Origin: Candidatus Sericytochromatia bacterium
GTDB lineage: Bacteria; Cyanobacteriota; Sericytochromatia; S15B-MN24; VGJW01
Direction of reading: 5' to 3'
Length of the DNA stretch: 64,000 bases
NCBI GenBank assembly: GCA_035285865.1
Contig: JAYKHS010000016.1
Location: forward strand, 1 to 64,000
Shown piece by piece: positions 1-64,000 of the stretch. The notes beneath the pieces were generated by a model. The model saw only the letters and a program-made list of their open reading frames with translations, made no database searches and was not told the origin of the DNA. The position numbers were made by a program, and so were the translations under genes. Positions within the stretch are counted from its first letter, which is position 1; each line of letters begins with the position of its first letter.

Positions 1-525
1 GATCTGGCGCTTTTTCTCTAATTCTTCAGCCAGTTTTTTCTCGAGTTCTTGCTTGCGCTTTTTTTCAAGTGCGATGTCGGGGTCAGGCGTTTTCGCGAAC
101 ACCACCTCGGGCTCCGGCGCGGGCGGCGGGGGAGGCGCGAACACCACTTCGGGCTCAGGCGCAGGCGGCGGGGGCGACGCGAACACAACCTCGGGCGCGG
201 GCGACGGAGGAGGAGTCAGCACCACCGAGGATTCAGGCGCAGCAGCCAAGACAGGGGAAGACTCGGACTGGACAGCTGCCGGATCCTGAAAACTTCGGAT
301 CAGGGCCTCGATCTCGGCGTCCACCGCATCCGCAGTGGGACCGCCCGTCCCACCGGCACTCGGCACATCGGCCTGGAATGGTGCTGGGACAGCGTCATCG
401 GCCACGAAGGGAGGAGGAGCCTCCTGCCCCGTCTGGTAGAACGAGAGCAGATCGTTGAGCGTCGCATCATCCTGTCCGAGGTTGGTATCCCAAGTGGGAT
501 CCCCACCTGAAGCATGGTCGTCCAT
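1..525 (-). CDS. Hypothetical acidic/Pro-rich protein (3' end runs off the window; not in the ORF track)
   Basis: Manual minus-strand translation from ATG 525 (or TTG 534 after GGAG): MDDHASGGDPTWDTNLGQDD...PPPAPEPEVVFA repeats...EKKRKQELEKKLAEELEKKRQI. Open to the window edge, directly downstream of lepA on the same strand. Confidence 0.7.
   Translation of the reverse strand, partial: MDDHASGGDPTWDTNLGQDDATLNDLLSFYQTGQEAPPPFVADDAVPAPFQADVPSAGGTGGPTADAVDAEIEALIRSFQDPAAVQSESSPVLAAAPESSVVLTPPPSPAPEVVFASPPPPAPEPEVVFAPPPPPAPEPEVVFAKTPDPDIALEKKRKQELEKKLAEELEKKRQI
94..216 (-). repeat. Three imperfect 42-bp tandem repeats encoding PPPPAPEPEVVFA
   Basis: cgcgaacac(c/a)ac(c/t)tcgggc begins at 94, 136 and 178. 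Confidence 0.85.
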
Positions 526-590
526 CAGGTCCAAGGCACGATCTCCGGTTCAGCAAGCACGGTTCGGGACAGGGGCATTGCTCCGGCGAC

Positions 591-2405
591 TCAGGAGTCA
601 CCCATCTTGAGCACCGCCATGAAGGCCTCTTGCGGAATCTCCACGCGACCCACCTGTTTCATCCGCTTCTTACCCTCTTTTTGCTTTTCCAGCAGTTTGC
701 GCTTGCGGCTGATGTCGCCGCCGTAGCACTTGGCCAGAACGTCCTTGCGCCTGGCACTGATGGTCTCGCGGGCAATGACCTTGGAACCGATGGCGGCCTG
801 TATGGGCACCTCGAACATCTGGCGCGGAATGATCTCGCGAAGTTTCTCGGCCAACCCCCGACCGACGCTCGCGGCCTTGTCCCGATGCACGATGCAGGAG
901 AGTGCATCCACCTGGTCACCGGCAAGCAGGATATCCATCTTGACGAGGTTGCCCTCCCGATAGCCGATGAGTTCGTAGTCCATCGACGCATAGCCCTTGG
1001 TCCGACTCTTGAGGGCGTCGAAGTAGTCGGAAATCATTTCGGGCAGGGGCATCTCGTAGACGAGGCGCGTTCTCTCGCTCGTCAGGTAATCCATCTGCTT
1101 GAAGATGGCCCTTCTCGCTTGGGAGAGTTCCATCACGGCACCGACGAACTCTGTCGGTGAGAGCACCGTCACCTTGACATACGGTTCCTCGATGCGTTCC
1201 ACGGTGGCCGGGGGGGGCATGTGCGTCGGGTTCGAGACCACCACCATTTCACCCTTGGAGGTGTAGACGTGATAGCTGACGGACGGGGCGGTGGCCACCA
1301 GTGAAAGGCCGTAATGTCGCTCCAGCCGTTCCTGCACGACTTCCATGTGCAGCAAGCCGAGGAAGCCGCAACGGAAGCCGAAGCCCAAGGCCACGGAGCT
1401 CTCGGGTTCGTAGACGAGCGAGGCATCGTTGAGCGACAGCTTCTCGAGCGCGTCCCGAAGCCCCTGATACTCGTCGGACGATATCGGATACAGGCCGCAG
1501 AACACCATGGGAACGGCGGGCTTGTAGCCGGGCAGGACATCCTGGGCCGGGCGCGCCGCGTGCGTGATCGTGTCGCCGACCCGAGCGTCCTGAACATTCT
1601 TGATGCTGGCTGCCAGGTAGCCGACCTCACCTGCGGCCAATTGTCGAACCGGCGTCTGTTTGGGGCTGAGGACTCCGACCTCGGTGACTTCGTAGCTGGC
1701 TCCCGTGGCCATCATGCGGATCCGGTCCCCGACCTTCAGCGTGCCGTTGACGACCCTGAAAAAGATGATGACGCCGCGGTAGCTCTCGAAGTACGAGTCG
1801 AAAACCAAGGCCTGCAGGGGAGCCTCACGGTCGCCCCCGGGCGGTGGCACATGCTTGACGATGGCCTCCAGGATCTCGGGCACGCCCTTGCCTTCCTTGG
1901 CAGACGCCATGATGGCCCCGGAGGCATCGAGGCCGATGTCATCCTCGATCTCCTGGCGGACGCGCTCGGGTTCAGCCCCGGGGAGGTCGATCTTGTTGAG
2001 AACCGGCACGATCTCGAGGTCATGCTCGAGGGCAAGGTAGACATTGGCCAGCGTCTGCGCTTCGACACCCTGCGAAGCGTCGACCACCAGCAAGGCCCCC
2101 TCGCAGGCCTGCAAGCTGCGCGAGACTTCGTAGGTGAAGTCCACGTGCCCCGGCGTGTCGATCAGATTCAGCACGTAATCCTGACTATCGGCGGCCCGAT
2201 AATTCAGGCGCACGGCCTGCGCCTTGATGGTGATGCCCCGCTCCCGCTCGATGTCCATGGAATCGAGGACCTGGTCGGACATTTCTCGCTCGGAAAGTGT
2301 GCCCGTGATCTCGATGAGGCGATCGGCCAGAGTCGACTTGCCATGGTCGATGTGCGCAATGATGCAAAAGTTGCGAATGCGCTCCTGAGGATGGCTGTCG
2401 GTCAT
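591..2405 (-). CDS. lepA: Elongation factor 4 (LepA)
   Basis: [29 protein letters not shown]-terminal [25 protein letters not shown]. Confidence 0.99.
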
Positions 2406-2486
2406 GGAGCTTCATGCTAGCACGGACAGGGTCCCCGGCCGTCCTCGGTCAGGACGACGGATGCGCCGGCAGGGTACAACAGACCT

Positions 2487-3830
2487 GTGATGAACCGCTT
2501 CCTTGCCACCGTGATCACCGTCCTCCTGACTGCCTGCACGGCAGTCACGCCGAGCACCGGTAGCGGCAGGACGGTGCTGGACTCGGGCTTGGGCGGCCTG
2601 CTGGCGGGCCCCGTGAAGGTCGGCCAACCGGCGGCCGACGGCGGCATCGACGGCCTGAACAACACCTCGGCGCTCAACAATACCTCGGCACTCAACAACA
2701 CCTCGGCGCTTGCCGAAAAGGCAGAGGGGGCACCTGCCGCCGTGCGCGCCGGGGCCGGGATCTTCCTGGGAGGCAGCCTGCGCATGGGGCCCGGTGTCTC
2801 GGCCGCCCAGGCATACCTGATGCTGACCTCCCTCAACAACACCTCGGCCCTCAACAATACTGCGGCGCTCAACAACACAAGCGCCCTGACCCAGGTGCCC
2901 GATGGCGACGTCCGAACACTCGACGACACGAAACCAATCTCCTGGGCCGAGGCACTGATACTCCCCCTGAACAACACGAGTGCCCTCAACAACACGTCGG
3001 CACTGAACAACACGTCGGCTCGCCGCATTCAGGCAGAGGCGACGCCTTCGGCGATCGTGGTGCTCGAGATCGTGGACCTCGCGAATGCCAAGGTTCAGCT
3101 GCGGCAGCAGTGCAGTCAGGAAGGCCGATGGGCCTTGCCGTGGGATGCATCGTGGACGGCCACGCACAGCTATGCCCTGCAGGCCACCACGGTGACGACT
3201 ACCGGGGTCTCGGGCTTCCTTGCGACGACCTTCTCGGGCAAGGAGGTCCAGGCAGGCACCGCGAACCTCGACCTGTCCCCAGGCAGCACCGTGCTAACCA
3301 TGGCCTGCTCGGCCATGTCCGGCGTGCGGACGCTGAACCAGGCCACCGGTTTCCGGGGCTTCGTGGCACCAGACCTGCTGGCCGTGACGACGGCGCAACA
3401 GCAGGACGTGCTGCAGGCGGCAGGCAATCGCTTGGTGCCAATCCTGCTGACCCATGCCAACACGGATCAGAATACGCTGCAGAAGGCCATGGAGAGTGGC
3501 TCGGATGCCATCGTGCATACCGTCCTTAACAGGCTGATCGTCCGTGCAGGGCGGTTCGACAACCTGACAGCCATCGGCATTGGTGCGGCCGAGGTCCTCC
3601 TGCGGCGCATCGTCGAGATTCCCGACTCGCACCTGCCACCGGGTGTCGGTTCATCCGTGGGAGCCTTGGTCAGCTATCTCGTCGACTACACCCCGCGCCC
3701 CAGATTCGATCAGGAGCCGACGACGGACTGTGCGAGCGGGAAGGATGCCTGCAAGATCATCATCACGAGCGAGGACATTCTCGAGGCCGCCGACCGCATC
3801 ACCGGCGAGATCGTACTGCCCGCCCGCTGA
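2487..3830 (+). CDS. Putative lipoprotein with LNNTSA repeats
   Basis: Signal peptide and lipobox LLTAC; nine LNNT(S/A)A units. Confidence 0.8.
   Translation: MMNRFLATVITVLLTACTAVTPSTGSGRTVLDSGLGGLLAGPVKVGQPAADGGIDGLNNTSALNNTSALNNTSALAEKAEGAPAAVRAGAGIFLGGSLRMGPGVSAAQAYLMLTSLNNTSALNNTAALNNTSALTQVPDGDVRTLDDTKPISWAEALILPLNNTSALNNTSALNNTSARRIQAEATPSAIVVLEIVDLANAKVQLRQQCSQEGRWALPWDASWTATHSYALQATTVTTTGVSGFLATTFSGKEVQAGTANLDLSPGSTVLTMACSAMSGVRTLNQATGFRGFVAPDLLAVTTAQQQDVLQAAGNRLVPILLTHANTDQNTLQKAMESGSDAIVHTVLNRLIVRAGRFDNLTAIGIGAAEVLLRRIVEIPDSHLPPGVGSSVGALVSYLVDYTPRPRFDQEPTTDCASGKDACKIIITSEDILEAADRITGEIVLPAR
2655..3020 (+). repeat. Three triplets of an 18-bp coding repeat (LNNTSA) at 2655-2708, 2832-2885 and 2967-3020
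   Basis: Direct reading; codons vary synonymously between copies. Confidence 0.95.
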
Positions 3831-4966
3831 TGACGCCCCTGAGGACCAGTTTCATCGGGCCATGGCGCATAATGGCCCTGCTGCTGTCCGTGGCCTGCAG
3901 CCCGCCGGAACGGCTTCAGGTGAACCGCCCTGCAGGCACGCCGGCGCCCTCGATCCGGGCCGACTTGATGCCGACACCGGAATTGGAAGGCTGGATCCAG
4001 GGCGCGGACGGGGCCACGGGGGCAGAAACGATGGCCATGCTCGGCCTGCCGCTCGTCAACGACAATCCTCTGACCATCCTGCCGCCTCTGGGTTCCGCAG
4101 GCCCCGACAAGGCCCTCGAGCCAGTTGGCCCGCAGGCTCCGCTCGACTGGTCGACGGCTGGCGGGCTGCCGGCACGCAGACTCGCGACGGGGGCCGCCGC
4201 ACCAGTGGGCGTGCGTGCCGTGGCACAACTCGTGGATGCATCCTCGGGCAAGGTCCGTGGCCAAGCCGTCGTAGGCCCCAGGGGCGACTTCCGGATGGCG
4301 TGGCTGGTCCGCGAGGCCACGGCCTCCCTCCTGCTGCAGGTGACGGCCCTGCGCGAGGACAACCTTATCTCGGGCTTCCTCGCGACGACCTTTCGTGCCG
4401 AGGACTTCCGCAGCAAAGGCATGGTCCCTGTTGTCGTATCGACGGGCACCACGGCTCATGCCCTCGCGATGCTCCATCTTGCCGGCGGCAGCGGATCATG
4501 GCGTGCCAACACGGGCTTCAGGGGGCTGGCCTCCTCGAGGCTGGCGCGTTTCATCGCAGATGTGGATGCCACCAGCAGCGCCCGGCTTGGAAATCTGGCG
4601 ATGCCGCACGAGACCCAGCCAGCGTGCGGCCAGGACTTGCTCGACATTGCCGCAGGACATGCTCGGGCCATCGCGGAAGGCATCGACCGGCTATCCGCCG
4701 AACTGTCCGGCGCAGTTCCGGGCCGGAAGTCGCTCGCTCTCGCCCTAGCCTCCGCCCGTCGCCTCCGCAACCTGTACGAGGAGCAAGCCCAATCGCCAGC
4801 AGTCGTCCACGGACAGACGCTGCCACAGATCGGATGCCAAGGCGGCTCGGCAGCCCCGGAACCATCTGGCCCAATCCCGGACACCGTGGCTTGGCTGACA
4901 GACGGACTGCTTCGCGAAACGGCAGCCGAGTTGGCCCGTATCGCGGACTCAGGCCTGCCCGACTGA
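3830..4966 (+). CDS. Putative lipoprotein, distant paralog of the upstream gene
   Basis: Lipobox LSVAC; shares SGFLATTF and TGFRG motifs with 2487-3830; TGATG coupling. Confidence 0.7.
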   Translation: MTPLRTSFIGPWRIMALLLSVACSPPERLQVNRPAGTPAPSIRADLMPTPELEGWIQGADGATGAETMAMLGLPLVNDNPLTILPPLGSAGPDKALEPVGPQAPLDWSTAGGLPARRLATGAAAPVGVRAVAQLVDASSGKVRGQAVVGPRGDFRMAWLVREATASLLLQVTALREDNLISGFLATTFRAEDFRSKGMVPVVVSTGTTAHALAMLHLAGGSGSWRANTGFRGLASSRLARFIADVDATSSARLGNLAMPHETQPACGQDLLDIAAGHARAIAEGIDRLSAELSGAVPGRKSLALALASARRLRNLYEEQAQSPAVVHGQTLPQIGCQGGSAAPEPSGPIPDTVAWLTDGLLRETAAELARIADSGLPD

Positions 4967-6142
4967 AGCCGGGCTGCCGAGACCTGCACGCAGCAGGATA
5001 CGCTCTGCGGCACGCCCGACTGCACCCCGCTCGCCCAGCTGCGCGGCAACGACGTCGAGGCCGGCCAGATGGGCCAGACGTTCAGGCCCCTCGCGCAACA
5101 GGGGCTCCACGGCATCGGCCAGGGCAGCGGGCGTCACGGCTTCCTGCAACAACTCGGGAATGATGGCCCGCTGCGCGACGATGTTGGGCAGCGTCACATA
5201 GGGAATCCGCAGCAGGCGTCTCGCGGCGAAGGCCGTCAGTCCCGAAACCCGGTACGCAGCCACGACCGGCACCCGCATCACCGTCGCTTCCAGCGTCACC
5301 GTTCCCGATGCGGCCAGCAGGCCATCACAGGCTCCCAAGACGGCCATGCCGGAAACTCCGTCGAGGCGCACGACCTTGCGCAGCCCCGGCAGCTCCGAGA
5401 CCTGCCAACCCGATGCAGCCAGTGCCTCATCCACCAGCGCCCTGACGTGCGGCGCGGCAACAGGAAGCACCACGGCAAGGTCGGGTGCCCGCTGCTGCAG
5501 CAACGCAGCAGCCTCCAGAAATGCTGGCAGGAGACGGGATACCTCCTGCGCCCGGCTGCCCGGAAAGAGGCCCAATACGCGACCGTCCCCGGGGAAACGG
5601 CGCCGAATCTCGGCGACGCGCGCTGGATCGGGTTGCATGTCGAGCAGCGGATGCCCGACGAAGGTGACTCGGCCACCGGCGCCCCGGTACACCTCTGCTT
5701 CCCGACCGAATATCGCCAGAATCTCGTCGACTGCCTCGGCGACCTTGCGCGGGCCCGAAGCCAGACCCCAGATCCACTCCTGGGGTGAGATGTAGTAGAC
5801 GGTCGGGAGGCCAAGGCCTCGGGCGATTCGGGCAAGGGCCATGTTCGCGCCCTGGAAGTCGATGAGCACGACGGCAGCAGGCCTGATCCGGGCAAGCCGG
5901 CGGCGAGCGGCCCTGAGCGCGCGCCAGGACGGCAGGACGGAGGCGAGATTCTCCGTCAGGCCGACGGCCGCATGGGGCACCAGGTCAGCTTCTAGCGCAA
6001 CACCGGCCTCGGCCATGCGGTGACTGCCCCAACCGATCAGGCGAACCTCCGGGCAACGGGCCCGAAGCGCCCTGGCGAGGGCTGCGCCATGCACGTCGCC
6101 GGAGACTTCACCGGCCGCGAGGAAGAGGACCGGCGCGGTCAT
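4949..6142 (-). CDS. lpxB: Lipid-A-disaccharide synthase
   Basis: AGEVSGDVHG, YYISPQEW, FVGHPL, PGSRAQEV, ASGTVTLE; position in the lpx operon. Confidence 0.97.
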   Translation of the reverse strand: MTAPVLFLAAGEVSGDVHGAALARALRARCPEVRLIGWGSHRMAEAGVALEADLVPHAAVGLTENLASVLPSWRALRAARRRLARIRPAAVVLIDFQGANMALARIARGLGLPTVYYISPQEWIWGLASGPRKVAEAVDEILAIFGREAEVYRGAGGRVTFVGHPLLDMQPDPARVAEIRRRFPGDGRVLGLFPGSRAQEVSRLLPAFLEAAALLQQRAPDLAVVLPVAAPHVRALVDEALAASGWQVSELPGLRKVVRLDGVSGMAVLGACDGLLAASGTVTLEATVMRVPVVAAYRVSGLTAFAARRLLRIPYVTLPNIVAQRAIIPELLQEAVTPAALADAVEPLLREGPERLAHLAGLDVVAAQLGERGAVGRAAERILLRAGLGSPASVGQA

Positions 6143-6954
6143 CCCTCGACTTCCGCTGGCCCTTGTCGCCGTGCGATGCCAACCAGTCCGCGCGTTCCAC
6201 CCTTCACGAAGGCCACCAGATGGCGTACCTCAGCCTGCTCCATAAGGGCAGGCTCGGCCTCGATCGCAGCGACAGCCTGACCAACGTTCAAGCGCTGTCG
6301 ATAGAGGATTCTGTAGGCTTCCTTGAGCGCCGTACGGACCTCGGCAGCGACACCTGCACGACGCAGACCGATCACGTTCGTGCCCGAGACGCGTGGCGGG
6401 GAGCCTTCGGCAAGGGCATAAGGCGGCACATCCTGCACGATGCGGCTCATGGCCCCGATCATCGCCAGTGCCCCGATGCGGCAGAACTGATGAACGCCCA
6501 CCAGGCCCCCGACCACGGCGCCATCCCCGACGGTGACGTGTCCGGCAAGCGTGGCGGCATTGGCCAGCACGATACCGTTGCCCACCACGCAGTCATGCGC
6601 CACATGGACGTAGGCCATCAGCAGATTGTCGTGGCCGACTCGCGTCTCGCCCGAAGCGGCCGTCCCGCGATTGATCGTCACGCACTCCCGGATGGTGTTG
6701 CGATCGCCGATGATGCAGCGCGTCCTCTCGCCATCGAACTTGAGATCCTGCGGCACGGCCCCGAGCACGGCACCCGGAAAGATCCGGCAGTCATCGCCCA
6801 GCGTCGTGTGCGGCTCGATCACCACATGGGGGCCTACGGTGGTGCGGGCCCCGATCTGGACATCCTCGCCGATGACCGCATAGGGACCTACGACTACCCC
6901 GTCAGCAAGACGCGCGGAGGGGTGGACAACGGCCGTGGGGTGCAACTCGATCAT
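6139..6954 (-). CDS. lpxA: UDP-GlcNAc acyltransferase
   Basis: Start MIELHPTAVV (ATG 6954); hexapeptide repeats, PQDLKF, MAYVHVAHDC, HQFCRIG. Confidence 0.97.
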   Translation of the reverse strand: MIELHPTAVVHPSARLADGVVVGPYAVIGEDVQIGARTTVGPHVVIEPHTTLGDDCRIFPGAVLGAVPQDLKFDGERTRCIIGDRNTIRECVTINRGTAASGETRVGHDNLLMAYVHVAHDCVVGNGIVLANAATLAGHVTVGDGAVVGGLVGVHQFCRIGALAMIGAMSRIVQDVPPYALAEGSPPRVSGTNVIGLRRAGVAAEVRTALKEAYRILYRQRLNVGQAVAAIEAEPALMEQAEVRHLVAFVKGGTRGLVGIARRQGPAEVEG

Positions 6955-7400
6955 CGTTCCACCAGCGAGAACATCAACTCGCCTTCCGTCACGAGTTGGC
7001 CGTCGACATGCGCGACGGCCCGAGCCTTGCCGATGCCAGAGCGAAAGCGCAGCACCTCGGTCTCGATGGTCAGGGTATCGCCGGGACGGACCATGCGGCG
7101 GAAACGGCACCCATCGATGCCCACGAAGACCGCAAGGCGTCCCCGATGCTCGGGCATGGCCAGCATGGTGAGGCCGGACACCTGCGCGAGTGCCTCGACC
7201 ATCAGGACTCCCGGCATCAGGGAGCGTCCGGGGAAATGCCCCTGAAAGAACGGCTCGTTGATGGTCACGTTCTTGACGGCCTTGGCCCGGACACCCGGCA
7301 CAAGTTCGAGCACCCGATCGACCAACAGGAACGGATAGCGATGAGGCAGCAGGGCCATAAGCTCATCAGCCTCTATCGGCCCCAATACCTCAAGGGACAC
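6951..7400 (-). CDS. fabZ: 3-hydroxyacyl-ACP dehydratase
   Basis: LPHRYPFLLVDRV, NEPFFQGHFP, MPGVLMVEALAQ; GTG start assumed. Confidence 0.97.
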   Translation of the reverse strand: MSLEVLGPIEADELMALLPHRYPFLLVDRVLELVPGVRAKAVKNVTINEPFFQGHFPGRSLMPGVLMVEALAQVSGLTMLAMPEHRGRLAVFVGIDGCRFRRMVRPGDTLTIETEVLRFRSGIGKARAVAHVDGQLVTEGELMFSLVER

Positions 7401-8295
7401 GAGACACCTCCGCAGCTTCGGGAACGCCGATCGCGACCGGCTCGTCACCTTCGCCGACCATTGCTTCGAGACGCTCGGCCAAGGCCACATGCAAGGCATG
7501 GCCGGCTCGCGTGGCCGAGATGGCGCCAACCCATCGACACCCCGTCAGAGCCAGATCGCCGACCAAATCGAGAATCTTGTGACGGACGAACTCGTCGGCG
7601 TGGCGCAGGGGCGTCGACGTGCCGTGAGCACCCACCACGACGGCATTTTCCACCGATCCGCCTCGCGCCAGGCCCAATGCCCTCATGCGCTCCGCCTCGA
7701 CCTCAAGACAGAAAGTTCGTGCATCGAGGACTTCGCGCACCAGCACATCCGGTTCGACGGACACCCGCAGGGCCTGCGGCCCCGCGAGCGGATGCCCGTA
7801 ATCGACCTGATAGAGAATCCACGGCGCATCTGCTGGTTCTGCCGCGACCCGGCGGTCGTCCCGCACGACGGCCACGGGTTCGCACACCCGAAGCGTTCGA
7901 GCCGGTGCCTCCTGACGGGTCAGGCCGACTGCCTCGAGCGCGCGCACGACCGGCATCGCCGAACCGTCCAGTGCCGGCACCTCAGGGCCATCGACCGCAA
8001 GCAGGGCGTTGGTGATCCCCAGGGCGTAGAGGGCGGCCAGCAGATGCTCGACCGTACGGATGGTGGCGTGACCACGCCCCAGCGTCGTCGAGAGGGTGGT
8101 ATCCGTCACGAACGCGGTCCGCGCCGGAATGCGCGGCCGGCCGGGCAGGTCCTCGCGCAGGAAGACCAGACCGTGGTTGACGGGTGCAGGCAGGATGCGG
8201 ACGTTGACCGGCTCGCCGGAATGCAGGCCTACGCCCGGAAGCATGACCGGACGTGCAGGAGTGGCCTGAAACGGAGAGAAATGCAGGAAAGACAC
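7390..8295 (-). CDS. lpxC: UDP-3-O-acyl-GlcNAc deacetylase
   Basis: GVGLHSG, TVEHLLAAL, HKILDLVGDL, GHALH. Confidence 0.97.
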   Translation of the reverse strand: MSFLHFSPFQATPARPVMLPGVGLHSGEPVNVRILPAPVNHGLVFLREDLPGRPRIPARTAFVTDTTLSTTLGRGHATIRTVEHLLAALYALGITNALLAVDGPEVPALDGSAMPVVRALEAVGLTRQEAPARTLRVCEPVAVVRDDRRVAAEPADAPWILYQVDYGHPLAGPQALRVSVEPDVLVREVLDARTFCLEVEAERMRALGLARGGSVENAVVVGAHGTSTPLRHADEFVRHKILDLVGDLALTGCRWVGAISATRAGHALHVALAERLEAMVGEGDEPVAIGVPEAAEVSRVP

Positions 8296-8300
8296 GTGAA

Positions 8301-9338
8301 CTACTCCGTGGGCATGAGGGAACGCAGACGTTCCTCAATCTGATCGAGCCGACGCGACAGCTGGCCCGGCAATGCCTGACGCCGCAGCTCCTCACGATGC
8401 GGACGAGCCGGGAAGCCCGAGTGCAACCCTGGCGCCGCGGTGTCCTTGGTCAGGACGCCTCGCGCCGCCAGCACCACATCGTCGGCGACATGCACGTGGC
8501 CGACGATACCGGTCTGACCGCCCATCACCACGCGATCCCCAAGCGTTGCGGAACCGGCGACTCCGGATTGGGCGACCAGCATCGCATCGCGACCGACCCG
8601 GACGTTGTGGGCGATGTGCACGAGGTTGTCGAGCTTCGTGCCTCGCCCGATGCGGGTCTCTCCCAGGGTGGCCCTGTCGACGGTGGCATTGGCGCCGATT
8701 TCGACATCGGCCTCGAGGATGACCCGACCAAGCTGGGGCGTGCGAACGTTCCCCGACGTGGTCGGCACCACGCCGAAACCGTCGGAGCCCACCACCGCAC
8801 CCGGCTGCAGGCAGACCCGGTCTCCGAGCACGCAACCCTCGCGCACGACGGCACCGGCATGCAACAGGGCGTCCTCGCCGACCTCGACCCCGTCGTAGAG
8901 CACGACCCGGGCGTGGAGTACCGAACCGCGGCCGATCCGGACGCCCGCGCCCACGCTGACGAACGGGCCGACATGGACGGAAGAATCCAGGGTCGCGGAA
9001 GGGTCGATCCACGCCGTCGGATGGATACCGGGCGGCGGCGGCGGCGGAGCGAAGAGCCCCATCACGCGCGCCATGGCCTCCCGGGGCCGGGAAACCGCGA
9101 TGCCGACCCGTCCATCGGGCACTCGGGCGGCAAGCATGAAGCCGGCCCCAGAAGCCAAGATGCGTGCCGCGTGGCGATCCTCAAGCAGGAAGACCATGTG
9201 CCCGGGACCGGCGGCCTCGGGCTCGGCGACTCCGAGGACCATCAGGCCGGGGTCACCGACGACGGTTCCGCCGACAGCCTCGGCAAGCGCAGCAAGACTC
9301 AGACCGGTCGTCGGACTCGTGGCGAGTGCCTGCTTCAC
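8301..9338 (-). CDS. lpxD: UDP-3-O-acylglucosamine N-acyltransferase
   Basis: [29 protein letters not shown]. Confidence 0.97.
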
Positions 9339-9811
9339 TTGCCGTTTAGCCTCGCGAGCACCTCGTCCGTGAGATCCAGACCGCCGTAAAGCACGATCTG
9401 GCGATCCACGACCGTGGCGATGCCCTTGCGCCGGGCAACATCCGCAATCGCCCGCTGCAGCTTGCCCTTGATGCGCTCGGTCAGTCGCCTGTCAAGCGCC
9501 TCGACGGCCTCCTTCTTGGGACGGAGGACACGCTCGGCCTCCTTGGTCAGCTTTTCGACCTCGCTCGCCGACTTGCCCGCCTTTTGAGCCTTCTGGATCT
9601 CGTCGTTGCGGCGAAGCAGTTCCCGCTGGTAGGCCTCGGCCTTGCCCCGGAGCTCACCCTGGGAAGACAAAGCCTCCTTGTACTGGGCCAGCAGACGCTG
9701 CGTGTCGACGAAGGCCAGCGTCGGCCCCTCGGCGGCCGACGCCGGCACCGCACAGGCGATGGTCAGGAAACCGACGGCCAGTGTGGCCCGGAACAGGCGC
9801 AAGACGTGCAT
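9335..9811 (-). CDS. skp: OmpH/Skp-family periplasmic chaperone
   Basis: True start MHVLRLF at 9811 (overlaps the bamA stop); signal peptide, [10 protein letters not shown], coiled coil, [13 protein letters not shown]. Confidence 0.88.
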
Positions 9812-11796
9812 CAGAACTTCTGTCCAATCGAAAACTGGGGAATGATGGTCGGGAAAGCCTGCTGGGCGGGGTCCCAGCTCCTGATGCCCAGATCGAGCCG
9901 CAGTGGGCCGAATGGGGTAATCAGGCGGAAGCCGAAGCCGTAACCCGAGCGGGTATTTTCCCATTTGAAGGCCGCGCTGCGGTAGGAGCCGGAACCATCG
10001 GGCATCCGGATGGGCGTCTGGTCCCAGAACAGCCCGGTGTCGCCGAAGAGCACGCCTGACAGGATGTTCCAGATCGGGAAACGGTATTCGATGGCACCCA
10101 AGGCCAGCGAGTCGCCCTGGAAGGCACTCGAGGGTCTGCCTGCAGAAGCGTCGAAGACGTTCTCGGCCCAGCCGCGCACGAGGTAGGGACCCATGGAATA
10201 GAACCGCTCGTAGATGGGCACCTTGCCGGACGGCCCGGCAAGCGTCGTGGCGCCCTTGAAACCCATCGCGAGCACGGTACGCTCGGGCCACGCCGGCAGG
10301 TAGACATTCCAGTCGCCCTGCAACTTGAGCACGTCGACCTGACCGAGACCAAGGGCCCCGAGGTAATACTCGGCCGAAACACTGGACAGCACCCCTCGGT
10401 TCGGATTGAGCACGAAGTCCCGGCTGTCATGCGTCAGCGTGGCCCCTACGGAACCGGCCACATCAAAGTCCCGGCCTGACACCGAGTCGGCCGGCGACGG
10501 CACCCATCGGGCCTCCGCCAGGTTCTGGCGCAGGATCTGGACTCGTTCGCCCTTGACGGTAGCCGACGCGCGCCAGCGTGCCGTGACGGGGTCGTCGCCG
10601 AGCGGCACGCCGAAAGACAGCGAACCGCCCTGGCGATCGTCCTGGCTTCCCTGCCCCCCGGGAACCGCCACGTTGAAGACGTTGAAGTAGCGACGGTAGT
10701 AGGCCTGCGCGCCGAATGAGGCCTTCTGCTCGGTGAACCAGGGGTTGAAGTAGCTGATTTCCCCGAACGGGTTCTGGCTGACGCTGAGATCCACGGACAT
10801 GGTCTGGCCGCGCCCCAGAAGGTTCTCCTTGCGGAAGGACAACATGCCGATGAGACCGTCTCGGGACGAGAAACCTGCACTGGCCTGGAAGATGCCGGTC
10901 TGCTTCTCCTTGACGTTGACGACGATGACCACCTTCTGGGGCGTCTCGCCGGGCTCGTACCGCAGACCAAGATCCTCGAAATAATTGAGGTTGTAGAGTC
11001 GACGGAGGTCCTCCTCCATCTTGCGGAAGTTGAACACCTGACCGGGCTTCACGGTCAGTTCTCGCCGGATGACGTATTCCTGCGTGTCTTCGTTGCCCGT
11101 GATCCGAATGGCCTGCACGATGCCCTCGGCCACCTTCAGGGCCAGGACACCGCCGTCCTGAATCTGCATGTCGTAGACACGGGCGAGGACATACCCTTGA
11201 TCGGCGTAGCGCTTTTCCAGATCCTTGATGCGCTTCTGGACCTCCCGCATGTTGAGAATGCGTCCTTGCAGGGCCTTGAAGGTCGCCACGGTCTCGTCTG
11301 CGGACAGCAGGCTCATGCCCTCGATGCGGACCTCCTGCAGGACGGGATTTTCCACCACCCGGACCACCAGGCGCTGCTGGCCTCCCTCGACGTCCTCGAG
11401 ACCGGCGTTGACGTCCCGGAAAAGACCTAGACCATAAACGCGCTGCAGGGCGTCGACGACCTGCTTGCGCGTCACTTCCTCGCCCCGATGGACCGGCAGC
11501 GCCAGCAGAATCTGCTCGTCGGACACGCGGCTGTTGCCCTCGATGCGGATGTCGCCGACCCGGATTCGCGGCGAATCGTCCGGCACCACGGTGGAGGACG
11601 TCGCCGGCGCCACGCTGTCCGTGGCAGGGTCGAGGGCAGGAACCGGGACATCGATCGTCGCAGCCGACTCCTGAGCCTCCGCAACGCCGCACGAAAGCCC
11701 CCAGCCCACGGCCACCGCGAGCAAGGATCTGGTCGAACCGACCACGGCGCCAAGCGGACCCGAAGGCACCGGTCGGGATGACGCGAAACGAAGCAT
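9811..11796 (-). CDS. bamA: Omp85/BamA outer-membrane protein assembly factor (about 3 POTRA domains)
   Basis: POTRA motifs (IRIEGN, ITGNEDTQEYVIRREL), ENLLGRGQ, VRGW, TPFGPLRLD, C-terminal FSIGQKF. Confidence 0.93.
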   Translation of the reverse strand: MLRFASSRPVPSGPLGAVVGSTRSLLAVAVGWGLSCGVAEAQESAATIDVPVPALDPATDSVAPATSSTVVPDDSPRIRVGDIRIEGNSRVSDEQILLALPVHRGEEVTRKQVVDALQRVYGLGLFRDVNAGLEDVEGGQQRLVVRVVENPVLQEVRIEGMSLLSADETVATFKALQGRILNMREVQKRIKDLEKRYADQGYVLARVYDMQIQDGGVLALKVAEGIVQAIRITGNEDTQEYVIRRELTVKPGQVFNFRKMEEDLRRLYNLNYFEDLGLRYEPGETPQKVVIVVNVKEKQTGIFQASAGFSSRDGLIGMLSFRKENLLGRGQTMSVDLSVSQNPFGEISYFNPWFTEQKASFGAQAYYRRYFNVFNVAVPGGQGSQDDRQGGSLSFGVPLGDDPVTARWRASATVKGERVQILRQNLAEARWVPSPADSVSGRDFDVAGSVGATLTHDSRDFVLNPNRGVLSSVSAEYYLGALGLGQVDVLKLQGDWNVYLPAWPERTVLAMGFKGATTLAGPSGKVPIYERFYSMGPYLVRGWAENVFDASAGRPSSAFQGDSLALGAIEYRFPIWNILSGVLFGDTGLFWDQTPIRMPDGSGSYRSAAFKWENTRSGYGFGFRLITPFGPLRLDLGIRSWDPAQQAFPTIIPQFSIGQKF

Positions 11797-11871
11797 CCGC
11801 TAACTTTCAGTAAAGGGAGTGCGTATCCTTCCATTATAAGAGGGGCGCGCGCCCTCCGTCATCCCGCAAGA

Positions 11872-12978
11872 ATGCCCACGGCCACCATCATGGAACACAT
11901 CGTCCGCGCCAGGATTCTCGTCCTGCACCTCTTCGAGTTCGCCGAGGAGGTGAATCTCGCCAAGCTGCGGGCACTCTGGGCCGACAGCACCATCGGCGAG
12001 CTCGTGGGACGCGGCCACCAGCCCGACGCCATCCGGTTCCGGGATCCGCCGGTGGTGCTGCCTCTGGGCCATCGGCCGTTGACGAACGAGCATGCCGGAA
12101 CCGTGCGGGCCAAAGTCCATGACTTCGGCATCGTCAGCCTCGTGTGGACCCTGCCGTTCAGCGGCACCTGGGAAGCCCTCATCGAGGAGAGTGCCCGATT
12201 GCAGGCGGACCTCGGCATCGAGTCCGTCGCGCGTCAACTTCTGGGAGAGATCACCCCTCGGCTCGAGGCGGCAGCCGTCGGCCCCATCGGCCGCTCCAAG
12301 CTGGTCGAGGACTACTTCATCACCTATGTCGAAGCCTTCGACACGCCGGTGCGGGCGGACGACCTGCTGGCACGCAAGGGAGACGAGCTCGCCCGGGTGC
12401 TGCGAGGCGAGCGAGGCGAGATGAGCAGGGACGAGCGCAGCGACGCCCTGCGCCTGCATCATTCGTACCGCAGCGACGACCTCGTCATCGTCACGTGGAA
12501 CAGCGCCTTCGTGCTGGATCCCGAGCAGAGCACGGACCACCTCGACATCATCGAGTTCGCCAACGCCCAGCTGCTTGACCTCCGCTATTACGACGAGATG
12601 CTCGAGGCCGAGTTGGGCGCGGTCTACGACGGCTTCTCCGGCAAGACCGGCGGCAGCCGCCGACGCCGCCTCGCCCGAACGTCCAAGAAGCTGATGCAGC
12701 TGATGATCGAGATCTACGACGTCCAGGACAAGGTCCGCAACGCCATCAAGATCACCGCCGACGTCTACCTCGCCCGAATCTACCGCATGACGGGGGAGAG
12801 CCTGCGGCTCGGCCGGTGGGAAGAGATGGTGGATGCCAAGCTCAGGATCGTCCAGCAGGTCGCCCAACTGCTGCTGGAGGAGATGAACCAGAAGCGTTCG
12901 GTGGTGCTCGAACTGATGGTGATCTTCCTGATCCTCATCGAAGTGATCATGGCCTTCGTCGGCCCGCATCACCCCTGA
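11872..12978 (+). CDS. Conserved hypothetical membrane-anchored protein (RMD1/DUF155- or CorA-like architecture)
   Basis: Long ORF with typical codon bias; C-terminal LELMVIFLILIEV TM helix after a helical region. Confidence 0.6.
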   Translation: MPTATIMEHIVRARILVLHLFEFAEEVNLAKLRALWADSTIGELVGRGHQPDAIRFRDPPVVLPLGHRPLTNEHAGTVRAKVHDFGIVSLVWTLPFSGTWEALIEESARLQADLGIESVARQLLGEITPRLEAAAVGPIGRSKLVEDYFITYVEAFDTPVRADDLLARKGDELARVLRGERGEMSRDERSDALRLHHSYRSDDLVIVTWNSAFVLDPEQSTDHLDIIEFANAQLLDLRYYDEMLEAELGAVYDGFSGKTGGSRRRRLARTSKKLMQLMIEIYDVQDKVRNAIKITADVYLARIYRMTGESLRLGRWEEMVDAKLRIVQQVAQLLLEEMNQKRSVVLELMVIFLILIEVIMAFVGPHHP

Positions 12979-13001
12979 AAAAAGAATTGGAAAAGTTTTC
13001 T

Positions 13002-13029
13002 TTGCCTTAGCAAGTCCAGACGTTAAGCT
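13002..13029 (+). promoter_or_regulatory. Putative sigma70 promoter
   Basis: TTGCCT-N16-TAAGCT with an AT-rich UP-like tract just upstream. Confidence 0.5.
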
Positions 13030-13035
13030 GCCGAC

Positions 13036-13223
13036 AACCCTTCTGTCCCCAATAGAAACAGACACACATCGGGCCCAGCCCCAGGAGGTCGTCGCTTCCA
13101 CGAAGGTTCCCGTCCACCCCCCTCCTCACCGGACGCAGAACCACCCCCGTCGTGGCTTCGACCACCCCTGTAGAACCCTTATCTGATTCCCTTGACCTGA
13201 TGGCCGCCGAAAGGCGGCCTTTT
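13036..13223 (+). ncRNA. Candidate structured small RNA (unclassified)
   Basis: Sits between a promoter and a terminator with no credible ORF; nested helices CAGG/CCUG, GGUCG/CGACC, CCACGA/UCGUGG, GGUUC/GAACC, CGUCC/GGACG. Confidence 0.55.
13202..13223 (+). terminator. Intrinsic terminator
   Basis: GGCCGCC-GAAA-GGCGGCC followed by TTTT. Confidence 0.85.
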
Positions 13224-13239
13224 CCTTTGGGGGAAACGC

Positions 13240-14151
13240 TCAGGCTGGAAGCGACACGAGACGCAACAGGGTCGCCCGTCGTCCGTTGGTCGCGAGAACC
13301 TTGCAGCGCACGCCGGCATCCGATGCCAGCATGACCTCATCCCCGGGCTCGGGCGTCCGGCCAAGCACGCCGAAGACCAGCCCTGCGAGCGTGTTGTAAT
13401 CCTCGCTGGGCAAGTCAAGGCCGAGTCGCTGGTTGACTTCCACGATGGAAACGAGGCCGCGGACTGACCACGTCCCGTCCGCTTCCCGGGCAAAGTCCGG
13501 CAGCCCGGGGCGCAGCTCGTCGTGAACCTCCCCGGCAAGCTGCCCGAGCAGGTCATTGATGGTGACCATGCCGGCCGTCCCCCCGAACTCGTCCAGCACG
13601 ATGGCCAGATGGGTCCGAGTCGTCTGGAATTCGTGGAGCATCTGGTGGACGGGCTTGTTGACCGGTACCGCGAGGACCGGCCGGATCAAATCGCGGGCGA
13701 CCAGGTCACCCGGTGCACCACCGGCGACCCGCATCAGGTCCTTGGCGTGCAGGAAACCGATGATCTTGTCCAGATCGCCCTCATGCACCGGAATCCGATT
13801 GTGGGCGCTGGTACCGAAGGTCCGGAACACTTGGGCGATGGGCGTGTCGGCAGCCACGCAAACCATGTCCGGACGCGGGACCATGAGGGCCCCCACGGTC
13901 TTGCCGGTGAAGCCCATGGCGTTGTGCACGATCTGCCGCTGGGCCGCCGTGGCACCGTGCAGGGCGCCGGTAATCGCGCCAGACAACGCCTCCCCACCTT
14001 CGACGAGGATGCGCTTCACGCGATCGGGAAACCAGCGGAGCAGGACCTGGAGCCGGCCCGGCCGTGCCGACAACCAGATGGCGCCGAGCACGACGAGCAA
14101 GAGGTCCGTCACCACGAGGGCAACGAACCCGATCGAGAGAGCCTGGGACAG
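13240..14151 (-). CDS. Hemolysin-family CBS-pair / CorC_HlyC transporter-associated protein (start uncertain)
   Basis: LMVPRPDMV, HNRIPV, AIVLDEFGGTAGMVTINDLL, YNTLAGLV. Confidence 0.88.
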   Translation of the reverse strand: MSQALSIGFVALVVTDLLLVVLGAIWLSARPGRLQVLLRWFPDRVKRILVEGGEALSGAITGALHGATAAQRQIVHNAMGFTGKTVGALMVPRPDMVCVAADTPIAQVFRTFGTSAHNRIPVHEGDLDKIIGFLHAKDLMRVAGGAPGDLVARDLIRPVLAVPVNKPVHQMLHEFQTTRTHLAIVLDEFGGTAGMVTINDLLGQLAGEVHDELRPGLPDFAREADGTWSVRGLVSIVEVNQRLGLDLPSEDYNTLAGLVFGVLGRTPEPGDEVMLASDAGVRCKVLATNGRRATLLRLVSLPA

Positions 14152-14162
14152 TGGGGTGGCCT

Positions 14163-14678
14163 TCAGGATGCGAAGCGTGCTCTCAACTGCGCAAGGCGTT
14201 TCTGGTACTCGGGCGAACCCATGTGCTCGGTCCACATGACGAGGGCATCTTCACCATCATTCTGGTAATACCCACGACGACGACCCAGCGACTCGAACCC
14301 GTACTTTTTGTACAGTGCCTGCGCCCCGATGTTCGAGACCCGAACCTCGAGCGTCATCCATCGGGCCCCGCGTTCGAGTGCGGCTTCAATCAAGGCGATG
14401 AGCAGCTGCTCTCCAAGGCCCTGCCCCTGTTGGTCGGGATGGACCGCGACCGTCGTCACGTGGGCTTCCTCGAGGATCAGCCAGAAGCCGGCGTACCCCA
14501 CGATCGCGTCATCGAGCAGGAGCACGACGTAGGTGCTGCAGGCCTGGTCGAGTTCGTCGCGGAACGACTGCACGGTCCAGTGGTCTCCGAAACACAGTGC
14601 CTCGATCGGCAGCAGGGCAGGTATATCGGCGTAGGTCATCGGCCGGATGGTGCCCTGCCTGGCCGCACGACGCGTCAT
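14163..14678 (-). CDS. rimI: Ribosomal protein S18-alanine N-acetyltransferase
   Basis: EAHVTTVAVHP, QGQGLG, LEVRVSN, RRGYY, EDALVM. Confidence 0.95.
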   Translation of the reverse strand: MTRRAARQGTIRPMTYADIPALLPIEALCFGDHWTVQSFRDELDQACSTYVVLLLDDAIVGYAGFWLILEEAHVTTVAVHPDQQGQGLGEQLLIALIEAALERGARWMTLEVRVSNIGAQALYKKYGFESLGRRRGYYQNDGEDALVMWTEHMGSPEYQKRLAQLRARFAS

Positions 14679-15370
14679 GCACGCTCCTCCTGCGCGGCGA
14701 ATGCCCGGGCCATGGCGGGCTCCCGCATGTAGCGCGGCTGCAGCTCAGCCACGCCCTCTCCACCCTCACGCAGGCAAGGCAGGGCCAGTTCCGCCACCAC
14801 CGCCGGGCGAAGCACATGCAGCAACGGTGGGGGCACGGCAGCACCCGCATCGGCCTGAAGGCGCTCGCGATGCACCAGCGCCCCTTCACCCACGCAAGTC
14901 GCCGCCAGGCCCCCGATGGCCGAGATCAGCGATTCGACGGGCTCGAGACGCCCGGTACGGACCAAGTGCATCCCGGCGTCGGTCGACTCCCAGACACCAC
15001 TGAAGACCATGCCGCGTCGCGCATCGAGCAGCGCGACCACGTGACCCCGGACCATCACGGAATGCGCCAGCGCTTCAAGGGCATCGACGCCCGCGATCGG
15101 CAGGCCTCGGACATGGGCCAGAGTACGCGCGAAGACCACGCCAGCCCGCACGCCCGTGAATCCGCCCGGCCCGGCCACGACCGCCACGCCCTCGATGTCG
15201 GCCACGCACATCCCGGCCTGCTCCAGGAGACGCTCCACCATCGGCACCAACGCCTCGGAGTGGCCGCGACCTGCAGCCTGTGGCGGTGTCGTCCACTCAT
15301 GGCACCCGTTCGCCCCCGACAGAGCAACCCCCATGGCGTCCGTCGCCGTATTGACCGCAAGGACGTTCAT
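14675..15370 (-). CDS. tsaB: tRNA t6A biosynthesis protein TsaB
   Basis: VLAVNTAT, HSEALVP, GPGGFTGVRAG, DARRG. Confidence 0.95.
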   Translation of the reverse strand: MNVLAVNTATDAMGVALSGANGCHEWTTPPQAAGRGHSEALVPMVERLLEQAGMCVADIEGVAVVAGPGGFTGVRAGVVFARTLAHVRGLPIAGVDALEALAHSVMVRGHVVALLDARRGMVFSGVWESTDAGMHLVRTGRLEPVESLISAIGGLAATCVGEGALVHRERLQADAGAAVPPPLLHVLRPAVVAELALPCLREGGEGVAELQPRYMREPAMARAFAAQEERA

Positions 15371-15831
15371 GGCGACAGCTCCGCTTCGTCAAGCCAACGG
15401 GCTCCCCTCGCCGAGCGTGGTCCAAGGCGAGCCATCCGCGATTCCCCCTCGACCGACAGGCAAACCTGAAGGTCAAGCGGCCAGGCTTCGCCAAGGCGCT
15501 CGGGCCACTCGACCACGACCACGGCCCCATCCTCGAACCACTCCCACGGCCCGAGCGGCGCCAACTCTTCAGGCTCGAGCCGGTACAGGTCGATGTGGCG
15601 CAGGGCCAGTCGTCCCGAATATTCATGGACCAACGCGAAAGTCGGGCTGGTGACGGCATCCTGGACACCCAACCCGCACGCCAACCCCTGAGTAAGGGTG
15701 GTCTTGCCCGCTCCCAGACCGCCCGTCAGCCAGAGGATGTCCCCGGGCCGGGCCACACGACCGAGCACCGCGCCGAGCGCCTGCGTTTCCTCGGCACCAG
15801 CCAGCATCAGGCAAACATCGGACATGGGCAT
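15367..15831 (-). CDS. tsaE: tRNA t6A biosynthesis ATPase TsaE
   Basis: C-terminal part of the long ORF: LTGGLGAGKT, VTSPTFAL, HIDLYRL, VVEWPER. Confidence 0.95.
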   Translation of the reverse strand: MPMSDVCLMLAGAEETQALGAVLGRVARPGDILWLTGGLGAGKTTLTQGLACGLGVQDAVTSPTFALVHEYSGRLALRHIDLYRLEPEELAPLGPWEWFEDGAVVVVEWPERLGEAWPLDLQVCLSVEGESRMARLGPRSARGARWLDEAELSP

Positions 15832-15840
15832 GAGGGTGGC

Positions 15841-16020
15841 GCGCGGGGGGCCCAATGGGCCGGGGGTGCTTGAACCTGCACGAAGCAGGTGGGTGCCCTC
15901 CCGGGGAACGTCCATTTCCGTCTGCTCGGACGGTCTACGTCGGTTCTCCGAAGCTCTCGGGCTCCCTTTTTGGAGATTGTAGCCCAAGCACGGGCCCGGG
16001 TCCGAGGGTCCCCCGCGTCC
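15841..16020 (-). ncRNA. ssrS: 6S RNA
   Basis: About 180-nt rod: GCGGGGGACCC/GGGCCCCCCGC and GUGCUUGGGC/GUUCAAGCAC closing helices, central bubble ACAAUCUCCAAAAA, GGGAGCCC/GGGCACCC, and the 6S-typical GGCACCCACCUG...CAGGUUCAA. Confidence 0.85.
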
Positions 16021-16027
16021 GAAGCGG

Positions 16028-16056
16028 AATTTAGCACGGGTCCGGAGGCGATTCAA
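16028..16056 (-). promoter_or_regulatory. sigma70 promoter for 6S RNA / tsaE operon
   Basis: TTGAAT-N17-TAAATT with an extended TG. Confidence 0.7.
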
Positions 16057-16074
16057 GATGCCCGGGACCGGCGC

Positions 16075-16101
16075 TAAAGTCCGCCTGGAGGTCTCCGACA
16101 A
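16075..16101 (+). promoter_or_regulatory. sigma28 (FliA/SigD)-type promoter
   Basis: TAAA-N15-TCCGACAA versus consensus TAAA-N15-GCCGATAA; ends 36 nt before the glycosyltransferase ATG. Confidence 0.6.
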
Positions 16102-16137
16102 ATGACATAAAGGTCCATCCCGAAGGAGAACCAGACC

Positions 16138-18555
16138 ATGGCATTGCGGATCGCGAAGGCCCGCCTCACCCGGACTCCGGCCACACTTCTGCGCGAGGCC
16201 TATGCCGCCATCGAGCGCCAGGACAGGCCCGAGGCCATCGCCCGCCTGCTGGATCTGCTGGAGCTTACCCCTGACGATGCGACATCTTACAGGCATCTGG
16301 CTGTCCTGCTCGTCGACGAGGGGGCGCTTGACCGGGCCCTGCTGTCCGCGCGGGAAGCACTGCGGCTCGAACCGGATCAGGCGGATACCTGCAACGTGCT
16401 GGGCTTCATCCTGTACCAGCTGGGCTGGACCCGGACGGCGACCATGGCCTTCCGTCGAGCCCTCGCCCTGCAGGAAGACCATCCGGGTGCGCGGGAGAAC
16501 CTGCTGGCGTGCATCGCACACGAGCGGAATCAGGGCTCTGCGGAAGAGCCTGCCGAGCTGGACGCCGTGCGCACCATGCTGGAGGTGCGTCAGCCCCGGC
16601 TGTCCCTCTGCATGATCGTCAAGAATGAGGAAGAGGTTCTCGACGCCTGCCTCTCGAGCGTGCGGGGCTTCGTGGACGAGATCTGCATCGTCGACACCGG
16701 CTCGACCGACGGAACGCTCGCGATCGCCGAAGCTCACGGCGCACGCATCGGCCACCACGCCTGGACCGGGGACTTCGCCGAAGCCCGGAACAAGTCCCTC
16801 GAGATGGCGACCGGAGACTGGATCCTCGTGCTGGATGCTGACGAGGAGCTCGCGCCGGAGTCCGGCCCCTTGCTGCGCGAGACGCTGCGCCGCAGGGACC
16901 ACGGGGCCTTCGGCCTGGTGATTGACAACGCCTTGGGTGGAGGCGCGGGAGAAGTCCAGCGCGCCACCATCCTGCGCCTGTTCCGCAACCTCCCCGAGAT
17001 GCGCTTCTGGGGGCGCGTCCACGAGCAGATCTTCCCGGCAATGAACGAGGTCGGCGTGACGAGCGGCGAGGTCGCTGTCCGCCTGATCCACAAGGGCTAT
17101 ACCGAGGAGATGATGACCCGCCGGAACAAGAACCAGCGGAATCTCGACCTGCTGTTGCAGCAGGAACGCGAACTGCCCGAACCGCATCCGTACAACCAGT
17201 TCCACCTGGGCAACCAGTACAAGCGCCTCGGTGAGCCCGGGAAGGCCGAGCAGCATTACCGCAAGGCGATCGAACTGCTCCATGCCGTGGACCCGTGGAC
17301 CCGTGCCCCGTATCACGCGCCGCTGCTTTATGGCCTGGTCCTGGTCCTGCGGGAACGCGGCGCGCTCGAGGAAGCAGCAGAGTGGGCCGAGAAGGCCATA
17401 CGGATCTTCCCCGACTCGGCGAACTGCCTGCACCAGCTTGCGCTGATTCGCCTGAGCCAGGGGGACGTGGACACGGCGATGGAGGTTCTCGACAGGGTCC
17501 TGACCCTTAAGGATCGCCCGTTCGCGGGTGGTACTGACCTCGGCGTCTTCGACTACCTCAACGATGCAGCCAGAGGTGTATGCCTCGCCCGCCAAGGCAA
17601 GCTGGACGAGGCTCGCGAGTGCCTCCAGCGCGCCGTGGACGCCTCACCCAAGGCCTTGCCGGCAGTGGAGGTCAACTTGGCCACGGTCGAACTGGCCAAG
17701 GGCATGGACCTCGCGGGCACGGACCGGCTGGCGCGCATCGTGGCCGAGCATCCCGAGGAAGCCGGCGCCTGGCTCCTGCTCGCGCAGCATCACATCAAGC
17801 GGGGCAACCTCGCCGAGTCCTTGGCCCTGCTGGGGCAGGCCTGCAGCACACATCCCGAGATTCCTGACTTCCATCACGAACGGGCGGATCTGCTGCTGCG
17901 GTTGGGTCGCGTCGAGGAGGCCATCCGGGTGCTCGAAAAGATGCACTCCCTCGCTGAGGGTACCCGCCGTGCGGGGATCACGCTCGGCGTGGCTCGTCTC
18001 ATCCGCGGCGATGCGGATGCAGGTACCCGCCTCAAGGCCGATGCGATGGCATCGGACGATGCGGAGACACGCAAGGCGTGGTTGGCGACGGCCCACCTCC
18101 TCGACTGCTGCCTTGGCCTTCCCGGGGAGCCTGGCGACCTCCTCGCCGTGGGCTTCGCGCCTGCCGAGTTCCGCGCCCAGTGGCAGGGACTCCTCCGTAC
18201 GCTGCTTGCCCACGGCCGTGCAGACGCCATCGAGCACATGTTGCGGGTGCAGGCGACTCATGAGGCCGCGCTCCCCGGTCTGGGCAAGGACCTCGCCATC
18301 ATCCTGCTGGGTGCGGGATTCGAAGATCCTGCTCTTGCCCTGCTGCTGGCCCATCGCGAAAGCCACCCGGAAGACGCGACGACCTACTTGCACCTCGCTC
18401 GGATCTGCCTTGCGCGCAACCTGTTCGAGGACGGTGTGGAGTTGCTGCAAGAAAGCATCCGTCTCGATCCCGGGCTGAGCATGGCACGCCGCATGCTCGT
18501 GCGGATGCGCAAACTGGCACGCGCGGCCGCCACGACCGCCGCTTCGGCATCCTGA
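16138..18555 (+). CDS. TPR-containing family 2 glycosyltransferase (probable flagellin glycosyltransferase)
   Basis: LSLCMIVKNEE, IVDTGSTD, FAEARN, LVLDADE, GRVHEQ, HKGY; TPRs on both sides; GAAGGAG RBS. Confidence 0.92.
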   Translation: MALRIAKARLTRTPATLLREAYAAIERQDRPEAIARLLDLLELTPDDATSYRHLAVLLVDEGALDRALLSAREALRLEPDQADTCNVLGFILYQLGWTRTATMAFRRALALQEDHPGARENLLACIAHERNQGSAEEPAELDAVRTMLEVRQPRLSLCMIVKNEEEVLDACLSSVRGFVDEICIVDTGSTDGTLAIAEAHGARIGHHAWTGDFAEARNKSLEMATGDWILVLDADEELAPESGPLLRETLRRRDHGAFGLVIDNALGGGAGEVQRATILRLFRNLPEMRFWGRVHEQIFPAMNEVGVTSGEVAVRLIHKGYTEEMMTRRNKNQRNLDLLLQQERELPEPHPYNQFHLGNQYKRLGEPGKAEQHYRKAIELLHAVDPWTRAPYHAPLLYGLVLVLRERGALEEAAEWAEKAIRIFPDSANCLHQLALIRLSQGDVDTAMEVLDRVLTLKDRPFAGGTDLGVFDYLNDAARGVCLARQGKLDEARECLQRAVDASPKALPAVEVNLATVELAKGMDLAGTDRLARIVAEHPEEAGAWLLLAQHHIKRGNLAESLALLGQACSTHPEIPDFHHERADLLLRLGRVEEAIRVLEKMHSLAEGTRRAGITLGVARLIRGDADAGTRLKADAMASDDAETRKAWLATAHLLDCCLGLPGEPGDLLAVGFAPAEFRAQWQGLLRTLLAHGRADAIEHMLRVQATHEAALPGLGKDLAIILLGAGFEDPALALLLAHRESHPEDATTYLHLARICLARNLFEDGVELLQESIRLDPGLSMARRMLVRMRKLARAAATTAASAS

Positions 18556-18574
18556 AAGACAGAACAGCGGATCC

Positions 18575-18610
18575 ACCGGGCCGGGCAGCCCATGGCTTGC
18601 CCGGCCCGGT
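18575..18610 (+). terminator. GC-rich hairpin after the glycosyltransferase
   Basis: ACCGGGCCGGGCA...TGCCCGGCCCGGT; no U-tract. Confidence 0.55.
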
Positions 18611-18735
18611 CCTCATCGGCGCATGGCAGGAGGCACCCGCCATGCCATCCTCGTGGGTGGCGCGCAGCCGCACACGGGAGTCCGACGCACACCTGCCTGC
18701 CCGCCCCTGGCAGCGCGTGGGCGACCCAGCCCCCA

Positions 18736-19011
18736 AATGCAAATCAGGCGAGGCACCTGCCTGTCGGCTCCTCGGCTGACTCCCGGAACCGGTTCAGGTC
18801 GGTCCCACCTTCGTGACGTCGTTTCGCTACAGCCTTCGGACCCAGCTTAGCCAGAGAAGCCTTCGCGTTCACTTCGGTCCCGCGTCCGGGTCCCAGTCCG
18901 GTACACGGGGGTCATCGCGCCTTGGAGGTCCGAGCAGGGCAGGGGCCTCGCCACTTTCGCCCACTCCTTGCGGAGGTGACATGTATGGAGTTCGGCAGCC
19001 CCCCCGAAGCC
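18736..19011 (-). ncRNA. Candidate large structured ncRNA (about 250 nt, unclassified) with its own 3' hairpin
   Basis: Three-part closing helix joining the two ends; CUCC-GCAA-GGAG tetraloop hairpin; GUAGCGAAAC T-loop-like motif; 3' hairpin CAGGC...GCCUG plus AUUUGCAUUU. Confidence 0.6.
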
Positions 19012-19238
19012 TTGAAGCGTTATGTTCCAGCATGTCGTCCCGCACGGGCCCCGGAGGCCCCAAAATCGCGCAAGTTCGCCGCCACTTCGGGTAACATAAA
19101 CTCGGAATCGGGGAGTTCAGGCCCCGAGGCCGAAACCGCGAAGGCGTCCCAACGCCTCCGATCAAGCCCCCGACCAAGGGGCCGGTTTCACCAAGGTCCC
19201 GCCATGGATGGCGGGATGTGTCCCAGCAAGGAGGTCCC

Positions 19239-20066
19239 ATGCCCATCGAATTTCCTGTTCCGCCCCCGTCGCGGGGGGTCCTTCGCAGCCTGGTCAGCGC
19301 GGAGAGCAACCTCAATCGATCCATACAGCGGCTCGCCTCGGGCCTGCGCATCAACTCGGCCGCAGACGATCCCGCCGGAATGGCCATCTCGACCCGGATG
19401 AGGGGGCGCGTCGTCAGCATCGACCGTGCCTACCAGAACGTCGGGGACGCCGCTTCGCTGCTGTCCACCGCAGATGGTGGCATGGAAGCCACGGCCGACA
19501 TCCTGATCCGCATGCGGGAACTTACGGTCGCAGCTGCTAGCGACACGATGTCCTCATCGGACCGGACGGCCGTCAAGACCGAACTGGATCAGTTGTCGGC
19601 CGAACTGGATCGGGTCGGCAACCAGACGACCTACAACGGCGAGACCCTGCTGGACGGCAGCGCCTCGTTCACGTTCCAGATCGGAGCGGATGCCACCGCA
19701 ACGACGACCGTTGCCTTGGACGACGTGCGTGCGGCCGCGCTCGATGTGGAACCTGCGGATCTCGTCGTCAGTTCGGCAAGCAATGCCGGAACGACCTTGG
19801 GCAAGATCGACGCGGCACTCGACGAGCTCAACACGGCGCGTGCCAAGGTCGGAGCCCGCATCAACAGGCTTGAATTCACCGCTTCGGCCTTGAGCGTGGA
19901 ATCACAGAACCTCAGTGCCTCGGCATCCCGCATCCGCGATGCCGACATGGCGCTCGAGACCACCCGCATGATCAGAAGTCAGCTGCTCCAGCAGTCTGCC
20001 CAAGCCATGCTGGCACATTACGGCAACCGCAACGACGGGCTGCTCAGCCTGATTCGGGGCAGCTGA
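19239..20066 (+). CDS. Flagellin-family protein (short, atypical termini)
   Basis: RLASGLRINSAADDPAG, QIGAD, RAKVGARINRLE, SRIRDADMA; AAGGAGGT RBS before ATG 19239. Confidence 0.93.
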   Translation: MPIEFPVPPPSRGVLRSLVSAESNLNRSIQRLASGLRINSAADDPAGMAISTRMRGRVVSIDRAYQNVGDAASLLSTADGGMEATADILIRMRELTVAAASDTMSSSDRTAVKTELDQLSAELDRVGNQTTYNGETLLDGSASFTFQIGADATATTTVALDDVRAAALDVEPADLVVSSASNAGTTLGKIDAALDELNTARAKVGARINRLEFTASALSVESQNLSASASRIRDADMALETTRMIRSQLLQQSAQAMLAHYGNRNDGLLSLIRGS

Positions 20067-20074
20067 CCGTCGGC

Positions 20075-20103
20075 TTGACAGGCCACGCGGTGAGCCCCAG
20101 AAT
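20075..20103 (+). promoter_or_regulatory. sigma70 promoter for tRNA-Ser
   Basis: TTGACA-N17-CAGAAT. Confidence 0.75.
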
Positions 20104-20139
20104 TCCGTTTCTGGGCGGCCGCGTGGCCGTCTCGCTCCA

Positions 20140-20229
20140 GGGGAGATGCTGGAGTGGTTGAACAGGCAGTCCTGGAAAGACTGTAGGCGGCCAAAAGTCG
20201 TCTCCGGGGTTCGAATCCCCGTCTCCCCG
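20140..20229 (+). tRNA. tRNA-Ser (GGA)
   Basis: GGGGAGA/TCTCCCC acceptor stem, CAGTC-CTGGAAA-GACTG anticodon arm, long variable arm, GGTTCGAATCC; CCA not encoded. Confidence 0.97.
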
Positions 20230-20254
20230 CTCCCACCTGACGCCGAGGCTCGTC

Positions 20255-21109
20255 ATGACCGCAACAGCGACCCTGCACCCCGTCATCGCGCAACAGCGCG
20301 CAGCCATCGCAGAGGCCGTCGAGGCCCTCCGCCAGAAGGGCGTCGGCACGCCGCGCGTCGCGATGATCCTGGGTTCCGGTCTCGGGCCCTTGGCCGACGA
20401 AGTCGAGCAGCCTGTCGTGATCCCGTATGGCGAGATCCCGGGCTTCCCGGAATCGACGGCTCCGGGGCATGCCGGCCGCTTGGTCATCGGCCGCCTCCAG
20501 GGCCAAGAGGTCCTGATGATGCAGGGTCGCTTCCACACCTATGAGGGTTACACTCAGGCTCAGGTCGCTTTCCCCGTGCGCGTCTTCGCAGCGCTGGGCG
20601 TCAAGGAACTCATCGTCACGTGTGCGACCGGCGGTCTGAACCGGGCCTTCTCTGCCGGCGACATCATGGTCATCACCGACCACCTGAACCTGACGGGCGG
20701 CAACCCGCTCATCGGCCCCAACGATCCAGACATCGGTCCGCGCTTCCCCGTGATGTTCGAGGCCTACGAGCCCATGTTGCGCGCCAAGGCCGTCATGGCC
20801 GCCCTGTCGCTCGGATTCTCCCTGCAGGAAGGGGTTTATGCCGGCATTACGGGTCCGGCCTACTTTACGCGTGCCGAGCTGCGTTATCTGCAGACCATCG
20901 GAGCCGATGCCATCGGCATGTCGACCGTTGCCGAAGTCATCACGGCCGTCCATGCGGGCCTGCGCGTGCTGGGCCTTGGCCTGATCAGCGACATGGCTCT
21001 GCCGGACGCCCAGCACCACGCGACCGAACAGCAGGTGCTCGACACGGTGGCCGCCACGGCCGACCGCATGAAGCAACTGGTGCGCGCCCTGCTGGCAAGT
21101 CTGGACTGA
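20255..21109 (+). CDS. punA: Purine nucleoside phosphorylase I
   Basis: ILGSGLG, GHAGRL, QGRFHTYEG, GPRFP, AIGMST. Confidence 0.95.
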   Translation: MTATATLHPVIAQQRAAIAEAVEALRQKGVGTPRVAMILGSGLGPLADEVEQPVVIPYGEIPGFPESTAPGHAGRLVIGRLQGQEVLMMQGRFHTYEGYTQAQVAFPVRVFAALGVKELIVTCATGGLNRAFSAGDIMVITDHLNLTGGNPLIGPNDPDIGPRFPVMFEAYEPMLRAKAVMAALSLGFSLQEGVYAGITGPAYFTRAELRYLQTIGADAIGMSTVAEVITAVHAGLRVLGLGLISDMALPDAQHHATEQQVLDTVAATADRMKQLVRALLASLD

Positions 21110-21120
21110 CGCGACGCGCC

Positions 21121-21150
21121 TTGACGCCCGCGCCCCGCGGGTCGTACCAT
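21121..21150 (+). promoter_or_regulatory. sigma70 promoter for tRNA-Met / tilS
   Basis: TTGACG-N18-TACCAT. Confidence 0.65.
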
Positions 21151-21159
21151 CGACTCCCC

Positions 21160-21233
21160 GGCACCATAGCTCAGCCCGGTAGAGCAAGCGGTTCATACCC
21201 GCTGTGTCACTGGTTCAAATCCAGTTGGTGCCA
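21160..21233 (+). tRNA. tRNA with CAT anticodon, probably elongator Met
   Basis: GGCACCA/TGGTGCC acceptor stem, AGCGG-TTCATAC-CCGCT anticodon arm, GGTTCAAATCC. Confidence 0.95.
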
Positions 21234-21239
21234 CCTCAG

Positions 21240-22283
21240 ATGAATCTTCACCGCCATTTACCCGAGGCGCTGAAGGTCGCCACGGAGAGCGTCGCGTGGC
21301 CCGAGCCGTCCGCGCCTCTGCTTGTGGCGGTCAGCGGTGGCCCTGACTCCTCTGCGCTCCTTTTGGCCCTGGCGCGCCTGACATCGCACCCCCTCCACGT
21401 CGCGCACGTGGACCATCGCTTGCGTCCCGATGCCGCAGAGGATGGCCATCGGGTGGCGGCTCTGGCAGCTTCCCTCGGTGTCGGCTGCACGATCCTCCGG
21501 CTGGATTCCCCACCGCGCCATGAGACGGCGGCGCGCGAGGCACGCCATGCAGCGCTCGCCAACCTCGCGCGCGTGCGGGCTATCCCGGCGATCGCCTTCG
21601 GCCACCATGCCGATGATCAGGCGGAAACCTTGCTTTGGCGCATGATCCGAGGCACGACACCCGATGGCCTGGCTGGCATGGCCGTGGTTGCACCGGGCCC
21701 CGGTGGCGTGACGGTGGTTCGGCCCCTGCTGTCGTGCACCCGCCGTTCGATCGGCGAGTGGTGGGCCCGTCAGGAAATGCCCGATTCTCCAGCCATCGAC
21801 CCCACGAACCTTGACCCCGACCATACGCCGCGAAACCGGATCCGCCTCGAGATCGCCCCGCTCCTCGAACGCCTCCAGCCGCGCTGGGTCGATGCCCTGT
21901 GGCGCCTGACCTACCGGATGAGCGAAGATCGCGATGCCCTGCACCAGTGGGCGAATCAAGCCACCGGGCAGTTGTCCACTCCGGACGGCCTCGAAGCGAG
22001 CGGTCTCGCAGCGCTGCCGATGGCCGTCAGGCGCCGGGTGCTGGCGTTGCGGTTCGGGGGGCTCGACACCCTGTCTCAAGAACGTCTGCTCGTCTGGATG
22101 ACCAGAGAACGCTCCGGCCACCTGCACCTGAGCGGCCAAGTGGCGTGGCTCCGCAACGGCCAGTTGTCTGTCCTGCCCCCAATGGCCGAAACCCTTGCAT
22201 CATGCCGCCTTTGCTTGACGCCCCCATCGCCCCGGCCTAGCATGCCCGAGGGGCAATCCCCGCCCGATCTCCGGGTTTCCTGA
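21240..22283 (+). CDS. tilS: tRNA(Ile)-lysidine synthetase
   Basis: VAVSGGPDS, HVDHRLR, GHHADDQAET, VRPLL, RNRIR; adjacent to ftsH. Confidence 0.93.
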   Translation: MNLHRHLPEALKVATESVAWPEPSAPLLVAVSGGPDSSALLLALARLTSHPLHVAHVDHRLRPDAAEDGHRVAALAASLGVGCTILRLDSPPRHETAAREARHAALANLARVRAIPAIAFGHHADDQAETLLWRMIRGTTPDGLAGMAVVAPGPGGVTVVRPLLSCTRRSIGEWWARQEMPDSPAIDPTNLDPDHTPRNRIRLEIAPLLERLQPRWVDALWRLTYRMSEDRDALHQWANQATGQLSTPDGLEASGLAALPMAVRRRVLALRFGGLDTLSQERLLVWMTRERSGHLHLSGQVAWLRNGQLSVLPPMAETLASCRLCLTPPSPRPSMPEGQSPPDLRVS

Positions 22284-22292
22284 GGCTTTGAC

Positions 22293-24149
22293 GTGAACCG
22301 GTTCTGGAAGAACAGCGGCATCTCCATCCTGCTCGTGCTGCTCGCGTTCGTGTTCGTGGGCAGCCTGATGCGCTCGGGGCACGTGATCGAAGACGTCAGC
22401 TACACGCGCTTCCTCGACATGGTCGACAAGGGCAGCCTCAAGTCCGTCACCATCGACAACCTCTCGGGCACCATAGTCGCCACCCCGCGCGAGACGACGC
22501 CGGGCACCCGCCCCACCCAGGTCCGTACCGTCGCACCCGACGACCCCAGCCTGATCGCAACCCTGAAGGATGCCCGCATCGAGATCTCGGGCAAACGCCC
22601 CGACCAGACCAACTGGTGGGTGTCGCTCCTGAGCACCGTGCTCGTGCCCATCCTGATCATCGTGGGCCTTTGGATCTTCATGCTCCGTCAGGCCCAAAGC
22701 GGCTCCAACCAGGCCATGAGCTTCGGGAAGAGCAGGGCGAAGATGATGCTGGACAACAAGCCCAAGGTGACCTTCGCGGACGTCGCGGGCATCGAGGAAG
22801 CGAAGACCGAACTGCAGGAAATCGTCGAGTTCCTCAAAACGCCCGAGAAGTTCCAGGCCTTGGGTGCCCGCATCCCGCGGGGCGTGCTGCTTGTCGGTGC
22901 GCCCGGCACGGGCAAGACCCTGCTGGCCAAGGCGATTGCCGGCGAGGCCGGCGTGCCGTTCTTCAGCATCTCGGGTTCGGACTTCGTCGAAATGTTCGTG
23001 GGCGTGGGTGCCAGCCGGGTCCGGGACCTCTTCGAGCAGGCGAAAAAGCACGCACCCTGCATCGTGTTCGTCGACGAAATCGACGCCGTGGGCCGGCAAC
23101 GCGGGGCTGGCCTCGGCGGCGGCCACGACGAGCGGGAGCAGACGCTGAACCAGTTGCTCGTCGAGATGGATGGCTTCGAGCCCAGCGTCAGCGTCATCGT
23201 GATTGCGGCAACCAATCGTCCTGACATCCTGGATGCCGCGCTCATGCGCCCGGGCCGATTCGATCGACAGGTCGTCGTGGATCAGCCCGACGTCCGCGGC
23301 CGCAAGGCCATCCTCGAGGTGCACGTCAAGAACAAGCCCTTGGCCGAAGGCGTGGACCTCGAAATCCTCGCCAAGCGCACACCGGGCTTCACAGGGGCCG
23401 ACCTGCAGAACATGGCCAACGAGGCCGCTCTGCTCGCCGCCCGCCAAAACCGCAAGGAGATCGTCATGGACGACTTCGAGCACGCCATCGACAAGGTCAT
23501 CGCGGGTCCTGAGCGTCGTAGCCGCATCATCGGCGACCGCGAGAAAGAAATCATCGCCTACCACGAAGTGGGTCATGCCCTCGTGGCCCACGAGCTGCCT
23601 CACGCCGACCCCGTCCACAAGGTGACCATCGTGTCGCGTGGCATGGCGCTGGGCCTGACGATGACCCTGCCCGAGGAGGACCGGGTCCTGACCAGTCGCA
23701 GCGAGTTGCTCGATCGCATCACGATGATGTTCGGCGGCCAGGTGGCGGAAGACATCGTCTTCGACGAGATCACCACGGGGGCCAGCAATGATCTCGAGCG
23801 CGCAACGGCGCTTGCCCGCAGGATGGTCACGGAGTGGGGCATGTCCGAGGCGGTCGGCCCCCTGACCTTCGGGCGTCGCAGCGAGCACGTATTTCTGGGC
23901 CGAGAGATCGGGGAGGATCGCAACTTCAGCGAGGACGTCGCCGCGCTCATCGACCGCGAAGTGCGCCATATCGTCGAGAGCTGCCACAAGCGGGCACGCG
24001 AAATCCTGACGGAGCAGCGAACGACGCTCGAGCGGGTGGCCCAGGAGCTGATCCGCAGGGAGACTCTGGACGCCGACGAGTTCAAGGCCTTGGTGGATGG
24101 CGGGCTGCCCCCGACCACAGCGGCCGACCCGGTGCCCACACCCGTCTGA
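22293..24149 (+). CDS. ftsH: ATP-dependent Zn metalloprotease FtsH
   Basis: Two TM helices, [34 protein letters not shown]. Confidence 0.99.
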
Positions 24150-24171
24150 CGGATCCGATGGCCCTTATGAG

Positions 24172-24210
24172 AAGGCCGCCGCCGGGAAACACCCCGGTAG
24201 CGGCCTCTTG
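24172..24210. terminator. Hairpin between convergent ftsH and rlmB
   Basis: AGGCCGC...CCGGG-AAACAC-CCCGG...GCGGCCT. Confidence 0.55.
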
Positions 24211-24223
24211 ACAACAGGGATGG

Positions 24224-25351
24224 TCAGCTGCGCTGGCGCACGGCCTCGAAGAGCAGGATGCCGCCAGCCACCGAAGCATTGAGTGAAGGCGTGCGGCCGG
24301 GCATCGGCAACCGGACGACGTGGTCACAGGTCTCGAGCAGGTTACGGGAAAGTCCCCGGCCCTCACTGCCGACGAGCAGAGCAATCGGGCCCCTCATGTC
24401 CACTTGCCACGGCAACTCCTCACCCGCACCGTCGGCAGCGACGACCCAGAATCCTGCGGCCTGCAGATCCCGGATGGCCTGCGCCAGATTCACCACCCGC
24501 GCGACAGGCAGCAGGTCAAGCGCCCCGGCAGCCGCCTTGGCAACCGCTCCGGTCAGGCCCACCGCCCGGCGCTGAGGGATGACTACACCGTGGGCACCGG
24601 CAGCTTCGGCCGACCGGATCAGGGCGCCCAGGTTGCCCGGATCCTCGATGCCCTCGAGCAGGAGCACCAGGGGCTTCTCGGCACCTCGGGCCTCTTCGAG
24701 AACCTTGGCAAAGGTCTGATAAGCAACGGGTGCGAGCGAAGCGACCACGCCCTGATGAGGACCGGCGACCAGGGCATCGAGTCGCTGACGTTCGACTTCG
24801 ACCACCGCGACTCCAGCCTCGCGTGCCTGCATCCGGATGGCGGTCGCGAAGCGCGCGTCCTCGAGGCTGCGCTGGAGCCAGACCTTGTTGACGGGACGAC
24901 CGCTGCGAACGGCCGCCATGACGGCATGACGCCCCCAGACCATCTCGCTGTCGGGCTCCGGACGTTCCTCGGGTTCGGCATCAGGCTGAGCCTTGACGCG
25001 CACGGTACGTGCTCGCGGCGCGCTCTCGACCTCCTCCCGACGCCGACCGGGCCTTGGCGCCCGTCCTTCGGGCCCCGGGCCGGAACGCTCGGCGGCAGGG
25101 CTGCCCTTGCCCCGAGGAGCCCGTGGGCCACCGACACCGCCAAGACCCGGCTTCCCGGTCTTCGAGGGACGACCATCCTTGCCTGCCGGCGCTCCCGGGC
25201 GCCCGGGAACAGACGCCTTGCGCGGATCGGGCACGTCCATGCCCATCTTGCGGGCCATCGACGCCGAGACCGGACCCAGCTTGCGCCCGCGCGCGGATCC
25301 CCCGGATGCGGACGGTCGGCCCTTAGGCCCTGGCTTCTTGCCTGGTGGCAT
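24224..25351 (-). CDS. rlmB: 23S rRNA Gm2251 methyltransferase (TrmH/SpoU) with a long basic N-terminal extension
   Basis: HQGVVA, IEDPGNLGALIRSA, VGSEGRGL, SLNASVAGG; GAGGAGG RBS. Confidence 0.93.
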   Translation of the reverse strand: MPPGKKPGPKGRPSASGGSARGRKLGPVSASMARKMGMDVPDPRKASVPGRPGAPAGKDGRPSKTGKPGLGGVGGPRAPRGKGSPAAERSGPGPEGRAPRPGRRREEVESAPRARTVRVKAQPDAEPEERPEPDSEMVWGRHAVMAAVRSGRPVNKVWLQRSLEDARFATAIRMQAREAGVAVVEVERQRLDALVAGPHQGVVASLAPVAYQTFAKVLEEARGAEKPLVLLLEGIEDPGNLGALIRSAEAAGAHGVVIPQRRAVGLTGAVAKAAAGALDLLPVARVVNLAQAIRDLQAAGFWVVAADGAGEELPWQVDMRGPIALLVGSEGRGLSRNLLETCDHVVRLPMPGRTPSLNASVAGGILLFEAVRQRS

Positions 25352-25814
25352 CGTCGTCCTCCTCGGGACCTTCCTGGCTGGCGGGCGGCAGGTCCACCAT
25401 GTCCTCCGCACGGGCCAGCACCCACGCGAGTCGCTCGTGGCGTCCCAGAAGCCAAAGATAACCTATCCAGGCTTCGAATGCCGTGGCCCATCGATATGTT
25501 CCGGGATCCGCAGATCGCGTCACGAGTCGCTTGAGCGCCCGTGCACGGCGCACGACCTCGCGTTCGTCCTCGGCCAGATCCGGCTCCAGCTCGCGCAGGA
25601 CGCGCGCCTGCGCCACCGCCCGAACCCGCCGCACCGTCTCCCGATGGCGAGCATCGCCCTGAAGTGGGCGCGCGAGACCTCGGCGCCGAACTTCCAGTTC
25701 GTGGACCGCATCCCCCAAGTAAGCCATGTCCCTCGGGTGAATCTCGGCCAGCAGTTTGGCCGGCCTTCCGGCATGTGCCTCTTCGAGGGCCTCGGCCCCC
25801 GGGACCTCAGGCAA
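25323..25814 (-). CDS. mrnC: Mini-ribonuclease III
   Basis: MAYLGDAVHEL, VRAVAQA, YRWATAFEAWIGYL; cysS-mrnC-rlmB synteny; TTG start assumed. Confidence 0.88.
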   Translation of the reverse strand: MPEVPGAEALEEAHAGRPAKLLAEIHPRDMAYLGDAVHELEVRRRGLARPLQGDARHRETVRRVRAVAQARVLRELEPDLAEDEREVVRRARALKRLVTRSADPGTYRWATAFEAWIGYLWLLGRHERLAWVLARAEDMVDLPPASQEGPEEDDDATRQEARA

Positions 25815-27318
25815 GCTGCACGCCTTCCGGCGCCCAGACCCACGCCCAGGCCGGCGCCTCGGCATGCGTCACCGCGACGGAACCATCCTTTCGATCCGCG
25901 AGGACGAATCCGGCTGTCCCCAGATGACCCCGCAGGACATCCGCCCGGGCAAAGTCCCGCCCCTGGCGGGCCATCCGCCGGGCCTCGAGCCAGTGCGCCA
26001 GTTGCGCCTCCTGTCCGTCGGCCGACGACAGACCGTGCTCGGGAACCTCCCGAAGCCGTCCGACGGCCTCCTGCACGACCGATGGCCAGTCGCCCGTGGC
26101 CGCGAGGGCCGCGAGATCCAGCCCAAGGACGGCAGCAAGTCGCCGTACCTCGGCCACGCCATGGCCGGCCGCCTCGGCATCCGCTCCCTGAAGCCCGGCG
26201 ATTTCCGCCCGCGCATCCCAGAGGGCCGCCAGCGCCCGAGGCGTGTTGAAGTCCTCGTCCATGGCCTCGCCGAAGGCGGCCCCGAGACGTTTGACGAGAT
26301 CCGCGACGGCCGGGGTCTGCGGCCCCAGCGCCCCATCCCGTGTCGCCAGCGACCGGCGCAGACGCACCAGCGCACGGGTGGCACCCTCAAGGGCCTCCTC
26401 GGTGAACGAAAGGTCCTGCCGGTAATGGGTCTGCAGCAAGAAGAAACGCACGGCATGGGGATCGTGGACCTCGAGCAGCTCACGCACGGTGCGGAAGTTC
26501 CCGAGGCTCTTGGACATCTTTTCTGCGTCGATGTTCACGAATCCGTTATGGAGCCAGCAGGTCACGAAGGGGGCGTCGTGCAGCGCCTCTGACTGAGCCA
26601 CCTCGTTCTCGTGGTGGGGGAAGAGGAGGTCGATGCCGCCGACGTGCAGGTCAATCGTCGTGCCCAGCAACTCTGCCGCCATCGCCGAGCATTCCAGATG
26701 CCAGCCGGGGCGTCCGGGGCCCCAGGGACTGTCCCACGAAGGCTCACCCGGCTTCGCGGCCTTCCAAAGCGCGAAGTCGGCCGGCCCGCGCTTGTTCGGG
26801 TCGGGCTCGTCGAGCCGCGTGCGCTGGCCGAGATCCTCGGCGGATCGACCGGAAAGTCGCCCGTAGGCAGGGAAACTCGAAACATCGAAATAAACGCTGC
26901 CATCCGACACCGCATAAGCGTGGCCCTTGCCTACCAGACCCTCGATGAAACGCAGCATCGCCGCAACATATTCCGTAGCACGCGGGTAATCGGTCGCACG
27001 CAGGATGCCCAGGCGATCCATGTCGGCGAAGTAGGCCGCCTCCCAGCGCCGGGTCAGGTCGGCGGGATCCTCGTTGCGTTCTGCGGCCCGCTGGATGATC
27101 TTGTCGTCGATGTCCGTGAAGTTCTGGACATGGCGCACGCGGTAACCCAGATACTCCAGATAGCGCCGCACGACATCCCACGCGAGATAGGCCCGCGCGT
27201 GGCCCAGATGGCAAGCGTCGTAGACCGTGACCCCGCAGGCGTACATCGTGACCTCGGGCGGGTTTGCGGGCGCGAAGGGCTCCAACCGCCGGGTCAGGTC
27301 GTTGTGGACCCTCAGCAT
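25807..27318 (-). CDS. cysS: Cysteine-tRNA ligase
   Basis: CGVTVY, HLGH, GRPGWHLECSAM, FPHHENE, KMSKS. Confidence 0.99.
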   Translation of the reverse strand: MLRVHNDLTRRLEPFAPANPPEVTMYACGVTVYDACHLGHARAYLAWDVVRRYLEYLGYRVRHVQNFTDIDDKIIQRAAERNEDPADLTRRWEAAYFADMDRLGILRATDYPRATEYVAAMLRFIEGLVGKGHAYAVSDGSVYFDVSSFPAYGRLSGRSAEDLGQRTRLDEPDPNKRGPADFALWKAAKPGEPSWDSPWGPGRPGWHLECSAMAAELLGTTIDLHVGGIDLLFPHHENEVAQSEALHDAPFVTCWLHNGFVNIDAEKMSKSLGNFRTVRELLEVHDPHAVRFFLLQTHYRQDLSFTEEALEGATRALVRLRRSLATRDGALGPQTPAVADLVKRLGAAFGEAMDEDFNTPRALAALWDARAEIAGLQGADAEAAGHGVAEVRRLAAVLGLDLAALAATGDWPSVVQEAVGRLREVPEHGLSSADGQEAQLAHWLEARRMARQGRDFARADVLRGHLGTAGFVLADRKDGSVAVTHAEAPAWAWVWAPEGVQLA

Positions 27319-27411
27319 CTTCCAAGTCTAGCAGAGACCGACCCGACGCCCCTTGCCGGAGCCATGGGGACGTACACCATGAATCCGCCCCTGGAATCCG
27401 AGGAGAAAACC

Positions 27412-27849
27412 ATGCGCGTCCGAGATCTGATGAACCCCCACGTCCACGCTTGTGGCCCCGAAACCACCGTTCTGGAAGTGGCCAAGCTGATGAAGCGGGA
27501 AGACGTCGGGCTCGTCCCCATTCTCGAGGGCGGCCGCATCATGGGTGTCGTCACCGACAGAGATCTGGCGCTGGAAGCCGTCACTGCAGATGCCCTCCAC
27601 GTCCCGATCCGCAACCTGATTCACCACGGCCCCGTCTGCGTCGATCCCGACGCGTCGCTTGAGGAAGCCGCCGACCAGATGGTCCGCCACCGGGTTCGGC
27701 GCCTGTGTGTCAGCAGCCAACCCGCGAATGGCGCCCTGCAGGGCGTGGTCAGTCTGGATGACCTGGCGAGCCTGCCCGATGCATCACTCGCGGTACGGGT
27801 GCTCTGCGAACTTCATCCGCGACTGAGGAAGACCCGCAAAGCCGCCTGA
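27412..27849 (+). CDS. CBS-domain protein
   Basis: MRVRDLM, GVVTDRDL, GVVSLDDL; GAGGAG RBS. Confidence 0.9.
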   Translation: MRVRDLMNPHVHACGPETTVLEVAKLMKREDVGLVPILEGGRIMGVVTDRDLALEAVTADALHVPIRNLIHHGPVCVDPDASLEEAADQMVRHRVRRLCVSSQPANGALQGVVSLDDLASLPDASLAVRVLCELHPRLRKTRKAA

Positions 27850-27868
27850 ACTGGCGCCAAAGGCCGCG

Positions 27869-28639
27869 TCAGAGGGTGAAGGTCTGGACGTGCTGGCGTT
27901 CGGCCTCACCCTCGACGCGGGTCCTGACCTCGAAGTGCTCGGCGATTCCGCTGTGGTGGATCTTGTGCTTGAGCAAATTGTCGACCTGGAAGATTCCGGC
28001 ACTGTTGTTCATGGTGACCTCGACCCGAACGGGCCGTGTCTCGCCTCGGGAGATCGCCACCTTGTCGATGGCCGCGGCCGAGAGGGAGTGGATGCTCACC
28101 CGTCCGCCCTTGATGATGGCGCGTGACCGCCACTTCGACATGTCGAGCGCATCGGCGACCTTCACCACGCCGGCCTCGACCGTCAGGCAGCGCTGCATCG
28201 AATTGTGACCGATCATCGCGTGCAGCGTCTCCTGGACGACCGTCACCGCCTCGATGGGGGCATAGAGCCCTTCGAGCAGGGGCGGCAGGGCCTGGTGCAC
28301 GAGGAAGAGCGAGTGCGCCTCGTGGCTGTCGCGGTGCACCGTCATCCCCACGTCATGCAGCAGACCGGCCAGCACGACGACGACCTCGGCATCCGCAAAG
28401 GTCATGCCCTCTCTGGAGACCATCCCCGGAACCACCCCGGCCTCGCCCAACAGGCGCAGGATCTTGAGGGCATTGTGGGCGACAATCTTGACGTGCGTCG
28501 GTCCGTGATCGTTCACGCCGGCCCGTTGGGAGTTGACGACCGCAACCTGCCACATGCGCGGCAGCACGCCCGACTCCTCGATTCTCTCGAGGATTGCGGC
28601 AAGCCGGGGATTGTCGGCGACAGGAAGAATCATGCCCAT
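27869..28639 (-). CDS. HD-domain metal-dependent phosphohydrolase
   Basis: NDHGPTH, LLHDVG, VADALDM, IHSLSA. Confidence 0.88.
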   Translation of the reverse strand: MGMILPVADNPRLAAILERIEESGVLPRMWQVAVVNSQRAGVNDHGPTHVKIVAHNALKILRLLGEAGVVPGMVSREGMTFADAEVVVVLAGLLHDVGMTVHRDSHEAHSLFLVHQALPPLLEGLYAPIEAVTVVQETLHAMIGHNSMQRCLTVEAGVVKVADALDMSKWRSRAIIKGGRVSIHSLSAAAIDKVAISRGETRPVRVEVTMNNSAGIFQVDNLLKHKIHHSGIAEHFEVRTRVEGEAERQHVQTFTL

Positions 28640-28674
28640 CTTTCATACCCCGGCCAGGGGGGAGAGGGCACGGC

Positions 28675-29253
28675 TCAAGGGAGCCGGGAAGTCTGGTAGT
28701 CCAGCAGCTGTCCGGATCCGGGGTCGACCGACCAAGTCGCGGGAAAGCGACCTGCCGTGGCCACCAGCAGGAGCGGACGCCCCTCGGTCACGCGCCACGA
28801 CCACGTTGCCGGCTCGGTCAGGGGCATACCCCTCGTGACCAGCTCGGACGCGAGGGGCGCCGAATCAAGCAAGGCATCCGCGGCCAACGGTGGTGCAGGC
28901 ACCCCCCGGTCCGGCCAAACCTTGAAGTGATGCTTGCCCACGCGAACCTCGCAGGTCCGGACCACCTGCCCCTGCTCGATGAACGTGAAGACCCAACCGC
29001 CACGCTCCGCCGAACGACCTGCCACAAGATCCCGACCCTCGATGGCCACCAGCGTGGCCCGAGGGGACCACTCGCCGACCCGGCGAATCGCCGACGGCAG
29101 GGTCTCGGCCAAGGTTCCGGTCCCACCCTCCGGACGCAGGCTGCGCTCCATCCACCAGCCTCCACCCCAGATGGCCACGACCATGCCGCCCATCAGCCAG
29201 AGCATCCGCTCGTCCAAGGCCCGCCTCCTCGACAGGTTCCATCCTAACAGCAT
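28675..29253 (-). CDS. Hypothetical protein with an N-terminal TM helix
   Basis: Same strand as the HD gene; hydrophobic segment LWLMGGMVVAIWGGGWW. Confidence 0.55.
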   Translation of the reverse strand: MLLGWNLSRRRALDERMLWLMGGMVVAIWGGGWWMERSLRPEGGTGTLAETLPSAIRRVGEWSPRATLVAIEGRDLVAGRSAERGGWVFTFIEQGQVVRTCEVRVGKHHFKVWPDRGVPAPPLAADALLDSAPLASELVTRGMPLTEPATWSWRVTEGRPLLLVATAGRFPATWSVDPGSGQLLDYQTSRLP

Positions 29254-29493
29254 GCATGGGGCCTTCCGACGGTTTGCGCGCAAGGGGCGGATGCTAGCGT
29301 GAGGTCGTCACCGGTCCGGGGTCGACCCGGATCCTGCAGCGACCCACGTCCTTACGTCGCCTCCCTCTGGCCGCATGCCGGTTCCTCCGGCAGCACCTGC
29401 CCAGACGCCCACGACCCGTGCGCGACATCGCGTCCCCGGCCATCGCCGATGGCCGGAGCCTCACGTCCGGTTGGTTGTCCGAGAGGAGACTTC

Positions 29494-30702
29494 ATGGCGC
29501 GCTTGAACCTGGCGACACGCTGTATGCTCGGTGGCCTCATGGCCGCCACTGTCTTCGGTTGTGCCTCATCCCCGACTCAGCAGCCCCCGACGGGACAGCC
29601 GGCGGCCGGACAGGTCACGGTCCCGGTGGCTTCCGATCTGGGCGGTGGCGGCAATCCGACATCACCGTCCTCCGGCGGTGCCCTCGGCCCGGTGGCTCCG
29701 GCGGTGCCCATCCCCGGTCTTTCCATCGGGGCAGCACCGACCATGTTGCCCTTCGTCTCCGTCATCGGCGGCGAGAAGCAACTCTTCGTCTATGACCGCA
29801 CCATCAGCGACAACTATGCCCTGGTGGGTGCAGGCATCGGGGTCAACAACCCCGAGGTCTTCAGCAGCGGGCGCGTGGTCTTCGACCGTCGCCAAGGGCG
29901 TCGCTCGCAGATCTTCGTCTATGACGTGGTGGCCGAGTTGCTCGTCGCCCTCAACGACGTCAATGGCCTGGGCTCGGTCCGCAGGCCGAGCATGAGCTTC
30001 GACGGCACGGCCATGACCTTCGTCCTCGAGGGCGAGCGGCGTGACCTGCCCAAGGCGATGCTCTGGCTCAATGGCGTCGTGGCCGACTTGGCCAAGGTCA
30101 ATGCTCAGGCCTCATGCGAAGGTGGCGTGAACTGGATCCGGATCTCCTGCGACGCCCGCTGGGCGGTCTTCACGACGATGGCCGGCCGCCTCTACGTCTA
30201 TGACCTGCTCAACCCGATGATCCACGAGATCACCCAGGCGCGCCTGTACGGGCAGATCTCGCATCCCGCGATCAGCCCCGATGGCACGCAGATCGCCTTT
30301 GCGGCCAGCGACGGCAACGTCTATCGCTACGACCGCGTGGCGAACCTGGTGGATCCGATGCCGTTCCTGAACCAGGCCTTCACCAACTACGACGTCACGG
30401 ATCCCAAGTTCGTGTGCTTCGACAACGCGCACATCTACACCGAGATGCTGACGCGCGGTGGCGACATCCTCACGAACCACCTGCCGGATCCGAAGTGCGA
30501 CTCCGAGGATTGCGAGGACGAGGACGGGCACGGTCGCGGCCACGGCAGTCGTCCGCCCCGTACTCTGGTGCGTCGCGTGACGGAGTACAACTGGATCACC
30601 GAGACCTTGGCCACGCTGACCGTCCTGAACAACGTCGCCGCGGAGGGCGACCAGCAGATCAGCGACCTCGAAGACGAGAGGGGCCACGGCGGCGGGCACT
30701 GA
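29494..30702 (+). CDS. Lipoprotein with a TolB/PD40-like beta-propeller
   Basis: GAGAGGAG RBS, lipobox VFGC, RPSMSFDG, HPAISPDGTQIAF, repeated (L/I)(F/Y)VYD. Confidence 0.75.
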   Translation: MARLNLATRCMLGGLMAATVFGCASSPTQQPPTGQPAAGQVTVPVASDLGGGGNPTSPSSGGALGPVAPAVPIPGLSIGAAPTMLPFVSVIGGEKQLFVYDRTISDNYALVGAGIGVNNPEVFSSGRVVFDRRQGRRSQIFVYDVVAELLVALNDVNGLGSVRRPSMSFDGTAMTFVLEGERRDLPKAMLWLNGVVADLAKVNAQASCEGGVNWIRISCDARWAVFTTMAGRLYVYDLLNPMIHEITQARLYGQISHPAISPDGTQIAFAASDGNVYRYDRVANLVDPMPFLNQAFTNYDVTDPKFVCFDNAHIYTEMLTRGGDILTNHLPDPKCDSEDCEDEDGHGRGHGSRPPRTLVRRVTEYNWITETLATLTVLNNVAAEGDQQISDLEDERGHGGGH

Positions 30703-30720
30703 TAGACAGGACAGCGTCCA

Positions 30721-30758
30721 GGTGGGGCTTCCGGGTCGCGACCCGGGGGCCCCGCCCC
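30721..30758. terminator. Hairpin between convergent genes
   Basis: GGTGGGGCTTCCGGGTCGCGACCCGGGGGCCCCGCC. Confidence 0.55.
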
Positions 30759-30874
30759 CGTTTCAGGGGAGACTCGGCGCATCGAAGCCAGATTGACTGA
30801 AGCGTGCAAGGCCCCCTGCAGCGTCTAGCCTGACATCCGCAGATTGGGTTCAGAAGCTAACCGCCTGCTTCTGG

Positions 30875-31996
30875 TCAGGGTCCGGCGGTCCTGACCAAGC
30901 GGAAGCCTCGCGTGTTGTCGATGCTGTACTGATATCCGAAGATTCGCCGAGCCCCCCTTGCAGGCCAAGCGATTTCGTACCACGTGCCACCACGATAGAC
31001 CCGAGCCGAGTTGGTGGCAGGTCCCGTAGGGTCGATGAGCGGCTTGTCGGTGCTTCTGCTGTACAAATCCCAAGACCACTCCGACACGTTGCCCGCCATA
31101 TCGTAGAGGCCCCAGGCATTGGGCAGTTTGCCACCAACCGGTTGAGGCGCCCCAGCCCCCCTCACCCAGGCGATCTCCGGCACCTTGGCTTCGTCGTTGC
31201 CGTTGTACCAGATGGTCGTGGTGCCGGCCCTGTAGGCATACTCCCACTCGGCATCCGTGGGCAGCCTCCACCCCGTGGTGGCGTAGGGCGTCACCCCATT
31301 GACCGTCACGACTGAACACCGCATGCCCGTCCCCGGCACACCGGAACAGCCGTCCAAGGTATACGCCTCAGGGAGACCATCCCTGCGGGAGAGTGCGTTG
31401 GCGTAAGCCAAGGTCTCGAACCAGTTGACCGAGTCCACGGGCCGAGTCATCTGATCCGCCCGTCGGTAGTAGGAGGGATTGTTGCCCATCAACGCCAGCC
31501 AGTCGGCCTGAGTCACCTCCGAGTTCATGATGTAGTAGTCACGGGTCAAGGTGACCTGATGTGGCGTTTCATAGCCGCCATCAGAGAAGCGACCGATCTC
31601 TTCTGCCGGCGAGCCCATCTGGAAAGTCCCGGCGCGAATCAGGACAGCTACAGGCCTGAACGGAGTCGGCGTCGGTTCGGGCGTCGGCGCAGCCGTCGGT
31701 TCGGGCGTCGGCGCAGCCGTCGGTTCGGGCGTCGGTGCAGCCGTCGGTTCGGGCGTCGGCGCAGCCGTCGGTTCGGGCGTCGGCGCAGCCGTCGGTTCGG
31801 GCGTCGGCGCAGCCGTCGGTTCGGGCGTCGGCGCAGCCGTCGGTTCGGGCGTCGGCGCAGCCGTCGAGGTGGGCGTCGGCGCAGCCGTCGGTGACACATT
31901 CAGGCGTGTGGCCGTAGTCGCCAGATTCGCCACGGCGGCACAGCCCGCAAGGGCCGTGACCGAGATGAAGGCGAAAGGCTTCCTGTCCAAACTCAC
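30875..31996 (-). CDS. FGE-sulfatase (C-type lectin fold) lipoprotein with a Pro/Thr stalk
   Basis: Lipobox LAGC; GTFQMGS, WRLPTDAEWEYA, NAWGLYDMAGNVSEW, RGGTW, GFRLVR. Confidence 0.93.
   Translation of the reverse strand: MSLDRKPFAFISVTALAGCAAVANLATTATRLNVSPTAAPTPTSTAAPTPEPTAAPTPEPTAAPTPEPTAAPTPEPTAAPTPEPTAAPTPEPTAAPTPEPTAAPTPEPTPTPFRPVAVLIRAGTFQMGSPAEEIGRFSDGGYETPHQVTLTRDYYIMNSEVTQADWLALMGNNPSYYRRADQMTRPVDSVNWFETLAYANALSRRDGLPEAYTLDGCSGVPGTGMRCSVVTVNGVTPYATTGWRLPTDAEWEYAYRAGTTTIWYNGNDEAKVPEIAWVRGAGAPQPVGGKLPNAWGLYDMAGNVSEWSWDLYSRSTDKPLIDPTGPATNSARVYRGGTWYEIAWPARGARRIFGYQYSIDNTRGFRLVRTAGP
31670..31885 (-). repeat. 24-bp tandem repeat x8 plus one degenerate copy, encoding AAPTPEPT
   Basis: cgtcggttcgggcgtcggcgcagc units. 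Confidence 0.97.
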
Positions 31997-32106
31997 GACC
32001 TCAACTCTGCCATGCCTGCCGGGTTCTCATACCCCTGGCTGCCGGTCCGGCATCGGAGAGGCTTGAATGAACGCTCACCCGAGGCACGACGGGTCACAAA
32101 GGCGAC

Positions 32107-32811
32107 TTACGGGCTCTCCCGACGGCCGACGAACTCGAAGTCGGGGCGGCGAATGCGGGCCTGCCAATAGGGACCTTCCTGGCGAGCAAAGGTGTCGCGC
32201 AGGCCGGAAACCACGGAAGGCAAGGCCGTCTCCTGAGCCCAGTCCCAGAACCACGTCGGCAGGAATGCGAAATCGGGATCGATGCGGGCGCTGTAGAGCA
32301 TCAGGGTCCGGCGACCGGCCCACGGCAACATCTGCAGATGGCCGGCATATGCCTTCACCGTACCGGCCTCCTTCTGCCACGAGCAAAGCCTGCGCTCCGG
32401 CTCGAGGACGGCCCGTGTCGTCACCCACCGCTGCGGTAGCGGCCATGGCAACTTCAGCGTGTAAGTGCCCACGACCTCGCGAGCCGCCTCGGATACGACG
32501 CGCGACTCGGAGATGCCAGAGTAGATGCGGTCGTAGTTGCGAAAGTCCGTGGCAAGAGCCCAGGCATCCCTCGGGGAAACTGGCAGGGTTCCCGCAGAGG
32601 CCACCATCCTGTTCGGCCCGGCAGCATCCTCCCATCGGGTAAGAATCTCGCCATCCCCAAGCCGCCGAAGATCCTCGGGGCTCAGTTCGCGACCGGCGAA
32701 GACCACGCCACCTGCCCCGGCTGCCAAGGCAATCGGGGCAAGATTGGCGCTCAGCACAAACAGGGCCAGACCCGGCAGAAGTGTACGGGCGACGCGGCCA
32801 ACGGCCTCCAT
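32107..32811 (-). CDS. Exported SRPBCC/START (polyketide cyclase-like) protein
   Basis: Signal peptide; DAWALATDFRNY, LKLPWPL, C-terminal helix. Confidence 0.7.
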   Translation of the reverse strand: MEAVGRVARTLLPGLALFVLSANLAPIALAAGAGGVVFAGRELSPEDLRRLGDGEILTRWEDAAGPNRMVASAGTLPVSPRDAWALATDFRNYDRIYSGISESRVVSEAAREVVGTYTLKLPWPLPQRWVTTRAVLEPERRLCSWQKEAGTVKAYAGHLQMLPWAGRRTLMLYSARIDPDFAFLPTWFWDWAQETALPSVVSGLRDTFARQEGPYWQARIRRPDFEFVGRRESP

Positions 32812-32919
32812 GACCGTTCGATACCCTTTCGTGACGCTTTGCAACAATTTCCCTCATCCTTGACAAGTCCTTAACCGAATCGCGCCATAATGGAGCAGAC
32901 ACCGAGAGGATCCGACGCC

Positions 32920-33786
32920 GTGCGCCAATCCCGTTTCGTTCTGAACCTGCTGCTTGCAGGCATCATGCTGGCCTCGGTACCCGCGTGCGGCACCCAGCCA
33001 ACCCTGCGCATCGCCCCGCAGCCTTCTGCGCTCCAGGCGCGTCGCATCAAGGTCAAGGGCCTTCCGGCGGACTATTACCGGAACACGCAGGGCCTTGTCG
33101 GCCGCGCCTTGGTTCAGGCCCTGCACGACACGGTCGCGAAGCATACCGATCTGGGCTACGATACCGCCCGCGATCATCTCTTCGCCGACGTGGCCGACAC
33201 CGACGACAACGACATCGTCGAGGACATCTACACGGGCGAGGCGTTCACCGGCGTGCGCGATCGCGGCTCGGCCTCGAAGCACAACCTGAACACCGAGCAC
33301 ACCTGGCCCCAGAGCCTGGGTGCCCAAGGTGCCGCCCGCTCGGACCTACACCATCTTCAGTCTTCGGATGCCGGGATCAACGGCAGCCGCGGCTCCCATC
33401 CCTACGGAACGGTTGCCGGCTCGCCCACCTTCCAGTTCCCGGCCATCGACGGGAAGACCCGCATCGGCGAGGATGCGCGGGGCCTCACGGTCTGCGAACC
33501 CCGCCCGGGCGTCCGCGGCGACATTGCCCGTGGCCTGCTCTATTTCTATGTCGTGTACGGCGGCCACGACTCCACTTCGCTCAAGAACTTCGTCAACGAA
33601 GTGCGGACCTTGGTGGCCTGGCATGACCTCGACCCCGTGGATGCTGCGGAACGTGAGCGGAACGAAAGGGTCTGGCAGGTGCAAGGCAACCGGAACCCCT
33701 TCATCGACGATCCAGGCTTCGTGGGCCGTGCCGCCTTCGACAGCATGGACCTTAATCGTCCGAATCGGCCCAACCGCCCCCGCTGA
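32920..33786 (+). CDS. Endonuclease I-family extracellular nuclease (lipoprotein)
   Basis: Lipobox VPAC; NTEHTWPQS, DLHHL, NGSRG, RGDIAR, QGNRNPFID. Confidence 0.92.
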   Translation: MRQSRFVLNLLLAGIMLASVPACGTQPTLRIAPQPSALQARRIKVKGLPADYYRNTQGLVGRALVQALHDTVAKHTDLGYDTARDHLFADVADTDDNDIVEDIYTGEAFTGVRDRGSASKHNLNTEHTWPQSLGAQGAARSDLHHLQSSDAGINGSRGSHPYGTVAGSPTFQFPAIDGKTRIGEDARGLTVCEPRPGVRGDIARGLLYFYVVYGGHDSTSLKNFVNEVRTLVAWHDLDPVDAAERERNERVWQVQGNRNPFIDDPGFVGRAAFDSMDLNRPNRPNRPR

Positions 33787-33857
33787 CGGCGGGCCTTGCG
33801 CCACCGGCTCGCCCCGGGCACGCTGCCTCCGCTGGAGCTATCCACGGGGAGGTACCG

Positions 33858-34511
33858 ATGGACGCGGCCTCGATGGCGTGGGCCGGGCTTGGCGCAAGCG
33901 GAACACTGGGCTTGATGCTGGCCCTTGGCCGGCGGTCAGGTCTCTCCTCTCCGGACCACGCCCTGCTTCTGGGCAATCTCGTGGCCCCCGGCCAGTCCGT
34001 CGCGCCACTCCATGGCCTGCTGCTGCTCCAGTTGCGCGGATTCCTGCTTGCAGCCTGCCTCGCCTGGATATGGCGCCTGACGGACTTGTCGCCCGGTCCG
34101 CTGCAAGGAGGCCTGCTGGGCGGCATCCTCGGCCTGCATCTCGGACTTCTGCAACGCCCTGCCTTCATGTTGGCCCGCTGGCTCGAACCGGCCGCGACCC
34201 GACCGATGGTCGAGGCATCTGAACTCCTGGAAGGCCCGGATGGTCTCGTAGAGCGCGGCTGGCGCCTCCTGGCCCAGATGCTTGCGGGATCCGCCTGCGG
34301 GGCCTTCCTCGGCTTGCCCATGACGCCCGGCCTTGTGGCCACGGCTCTGATTCTCTCCCTGGTCGGTGGCGTGAGCAGCCTGCGCGCCGCACGAAAGCCC
34401 CCCGGATCCCAGGTCGGCGCGGTCGTGTTTTTGCGGGAAGACCCTCTCGATCAGGAGGCACTGCTGCGCTGGTCCGGAGAAAGTCCCGCCTCGGGGAACA
34501 CCCGGGACTAG
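33858..34511 (+). CDS. Hypothetical multi-pass membrane protein
   Basis: GGAGGT RBS; several Leu/Gly-rich hydrophobic segments. Confidence 0.6.
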   Translation: MDAASMAWAGLGASGTLGLMLALGRRSGLSSPDHALLLGNLVAPGQSVAPLHGLLLLQLRGFLLAACLAWIWRLTDLSPGPLQGGLLGGILGLHLGLLQRPAFMLARWLEPAATRPMVEASELLEGPDGLVERGWRLLAQMLAGSACGAFLGLPMTPGLVATALILSLVGGVSSLRAARKPPGSQVGAVVFLREDPLDQEALLRWSGESPASGNTRD

Positions 34512-34561
34512 CGGGAGGGCGGCGTGAAGCCCTTGGCACAGGCCGGTGCTAGGATGGATTC

Positions 34562-36925
34562 ATGCTCGGTTTTGGCGCACGAACGTTGTCGGCCCTTGAC
34601 TGGGATACGCTGCGCGCGTGCCTCGCATCCGAGACGGAAGGCCCTGCCGCCCGTCAAGCAGCCCTCGCCACGATCCCGAGCGACGATGCCGGGCAAGTCC
34701 AGCGGCTGCTGGACCTCACGGAGGCACTTGCCGATGCACTGCGAGGATCGGGAGCAGACACGGGCGGACTCGACGACCCCGATGGGCTGATCCTGCGGGC
34801 CGAACAGGGCGGCAGCCTATCCGGCCCCGAACTGCGACGTCTGGCCCGATGGGCGGCTCTGGCGGAGGCATGGGCACTTCGCACCCGCAAGCATCCGCGC
34901 CTCGCGGAGGCACTCGTCGCCATGGGTTGGTCCTGGCCCGACGTCGCCCCGGTTCGTGACCTCATCGAAGGCGTGGTAGCCGAAGACGGCACGCTCGAGG
35001 ACACGGCATCCCCGGTCTTGGCCCCCCTGAGGGCCGAGGCGCTGGAACTGGGCCGGGCAGCCCGCAGGCGTGCCGAACAGTCCGCAAGACGACACGCCGA
35101 TGCCTTGGGCGAGGACCATGTTCTGTTGCGGCACGAGCGCTGGGTCCTGCCGATCCGGGCAGACCGACGCGGAGAAGTACCGGGCTTGGTGCTGGATCGC
35201 TCGGCCAGCGGTCGAACGCTGCACGTCGAGACGCCGGAACTGCTGCAGGCCAATGAGGCATGGGCTGCAGCAGACGCTGAGGTGCGGCGGGAGGAGGCCC
35301 GCATCCTCGAGGAGCTCGCCCGGAAGGTCGGCCAGTACGGTCCCGAGTTGCGGTCGGCAACGGCGATGCTGATCCGGATGGACCTCGCTCAGGCGCGCGT
35401 CCGCCTGGGGTGGCGCTGGCAAGGCCGTAGGCCCGAACCGGGCACATCTCCAGAGCTGCGGGACACATGCCATGCCCTGCTCCGCGAACGCCTCGGCGAC
35501 CAGGCCGTGCCCATCGACCTGTTCCTGGGCACATCCGGTCTGCTGATCACGGGCCCCAATACCGGTGGAAAGACGGCCGCGCTCAAGACACTCGGTACGA
35601 CCGTGCTGTTGCACCAGAGCGGCATCCTGCCGCCTGTGGGCCCGGGCACCCGCCTGCCGCACTTCCTCGGCATTCACGCGGAGATCGGCGATCCCCAGTC
35701 GCTCGACGGCGACCTCTCCACCTTCAGCGGGCACATCAAGGCCCTGTCCGGACTGCTGCCCCGCCTCCAGCCGGGCCATCTCGTGCTGCTGGACGAGATT
35801 GGATCAGGCACCGACCCCGAGGAGGGTGCGGCGCTCGCCCGAGCCATCCTGGAGGCCGTGCTGGACTCGGGCGCCTGGGTGGTGGCCACCACCCACCTCG
35901 GCCAACTCAAGACCCTGCCCTTCGAGGACCCGCGGCTCGGGCTCGCGACCACGCGGTTCGATCTGGACCGCATGGAACCCCGGTATCGACTGTCCCATGG
36001 CCAGCCGGGGGCCTCCCTCGGCATCGCCGTCGCCGGCCGCCTCGGCCTGTCCGCACGGGTGCTGGCGCGGGCTCGGGACTTGCACGAGCGCCGACGTGAC
36101 GACAAGGACCGACTCGTGGCGGAACTGGACCGCGCACGTGCCGAAGCCGAGGATCACGGACGCGCGCTTGCCGCCTCGCGCAAGGCCGCCGAGACGATGC
36201 AGGCGGAGCTCGAGGCTCGCCTTGCCGGATGGCGCAAGGAGGAGCGGGAACTTCGCAGACGGGCCAAAGGAGCACTCGATGCCGAGCTGGAGGAAGCTCG
36301 GGCGGAAATCCGGGACGCCATCGCCGTGCTCAAGGGCCGGCCGACGGGTGCCGAGATTCAGCGCACCAAGGAGCGCCTCGAGCAGGCAGCGCGAGGACGT
36401 CTGGCCCCTCCTCCTCCGCCGCCGGCACCGGCACCGATGGAGGCTGGCCAGACCGTCTGGCTGGCCCGCCTCGATCGGTGGGCTACGGTGGTGCGTGCGC
36501 CCGACGAGCGCGGCACCCTCCAGGTCGATGCCGGGGGGCTGAAACTGACGGTCCGCATGCCTGAAGTCTCATCAGGCCCGGAGAAGGGAGCCCGCCCGCC
36601 TGGGGATGCGGCGAGGACTCAGCCGCCAACGCGCCGCCAAACGAGGCACGAATCCATCGAGGCGTGGGACCCGCCCCACGTCTCCCGAACGCTGGATCTG
36701 CGCGGCAAGCAGGTCCTCGAGGCCTTGCCGATCCTGGAGCGCTGGCTCGCCGGGGCGTGGCTCGCGGGACATGATGAGGTGACAGTCATCCACGGGCACG
36801 GGACCGGCGCCCTGCTTCAGGCCGTCCGCCAACACCTGCCTGGCCAACCCGGCGTCGCGCGCTGGCGTCCGGGCACGACGGGCGAGGGCAATGACGGAGT
36901 GACGATCGTCACGTTCTTGTCATGA
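34562..36925 (+). CDS. mutS2: MutS2 (Smr-domain) protein
   Basis: ITGPNTGGKT, LSTFSGH, LLDEIGSGTDPEEG, LDLRG...IHGHGTG. Confidence 0.95.
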   Translation: MLGFGARTLSALDWDTLRACLASETEGPAARQAALATIPSDDAGQVQRLLDLTEALADALRGSGADTGGLDDPDGLILRAEQGGSLSGPELRRLARWAALAEAWALRTRKHPRLAEALVAMGWSWPDVAPVRDLIEGVVAEDGTLEDTASPVLAPLRAEALELGRAARRRAEQSARRHADALGEDHVLLRHERWVLPIRADRRGEVPGLVLDRSASGRTLHVETPELLQANEAWAAADAEVRREEARILEELARKVGQYGPELRSATAMLIRMDLAQARVRLGWRWQGRRPEPGTSPELRDTCHALLRERLGDQAVPIDLFLGTSGLLITGPNTGGKTAALKTLGTTVLLHQSGILPPVGPGTRLPHFLGIHAEIGDPQSLDGDLSTFSGHIKALSGLLPRLQPGHLVLLDEIGSGTDPEEGAALARAILEAVLDSGAWVVATTHLGQLKTLPFEDPRLGLATTRFDLDRMEPRYRLSHGQPGASLGIAVAGRLGLSARVLARARDLHERRRDDKDRLVAELDRARAEAEDHGRALAASRKAAETMQAELEARLAGWRKEERELRRRAKGALDAELEEARAEIRDAIAVLKGRPTGAEIQRTKERLEQAARGRLAPPPPPPAPAPMEAGQTVWLARLDRWATVVRAPDERGTLQVDAGGLKLTVRMPEVSSGPEKGARPPGDAARTQPPTRRQTRHESIEAWDPPHVSRTLDLRGKQVLEALPILERWLAGAWLAGHDEVTVIHGHGTGALLQAVRQHLPGQPGVARWRPGTTGEGNDGVTIVTFLS

Positions 36926-36960
36926 CGCCCTTTCCGCCGCGCCGAAGCCATTGCGGCGAC

Positions 36961-37075
36961 TTGACTGCTCCATCAAATCAAAGTTAAATTCATCTTACTT
37001 GCTTCTTAAGTGCGCCTTAACGTCGATCTGCCATAGTGAGTCCATAGGTGTTTCTTAAGAAACTTTTAGAATACG
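36961..37075 (+). promoter_or_regulatory. AT-rich promoter region with a 14-bp perfect palindrome
   Basis: TTGACT...TAAATT; GTTTCTTAAGAAAC at 37050-37063. Confidence 0.55.
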
Positions 37076-37119
37076 TCGGAGAGCCCACCGTGCGGCTCAC
37101 GGCGCCAGGAGATAAACCC

Positions 37120-37908
37120 ATGAACCCCAACTTCCACGGTTACGTCTGGCTCAGTCCGGAAGATGCATCCCGCCCCGAGCGCGTGACGGCGGCCCGCAGC
37201 ACCCTCGAGGCCTATTGCGATGCCAACGGCATCAGACTTGCCGACATCGCGATCGAGACCGGTCATTTCGGTTCGGCACTCGAGCGTCCCATCCTCGCCG
37301 ACCTGATCGCCGAGCCCAACACCGTGCTCGTTATGCCCAGCCTGAACAGCCTCGGCCGGCGCTTCCACGACGTCGCGACGGTGCTGTCCGAGTTCGCCCA
37401 TCGTGAGGTCCGCCTGGTCTCCATCGCCGAAGGGGTCGACACCAGCAAGCCCGAAGGCATGCAGCTGATCCGGGTGCTGGTCCGCATTCCGCAAGTCGCC
37501 GGCTGGATCAAGCCCATCAAGACTCCGTCGGCCTCCAAGGTCTACGTCCGCGCCCGGGAAGTGCTCCACAACGGTGGCACCTGCCCCTTCGGCTACACGC
37601 TCGACGAAAGCACCAACCAGTTTGTCATCAACGAGCGCGAGGCCCCCGTCGTCCAGCGCATCTTCCGCGAGCGAGCCGCCGGCCGCAGCCTGCGCCAGAT
37701 CGCCGGGGACCTCAGCCGCGACGGTATCCCCACCAAGCGTGGCGGTCGCTGGCAGGCCAATACCGTCAAGACCATCTTGGAGAACATCTTCTATACCGGC
37801 GATTACCAGTGCCAGAACAAGGTCTTCGAGCGTGACCATGAGCCCATCATCGCGAAGGAGCTCTTCACCGAGGTCAACAACGGCAAGGCCGTCCTTCAGG
37901 TCGTCTGA
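37120..37908 (+). CDS. Serine recombinase-family protein (resolvase-like plus recombinase DNA-binding domain), active site degenerate
   Basis: AGGAG RBS; ERPIL, LVSIAEGVDT, PFGY, EAPVVQRIF, SLRQIA, IPTKRGGRW, ILENIFYTG. Confidence 0.85.
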   Translation: MNPNFHGYVWLSPEDASRPERVTAARSTLEAYCDANGIRLADIAIETGHFGSALERPILADLIAEPNTVLVMPSLNSLGRRFHDVATVLSEFAHREVRLVSIAEGVDTSKPEGMQLIRVLVRIPQVAGWIKPIKTPSASKVYVRAREVLHNGGTCPFGYTLDESTNQFVINEREAPVVQRIFRERAAGRSLRQIAGDLSRDGIPTKRGGRWQANTVKTILENIFYTGDYQCQNKVFERDHEPIIAKELFTEVNNGKAVLQVV

Positions 37909-37928
37909 GGCAGACCGTCCACGAAACG

Positions 37929-37967
37929 CTATCGCCCGGGTTCCGCAAGCGGGACCCGGGCGATAGC
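37929..37967. terminator. Strong hairpin between convergent genes
   Basis: CTATCGCCCGGGTTCC-GCAAGCG-GGACCCGGGCGATAG. Confidence 0.8.
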
Positions 37968-37979
37968 TTTGGGAAGGAA

Positions 37980-38528
37980 TCAAAGCAGCGGCTTGATGGC
38001 CTTCTTGAAGTTGGCGAGGATCTCCTCGTGCTCCTCGCCTGGAGGCCCGATCCACTTCTCACGGATCACGCCCTTGCGATCGATCAGGAAGGTCGTCGGA
38101 ATCCCGCGGATCCCGCCGAAGCCGCGGGCGAGTTCCTCGTTACCCGCCAGCAGCGGATAGTTGAACCGTGTCCCCTGACGCTCGGCGAATTCCTTGGCGA
38201 AGATGGGCACCGCCACTTTGGGCTCGTCATCAAGCGATACGCCCAACACGGTAAAGCCCTTGCCCTTGAGATCCTGCTGCAGGCGGACGAGATCGGGGAT
38301 CTCATGCCGACAAGGTGGGCACCACGTGGCCCAGAAGTTCAGGAGCACGACCTTGCCCTTCAATGAGGCCATGCTGATGCGCTTGGCGGCAGGCTTGCCC
38401 TCGACCGCGATCACGGGCAAATCGAAGGCCGGTGCCTGCTTGTAGGCGGCTCGAGCCGGCCCCGCCAGCGAGGGCACGAGCATCGCGGCCCCGAAGAAGG
38501 CCGCAAGCAGCCACGGACGGGCGACCAT
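37980..38528 (-). CDS. TlpA/ResA-family thiol-disulfide oxidoreductase
   Basis: LNFWATWCPPC, GIPTTFLID; signal peptide. Confidence 0.95.
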   Translation of the reverse strand: MVARPWLLAAFFGAAMLVPSLAGPARAAYKQAPAFDLPVIAVEGKPAAKRISMASLKGKVVLLNFWATWCPPCRHEIPDLVRLQQDLKGKGFTVLGVSLDDEPKVAVPIFAKEFAERQGTRFNYPLLAGNEELARGFGGIRGIPTTFLIDRKGVIREKWIGPPGEEHEEILANFKKAIKPLL

Positions 38529-38914
38529 CAAGCCTGGTCCTGGACGAAGGTGCAGAAGGTCTTGCCCAGCAGAACTTCATCTCCATCCTTGACGCCGACG
38601 GGTTGGCCGGGCAGGAGACGTGCGCCCCGATTGACGAACGTGCCGTTGAGCGACCCCAGATCCTCAAGGAAATAGGCGCCTTCCTCGACGAAGAATCGCG
38701 CGTGCTTGCGCGAGATCTTGGCTTCGGGATCGTCCTCGGTCAGATCGATCTCGGGGAATGCCCCGCCGTCGGGATCCCAGCGGCCCACGTGGGTCTCGCC
38801 CTTGCGCTCGAGCTGGAAGGTCTGATTCACGCGACCGCCCCGCTTGATGATCAGTCGCGCAGGAGGCGCCGTAGAAGCGTTGTCGGTGGCCTGGGGCTGT
38901 TCGGCAAGGGTCAT
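38528..38914 (-). CDS. FHA-domain protein
   Basis: VGRWD, ISRKHA, DLGSLNGTFVN. Confidence 0.95.
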   Translation of the reverse strand: MTLAEQPQATDNASTAPPARLIIKRGGRVNQTFQLERKGETHVGRWDPDGGAFPEIDLTEDDPEAKISRKHARFFVEEGAYFLEDLGSLNGTFVNRGARLLPGQPVGVKDGDEVLLGKTFCTFVQDQA

Positions 38915-38996
38915 CTGGGTCGTCCTCCGGGAGCCATGCGTCGCGACGTTACCATCCTACCCTCCGGACGACGCCGCGCGTCCAGGGTTCCGTCAA

Positions 38997-40643
38997 CTAC
39001 CGATACTCCGACATCTGCACCAGCACGACCGTGATGTTGTCCTCACCCCCGCGCTGATTCGCCAGATTCACCAGACGCTGAGCCGCGGCGACCGGGTCGA
39101 TGGCGTCCGTGACAATCTGGTGCAGTTCGGGGTCGGTGACGTGGCCCGTCAGGCCATCGCTGCAGAGCAGCAACCAGTCCCCGGTACGCAGGGGTCGCTG
39201 ATACAGATCGACCTCGACATTGGGATAGGTGCCCAGCGACCGGTAGATCAGGTTGCGCTGCGGATGCACGAGCGCTTCTTCAGGCGTGATCTGGCCGAGT
39301 TCGACCAGCCGTCCCACGAGGCTGTGATCCCTGGACACCTTCTCGATGCCCTGACGGTTGATCAGGTAACAGCACGAATCGCCGACGTGCGCGACATAGA
39401 CCGTATGCCCGAAGACCAGCGCCGTCGTCACCGTCGTCCCCATGCCCTGCATCGCGGGATTGGCCCGTCCGGTGTCGTAGACGCGGGCATTGGCCACTTT
39501 GACGGCCTGCTGCAGGTGCAGTTTGACTTGGGTCGAGGGATCCTCGCCATCGCCGAGCGACGCCAAGGCCTGCTGGACATAGCTCGTGACCTCGTCGACG
39601 GTGATCGCCGAAGCGACCTCGCCCGCGTTGACCCCACCCATGCCGTCCGCACAGATGTAGAGCCCAAGACCGCTGCTCTGACCCTGAGCCGTGAAGGTCA
39701 GCTCGAAGACACCGAGCGCATCCTCGTTTCCCGTGCGCAGCATGCCGACGTCCGAACACGTCCCTACCCTGCGAATCGGATTCTGGACCAGTTCGTGGAT
39801 CTCGGCGCGCAGCTCGGCGCAGGACGAGAACCGGTCCAGCGGATCGATGGCGACAAGCTTGCGGACCAGCCGCTCGATGTGGGGGTGAATAGCCGGCAGG
39901 TAATGGCTGACATCGGTGAAGACGAACCGGTCCTCCTCCAACTGCCAGACGTCTTCGGGACTGACGGTGGTCAGCAACTGGTGCCAAATGGCCCCCAGGG
40001 CAAAGAGATCCGACCGCTCGGTGACGCGCCCCTCGAGAAAACCGAACTGTTCGGGTGGCGAGTAGCCCGGCGTGGCCTCGACCACCTTCTGGACGGGGAC
40101 CATCGTCGCCCGATGAAAGCCGGTCAGGCGCAACTGACCGCGATCGGGCGAAACGACCAGATAGCGCGGCTGCAGGTCCAGATGCAGGATTCCGGACGCA
40201 TGCAGCTGCCCCATGGCATCGCAGATCTGGGCCACCCAGTCGATGGCCTGCTGGACCGGGATATCCTCGCCACTGGCGAGGAAGTAGGCGAGATCGCGAC
40301 CCTCGAGCTGCTCCAGCACCAGGTAGGCCCGATCTCCCTCACGAAAGAGGTCCAAGGCCTTCACGACAGCCGTGGAACGAACCGAACGGAGAATCAGGAA
40401 CTCATCCTGGAAGGGATGGCCCGCCGCGTCCTCGGCCCATTCGCTGTCCGCCAGTGCGTCAGGGACAGGCCCCGGTTGCACGGGACCACGCTCCTTCACG
40501 ATCACCGGCAGGTCGGTCATCGTGTCGAGGGCCCGGTAGAGATTCGCCTCGTGCTTGGTCTCGAGGAAGCGCTCGATGCGATAGCGACCGCGCAGCATCA
40601 CTGCAGGTTCCAGGGCGTCCGGAACGGCGCGTGACGGGCTCAT
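38997..40643 (-). CDS. Pseudokinase-PP2C phosphatase fusion
   Basis: N-terminal kinase fold with HLDLQPRY and GFH; PP2C motifs NED, ADGMGG, GMGTT, HVGDS, CSDGL, GGEDNIT. Confidence 0.9.
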   Translation of the reverse strand: MSPSRAVPDALEPAVMLRGRYRIERFLETKHEANLYRALDTMTDLPVIVKERGPVQPGPVPDALADSEWAEDAAGHPFQDEFLILRSVRSTAVVKALDLFREGDRAYLVLEQLEGRDLAYFLASGEDIPVQQAIDWVAQICDAMGQLHASGILHLDLQPRYLVVSPDRGQLRLTGFHRATMVPVQKVVEATPGYSPPEQFGFLEGRVTERSDLFALGAIWHQLLTTVSPEDVWQLEEDRFVFTDVSHYLPAIHPHIERLVRKLVAIDPLDRFSSCAELRAEIHELVQNPIRRVGTCSDVGMLRTGNEDALGVFELTFTAQGQSSGLGLYICADGMGGVNAGEVASAITVDEVTSYVQQALASLGDGEDPSTQVKLHLQQAVKVANARVYDTGRANPAMQGMGTTVTTALVFGHTVYVAHVGDSCCYLINRQGIEKVSRDHSLVGRLVELGQITPEEALVHPQRNLIYRSLGTYPNVEVDLYQRPLRTGDWLLLCSDGLTGHVTDPELHQIVTDAIDPVAAAQRLVNLANQRGGEDNITVVLVQMSEYR

Positions 40644-41905
40644 GCCGCACCTCCCGTCGGCTGCCTGAGCAGCAACCAGGCCAGGAAGGCTCCGATGGCC
40701 ATCGACAAGGGGACAACGACGGCCAGAAACCAGGGCTGTTGCCAGAGTGCCCCGCCTCGCCCGTCCGCAAGATCAGCGAGTGCCGGATCCAGATTCCGGG
40801 CCGTGAGCGCCTTGGCATGGATCTTGTCGTAGGTCGACGTGTGATGGGCCGCGATGTAGCCCCTGCAATTCGGGCAGAACTGACGCCCGCGCGAGATACG
40901 GGCACCGCAGTGGGGACAGTTCCGGACCGCGCCGGTCTCATGGCCCCCCAGCAGGATCAGTTCCGCGAGCAACTCGTCACACGTCTGGTAGCGTCGCTCC
41001 AGTTCGGGCTCGAGCATCTTGGTGATGATGTTCTCGAGTGCCTCGCTGACCTCGGCATTGAGCTGACGCACTGGCGGGAAGCTGAACGGAGCCTCGTTCT
41101 GGGGGTCCCGATTCGTCAGCAGGTAGTGCATCGTGGCACCCAGCGCGTAGATGTCGGTGCGTTGCTCGACCTGACCACGATACTGCTCGGGAGGGGCGTA
41201 GCCTTGGGTGCCGATCATCGTGCCCCGGGCCTGCGGGTTGAAGAATCGCGCGATGCCGAAGTCGACCAGGTAGATCTTGCCGAAGTGCGTCAGGATCAAG
41301 TTGGCGGGCTTCATGTCCCTGTAGATGATGGGCGGCTTCTGGTGGTGCAGGTAGGACAGCACGTCGCAGCACTGGATGGCCCAGCCGATCACGCTCTTCT
41401 CATCGAAAGGCGCCATGCTCTCGTGCATCCGTTGCTCGAGGTCGGTGCCTTGGATGTACTCCATCACCAGATAGTGCCGATTGGCCTCGGTGAAGCGGTC
41501 GTAGACCTCAGGGATGGCGTTGTGGTCCAGGTTCGCGAGCAGATCCGCTTCGCGGTAGAAGTTCTGGGTCGCGATCTCGCGTTGCTCGGGATCCGTGAAA
41601 TGGTCGAGCATCTCCTTGACGATGCAGACCTTGGAGCTGAAGCGCGTGTCGTTGGCAAGGTAGATGGCTCCCATGCCACCCTGCCCGACCAGCTGGGTGA
41701 TGCGGTAGCGCTCCTGCAGCAGCGTGGAAGGTGCAAGCAGCGTGCTGGGCGGCGCATAGCCGGACGCCGGTTGGGTCACGGCGCCCATGGGCTGAGCCGT
41801 CACCGCCGCCTTGAGGGGTTTGCCGCAGTCGCAGCAGAACCGGTTTTCCTCATCGTTCGGCGTGTTGCAGGAAGGACAGTTGATCTGGGGCACGAGCTCA
41901 GGCAC
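40640..41905 (-). CDS. Ser/Thr protein kinase with N- and C-terminal zinc ribbons and a C-terminal TM helix (start approximate)
   Basis: GQGGMG, IVKE, YRDMKPAN, DFGIAR, GTQGYAPPEQ; CPSC...CCDCG and CPHCG...CPNC. Confidence 0.95.
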   Translation of the reverse strand: MPELVPQINCPSCNTPNDEENRFCCDCGKPLKAAVTAQPMGAVTQPASGYAPPSTLLAPSTLLQERYRITQLVGQGGMGAIYLANDTRFSSKVCIVKEMLDHFTDPEQREIATQNFYREADLLANLDHNAIPEVYDRFTEANRHYLVMEYIQGTDLEQRMHESMAPFDEKSVIGWAIQCCDVLSYLHHQKPPIIYRDMKPANLILTHFGKIYLVDFGIARFFNPQARGTMIGTQGYAPPEQYRGQVEQRTDIYALGATMHYLLTNRDPQNEAPFSFPPVRQLNAEVSEALENIITKMLEPELERRYQTCDELLAELILLGGHETGAVRNCPHCGARISRGRQFCPNCRGYIAAHHTSTYDKIHAKALTARNLDPALADLADGRGGALWQQPWFLAVVVPLSMAIGAFLAWLLLRQPTGGAA

Positions 41906-42069
41906 GGAGTTCCGGACCCGGGCCTTGTACCACGGCGGTCGCCCGTTCAACCCCATCGGCCGGATGGGGCCTTGCCGCGAACCGGCGTGCCGACCTTGCA
42001 GCCGCCACGAGGCCGCGTGCTGTCGACGCCCCCGGGCAGGTTCGAGCGGGCTGAGCGGGAGCGCCGGGC

Positions 42070-43071
42070 CTACTCCTCGCGGTTGGCGACTTTGTCCCCG
42101 ACGTCCGTCGCGTTCTGAAGCTTGTCTGAAGCGCCCTTGAGCGCATCATCCACCCTGTTCGCTCCACGAAATGCGTCATCCGCCGACCCCGCGAGCCCCC
42201 CGGCCTGCCGCGCCGCGTCATCCACCGCACCGAGGGCCTTGTGTCCCACGGTCGCGAAATCGGAGACGGCATCGAGGGCCTTGCCAGTCTTGGTGGCGGC
42301 TCCGCCACCGCCTGTCCCCACCACGGAGACGACATCGAGCGCCAGCTTTCCCACGGCCTCGGCGTAGCGCCCCTGACGCCACGATTCGTTGTAACTCGCG
42401 GTCAGCCCCTGTCCGACCGCCTTGAAGAATGCCTGGTCATCCTGCAGGGTCCGTACGGGGTCGAGCGCGTAGGCCATCGCTGCCCGGACATCGCCACCGG
42501 CCTGTTTCGCCCGGAAAACTTCCTGAGCAAGGCGCACCGGATTGGCCGGCACCGGCAGATGTGCGGCGAGGTCCACCAGGCCCAGCGCCGTCTTCTTGGG
42601 CGTGGCGGCAGCTGCAAGCAGGCCACCGACGTTGTTCCCGATCCCCTTCACGACCCCTTGGCTGAACTCGTTGAGCATCGTGGCATTCCGGACCTGACCC
42701 CGGACCACCGTACCTGCCACGCCCCCGACGACAGGCAGGCTACCGGCAAGCTTGACGGCCCGATCTCCGGCCTCTTTCAGGAAGCGCTCCTGGGTCGCCA
42801 GATATCCGTTGCCGAGCTTTCCGGCCTGGTCGAGGAGGTTCAGCACCGTCCGCTGCACGGGATTATGACGCTCCGGGGCAATGTCCCGACTCCGGGCCGC
42901 CTGCTGGTTACGCCGGACCTCCGCATGGGAGGCAAGGGCCGACGCTCGCGAGGCCTGTGCTTGCGACACGACACCGGACACGGTCTTCGCAGCACGATCG
43001 ACGGCAGGCTTGGCGGCCTTGGTGGTCTGTTTCCAGAGCCAACGTGCCTCGTTCAGCAGATTGATGCCCAC
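42070..43071 (-). CDS. Hypothetical Ala/Gly-rich protein resembling a secreted or pre-toxin region
   Basis: GGGGGAGG RBS, GTG start; LPVVGGVAG, VVSVVGTGGG, DDA-rich tail. Confidence 0.65.
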   Translation of the reverse strand: MGINLLNEARWLWKQTTKAAKPAVDRAAKTVSGVVSQAQASRASALASHAEVRRNQQAARSRDIAPERHNPVQRTVLNLLDQAGKLGNGYLATQERFLKEAGDRAVKLAGSLPVVGGVAGTVVRGQVRNATMLNEFSQGVVKGIGNNVGGLLAAAATPKKTALGLVDLAAHLPVPANPVRLAQEVFRAKQAGGDVRAAMAYALDPVRTLQDDQAFFKAVGQGLTASYNESWRQGRYAEAVGKLALDVVSVVGTGGGGAATKTGKALDAVSDFATVGHKALGAVDDAARQAGGLAGSADDAFRGANRVDDALKGASDKLQNATDVGDKVANREE

Positions 43072-43072
43072 G

Positions 43073-44125
43073 TCACGCCTCCCCCGACGGCCCGCTCCCG
43101 GCCGTCATCAGACTCATCCAGCGATCCAGCGATAGGCTTGCTTCTTCCACGCGATCCTGCCGGGCAAGTGCAGCGGCACGCAGCAGGACGGCATCCTCGG
43201 AGTCCGGTGCCTCCATCAGCATCAGGTCGGCATGCCTCTGGCTCTCCACGGCATCGTCCCGACGGTGGGCAACCAGGGCCAACAGACGATGCGCCTCGAG
43301 GTGGTGAGGGTCCAAAGCCGTACCCAGACGCAAACTGGCTTCGGCAGCCTCGATCTGGCCGATGTTCCACGCCAGCATGCCCAGTTGCACCCAGGGTTCC
43401 GCCCACTCGGGCTGCAGTTCGGCTGCCCGCTCATGGGCCTGCACCGTCGCCGACCAATCACCCGATGCCGACTCCAGCTGCCCCACGCACAACCAGGTCC
43501 GGGCATCCTCAGGCGCTTCGGCCACCAAGGCCTCGAGGAGCACCCGAGCCTCGACCAGATGGCCTTCCTGCAGCATCAGCAGGGCGAGGGATTGCCGAGA
43601 CAGGGCATCGTCGGCCTGCAGGCCGATCGCTGTCTCGAAAGCACCCCGCGCGCCCGCCCGATCGCCAAGTTGCCAGCGCAGCTGTCCGAGGGCCGACCAC
43701 GCAGGAGCCGCACCGGGCTCGCAGGAGACCGCCTCCTGCAAGGCCTCGACGGCTTCGGCAACGTGTCCCTCTTCGGCTTGCAGCAGACCGAGCAAGTACC
43801 ATCCACGCGCAACCCTGCGGTCCCGCTCCAGCACCTGCACGTAGAGGTCCCGCGCCTCAGCGGCCCGGCCACCCTCCTGCAAGGTGAGAGCACAGGCAAG
43901 CCCCAGCCCCATAAGGTCCGAGTCGTCGCCACCGGCAGCCGACCAGAACGCCAACGCCTGCTCCAGGTCGCCCTCGCGCAGACGTTGCCAGGCTTCATCC
44001 ACGGTATCCGGTGGCGATGCGCCTTCGGCCACGTGCCCATGCGACGCATCCTGCAGGGCGGCAAGACCGCGCAAGGCCCGCCAATCCTCGCCCATGGCCT
44101 CGAAATCCACGCCCAGACCCCACAT
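43073..44125 (-). CDS. TPR-repeat protein
   Basis: Repeated W..LG.......G....A......A....P pattern. Confidence 0.85.
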   Translation of the reverse strand: MWGLGVDFEAMGEDWRALRGLAALQDASHGHVAEGASPPDTVDEAWQRLREGDLEQALAFWSAAGGDDSDLMGLGLACALTLQEGGRAAEARDLYVQVLERDRRVARGWYLLGLLQAEEGHVAEAVEALQEAVSCEPGAAPAWSALGQLRWQLGDRAGARGAFETAIGLQADDALSRQSLALLMLQEGHLVEARVLLEALVAEAPEDARTWLCVGQLESASGDWSATVQAHERAAELQPEWAEPWVQLGMLAWNIGQIEAAEASLRLGTALDPHHLEAHRLLALVAHRRDDAVESQRHADLMLMEAPDSEDAVLLRAAALARQDRVEEASLSLDRWMSLMTAGSGPSGEA

Positions 44126-44197
44126 GCACGCCTTGACCTTCCAGCAGTGCCATACCCACGAAAGGACGGACGGCCACGGAACAGAAACGCCCGGAGC

Positions 44198-45049
44198 CTA
44201 GAGCCCCCGCACCTCCGAGGTGTAGCCCTTGAGCGTGCAATCGGCGACATCGACGCCGGAGGGCACGTTCGCGGGAAACAGGGCCCCTACATGCGGGGCA
44301 TCCTTGCGATCCACCGGACTGGCCTTGCTGGTCGACAGGGTGAAGTAGCCGTTGTCCAGCAGGTTCCACTGGTCGATCTTGTATCCCGAGCGCTCGGTGG
44401 TGGCGGCGATCGAGTTGTCTTCAAGCGGGGGAGCGGCTTGCACCACGAGGTTGGCCTGAATCCGAGGTCGGGTCACGAGGGAATCCGGCGCGAGCAGATT
44501 CAGCGGAATCGTCAGTTCGAGAATGTCCTGCGGCGCACCGGGCGCCGTCCCGCGCGAGCTGGTGACCTTCCAGTCCTGGTTCTCGATGAGCGGCGGCCTA
44601 GCCGCGATGACGGGCAGGACCACCCGGGTGTTCGTGGCCGGATCGTACGTCTGCTCCCAGTGCTCGACGCGACGGCCGCCAGCCGTGGTGTAGACGAAGG
44701 CATTCGTCCACGAGTTGGGTTCGAGGGCCTGCTTGAACAAGGTACCCGGGGGCACGGATATGGAGGCCATGTCGCTGCCCAGATACATGGGGAAGTCGGC
44801 ACCGATGATGGGGCGATCGCGCAACCAAGGTCCGAAGGTTTTGGGACCTTGGCCCTCTTGGCCGGAGATGTCGACCACAAAGAAGATGCGCACCCGGGGA
44901 TCGTCAGGGATGCGTCCCTGGACCTGAATCCTGAAAATCAGGCTGTTCCGGGCCGCGGGATCGGTCGCGCGGTTGGCGCACGCCGCCCCGAGCAACGCCA
45001 GCACGGTAACAATCAGGGCGGCCGGCCAGAGGCGAACGGCAGCGATCAT
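44198..45049 (-). CDS. Hypothetical lipoprotein coupled to lptD
   Basis: ATGA overlap with the lptD stop; lipobox LGAAC. Confidence 0.7.
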   Translation of the reverse strand: MIAAVRLWPAALIVTVLALLGAACANRATDPAARNSLIFRIQVQGRIPDDPRVRIFFVVDISGQEGQGPKTFGPWLRDRPIIGADFPMYLGSDMASISVPPGTLFKQALEPNSWTNAFVYTTAGGRRVEHWEQTYDPATNTRVVLPVIAARPPLIENQDWKVTSSRGTAPGAPQDILELTIPLNLLAPDSLVTRPRIQANLVVQAAPPLEDNSIAATTERSGYKIDQWNLLDNGYFTLSTSKASPVDRKDAPHVGALFPANVPSGVDVADCTLKGYTSEVRGL

Positions 45050-48000
45050 GGCAAAGTACCTCCTCCGCCACCGAGGGCCGATCCGAGTGAACCGAGGCCG
45101 CCCCCGACCCCGAGGCCCTGGTTCGAGAAGCTGAAAATGTCCGTGTTGAAGGCGGTCATGCGCAAGCGCACCATGAACGACTCGAACTGCCGATCGTACT
45201 CGAACGACAGGATGAAATCGTGCAGGTCGCGCGAGATGCCGACCCGACGCAACCTGTAGGTCCTCGCATCCGGGTCCCCCGGTACGGGCACGGCCCCGGG
45301 AATCGAGGTGACGAGGTCGAAGGAACCACCGGCGAATACCTCCCAATGACTATCCCAGGACTGGCCGAACGACGCCACGAGATCGTTCGTCAGGCTGGCC
45401 AGCTTGCCTTTCTCGGGATCGAAGTTGAGCTGGGTGACGAGTTGCACGCCCTCGTTGAGCTTCTCGCGTCCCCAACCGCCCCCGAAGGCCTCGGGCGTCG
45501 AGCGCAGCGTCAGGCCGAGGGCCGTGTTGCCCCACTTGCCCCCGGTGGGCTCGAAGTACTCGGTTTCGCGGAATCGATAACTGCTGGTCAAGGTGCCCGT
45601 GACGCGCGGGTCGGGCGTCAGGTTGAGCGTGCTGACATAGTCGCCGTAACGCCTGCGCTGGTAGTCGTACGAGAGCCGGTGCGTCCAGTCCAGCTTGCCG
45701 GTGAGCGCGAGCCGCTCCTCGATGTCGAGTTGGCTGAGCTGCGTCAGGGCCAGGGCATCGAACTGGAAGGGCGTGGTCGACTTCCGGACGGGATCAGGGT
45801 CGTCTGCCCCGCCCGGGGCGATGCGCTTGTAGGTCAGCGTCTGCCTGAGCGCCTCGCCGACCTGCGAGACCATCGCGGCATTCACGTTCAGTACGAAGGC
45901 GGCGTCCCCGGTGCTGTAAAAGCGTTGGTTGAAACCCGTGCCGCCAAGGTCCACGGTCGTCCCGGGCCAGATGCCATGCGCCTTTGAGCCAAGGGACAAT
46001 GAAGGGTTGAATCGGGCGATGGCCCCGAGGTAGGGCCGGATCGCCGGGGAGTTCAGGGCGGTATCGCGCGAGAGCAGCGGATATTGGTTCCACTCGAAGT
46101 ATCGACCGGCATCCAGCCCCAGCGTGACAGGCTGGAAGTCCGTGAAGAGCGGCTTCAGGTTCAGGTCCAGCTCGGGCAGCTTGTCGACGTAGTTGCGGGA
46201 GCGGATGTTCTTCGCCTCGAGTCCATTGGGCTGGAAGAGCAGCAGCTTGCCCATGCTGACGCGACTGCTGGCCCAGCCAAGATCCTGGTTCAGGTCCAGC
46301 TTCTCTTCCAGTTCCTCGACCTCGGTCGGCAGGGTCGACCCGAAGGCCGCAGGCGCTCGCGTGCGTCGGTAGCGCTGGCTCCACGAGGCTCGGGCCCCGG
46401 TGCCGAACTGCTGATCAATCTGGAGGTTGCCGTCGAGGTTGGTGTTCTCGAGCTTGGCCGGGTCGGTCGTCGTCGGGGCAAAGATGCCCGTGGCACCGGG
46501 CCGAGGCCGAGGCAGGTTCGTCTGGGAGTTGGTCTGGAAACGCACCGAAGTGCCGTCACGGGACCAAGAGGCATTGGCCCCATAGGAAGTCGACAGCTGG
46601 AACAGCTGCCCGCGCGTGCCCCGCTCGTCCCGGAACTGGCGGGACAAGCCCCAGTTCACGCCGTTGCGCTGGTCCGTCAGCTGCAGCGTATGGGCCGCAT
46701 GATCCTGACGGTAGTCCTTGGTCGCAAGCGCTTCCTCGGTAAGCCCCGTCCGCTGGAGGTTATTGCCGACGACGGCCTGGGCGTTGGCCAACGTGTAGAG
46801 GTTCCAGTCCTCGAAGGACAGGTCGAGCGTCATCGTGTCCAGCAGGCGTTGCTGGTGCCGGACCTTCCACATGCGATCGTCGAAGGGACGGCGATTCTCG
46901 GGGTCCAGCCCGTGGACCGCCAGAGAGCCCGAGGGTGCCGCGTCGGGCAACAACAGCCCGAAGGCATCGAGCTGGGTCATCGACCGCGAGCCGTTGGCGA
47001 TCTGGTGGGAGACCCCGAAACCCGGTCCCTTCTTCTGCAGCATGTGCAGGAACAGCGTGCCGGAGTGATTGGGATCCAACTGATAGCCGAAGCCGGTCTT
47101 GGCGAAGAGTCCCTCGATCTCGTTCTGACCGAACTCGGCCCGACTCTCGCGCTTCTTCAGGGGCAACCAGAACGAGGGCAACCAGATGCTGCGCTTGTTA
47201 TTGACGTTGACCCAGGCATTCCAGCCGAGTACGTAATCATCCGGCACCAGTTCGATGCGCTCTGCCTGAATGTGGTAATGCGGCGTGATCTCCTGCTGGA
47301 CCTCCTCGCACGTGCTGACCACGCCGCGCTTCAGGAAGAAGCGGGTGCGACCGGTGGTCGAGAGCTCGTCTGCCGTGACATAGAGAATCTGGCCCGACTG
47401 CGGTGCCGGCACCGTGAGGTAGGCGTTGCGGACCGTGGCATCCCGACTGTCCAGATGGAAGGTCAGGCCCTTGCCGGTGATGCGCTGGGTCCCGCCCGAG
47501 GCAGCCTGCAGCAGGGTGAAGGGCCGGTCGGTCCGGACTACCTTCCTGTCCTGGTCATACTCGAGCCAGTCCGTCTCGAGGCTCATGTCCTGATACTGAA
47601 GGGACACGTGGCCCTCGGCCCGGCCGACCCGGGCGGCACGGTCCTGCCGCAGGACATCGGCCTTCAAGCGGACGGTGGACGACCCCGTCGCCGGTGCCGG
47701 CAGAGGCTTCGCCTCGAGCGGAATGTCACCCGTGGCCTCCGCCTGGTCCGGATCGGGCAGGGCGGATCGGGATGCGGTCGCCCCGGGGATGTAGGGAGGA
47801 GGCGTCGGCTCGGGCCGGGGCGTGCCCGCGCCCTGGAGCGAACCGGGCCGAGCTGACGCGGCGCCGCGCGGATCCGGCACAACTGGCCGAGCAGGTGCCG
47901 GCAGCACGGGTCCTGCGGGCCGCGCTGCCGGGGCAGGGAGAGCGCCGGCAGTGGGCATGGGCGCCACGGGAGCCGACTGAGCCAAGGCCGGCGCGGGCAC

Positions 48001-48054
48001 TCCGGCCAGCATGGCCAGCGACAAGAGCAGCGTCCACGCCCGGGTGCAGGCCAT
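45046..48054 (-). CDS. lptD: LptD-like LPS-assembly outer-membrane protein
   Basis: Signal peptide, OstA-like jellyroll (LKADVLRQD...AEGHVSL), STCEE...PHYHIQA, long beta-strand region; operon with lptF/G. Confidence 0.78.
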   Translation of the reverse strand: MACTRAWTLLLSLAMLAGVPAPALAQSAPVAPMPTAGALPAPAARPAGPVLPAPARPVVPDPRGAASARPGSLQGAGTPRPEPTPPPYIPGATASRSALPDPDQAEATGDIPLEAKPLPAPATGSSTVRLKADVLRQDRAARVGRAEGHVSLQYQDMSLETDWLEYDQDRKVVRTDRPFTLLQAASGGTQRITGKGLTFHLDSRDATVRNAYLTVPAPQSGQILYVTADELSTTGRTRFFLKRGVVSTCEEVQQEITPHYHIQAERIELVPDDYVLGWNAWVNVNNKRSIWLPSFWLPLKKRESRAEFGQNEIEGLFAKTGFGYQLDPNHSGTLFLHMLQKKGPGFGVSHQIANGSRSMTQLDAFGLLLPDAAPSGSLAVHGLDPENRRPFDDRMWKVRHQQRLLDTMTLDLSFEDWNLYTLANAQAVVGNNLQRTGLTEEALATKDYRQDHAAHTLQLTDQRNGVNWGLSRQFRDERGTRGQLFQLSTSYGANASWSRDGTSVRFQTNSQTNLPRPRPGATGIFAPTTTDPAKLENTNLDGNLQIDQQFGTGARASWSQRYRRTRAPAAFGSTLPTEVEELEEKLDLNQDLGWASSRVSMGKLLLFQPNGLEAKNIRSRNYVDKLPELDLNLKPLFTDFQPVTLGLDAGRYFEWNQYPLLSRDTALNSPAIRPYLGAIARFNPSLSLGSKAHGIWPGTTVDLGGTGFNQRFYSTGDAAFVLNVNAAMVSQVGEALRQTLTYKRIAPGGADDPDPVRKSTTPFQFDALALTQLSQLDIEERLALTGKLDWTHRLSYDYQRRRYGDYVSTLNLTPDPRVTGTLTSSYRFRETEYFEPTGGKWGNTALGLTLRSTPEAFGGGWGREKLNEGVQLVTQLNFDPEKGKLASLTNDLVASFGQSWDSHWEVFAGGSFDLVTSIPGAVPVPGDPDARTYRLRRVGISRDLHDFILSFEYDRQFESFMVRLRMTAFNTDIFSFSNQGLGVGGGLGSLGSALGGGGGTLP

Positions 48055-49136
48055 CACCGGCGGTCCACCCGCCAGAGCAGGCCCACGCCAACGACCGCAT
48101 AGAGGACATTCTGGCTCCACGCGGCCCACTGGGGCGGCAGCATGCCGGCATTGCCCATCGAACGCGAGATGGACATGACCACGTAGTACACGGCCACGAG
48201 GGCGATGGTCAGCGACACGCCGATGAAGATGCCCAGACGCCCGAAACGGAAGCCCAGCGGGGCCGCCAGCAGGGCAACCACGACCGCTGCGAGCGGCAGG
48301 CTGAACTTCAGGTGGTAATCGACCTCGGCTGACTTCGTGTCGACGCCGGCCGCCTTGAGCGTGCGAATCTGCTGGCCGAGTTCGGCCGAGGTCTGCTCCT
48401 GCGGCGAAAGCTCTCCGTTGCGGTAATAGGCCTGAGGATCCTGGCCGACCTCGACGGTCCGGACCGAGAAGGGCGTTTCCTCGACCACGAAGACCCCGTC
48501 CGGTCCGTAGCGATGCTCGACGCCGTCCTGCAGATCCCAGCGCGTGCCGTTCCAGGTGCCGTTGCGTGCCGTCAGCACCACGCCGTAAGGCCCCTTTCTG
48601 TCGATGACGATGGCGTCATAGAGCATGTTGGTGCGCTCGTCGACTTGCCGGACATAGAAGGTGCGGTCGCCATCCCCGCGGAAGAAAACATTGTCCTTGA
48701 AGACAGCCTTGGTCTGCTTGAGCATCAGGGTCCGCACGAGGTCAACCACCTGGCGGTTCGACCACGGCACCAGCTGGTCGTTGCAGAGATAGCCCGCACC
48801 CGCCACGAGGACGGCACCGGCGAGCACGGGGGCGCACAGGCGCCGGAAGCTGACCCCGCACGCACGCAGGGCCACGATCTCGAAGTCGCGGCTCATGCGG
48901 CCCACGGCGATCAGGGTCGCGAAGAGGTAGGCGACAGGAAAGGTGATGACGAGGATCGCCGGCAGGTTATAGAGCAGCAGCCGCGCGACCACGTCCACGG
49001 GGACGCCGCTCTGCACGATCAGCGACGCGTAGATGTAGAGCAGGTTGATGAGGTTCATCACCAGAAACCCGCCCACGCCCGCCAGGAAGGGTCGGACCAG
49101 CTCACGCAGGATGTAGCGATCGGCGATGGCAGCCAT
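48054..49136 (-). CDS. LptF/LptG-family permease
   Basis: ADRYILREL, EIVALRACGVS, YHLKFSLP, AAWSQN. Confidence 0.93.
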   Translation of the reverse strand: MAAIADRYILRELVRPFLAGVGGFLVMNLINLLYIYASLIVQSGVPVDVVARLLLYNLPAILVITFPVAYLFATLIAVGRMSRDFEIVALRACGVSFRRLCAPVLAGAVLVAGAGYLCNDQLVPWSNRQVVDLVRTLMLKQTKAVFKDNVFFRGDGDRTFYVRQVDERTNMLYDAIVIDRKGPYGVVLTARNGTWNGTRWDLQDGVEHRYGPDGVFVVEETPFSVRTVEVGQDPQAYYRNGELSPQEQTSAELGQQIRTLKAAGVDTKSAEVDYHLKFSLPLAAVVVALLAAPLGFRFGRLGIFIGVSLTIALVAVYYVVMSISRSMGNAGMLPPQWAAWSQNVLYAVVGVGLLWRVDRR

Positions 49137-50221
49137 CAGCGCCTGTCCACCCGGGACAAGAGGCCAAGCCCCACGATGCCGAAGACCAGATTCTGCATCC
49201 ACGCCGCCAGCACCGGATGAAGGTAGCCGGCCTGGCCCATCGCCTGGAAGGTCTGCATCGCAGTGTAGTAAAGGAATACGAGGATGACCGAAAGTGCCAC
49301 GCCGATGTAAGGACCGAGCCGCGAGAAGAGCATCCCGAGGGGAGCCGAGATGAGCGCGGCCGCGAAGGTCGCCAGCGGCACGCTGAACTTCATGTGATAG
49401 GCCACCTCGAGGGCGTGCGTGTCCCCGCCCTGCTTCTTGAGCTGGGAGATCTGCTTGTCGAGGTTGGATGCGTTGAGGCCGGCCGGGTCCAGCTCAGAGC
49501 CAAGCATGGGATTGTCCATCCGGAACTGGATGCGCAATTTCCGAAAGCGGATCTCGTGGTCCACGTGCCCGGTGTCGCCGAACTTGCGTACCTCGCCGTC
49601 CTCGAGCACCCATACGCCCGTATCCGCGGCCGACAGCCAGCGACCCTTGCGGGCGGTGATGAGCTGGGGCCAGCCGGGCCGCCCCTGGTCCAGGATCAGG
49701 ATGTCCTGCATCTCGCTGGTCCGCGGATCGATGGCCTTGACGTAGAAACTGCGGTTTTCCGTGCCCTTGAAGAACACATTGGGCCGGATGACCGGGCGCA
49801 AGGAGGCCTTCATCAGGGCCGCCTTGGTCTCCTTGATCCGCTGGTTGCTCCAGGGGACGACAACATCGTTGAAAAAGAAATTGGCCATCGAGACCAAGGC
49901 GGCACCGAGCAGGATGGGGGCGAGGATACGCTTGACCGAGATGCCCCCGCTGCGCAAGGCGATGATCTCGAAGTCGCGGGCCATCCGACCGATGCCCAGC
50001 AGGCTCGAGAACAGGTAGGCCACCGGAAAGGCCAGCACCATCACGCTGGGCAGCGTGTAGAGCAGCAGCATCAGCACGGGGCCGGGCGAGGCGCCCGCCG
50101 TGAAGATCAGGTCCGTGAAGCTCGAGAGCGTGAAGCTGAGCATCAGGACAATGAAGCCGAGCACTCCGACGAAGAACGGTCGGAAGAGCTCGGCCATGAC
50201 GTAGCGATCGAGCGTCCGCAT
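49136..50221 (-). CDS. LptF/LptG-family permease
   Basis: LDRYVMAEL, EIIALRSGGIS, YHMKFSVP, AAWMQN. Confidence 0.93.
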   Translation of the reverse strand: MRTLDRYVMAELFRPFFVGVLGFIVLMLSFTLSSFTDLIFTAGASPGPVLMLLLYTLPSVMVLAFPVAYLFSSLLGIGRMARDFEIIALRSGGISVKRILAPILLGAALVSMANFFFNDVVVPWSNQRIKETKAALMKASLRPVIRPNVFFKGTENRSFYVKAIDPRTSEMQDILILDQGRPGWPQLITARKGRWLSAADTGVWVLEDGEVRKFGDTGHVDHEIRFRKLRIQFRMDNPMLGSELDPAGLNASNLDKQISQLKKQGGDTHALEVAYHMKFSVPLATFAAALISAPLGMLFSRLGPYIGVALSVILVFLYYTAMQTFQAMGQAGYLHPVLAAWMQNLVFGIVGLGLLSRVDRR

Positions 50222-50322
50222 GCTGGGGTCGGACCCGGCCGGGGGGTCTGGCCCCCATCATATACCGTGGTCCCCTCCTGCCCGCGCCCGGACAGGGAAG
50301 GCCACGTGTCGCCCGTGCTACC

Positions 50323-51996
50323 ATGACCCTCCCCATGGAGACCGTTCCCCCGACATCCGAGCTGACGTCCACCGTCCCGGCAGCACCGGTCCCCCGGGGC
50401 CGTCACGCTTGGCTGGCAGCCGCCGTCGGAGGTCTGCTGCTTGGCCTTTCTTTTCCGGGTCTCGTCGCGCCAGGAACAGGGCCTGCCATGGTCCCCGGCT
50501 TGCTCGCCTGGGTCGCGTTGGTACCCCTGCTCGCCGTTCTCGGGACGGGCCGAGATTGGCGCGATGACTTCAAGGCGGGCATGGCCTTCGGGGTCGCCTT
50601 CCAGGCCGTTCTCAACCACTGGCTGCTGGCCATGCACCCCCTGACGTGGCTGGGCATTCCTTATGACCTGTCCCTGATCGTCGTCGCGGTCAGCCTTGTT
50701 GGCGTGGCCGTCATCATCGGCCTGGGCTCGGGGTTCTTCGGCGTGCTGTACGGCGACCTCGTCCGCCGCTGGCGTTCCGGGGGCCTGCCGACAGGAGGCA
50801 TCCCGTTGCTGGCCGGTTGTGCCTGGATGGTCTTCGAATGGCTCCAGGCCCAAGGTGATCTGGCCTACCCGTGGGGCCCGCTGGCCCTGACCCAGGTGGA
50901 GACACCCCAGGTCCTGCAGGCCCTCTCGCTGGTGGGTCCTTATCCGCTGGGCGGCCTGATGGCCTTCACGGCAGCCGCCATCGTCGAACGCTGGCGCAAC
51001 AACCATCCCGTGGTCAAGGTCGTGCCCTGGTTGTTCCTCGGCTGGCTGGGCCTCGGCTATGCCAGCCTGCCCGCGCCAGTCAACGAAGGCGCCGTCACGG
51101 CCGCCGTGGTCCAGGGCAACTTCCCTTCGGATCAGAAGTGGAATCCGGCCCGCCTCGCCACGATGGTCGACCGTTATCTGGACCTGTCCCTCAAGTCGGG
51201 CGCCCGCGTGGTGGTTTGGCCCGAGTCGGCCCTGCCCATCCTCTGGAACGCCCCGGACCGCCCGGACACCCGGGCTGCCCTTGCCCGCATCCGCGCCCAG
51301 TTCCCCGAAGGCGGCGACAGGCGCCTGGTCACCGGGGCTTTCTTCGCCAGTGCCTCGGCCACGGGTGAACCGCCCGACATGATGAACGCCGCCACGGTCA
51401 TCGGTGGGGCAGCAGGCCCGTGGGTGTGGGAGGCCAAGCGTCACCTGGTGCCTTTCGGCGAGTTCCTGCCGTTCCGCGGCATCCTGCCCGACGTGCTGTC
51501 GCGCCTGAACATCCTGTCCCGCGACCTTGCGCGTGGCCAGGGTCCCGTGCCCCTGGACCTCGGGGATGCCGGGGGCAAGGTCGGCACCGGGATCTGCTTC
51601 GACTCGATCTTCCCGTCCGCCTTGTCCGCCGATGCCGCAGCTGGCGCCAACGTGCTGGCCATCGTCACCAATGACGCCTGGTACAAGGACACCAGCGCCC
51701 CCCACCAACATTTCGCGCACGCCATCCTGCGCGCCGTGGAAACCCGCCGCTGGGTGCTCCGGGCCGCCAACACCGGCGTGTCGGGCATCATCGGTCCCGA
51801 CGGCAAGGTCCACGTACGGACGGCTACCTTCAGGGAAGCGGTAGCGACGGCCTCATTCGTCCCGGCAACGGACGTCTCGCCCTACAGCTCCTACGGGGAC
51901 TGGCCCATCGGCCTCGCGGGCGTGTTCCTCGTGCTCTCGTGGTTCTCCGCATATGGGCGTACACCCGCCGCGCCGTCGCCGGAGCCCGTTGGGTGA
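50323..51996 (+). CDS. lnt: Apolipoprotein N-acyltransferase
   Basis: VQGN, VWPESA, KRHLVPFGE, ICFDSIF, TNDAW, RAANTGVS. Confidence 0.96.
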   Translation: MTLPMETVPPTSELTSTVPAAPVPRGRHAWLAAAVGGLLLGLSFPGLVAPGTGPAMVPGLLAWVALVPLLAVLGTGRDWRDDFKAGMAFGVAFQAVLNHWLLAMHPLTWLGIPYDLSLIVVAVSLVGVAVIIGLGSGFFGVLYGDLVRRWRSGGLPTGGIPLLAGCAWMVFEWLQAQGDLAYPWGPLALTQVETPQVLQALSLVGPYPLGGLMAFTAAAIVERWRNNHPVVKVVPWLFLGWLGLGYASLPAPVNEGAVTAAVVQGNFPSDQKWNPARLATMVDRYLDLSLKSGARVVVWPESALPILWNAPDRPDTRAALARIRAQFPEGGDRRLVTGAFFASASATGEPPDMMNAATVIGGAAGPWVWEAKRHLVPFGEFLPFRGILPDVLSRLNILSRDLARGQGPVPLDLGDAGGKVGTGICFDSIFPSALSADAAAGANVLAIVTNDAWYKDTSAPHQHFAHAILRAVETRRWVLRAANTGVSGIIGPDGKVHVRTATFREAVATASFVPATDVSPYSSYGDWPIGLAGVFLVLSWFSAYGRTPAAPSPEPVG

Positions 51997-52688
51997 ATCG
52001 CCTTGGGGCGCTGGTCCACCTGCTCGGGCGTTGGCGGCAAGGCGTGATTGCCCTCGTTGCCGTCGCGCTCATCGTGGTGCCGTGCATCTGGTGGTTGCGA
52101 CGACCGGAGATTCCCCGCAACGCCCTGCTCAAGCCCGTCGAAGCACAGATGCGTCCGGAACTCGAGCTCCAGTTCGAGGGCGTCGAGTTACGCGGTCGTG
52201 ACAAGGGCATCGCGCGGTGGGAAATCCAGGTGCCCGAAATGACGGCCGGCCAGAACCAGAGGGTCATCGAGTTCGTCGGCAAGCCCCGGGGGCGTTTCGT
52301 CAACCTGAAGGACTGGAAGGCCAATCCCGAGGCCACGTTGCCTCCGGCCACCGTTCCCATCGGTCCGACGCCAAGGCCCGCGGAGACCCCGACGGTCCGC
52401 AGCGTCCGCTGGACCGCACGATCGGCCGAATACGACAACGACTACGAAGAGTTGACCATCCGCGGCGGAGCCACCTTCACGACGGATGACAAGGACGTGC
52501 TGACCACGGAAGAAGCCCGCTACAAGGTTCGCGAGCACCGGATGAACCTGCCGCGCCGACTCCTCCTGAAGACCCGGGACGGCAAGATGAAGGTGCAGGC
52601 CGACAAGGCCTCGGCCGACACCCAGCTCGAAGTACTGGAGCTGGCCGGCCGGGTGCGCATCGACTCGGCAGGCGAGGGCACTCGCTGA
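51993..52688 (+). CDS. lptC: LptC-like protein
   Basis: Single N-terminal TM helix plus beta-jellyroll-like strands; upstream of an OstA-family gene. Confidence 0.65.
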   Translation: MNRLGALVHLLGRWRQGVIALVAVALIVVPCIWWLRRPEIPRNALLKPVEAQMRPELELQFEGVELRGRDKGIARWEIQVPEMTAGQNQRVIEFVGKPRGRFVNLKDWKANPEATLPPATVPIGPTPRPAETPTVRSVRWTARSAEYDNDYEELTIRGGATFTTDDKDVLTTEEARYKVREHRMNLPRRLLLKTRDGKMKVQADKASADTQLEVLELAGRVRIDSAGEGTR

Positions 52689-54091
52689 TGCCGCACTCCA
52701 TTACCAACCGCCTCCTGCGCCATGGCCTCATCGCGCTGCTGGCCGGCGTCGTGGGCATGCCGGGCTGGTTCGTCGACGCCCGGGCCGTGGCCCACGATCT
52801 GCCGGATGCCCCCGAGGCCCCGCGGCGACCGGCGCCGCTCCCCGAAGTCCAGTCGCCGACACGGCCCGGTTCCGCGGCTCAAGCCAGCGCGTCCCGCCCC
52901 GCCGCCCCATTGCCCGCACCCGAATCGCCAGCGACGCCCTCCCGCTCCCCGGCACCGGCCAGCCCGCCGCCGCGCAAACCGAGCCCGGAACCGACGCTGC
53001 GCCCGCGCGTCCTGCCTCCGGCCGTGCCGGCCCCGCGCAGTCTGCCGCCTGCCTTGGCAGCCTCGCCCCTGCCCCTTCCGCCAGTGCTTCCGAGTGGCAC
53101 CGTGCCGCTGCCCCCGCCGATGCCGCTCGCCTCCTACCCCCCGTTGCCACCGATTCGGACGCTCAAGGTCCGACCGCCCGGAGACCCGCTGCCCGAGGGC
53201 ACCGTGCGCATCCTTTCGGATCAGGTCCGGTACGACCGCGCCACGCGCCTTGCGCTGGTGAAAGGCAACGTGCGCATCCACCAGTCGGACAGCGTCATCG
53301 CGACCAGCGAAGCCCGCTATGACCAGAAAGGCCGCGTCACGACCATCGACGTGCCCTTCGAGCTGGTCCAGGACCAGAAAGGCGAACCGCGCACGACGGT
53401 GCAGGGCCTGCGCATGCGCAACGAGCATGACCGCCGGCTCATCACCGTGGACGGAGACGTCGAACTGGTCCGGGTCGGCAATCCGACCTCACGGCCCGAC
53501 GATGCAAGCCGCAAGGCCAAGCTGCGCAATGCCTTCCGCAAGGAGGACATGGTCATCCGGGCCGATCACATGGACTATCAGGCCCGCACGAAGGATGCGG
53601 CATTCACGGGCAAGGTCCGGTTCATCCAGCGCGAGAAGAATGCCACGGGCGACCGGGCGCGCGTCGACCATGCCAAACAGACCGTCACGCTCGACGACCA
53701 TGTGGTGCTGACGCAGCTCAAGGGCGACTGGTTGGCCCGCGAGGGCCTCGTCGACACCAGCCAACCGGATGCCGACCGCGACAAGGCTCTTGCCGAGCGC
53801 ACGGTCATCATCGGGGATCACCTCGTCGTGGACCAGCGCACGAGTGACGCCACCATGACCGGGAGCGTCGTGACCGTGGCGCAGAAAGGTCGCCGGGTCA
53901 CGGGCCGCCGCGCCGACTACAAGGACAGCGACCAGACCATCACGATCACGCAGGACGTGCTCGTGCAGCGGGACGACGGCAGCTTCATGAAGGCCCAGAA
54001 GGCCGTCTTCCACACGGAGCAGGACCGCTTCGAGGCGTTCGGCGCAGCCGGCACTCAGGTCGAGACCGAGTTCGACCTCGACAGCAACTGA
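52688..54091 (+). CDS. lptA: LptA/OstA-family periplasmic protein with a Pro-rich linker
   Basis: Repeated OstA-like strands (ILSDQVRYD, KGNVRI, IRADHMDY, FTGKVRF). Confidence 0.7.
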   Translation: MPHSITNRLLRHGLIALLAGVVGMPGWFVDARAVAHDLPDAPEAPRRPAPLPEVQSPTRPGSAAQASASRPAAPLPAPESPATPSRSPAPASPPPRKPSPEPTLRPRVLPPAVPAPRSLPPALAASPLPLPPVLPSGTVPLPPPMPLASYPPLPPIRTLKVRPPGDPLPEGTVRILSDQVRYDRATRLALVKGNVRIHQSDSVIATSEARYDQKGRVTTIDVPFELVQDQKGEPRTTVQGLRMRNEHDRRLITVDGDVELVRVGNPTSRPDDASRKAKLRNAFRKEDMVIRADHMDYQARTKDAAFTGKVRFIQREKNATGDRARVDHAKQTVTLDDHVVLTQLKGDWLAREGLVDTSQPDADRDKALAERTVIIGDHLVVDQRTSDATMTGSVVTVAQKGRRVTGRRADYKDSDQTITITQDVLVQRDDGSFMKAQKAVFHTEQDRFEAFGAAGTQVETEFDLDSN

Positions 54092-54115
54092 ACCAGCCCA
54101 GGGCGCAGCCCGCGA

Positions 54116-55171
54116 TCAGTTGGTGGCGGCGGGTGTCGTCGCAGCGACCTGCACGATGCGGATAGGGATGTTGCGGACGAGCGACTGGCCGTCGGCGCCG
54201 CGCAATTCCGAGGTATCGGACTTGATGAAGAAGATCTTGGCGATGACCAGCGCGGGGTTGGTCACCCGTGCCAACTCCTTGATGGCCAGGTCGACCGTGA
54301 CCTGAGCCAGCGCACTGCTGCGGCTGACCTCAGCGTTGTCGAGCAACACGGAATCGACGGGTTGCGTGGCTTGGGCCACCAACTCTCCTCCCAGCGTCCG
54401 TATTTCGACACGGACCCCATTGATGATGGCCGACTTTCCACCGGGAAGATTACGAATCCCGAAGGCAACGCGAGACCCGGTCACGGGGAACGTGGGCTGT
54501 CCGGACTCCACCTGACACTCGAGCGACTCGGGCGCGAAAAGCGAGACGCGCGCCGCCTCGGTACTGCCCGCTTGTACCGGCAAGGCCAGGGGCAGCGTGA
54601 TATCACCCGGCAGGACCGGAATGCCGAAGGGCAGCAGGATGGGTTGGCCGGCGCCTTCGACCGTGACCGTGGCGTTGGCCGCGATGTCGGCCGAGAACGT
54701 TGCCGTGCGTACCTCGGCCTGACGCGTCACCAACACCTCGTCGAAGGCAAAGGACAGCGAGACGTTGCCCAGTCCGGACTCCGGCAGGGGCAGGCCGGCC
54801 AGGACGAACTGCCCCTTGGCCGGGACCACCTTGTTGCGGACGATCGGATCCGATGCGGAGTTCTGGCGAGCCTTGCCGTCGGCCTTGAGGCCCATGTCGA
54901 AGGTCGTCGGATCGACGCCATTTCCCGTGTAGGTGAACACGGACCCGTTCGAGACCTTGACCCCGGCGATGGGATTGCCGTTCGCGTCCTTGACGAAGCC
55001 GGTGATCACGCCCGTCCGGCCCGACGGCGCCGGGAAAGGCACGGCCTCGGGAAGCCGCTCGGGGAAGAGAAAGGGGTCCAGAACCGCTGTCTGAGTAGCC
55101 AGCTGGTCGCAGCCCACGATTGCAGCCAAGGTCGCCAACCCAAGGGCGAGGCGCAAGCGAAGCGCGCGCAT
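54116..55171 (-). CDS. Lipoprotein with a carboxypeptidase-regulatory-like beta domain
   Basis: Lipobox IVGC; ITGFVKDANGNPIAGVKV. Confidence 0.7.
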   Translation of the reverse strand: MRALRLRLALGLATLAAIVGCDQLATQTAVLDPFLFPERLPEAVPFPAPSGRTGVITGFVKDANGNPIAGVKVSNGSVFTYTGNGVDPTTFDMGLKADGKARQNSASDPIVRNKVVPAKGQFVLAGLPLPESGLGNVSLSFAFDEVLVTRQAEVRTATFSADIAANATVTVEGAGQPILLPFGIPVLPGDITLPLALPVQAGSTEAARVSLFAPESLECQVESGQPTFPVTGSRVAFGIRNLPGGKSAIINGVRVEIRTLGGELVAQATQPVDSVLLDNAEVSRSSALAQVTVDLAIKELARVTNPALVIAKIFFIKSDTSELRGADGQSLVRNIPIRIVQVAATTPAATN

Positions 55172-55971
55172 CAGTTGCCTCCCGCGGGGGCCGCGTTGTC
55201 CCCGCGCATCCCGGTGACGAACCGCACCGCCAATCGCGCCGTGAGCTCCGAAAGCGGATAACCGTTGTCATCCCGGCCCGAGAACGAGATTTGCGCCGTA
55301 AGGTTCTGGGACCAGGCATCCAGCTTGGGCACCAGCTTGCCGCTCAGCGGGTTCACGCGATACCCGTTGTCCACGCCGAACTTCACGACATCGCTGCGCA
55401 CGATGGGAATCTCGAGTGCTTGGCCGCCCGCCACGGCGCCACCGCCCGCCACACCCCCGGCTGCCCCGCCGACCGCACCGCCTGCTGCGCCTCCCGCAGC
55501 TCCGCCCGCTGCACCACCTGCGGCGCCACCGGCCGCACCGCCCGCAGCACCGCCCGCAGCACCGCCCGCCGCGCCGCCCAGACCTGGACGCGGCATGTAC
55601 AGGGACAGCCCTTGGCTCCACGGCTGCACCACGAGGGGATCGATGGGCGATGCCGCGCTATCGAACCAGTTGATCGAATAGGCGCTGAGGCGCACGCCCG
55701 GGATGGCATCGCCCGGGAAGGGAGAGACCAGCACCTGGATGGTCTCCGGCTGGCTCTCGAAGGTGAACTGGGGTTCGCTGACCGTAGACAGAGGGTCCAT
55801 CGTGATGCGGACCGTGACCACCTGAGTCTGCGCCACGGCAAGCAGGCGCGCCTTTGGCAACGCCGGATTGCCGATGCGGAAGGCCTCGCAACCGGCCAGC
55901 AGCGCGCAGCCGAGCGCCACGGGGAGGACCACGCCCGCACCGCGGACACGCCAACCGACCCGCTCCACCAC
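55171..55971 (-). CDS. Lipoprotein with an internal (GGAA)n tract
   Basis: Lipobox LAGC; GGAGG RBS; coupled to the downstream gene. Confidence 0.75.
   Translation of the reverse strand: MVERVGWRVRGAGVVLPVALGCALLAGCEAFRIGNPALPKARLLAVAQTQVVTVRITMDPLSTVSEPQFTFESQPETIQVLVSPFPGDAIPGVRLSAYSINWFDSAASPIDPLVVQPWSQGLSLYMPRPGLGGAAGGAAGGAAGGAAGGAAGGAAGGAAGGAAGGAVGGAAGGVAGGGAVAGGQALEIPIVRSDVVKFGVDNGYRVNPLSGKLVPKLDAWSQNLTAQISFSGRDDNGYPLSELTARLAVRFVTGMRGDNAAPAGGN
55424..55578 (-). repeat. 12-bp coding repeat: (GGAA)x8, GGAV, GGAA, GGVA
   Basis: Direct reading; synonymous variation between copies. Confidence 0.9.
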
Positions 55972-56101
55972 GCGTCCCTCCGTTGCGGCCAGACCTCCCT
56001 GCCGCGCAAGTCACCATACCCTCGGCCGGCCCAACGTATCCCGACAGCGTGGACGTGGGTAGCCCTTGCCCGCATCTTCATATGATCCGGGACAGAAGGG
56101 T

Positions 56102-56117
56102 TGTGAGCCGCGTCACG
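56102..56117. promoter_or_regulatory. CRP/FNR-family-like box
   Basis: TGTGA-N6-TCACG in a divergent intergenic region. Confidence 0.45.
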
Positions 56118-56246
56118 ACAAGCTTTCACGGCTCGTCAGCATGTGACGGAGTTTACTTACGCGCTTCTCGGCGACTGCCTAACATCACCACAACAACACC
56201 CATGCAGGGTGTCCTTGGCAACAGCTTGGTATAGTAAGGAAATCCC

Positions 56247-56543
56247 ATGAACAAGGCCCGCAAGAACTCCCAAAGCGCGGCTGGCGATCCCGAGGAGGGT
56301 GCCGGCGGCTCGGGAGAGAGTGCCGAGTTCAACCAGCGGGCCACCTTCTACTTCTCCGAGGACCAACTCACGAAGCTGGACATCATCCAGCTGGAGCTGC
56401 GCATCGGCAAGAACGGCTACAAGGAGAAGATCGGCAAGTCCGAGCTGATGCGGGCCGCACTCGACATGCTCATCGAAGATTACAATGCCAGGGGTCCGCA
56501 GTGCTGGCTCATCGAGCAACGCAGAGCTGCCGGAAACCCCTGA
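56247..56543 (+). CDS. Small ribbon-helix-helix-like DNA-binding protein
   Basis: RATFYF strand, helix, then KSELMRAALD helix; TGnTATAGT and AAGGA upstream. Confidence 0.65.
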   Translation: MNKARKNSQSAAGDPEEGAGGSGESAEFNQRATFYFSEDQLTKLDIIQLELRIGKNGYKEKIGKSELMRAALDMLIEDYNARGPQCWLIEQRRAAGNP

Positions 56544-56638
56544 CTTCCGGCGAGCGTCATGATTCGCTCGCGCCCTGCCCGTCGGACCGTCAACATGGTG
56601 CATCCGCTGCCCCCCCTACCCCCAAAGGAAGACCTCCA

Positions 56639-56956
56639 ATGTTCCAGAAGACGCTGCTCGTGGGCCTGATGGCCCTCTCCCTGTTCGCCGTCAGCGGCTG
56701 CGAGAAGAAGGCCGAGGAGTCCGGCGAGACCGGCGCCGCCACCGAAACCACCGAAATGGCGACCGGCAGCGAAGCCACCACCGAGGCAGCCAGCGGTGTC
56801 GACATGACCACCCAGTCCGCCACCGGTGAGGCTGAGGCCCCCGCGGCCGATGCTTCGGGCGCTGCGGCTCCTGCCGATCATGACCACGCTGCCGGCACGC
56901 CCGAACACAGCCATGACGGCAAGGATGCCGGTCACGCCGATAAGAAGGATCACTAG
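56639..56956 (+). CDS. Small disordered acidic lipoprotein with a His-rich tail
   Basis: AAAGGA RBS; lipobox VSGC; DHDHAAGTPEHSHDGKDAGHADKKDH. Confidence 0.8.
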   Translation: MFQKTLLVGLMALSLFAVSGCEKKAEESGETGAATETTEMATGSEATTEAASGVDMTTQSATGEAEAPAADASGAAAPADHDHAAGTPEHSHDGKDAGHADKKDH

Positions 56957-56978
56957 GACTTAATCCGGGACAACCCCG

Positions 56979-57015
56979 GACCGGCCCGGTTCCCCGCACG
57001 GGGAGCCGGGCCGGT
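56979..57015 (+). terminator. Hairpin after the small lipoprotein
   Basis: ACCGGCCCGGTTCCCC-GCAC-GGGGAGCCGGGCCGGT. Confidence 0.65.
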
Positions 57016-57032
57016 TCGCACGAGGAGCGATT

Positions 57033-58193
57033 TTGCAAAATCCGGATCGTGGCAACCCCACGGACGCCGACCGCGCGAGGGAACTGGCAGCGGCCTGTGC
57101 CCTCGCGTGCATCGAAGGCCTGGGCAACCGCACGCTTATCCGCCTGCTGGACGCCCTGGGCAGCGCACGCGCCATCCTCGAGGCCCCCGCAGAAATGCTG
57201 GGCAGCATCCCGGGGATCCGGCAGGCGCCCGTGCGCGAACTGACACGGGCCCGCCACCAGCATCGTCCCGAGGCCGTCCTGGACGCCCTCCTCCGTCGGG
57301 ACATCTGGCCGGTGATGGCCGGGATGCCGGCCTATCCGTCCGGGTGGGCCCGACTTGCCGACCCGCCGCTTGTCGCCTTCGGGCGAGGCTGTCCGAGACG
57401 CGGCCCCGCGACGACCGTCGCCATCGTCGGCACGCGACGGGCCACGCATCACGGTCGGTCCCGCGCACGCCAACTGGCGCGAGACCTCGCTGAGCTTGGC
57501 ATCAGCATCGTCTCGGGCCTTGCGGAAGGCATCGATGGCATGGCCCACGAGGGCGCCCTGGATGTCGGTGGCCACACCGTGGCCGTGCTGGGGACGCCCA
57601 TCGACGCTCCCTGGCCGCCAAGCAACCGACATCTGGCCCGCCGCGTGCTCGAGGCCAGAGGCATCTGGCTGTCCGAGCGCGCACCGGGTCGTGGCATGGC
57701 TCAGGGCGGATTCCTTGCCCGCAATCGTCTGGTCGCGGCCATGGCCGATGTCGTCGTCGTGGTCGAAGCTCCCGCGCGCAGCGGGGCCCTGCACACGCTC
57801 GGGCTCGCGGCCGAACTCGGCGTTCCCGCCTTCGTGCTCGAGGGCCCCGCCGACTTCCCCAGCTTCGCCGGCAGCCGCAAGGCCGCCGAGGATGGCGCAC
57901 CTGTCATCGGCGATGCGCGCGACCTGCTCCGGGCCATGGACTGGGCGGCCGCAGCCCCGAGCAAGACCCGGGATTCCGCCACGGGGCCTGCACCCGCCGG
58001 ACGGCCCGTCGACGACCGTGCCCGACTGCTCTCGGCACTGGGCCATGATCTGCTCGCGCCCGCGACGTTGGCGGCACGTCTGGGTTGGCCCGAACGACGC
58101 CTGACGGGGGCCCTGGGGGCACTCATCCTCGAAGGAACGGTCGCTTGGAGGGGCCGGTGCGTGTTCGTCGGCACCGCAAGCGCACGTCGATAG
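57033..58193 (+). CDS. dprA: DNA-processing protein DprA/Smf
   Basis: VAIVGTR, VSGLAEGIDGMAH, RNRLV, VVEA...SGAL. Confidence 0.95.
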   Translation: MQNPDRGNPTDADRARELAAACALACIEGLGNRTLIRLLDALGSARAILEAPAEMLGSIPGIRQAPVRELTRARHQHRPEAVLDALLRRDIWPVMAGMPAYPSGWARLADPPLVAFGRGCPRRGPATTVAIVGTRRATHHGRSRARQLARDLAELGISIVSGLAEGIDGMAHEGALDVGGHTVAVLGTPIDAPWPPSNRHLARRVLEARGIWLSERAPGRGMAQGGFLARNRLVAAMADVVVVVEAPARSGALHTLGLAAELGVPAFVLEGPADFPSFAGSRKAAEDGAPVIGDARDLLRAMDWAAAAPSKTRDSATGPAPAGRPVDDRARLLSALGHDLLAPATLAARLGWPERRLTGALGALILEGTVAWRGRCVFVGTASARR

Positions 58194-58207
58194 GGTATCT
58201 TTGCCGC

Positions 58208-60370
58208 ATGGCCAAATCGCTCGTCATCGTGGAGTCGCCCGCCAAGGCGAAGACCATCAGCAAGATTCTCGGCAAGGACTTCGTCGTGAAAGCCTCGGCC
58301 GGACACGTCCGTGACCTGCCCAAGAAGGGCCTTGGCGTCGAAGTGCGGCGCAAGACCTTCATGCCGGAATACGTCGTCCTCGACGACAAGGAAAAGGTCG
58401 TCCGCGAACTGCAGGAAGCCGCTCAGGGCGTGGGCAAGATCTACCTGGCCCCTGACCCGGATCGGGAAGGCGAAGCCATCGCGTGGCATCTGTCCGAGAT
58501 CCTGCGCAGCACACCCGAAGCCAGCACCCTCCCGATCCACCGCATCGAGTTCAACGAAATCACGGCCGACGCCATCAAGCGTGCCGTGCGCAACCCGCGC
58601 GCCATCGATCAGCCCCGTGTCGATGCCCAGCAGGCGCGGCGGGTGCTGGACCGGCTGGTGGGCTACAAGATCTCGCCCCTGCTCTGGCAGAAGGTCCAGC
58701 GTGGCCTGTCCGCGGGCCGCGTGCAGAGCGTGGCGGTCCGCCTCATCTGCGACCGCGAGCGCGAGGTCCGGGCCTTCGTGCCCGTCGAGTATTGGACGCT
58801 GACGGCGACCCTGGGCAAGGGCAAGACTTCCTTCGAGGCCGAGCTGTTCCGCTGGAAGGGCGAGAAGCCCGTCATCGGCGATGCGGCGACGGCAGAGGCC
58901 ATCGTCGCGGCTGTTCGACCCGGCCCCTTCGTCGTCAGCAAGCTCGCGACGAAACCGAGCAGCCGCAAGCCCGCAGCCCCGTTCACGACTTCGACGCTGC
59001 AGCAGGAAGCTTCGCGGCGCCTTGGCTTCACGGTCAAGCGCACCATGAACATCGCCCAGGGTCTCTACGAAGGCGTCGAACTCGGCACCGAGGGCCCCGT
59101 CGGTCTGATCACCTACATGCGAACGGATTCGGTCCGCATCGCGCAAGAGGCCCAGACAGAGGCCAAGGAATTCATCAGCGCCACCTACGGAGCCGACCAC
59201 CTGCCGCCCAAGGCCCGGACCTACACCAGCCGCAAGTCGGCACAGGAGGCCCATGAAGCCATCCGACCGACCAGCATCCACCGCAGGCCGGAAACCCTGA
59301 AGGGCGTTCTGACGGCCGACCAGATGAAGCTCTACAAGCTGATCTGGGAGCGCTTCTGCGCCTCGCAGATGGCCGATGCCCGCCTCGAGACCCTCGCGGT
59401 CGACATCACCTCGGGCGAGGGCCTCTTCCGGGCCACCGACACCCGTGTGCTCTTCCCCGGCTATCAGGCGGCCTACAAGGACACGGCCGAGGAAGATGCC
59501 GTGGCCGAAAAGCTGGTCAAGGTGCCGGTACTCGCCGAGGGCGAGACCCTCGCGTGCGAGAAGCTGGACCCGGTGCAGCACTTCACCCAGCCGCCCCCGC
59601 GCTTCACCGAGGCGACGCTGGTCCGAACGCTGGAAGAGCAGGGCATCGGACGCCCCTCGACCTACGCCGCCACCATCACCACGATTCAGGACCGCAAATA
59701 CGTCGAACGCGAGGGCAAGGCCCTGCATCCGACCGACCTTGGCTTCCGCGTCAACGACCAGTTGGTCGCCCACTTCCCCGACATCGTGGACGTCTCCTTC
59801 ACCTCGCGGATGGAGCAGGACCTCGATGCAGTCGAGGAAGGCGGCCGCGAGTGGATCGCGCTGATTCGCGACTTCTACGAGCCCTTCATGGCTACGCTCA
59901 AGAAGGCCGAGAAGGAGATGGAGGCGGTTGCCGTGCCATCGGGCGAGACCTGTCCCAAGTGTGGCCGCCAGATGCTGATCAAGAGCACATGGCGCGGGTC
60001 GTTCCTCGGTTGCGAGGGCTATCCCGAATGCAAGACGACGGCGCCCATCATCAAGCGCACGGGCCAGCGCTGCAAGCGCGAGGGCTGCGCCGGGGAAGTC
60101 ATCGAACGAACCAGCCGCATGGGCAAGGTCTTCTTTGGTTGCGACACTTATCCAGCGTGCAACTGGACAAGTTGGGGCGAACCTCAGGACACCCCCTGTC
60201 CGACGTGTGGTGCCACCTGGATGGTCAAGAAGTTCCCGCGGGCCAAGGGGCGCCGCCCCTACCTGCAATGCGCCGTCGCGGAGTGCAAGCAGATCGTGAA
60301 CATGCCCTCCACCCGCAAGAAGCAGGACGGTTCGGCCGACGAGGACGGGGAAGCCCCGGCCGAGGCATGA
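58208..60370 (+). CDS. topA: DNA topoisomerase I
   Basis: MAKSLVIVESPAKAK, DPDREGEAI, SAGRVQS, ITYMRTDS, C-terminal Zn ribbons. Confidence 0.99.
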   Translation: MAKSLVIVESPAKAKTISKILGKDFVVKASAGHVRDLPKKGLGVEVRRKTFMPEYVVLDDKEKVVRELQEAAQGVGKIYLAPDPDREGEAIAWHLSEILRSTPEASTLPIHRIEFNEITADAIKRAVRNPRAIDQPRVDAQQARRVLDRLVGYKISPLLWQKVQRGLSAGRVQSVAVRLICDREREVRAFVPVEYWTLTATLGKGKTSFEAELFRWKGEKPVIGDAATAEAIVAAVRPGPFVVSKLATKPSSRKPAAPFTTSTLQQEASRRLGFTVKRTMNIAQGLYEGVELGTEGPVGLITYMRTDSVRIAQEAQTEAKEFISATYGADHLPPKARTYTSRKSAQEAHEAIRPTSIHRRPETLKGVLTADQMKLYKLIWERFCASQMADARLETLAVDITSGEGLFRATDTRVLFPGYQAAYKDTAEEDAVAEKLVKVPVLAEGETLACEKLDPVQHFTQPPPRFTEATLVRTLEEQGIGRPSTYAATITTIQDRKYVEREGKALHPTDLGFRVNDQLVAHFPDIVDVSFTSRMEQDLDAVEEGGREWIALIRDFYEPFMATLKKAEKEMEAVAVPSGETCPKCGRQMLIKSTWRGSFLGCEGYPECKTTAPIIKRTGQRCKREGCAGEVIERTSRMGKVFFGCDTYPACNWTSWGEPQDTPCPTCGATWMVKKFPRAKGRRPYLQCAVAECKQIVNMPSTRKKQDGSADEDGEAPAEA

Positions 60371-61683
60371 CCACGGTCCACGTCGTCGGCGGCGGTCTGG
60401 CTGGCAGCGAGGCCGCGTGGCAACTCGCACGGCAGGGCCTCGACGTGGTCCTGCACGAGATGCGCCCGACCCGGCCGACCCCGGCCCACAAGGGCGACGG
60501 CCTGGCCGAGCTCGTCTGCTCGAACTCGCTGGGCTCGGACACCACAGGCAGTGCTCCAGCCCTGCTCAAGGCCGAGATGCGCCTCATGGACTCCCTCATC
60601 CTCGAGGCTGCCGCCGAGGCGCGGGTTCCCGCAGGAGCGGCCCTCGCCGTGGATCGGGAGGTCTTCTCGGCGGCCGTGACCCGCAGGCTGACCGCCCTGC
60701 CCAATCTGCGGCTGGCCCGAGACGAGGTGGTTTCCCTCGAAGGCCCCGTCGTCGTGGCGAGCGGCCCCCTCACTTCCCCTGACCTTGCCGCCCATCTGCA
60801 GGCCCAGCTCGGCGTCACGCAACTGCACTTCTTCGATGCCGCCGCTCCCGTCGTGACGCGCGAGTCACTCGACATGGACCGCCTCTTCATGGCGTCGCGC
60901 TGGGACAAGGGAGAAGCCGCCTACCTGAACGCGCCCATGAATCGCGAAGAGTACGCCGCGTTCCACGCCGCGCTGGTCGAGGCGGAGAACACGGTCCTGC
61001 ATCTCGAAGTGGAGAAGGATGTCGCGTTCTTCGAGGGATGCCTGCCGGTCGAGGTACTGGCCCGCAGGGGCGTGGACACGCTCCGCTACGGGCCCATGAA
61101 ACCCGTGGGGCTCACGGACCCCCGCACGGGCAGATGGCCGTATGCCTGCGTGCAGCTGCGCCAGGACACCGTGACGGGCGACCTGTTCAACCTTGTCGGC
61201 TTCCAGACCCAGCTCAAGTGGGGCGACCAGAAGCGGGTCTTCTCGATGATCCCGGGCCTTGCCGACGCCGAGTTCGTCCGGCTGGGCGTCATGCACCGCA
61301 ACACCTATCTGGCCAGCCCGAGCTTTCTGGAGCCGACGATGATGCGGCGCGGACGATCCGATCAAGCCTTCGCAGGCACGCTCATCGGCGTAGAGGGCTA
61401 CACCGAAGCCGCGGCCACCGGTCTGCTCGCCGGCTTGAACCTGGGGCGGGTGCTGCGTGGGCTCGAGCCCTTGGTGCTGCCGACCACGACGATGCTGGGC
61501 GCCCTCGCCCGCTACGTTTCCGCGGCCGACCCCGCGCACTTCCAGCCCATGAACGCCAACTGGGGCCTGGTCGACCCGTGGCCGGAGCGCATCCGCGACA
61601 AGGCAGAGCGGCGGCGGCACCAGGGCGAACGTGCCCTTGCGGACCTCACGACCCTGCTCGGTCGGGCGACCGCCACACCCTGA
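60367..61683 (+). CDS. trmFO: FAD-dependent tRNA m5U54 methyltransferase (Gid)
   Basis: VVGGGLAGSEAAWQ, ELVCSNS, GPMKPVGL, GVMHRN, GVEGY. Confidence 0.97.
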   Translation: MTTVHVVGGGLAGSEAAWQLARQGLDVVLHEMRPTRPTPAHKGDGLAELVCSNSLGSDTTGSAPALLKAEMRLMDSLILEAAAEARVPAGAALAVDREVFSAAVTRRLTALPNLRLARDEVVSLEGPVVVASGPLTSPDLAAHLQAQLGVTQLHFFDAAAPVVTRESLDMDRLFMASRWDKGEAAYLNAPMNREEYAAFHAALVEAENTVLHLEVEKDVAFFEGCLPVEVLARRGVDTLRYGPMKPVGLTDPRTGRWPYACVQLRQDTVTGDLFNLVGFQTQLKWGDQKRVFSMIPGLADAEFVRLGVMHRNTYLASPSFLEPTMMRRGRSDQAFAGTLIGVEGYTEAAATGLLAGLNLGRVLRGLEPLVLPTTTMLGALARYVSAADPAHFQPMNANWGLVDPWPERIRDKAERRRHQGERALADLTTLLGRATATP

Positions 61684-61746
61684 CGGACAAAAGGTTGCGG
61701 CCGATCGGCCAACGCCGACCCGAGTACATCGGGTTGCCATGGACCC

Positions 61747-63213
61747 ATGTCTGCCGACCCGCCGCGCGTGACCACCGGCATCCCCGGTCTCGACCCGCTG
61801 CTCGACGGCGGCTACATGCCGAGGCGAAGCGTGCTGGTCGCCGGTGGAGCCGGCTCCGGAAAGACCTCGGTGGGGCTGCAGTTCCTCGCTGCCGGACGAC
61901 AGGAGGGCGAGGCATGCCTCCTGATCTCGCTTGGCGAGCACACCCGACAGATCCTGACAGACGCAAGAGCGCGTCATCTGGACGTGGACGGCATCGAGGC
62001 GCTGGACCTGAATCCCTCGGCCGAATACTTCACGGCCCAGCGCACCTACGACCTGTTCTCTCCCGCCGAGATCGAGCGTGGTCCCATCACCACCGCCATC
62101 ACCGCCGCCATTGTCCGCACACAGCCCAAACGCATCTTCATCGACTCGATGGAGCAGTTCCGCTACCTCTCCCCGGACCCCTTCCAACTGCGTCGACACC
62201 TGCTGGCCCTGATGCGCTTCCTCGCCGAGCACGAGGCCACGGTGCTGTTCAGTGCCGAGGGAGCCGAGCAAGAACAGGAGGACGGGCTCGCCTTCCTCGC
62301 TGACGGCGTCCTGCAACTGAAGCACGACGAAGCCGGACGGGGCCTCATCATCCGCAAGATCCGGGGATCCGCCTTTGCCATCGGACGCCAGACCATCCGG
62401 CTCGATAATCGGGGCCTGCAGGTCCTGCCTCGAATCCTGACGGGACTACCCGAGATCCCGGGCCCCCGGTCCACGCTGCTGTCGGGCGTGCCGACCCTCG
62501 ACGCCATGCTGGAGGGCGGCCTCGAGGCAGGAACCATCACGATGCTGACCGGCCCGAGCGGCACCGGAAAGAGCACCATTGCCGCAGCCTTTGCGCTGCA
62601 TCAGGCCAGCATCGGCCAATCCACCATCGTGTGCGACTTCGAGGAGGATCCGGGCGTGGCCCGGGCACGCTGCATCGGCCTTGGTCTTCCATACGAGAAA
62701 GCCGTGGCCTCGGGCACCCTCGGCCTGATGCGCGTCCACCCCATGCGGACCAGCCTTCAGGGCTTCCAGCAAATGCTTCTCGAGGAAATCGACCGCCGAT
62801 CGGCGCGCATCGTGGTGCTCGACAGCATCACGGGCCTGGCCCTGATGCATGACATTCGCGAGGTCGTCGCCGCGACCTTCAGCACCGCGACGATGCTTCA
62901 GGAACGCGGCCTGACGGTGCTGCTGACGAACGAGCAGGAGGAAGTCTCCAGCTTCAGGCTCTCGAACCAGTCCTTGGGATTCCTGTGCGACACCATCCTC
63001 TACCTGCGGTACTTCGAGCGACACCATCCGGACGAGCGCGTGAGCATGGGGCGAGCCATCGGCGTCCTGAAAAAGCGGCTGTCCGCATTCGACCCCTGCC
63101 TGCGGGAGATCGAGGTCTCGAAGGAAGGCCTGCACATCGGCCAGCCCATGCGCGGAATCGGCACGATTCTCAAGAGCCTGCCGACCCTCAGGGGCGGCGG
63201 GTCGGAGGCCTGA
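61747..63213 (+). CDS. KaiC-like double-domain ATPase
   Basis: TGIPGLD...GGAGSGKT and SGVPTLD...GPSGTGKS; IRKIRG and VLKKR. Confidence 0.92.
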   Translation: MSADPPRVTTGIPGLDPLLDGGYMPRRSVLVAGGAGSGKTSVGLQFLAAGRQEGEACLLISLGEHTRQILTDARARHLDVDGIEALDLNPSAEYFTAQRTYDLFSPAEIERGPITTAITAAIVRTQPKRIFIDSMEQFRYLSPDPFQLRRHLLALMRFLAEHEATVLFSAEGAEQEQEDGLAFLADGVLQLKHDEAGRGLIIRKIRGSAFAIGRQTIRLDNRGLQVLPRILTGLPEIPGPRSTLLSGVPTLDAMLEGGLEAGTITMLTGPSGTGKSTIAAAFALHQASIGQSTIVCDFEEDPGVARARCIGLGLPYEKAVASGTLGLMRVHPMRTSLQGFQQMLLEEIDRRSARIVVLDSITGLALMHDIREVVAATFSTATMLQERGLTVLLTNEQEEVSSFRLSNQSLGFLCDTILYLRYFERHHPDERVSMGRAIGVLKKRLSAFDPCLREIEVSKEGLHIGQPMRGIGTILKSLPTLRGGGSEA

Positions 63214-64000
63214 TGCGACTCGGGCTATGGCTGGGCCAGTCCGAGGATGCCCGTCTGTTCCGGACGCTGCTCGAACCCACCGAGATCCAGATCGTCGATC
63301 ACCCGGACCTGCATCCCGGGAACGGTTCCTGCGCCATCGATCTCGCCGTGATGGACCTGCACGCCCACAATGCCTTGTCCAGCGAAATTCACGCATGCCG
63401 CAGCGCCGAGGCTCCGCGATTCCTGCCCGTCCTCCTGCTCGTGCATCCGGGGGAACTCTATCCGGCTTCGCGTCACCTGGGCTGCACGGCCGACGAACTG
63501 GTCCTGACGCCCATCCGGCGCATCGAACTGCGCACCCGCGTGCACGCCCTGCTGCGGGGCAGGCAGATGTCCCTGGAGCTGGAGCGCTTGCATCGCAGCC
63601 GCGCCGAGCAGGCCTTGGAGGAAATCCAGGCCCTTCGGCATCTCGAAGCGATGCGCGACCAGTTCATCAGCAGTGTCAGCCACGAACTGCGCACCCCGCT
63701 GACCACCATCATGGGATTTGCCGAACTGCTCGCGGACGGTCTCGCGGGACCGATGTCCGACGAGGCACGGGAGTTCGTCCTCGAGATCAAGCGTGCCGGC
63801 CATCGCATCACCAATCTGGTGGACGAACTGCTGGACGATGCGCGCCTGCAGGCGGGCACCTTCCAGGTCCACCCCGAGCCGGTGGAACCGATCTCCCGGT
63901 TGCGTGCCGTGGCCTGCAGCCTCGGCCCGCAACTCAAGACCAAGGATCTTCGCCTGGAGCTGGACCTGCCTCCCACCTGTCAGGAACTCCAGGCAGACCC
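63213..64000 (+). CDS. Degenerate-receiver plus HisKA histidine kinase (runs off the window; not in the ORF track)
   Basis: TGATG overlap; manual translation MRLGLWLGQSEDARL...DLAVMD...FLPVLLL...ELRTRVHALLR...FISSVSHELRTPLTTIMGFAELL. Confidence 0.9.
   Translation, partial: MRLGLWLGQSEDARLFRTLLEPTEIQIVDHPDLHPGNGSCAIDLAVMDLHAHNALSSEIHACRSAEAPRFLPVLLLVHPGELYPASRHLGCTADELVLTPIRRIELRTRVHALLRGRQMSLELERLHRSRAEQALEEIQALRHLEAMRDQFISSVSHELRTPLTTIMGFAELLADGLAGPMSDEAREFVLEIKRAGHRITNLVDELLDDARLQAGTFQVHPEPVEPISRLRAVACSLGPQLKTKDLRLELDLPPTCQELQAD

What the first reader, a model, noticed from the sequence alone, without database searches (positions are those of the whole stretch)
18736..19011. Unclassified structured RNA of about 250 nt, on the opposite strand between the glycosyltransferase and flagellin genes
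Seen: the 680-bp gap holds no credible ORF. On the minus strand the two ends of a 246-nt segment pair in three consecutive helices: GGCUUC(19011-19006)/GGAGCC(18771-18766), GGCUG(19000-18996)/CAGCC(18778-18774) and CUCC(18990-18987)/GGAG(18783-18780). Inside are a CUCC-GCAA-GGAG GNRA hairpin within a UGUCAC/GUGGCG helix, a CAC-GAAG-GUG hairpin, recurring purine-rich GCGAAA/CCGAAG/GCGAAG words, and GUAGCGAAAC, which resembles a T-loop. A hairpin plus U-rich tail follows at once. It lacks the hallmarks of tmRNA, RNase P (GAGGAAAGUCC), SRP helix 8 and group II intron domain V, and 6S is already found at 15841-16020. Inference: an independently folded large ncRNA of unknown class, possibly linked to flagellar or surface regulation. 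I found no convincing promoter for it.
Basis: partly seen in the sequence, partly recalled or inferred. Interest (0 to 1): 0.82.

Follow-up and report, generated by a model that had tools for sequence, protein, structure and literature searches.

The report
Two-loop RNA gripping flagellin mRNA leader
This is a previously unlisted folded RNA of about 240 bases whose two exposed loops match two sites on the message of the flagellin gene next to it, so it probably switches that one flagellin off (or on) once the late stage of flagellum building begins.

Summary
The proposed outer helices fall in a promoter: they have pairing probability 0 and their 5' strands occur in 0 of 5 homologs. The RNA runs about 18982-18740 from a conserved sigma-28-type promoter. 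It is a long stem closing a four-way junction (z about -4), with no Rfam family. Six homologs were found, in Sericytochromatia where labelled, always divergent from a flagellin paralog. Two 8-nt loops carry invariant 7-mers, CUGGGAC and CCUGAAC. These are exactly complementary to two invariant sites in that flagellin's leader: GUCCCAG beside the Shine-Dalgarno, and GUUCAGG, itself in hairpin loops (10 sites; 6 of 6 stem pairs compensated). Best reading: a trans-acting double-loop regulator of that flagellin. Pairing is about 75% likely; repression 45%, activation 28%. It works like OxyS-fhlA and Vibrio FlaX but belongs to neither family. Not shown: a transcript, binding, or any compensatory change between RNA and target. 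The homologs form only two deep lineages.

The parts
19018..19025 (-). ACATAACG box just upstream of the -35 element; candidate site of a flagellar transcription factor
   Evidence: present in 6 of 6 homologs; ACATAA occurs 73 times in the genome, twice here and 4 times before flagellin C22:77710; role inferred
18989..19015 (-). sigma-28 (FliA)-type promoter, TCAA-N15-GCCGAACT
   Evidence: TCAA-N15-NCCGA at fixed spacing with a variable spacer in 6 of 6 homologs; same format before 3 of 4 flagellin genes at C22; FliA present; assignment to sigma-28 rests on the recalled consensus
18740..18982 (-). the RNA, about 240 nt; 5' end predicted 7 nt after the -10 element, 3' end uncertain
   Evidence: z = -4.1; 70-pair consensus, 94.6% of cells paired, 10 pairs changed on both sides, 0/500 shuffles; ends inferred
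   Evidence: helices 1-2; no counterpart in G004, replaced by a longer 5' extension in L087
18939..18952 (-). closing stem, 5' strand
   Evidence: pairs with 18760-18747; different sequence but an equally long stem in G004 and L087
18880..18908 (-). arm A; loop ACUGGGAC at 18897-18890, complementary to leader site 19220-19226
   Evidence: CUGGGAC in 6 of 6; unpaired 0.98-1.0 in 5 of 6, only 0.11-0.82 in G004
18807..18879 (-). middle arm with the near-invariant element CUGGCU(A/G)AGCUGGGUC at 18854-18839; function open
   Evidence: its duplex with leader plus 60 nt of coding sequence beats shuffles in only 1 of 6; no other site in the genome within 1 mismatch
18785..18806 (-). arm C; loop ACCUGAAC at 18799-18792, complementary to the leader hairpin loop
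   Evidence: loop invariant in 6 of 6 and unpaired 0.94-1.0; 5 of 7 stem pairs changed on both sides; 0/500 shuffles on cells and score, 35/500 on number of pairs, for the 11-pair structure
18735..18760 (-). closing stem 3' strand (18760-18747) and U-rich tail (18746-18735)
   Evidence: U-rich tail in the 4 same-genus sequences, not in G004 or L087
19092..19097 (+). -10 element (TAACAT) of the flagellin gene's own, sigma-70-type promoter; start predicted near 19104
   Evidence: TAnnnT 16-18 nt before the first GUUCAGG in 6 of 6; inferred
19108..19127 (+). leader hairpin with loop AGUUCAGG (19114-19121): predicted partner of arm C
   Evidence: 10 such sites in 6 leaders, 57 of 60 cells paired, 6 of 6 pairs compensated, 0/500 shuffles on cells and score
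19198..19215 (+). hairpin with AUGGA loop: CsrA-type site
   Evidence: CCATGGA in 6 of 6 leaders; csrA and fliW present; ANGGA loops in a flagellin leader described in PMC4894983 (passages)
19220..19234 (+). GUCCCAG (19220-19226), predicted partner of arm A, directly before the Shine-Dalgarno AAGGAGG (19228-19234)
   Evidence: GTGTCCCAG and CAAGGAGGT in 6 of 6 leaders
19239..20066 (+). flagellin paralog, 275 aa, atypical N-terminus: predicted target
   Evidence: Pfam Flagellin_N and Flagellin_C over cut-off; four further flagellin genes at C22 lack both sites

Best explanation
The RNA is a trans-acting, sigma-28-induced repressor of the flagellin paralog transcribed away from it. (1) The paralog's mRNA is made from a sigma-70-type promoter, earlier in the flagellar programme (inferred). 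(2) When FliA is released, it transcribes the main flagellins and this RNA (promoter conserved; timing inferred from established flagellar hierarchies). (3) The RNA folds into a four-way junction that holds out two 8-nt loops (supported by covariation). (4) Loop C kisses the (A/C)GUUCAGG hairpin loop(s) near the mRNA 5' end; the mRNA loop and the RNA loop each leave one 5' base free and make 7 Watson-Crick pairs (complementarity shown, binding inferred). (5) Loop A pairs with GUCCCAG 1-2 nt upstream of the Shine-Dalgarno, between the two CsrA-type GGA sites, so the bulky RNA blocks 30S entry (inferred). The result is a pulse of the minor flagellin followed by shut-off. No Hfq or ProQ was found, so two short contacts on a rigid scaffold would stand in for a chaperone. 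Pairing with this leader, whatever its sign, is about 0.75 likely; the confidence given is for pairing plus repression.
For: Nine 7-mers are common to all six RNAs and nine to all six leaders; exactly two form complementary pairs, and they are the two loops. Both target words fall in a random 135-nt window of this genome 46 times in 200,000. Of 10 leader GUUCAGG sites, 9 close a stem of 4 bp or more in the same 8-nt register, against 24 of 687 genome-wide; their stems are unrelated in sequence yet paired. G004 and L087 carry three such hairpins each. RNA stems covary around invariant loops. All 6 homologs lie divergent from a flagellin. Of 28 metagenome pattern hits, the 4 that score with the model have a flagellin beside them and 0 of the other 24 do. 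Among 54 flagellin-like genes, a complementary loop pair plus an antisense sigma-28-type promoter occur together only at the 5 targets in that set. Site A lies at -19..-13 or -22..-16 from the start. Precedent for blocking 30S by multi-site pairing in a flagellin leader: FlaX (PMC11879080, passages and section 34).
Against: Both 7-mers are invariant, so no compensatory change between RNA and target was seen. The six sequences form two deep groups (4 + 2; 58-65% identity between groups). L087 was found with a pattern that contained both loops, so only its leader is unselected evidence. In the four same-genus leaders folded with 60 nt of coding sequence, GUUCAGG is mostly buried (unpaired 0.09-0.17); it is open in the nascent leader (0.74-1.0) and costs 1.7-3.5 kcal/mol to expose. 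Loop A is predicted partly paired in G004, and G004 folds better on the opposite strand (z -3.9 vs -2.5; the other 5 favour the RNA strand). A lenient loop-loop complement arose by chance at 13 of 49 non-target flagellins. The bare promoter motif is not enriched genome-wide at spacing 15 (27, against 12-38 at other spacings). Holding both sites open lowers the cost of opening -14..+13 by 1.8-5.3 kcal/mol, which fits activation. The middle-arm element is unexplained.
Confidence: 0.45

Rival explanations
1. Same two contacts, opposite sign: the leader is closed by default and the RNA is the key that opens it, so the flagellin is translated only after sigma-28 is active (an AND gate). It may also displace CsrA.
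For: Both target sites take part in folds that close the start region. In the four same-genus leaders the 5' hairpin sequence can pair with the first codons across the ribosome site; in G004 and L087 GUCCCA can pair with the sequence at the GUG start, which resembles loop A. Holding both sites open lowers the opening energy in 6 of 6, by 1.8-5.3 kcal/mol. Site A lies between the two CsrA-type GGA sites.
Against: A 240-nt RNA docked 1-2 nt from the Shine-Dalgarno should hinder 30S binding. The closing folds differ between the two lineages, and site C has no effect on opening in G004 and L087. A plain sigma-28 promoter would give late expression more simply.
Confidence: 0.28
2. The RNA and the leader do not pair. 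The element is read from the plus strand as a mimic of the leader, or both are bound by one protein, making it a decoy or sponge.
For: As DNA the two words are direct repeats on the plus strand, in the same order in the element and in the leader. G004 folds better on that strand. The invariant middle arm could be a protein site.
Against: On the plus strand the loop would read GUUCAGGU, one base out of register with the leader's AGUUCAGG loops. The conserved promoter points along the minus strand. 5 of 6 homologs fold better on the minus strand. It is not CsrB-like: only 0-3 of 7-12 GGA per RNA are unpaired.
Confidence: 0.12
3. The RNA has a wider role (a ribonucleoprotein or multimer built on the middle arm, acting on several flagellar mRNAs or localising them), and the leader contact is only its address label.
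For: The 16-nt middle-arm element is as conserved as the loops yet has no partner in the target. It contains a short palindrome that could allow dimer formation. Triple hairpins in two leaders would suit a multimer.
Against: No partner protein gene travels with the RNA: neighbours differ between lineages apart from flagellins and a glycosyltransferase nearby. The four other flagellin leaders lack both sites.
Confidence: 0.1
4. The matches are DNA-level operator repeats or the relic of a duplicated leader, and the fold is incidental.
For: Several direct repeats link the two regions; a third, GGAGGTCC, is also shared in the window.
Against: Compensated stems around the loops on both sides and z of -2.5 to -4.7 in 6 of 6 cores are not expected of DNA sites. 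The third repeat is not among the words common to all six.
Confidence: 0.05

Closest known systems
FlaX sRNA of Vibrio cholerae (PMC11879080; passages and section 34 read)
   Same: About 265 nt; part of the flagellar hierarchy; pairs at several conserved sites in the 5' leader of one flagellin paralog (flaB), blocks 30S binding and sets filament composition.
   Different: FlaX is cut by RNase E from the flaA 3' UTR, depends on RpoN/FlrC and on ProQ, and represses a late flagellin. This RNA has its own sigma-28-type promoter, is divergent from its target, and no ProQ was found. Sequence homology to FlaX was not tested.
OxyS-fhlA of E. coli (PMC2946933; passages read)
   Same: Two short loop contacts at two sites of one mRNA, one covering the ribosome-binding region.
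   Different: OxyS needs Hfq, and its second site lies in the coding region. Here both sites are in the leader, one is repeated up to three times, the scaffold is a four-way junction, and Hfq was not found (genome 83% complete).
RNAIII-rot/coa loop-loop repression in S. aureus (PMC3861533; passages read)
   Same: A large structured RNA repressing translation through loop-loop pairing.
   Different: RNAIII has many targets and recruits RNase III. This RNA has one evident target next door; nuclease recruitment is untested.
sigma-28-dependent sRNAs UhpU, MotR, FliX, FlgO of E. coli (PMC10578931; abstract and outline read)
   Same: Sigma-28 control and an effect on flagellin levels.
   Different: Those are UTR-derived; MotR and FliX pair within coding sequences. 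This is a stand-alone, highly folded RNA.

Membership tests
Any Rfam 15 family (raiA, OLE, GOLLD, ROOL, group II D1D4, T-box and riboswitches recalled to be among the 4227) | match at gathering score | tested here: not met
   only a tRNA in the window; 6 hits of 17 bits or less, one of 11 bits touching the RNA; none over the core in 4 homologs
tmRNA | tRNA-like ends and tag frame; sole tmRNA gene of the genome | tested here: not met
   no hit here; 3 of the 5 genomes with this RNA have a full tmRNA elsewhere at 132-135 bits; none over the cut-off in the own assembly
RNase P RNA | RF00010 match; single copy | tested here: not met
   the true gene is at C19, 266.8 bits
SRP RNA | RF00169/RF01854 match | tested here: not met
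   the true gene is at C26
6S RNA | RF00013 match; rod with central bubble | tested here: not met
   only hit is at 15866-15991; this RNA is branched
CsrB/RsmZ sponges | many single-stranded (AN)GGA in loops | tested here: not met
   0-3 unpaired GGA of 7-12 per RNA, 1-2 ANGGA
FlaX | processed from a flagellin 3' UTR | tested here: not met
   own promoter; in the window no gene lies upstream on that strand
FlaX | ProQ association | tested here: inconclusive
   no ProQ domain found in an 83% complete genome
FlaX | sequence homology | not tested
   no FlaX sequence was fetched
Kissing-loop trans-acting sRNA (OxyS/RNAIII mode) | conserved exposed loops complementary to conserved target sites | tested here: met
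Kissing-loop trans-acting sRNA (OxyS/RNAIII mode) | one site in the ribosome-binding region | tested here: met
   site A at -19..-13 or -22..-16
Kissing-loop trans-acting sRNA (OxyS/RNAIII mode) | compensatory change between RNA and target | tested here: inconclusive
   both words invariant in 6 of 6
Kissing-loop trans-acting sRNA (OxyS/RNAIII mode) | binding and regulation shown by experiment | not testable with these tools
   needs probing and reporter assays
Cis-encoded antisense RNA | overlaps its target on the opposite strand | tested here: not met
   RNA starts near 18982 and the mRNA near 19104, diverging without overlap (starts predicted)
Sigma-28-dependent sRNA | sigma-28 promoter | tested here: met
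   conserved motif in 6 of 6, same format as 3 of 4 main flagellin promoters, FliA present; activity not tested

The most novel reading that the evidence does not exclude
A natural, chaperone-free RNA clamp: a four-way junction that grips its mRNA with two symmetric 7-bp loop contacts and acts as a key that switches translation ON, or delivers the message to a protein or multimer through its invariant middle arm. The repeated leader hairpins would then be modular docking addresses, and the cassette of promoter, RNA and leader could be moved in front of different flagellin genes (the targets do not group together in the best trees, though one origin is not rejected, p-AU 0.13).
Probability: 0.2. 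Interest if true: 0.82.

Novelty: new variant of a known kind. Interest (0 to 1): 0.66.

Why it matters
Trans-acting bacterial sRNAs rarely reveal their target from sequence alone. Here the RNA, both of its recognition loops, the target gene and the timing signal can be read from one 700-bp gap, with compensated stems on both partners. It would add a regulatory RNA to the non-photosynthetic relatives of cyanobacteria, for which our searches found none in print. It would show flagellin-paralog selection by RNA arising independently of Vibrio FlaX and apparently without Hfq or ProQ. The two-loop design is testable at once in vitro or in E. coli reporters, and could serve as a programmable riboregulator scaffold.

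Tried and rejected
tmRNA, including a permuted form: suspected because none scores in the own assembly, rejected. Resemblances to raiA, SRP helix 8, a T-box antiterminator and tRNA D/T loops (recalled, not from a call): not conserved across the six or out of register; no Rfam support; only 2 of 44 tRNAs share a 9-mer with the middle-arm complement. Small ORF from the ATG at the RNA start: three different frames are used in its middle among relatives. Third contact with the Shine-Dalgarno (GGACCUCC): present in the window, buried in a stem, not common to all six. Middle arm pairing with the early coding region: beats shuffles in 1 of 6. More distant homologs: model R2 gave 11 weak hits (19-27 bits) in 8 other genomes of 27; all lie inside open frames of 150 aa or more and none has a flagellin within the locus. 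In 151 phylum genomes it found the same 5 plus one of those weak hits. It found nothing new in 48 flagellin and pattern loci. The leader pattern hit 18 of 47 class genomes; of the 19 loci only the 5 known ones have a flagellin. GTDB pattern scan: 109 loci, 80 scored with R1, 3 hits, all repeating sequences already counted; 3 of 109 have a flagellin. Viral contigs: 0 hits for the RNA motif, 1 unrelated hit for the leader motif. Expression: one RNA run held 9% of the words; laid, it gave one 136-nt piece without differences over 19129-19264 (flagellin leader) at depth 5 and nothing over the RNA, which shows neither presence nor absence. Sigma-70 scan: 0 sites. Earlier findings of the scan: nothing returned.

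Full report
Setting. The finding lies in the 683-bp gap between a TPR-glycosyltransferase (16138-18555, +) and a flagellin (+). The flagellin most likely starts at ATG 19239, behind AAGGAGG at 19228-19234; this start and site are kept in the three same-genus genomes. Named records that carry the element are labelled Ca. Sericytochromatia or Ca. Tanganyikabacteria (3 of 109 pattern hits).

Check of the observation. The quoted words are there and the three outer helices are complementary. But the 246-nt unit folds no better than shuffles (z -0.04), while 18736-18982 gives z -4.1 on the minus strand and -1.8 on the plus strand. The 15 proposed pairs have probability 0.0 and cost 17.6 kcal/mol to force; their 5' strands, the T-loop-like word and the CAC-GAAG-GUG hairpin occur in 0 of 5 homologs. 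Rfam has no family for it. RNase P, SRP and a 6S-like RNA lie elsewhere. No tmRNA reaches the cut-off in this assembly, but 3 of the 5 genomes with this RNA have a full tmRNA elsewhere.

Homologs. BLAST found it in 4 of 41 genomes, the window's own included. A covariance model added G004, another genus of the same family (5 of 47 class genomes). A metagenome pattern scan gave 28 loci; 4 score with the model, 3 of them repeat known sequences and one, L087, is new. All six lie divergent from a flagellin with an atypical N-terminus. A second model found no credible further member in 27 order genomes or 151 phylum genomes. The six form two deep groups: 73-91% identity within the genus, 75% between G004 and L087, 58-65% between groups.

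Promoter and ends. TCAA-N15-NCCGA is kept at fixed spacing with a variable spacer in 6 of 6, each time preceded by ACATAACG. Three of the four flagellin genes at C22 have the same format, and the longer motif with CATAACG occurs at only two places in the genome: here and before the first C22 flagellin. FliA is encoded. The match to the sigma-28 consensus is recalled. The bare motif is not enriched genome-wide, so the case rests on conservation. The RNA should start near 18982. The flagellin gene has a sigma-70-type -10 element 16-18 nt before its first leader hairpin in 6 of 6.

Fold. A long stem (18952-18939 with 18760-18747, continuing inward) closes a junction with three arms. In the four same-genus sequences 94.6% of cells pair and 10 of 70 pairs change on both sides (0/500 shuffles); that structure was derived from the same alignment, and kin can exceed the shuffles without structure. 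Across all six, 5 of 7 pairs of arm C change on both sides around an invariant loop. G004 and L087 have closing stems of different sequence and similar length. Core z-scores are -2.5 to -4.7 in 6 of 6, and the RNA strand folds better in 5 of 6, G004 being the exception.

The link to the flagellin leader. Nine 7-mers are common to all six RNAs and nine to all six leaders. Exactly two are complementary across the sets: CUGGGAC with GUCCCAG, and CCUGAAC with GUUCAGG. The RNA words are the loops of arms A and C, predicted fully unpaired except loop A in G004. Both target words fall together in 46 of 200,000 random 135-nt windows. The leaders hold 10 GUUCAGG sites: one in each same-genus leader and three each in G004 and L087. 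Taken without selection for structure, they sit in 8-nt loops closed by stems of unrelated sequence: 57 of 60 cells paired, 6 of 6 pairs compensated; 9 of 10 have 4 bp or more, against 24 of 687 sites genome-wide. The register is symmetric: each loop leaves its 5' base free and pairs 7. Read from the plus strand, the element's loop would be one base out of register with the leader loops, which argues against a mimic. GUCCCAG lies 1-2 nt before the Shine-Dalgarno, between it and an AUGGA hairpin of CsrA type; csrA and fliW are present, Hfq and ProQ were not found in this 83% complete genome. The four C22 flagellin leaders lack both sites.

Results against. No compensatory change between RNA and target was seen, because both words are invariant. 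L087 was found by a pattern holding both loops. A lenient loop-loop test also fired at 13 of 49 non-target flagellins, and an antisense promoter-like motif at 3 of 49, though never both. With coding sequence attached, the same-genus leader hairpin is predicted to refold into a long-range helix; it is open in the nascent leader. The middle-arm element has no partner. No transcript was seen: the single RNA run covered only part of the flagellin leader at depth 5.

How it most likely works. Shown: the fold, the promoter motif, the complementarity and the linkage. Inferred: transcription by FliA after the target mRNA is already being made; capture of the 5' hairpin loop(s) by arm C; docking of arm A beside the Shine-Dalgarno; blocked 30S entry, so that the minor flagellin is made in an early pulse. 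I put pairing at about 0.75, split 0.45 repression and 0.28 activation. Activation stays open because both sites take part in folds that close the start region, and holding them open lowers the opening energy by 1.8-5.3 kcal/mol. The target flagellins do not group together in the best trees, but one origin is not rejected (p-AU 0.13 on 22 of the 59 rows).

Comparison with known systems. It works like OxyS-fhlA (two kissing contacts; PMC2946933, passages) and RNAIII (loop-loop repression; PMC3861533, passages). Its biological role resembles FlaX, which pairs at three sites of the flaB leader and blocks 30S (PMC11879080, passages and section 34), and the sigma-28 sRNAs of E. coli (PMC10578931, abstract and outline). 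CsrA sites in a flagellin leader are described in PMC4894983 (passages). It is not filed under any of these: it has its own promoter, lies head to head with its target, is a four-way junction, and has no Rfam match. Eight paper searches (listings only) showed no description of this RNA; the motif search returned three salmon gene-expression papers. The library lacks most subscription journals, and supplementary motif catalogues, which may list it, were not searched.

Verdict. A real, unlisted structured RNA with a well-supported candidate target and an untested mechanism, narrow in distribution. New variant of a known kind; interest 0.66.

Noticed in passing
window 15866-15991 (-): 6S-like RNA scoring 38.6 bits, below Rfam's 46.4 cut-off; the only 6S hit in the genome.
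   Followed up: partly
window 20140-20230 (+): tRNA-Ser(GGA) found by ARAGORN but not listed by the Rfam gathering scan.
   Followed up: no
G000 whole assembly: No tmRNA over the cut-off; also none in 4 of 20 relatives, probably assembly gaps.
   Followed up: partly
window 19018-19025 and 19094-19099; G000:C22 upstream of 77710 and 74652; L087 2260-2315: Repeated ACATAA/CATAAC boxes before flagellin and RNA promoters: a candidate site for an unnamed flagellar regulator of this lineage.
   Followed up: partly
G000:C22 upstream of 74652 and 77710: Hairpins with ACGGAUG loops before the Shine-Dalgarno of main flagellins, CsrA-type sites; fliW and csrA lie side by side at C5:65427-65994.
   Followed up: no
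window 19104-19118 with 19248-19261 (+): Possible long-range helix between the mRNA 5' end and the first codons, enclosing the ribosome site; predicted in all 4 same-genus leaders, with one compensated pair between the window and G003.
   Followed up: partly
L238 1198-1977 and L087 350-1138: A second flagellin with an atypical N-terminus follows the target gene directly in G004 and L087 and may share its transcript.
   Followed up: no
G000:C22 76589-77365: A flagellin paralog on a very long branch (0.92) with a divergent N-terminus inside the main cluster.
   Followed up: no
L238 5541-7916: G004 keeps a 35% identical copy of the window's TPR-glycosyltransferase in the same flagellin cluster, suggesting flagellin glycosylation.
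   Followed up: no
L006 1700-1900 (G000:C13): Coding tandem repeat of a proline/threonine/methionine-rich unit upstream of a tRNA gene.
   Followed up: no
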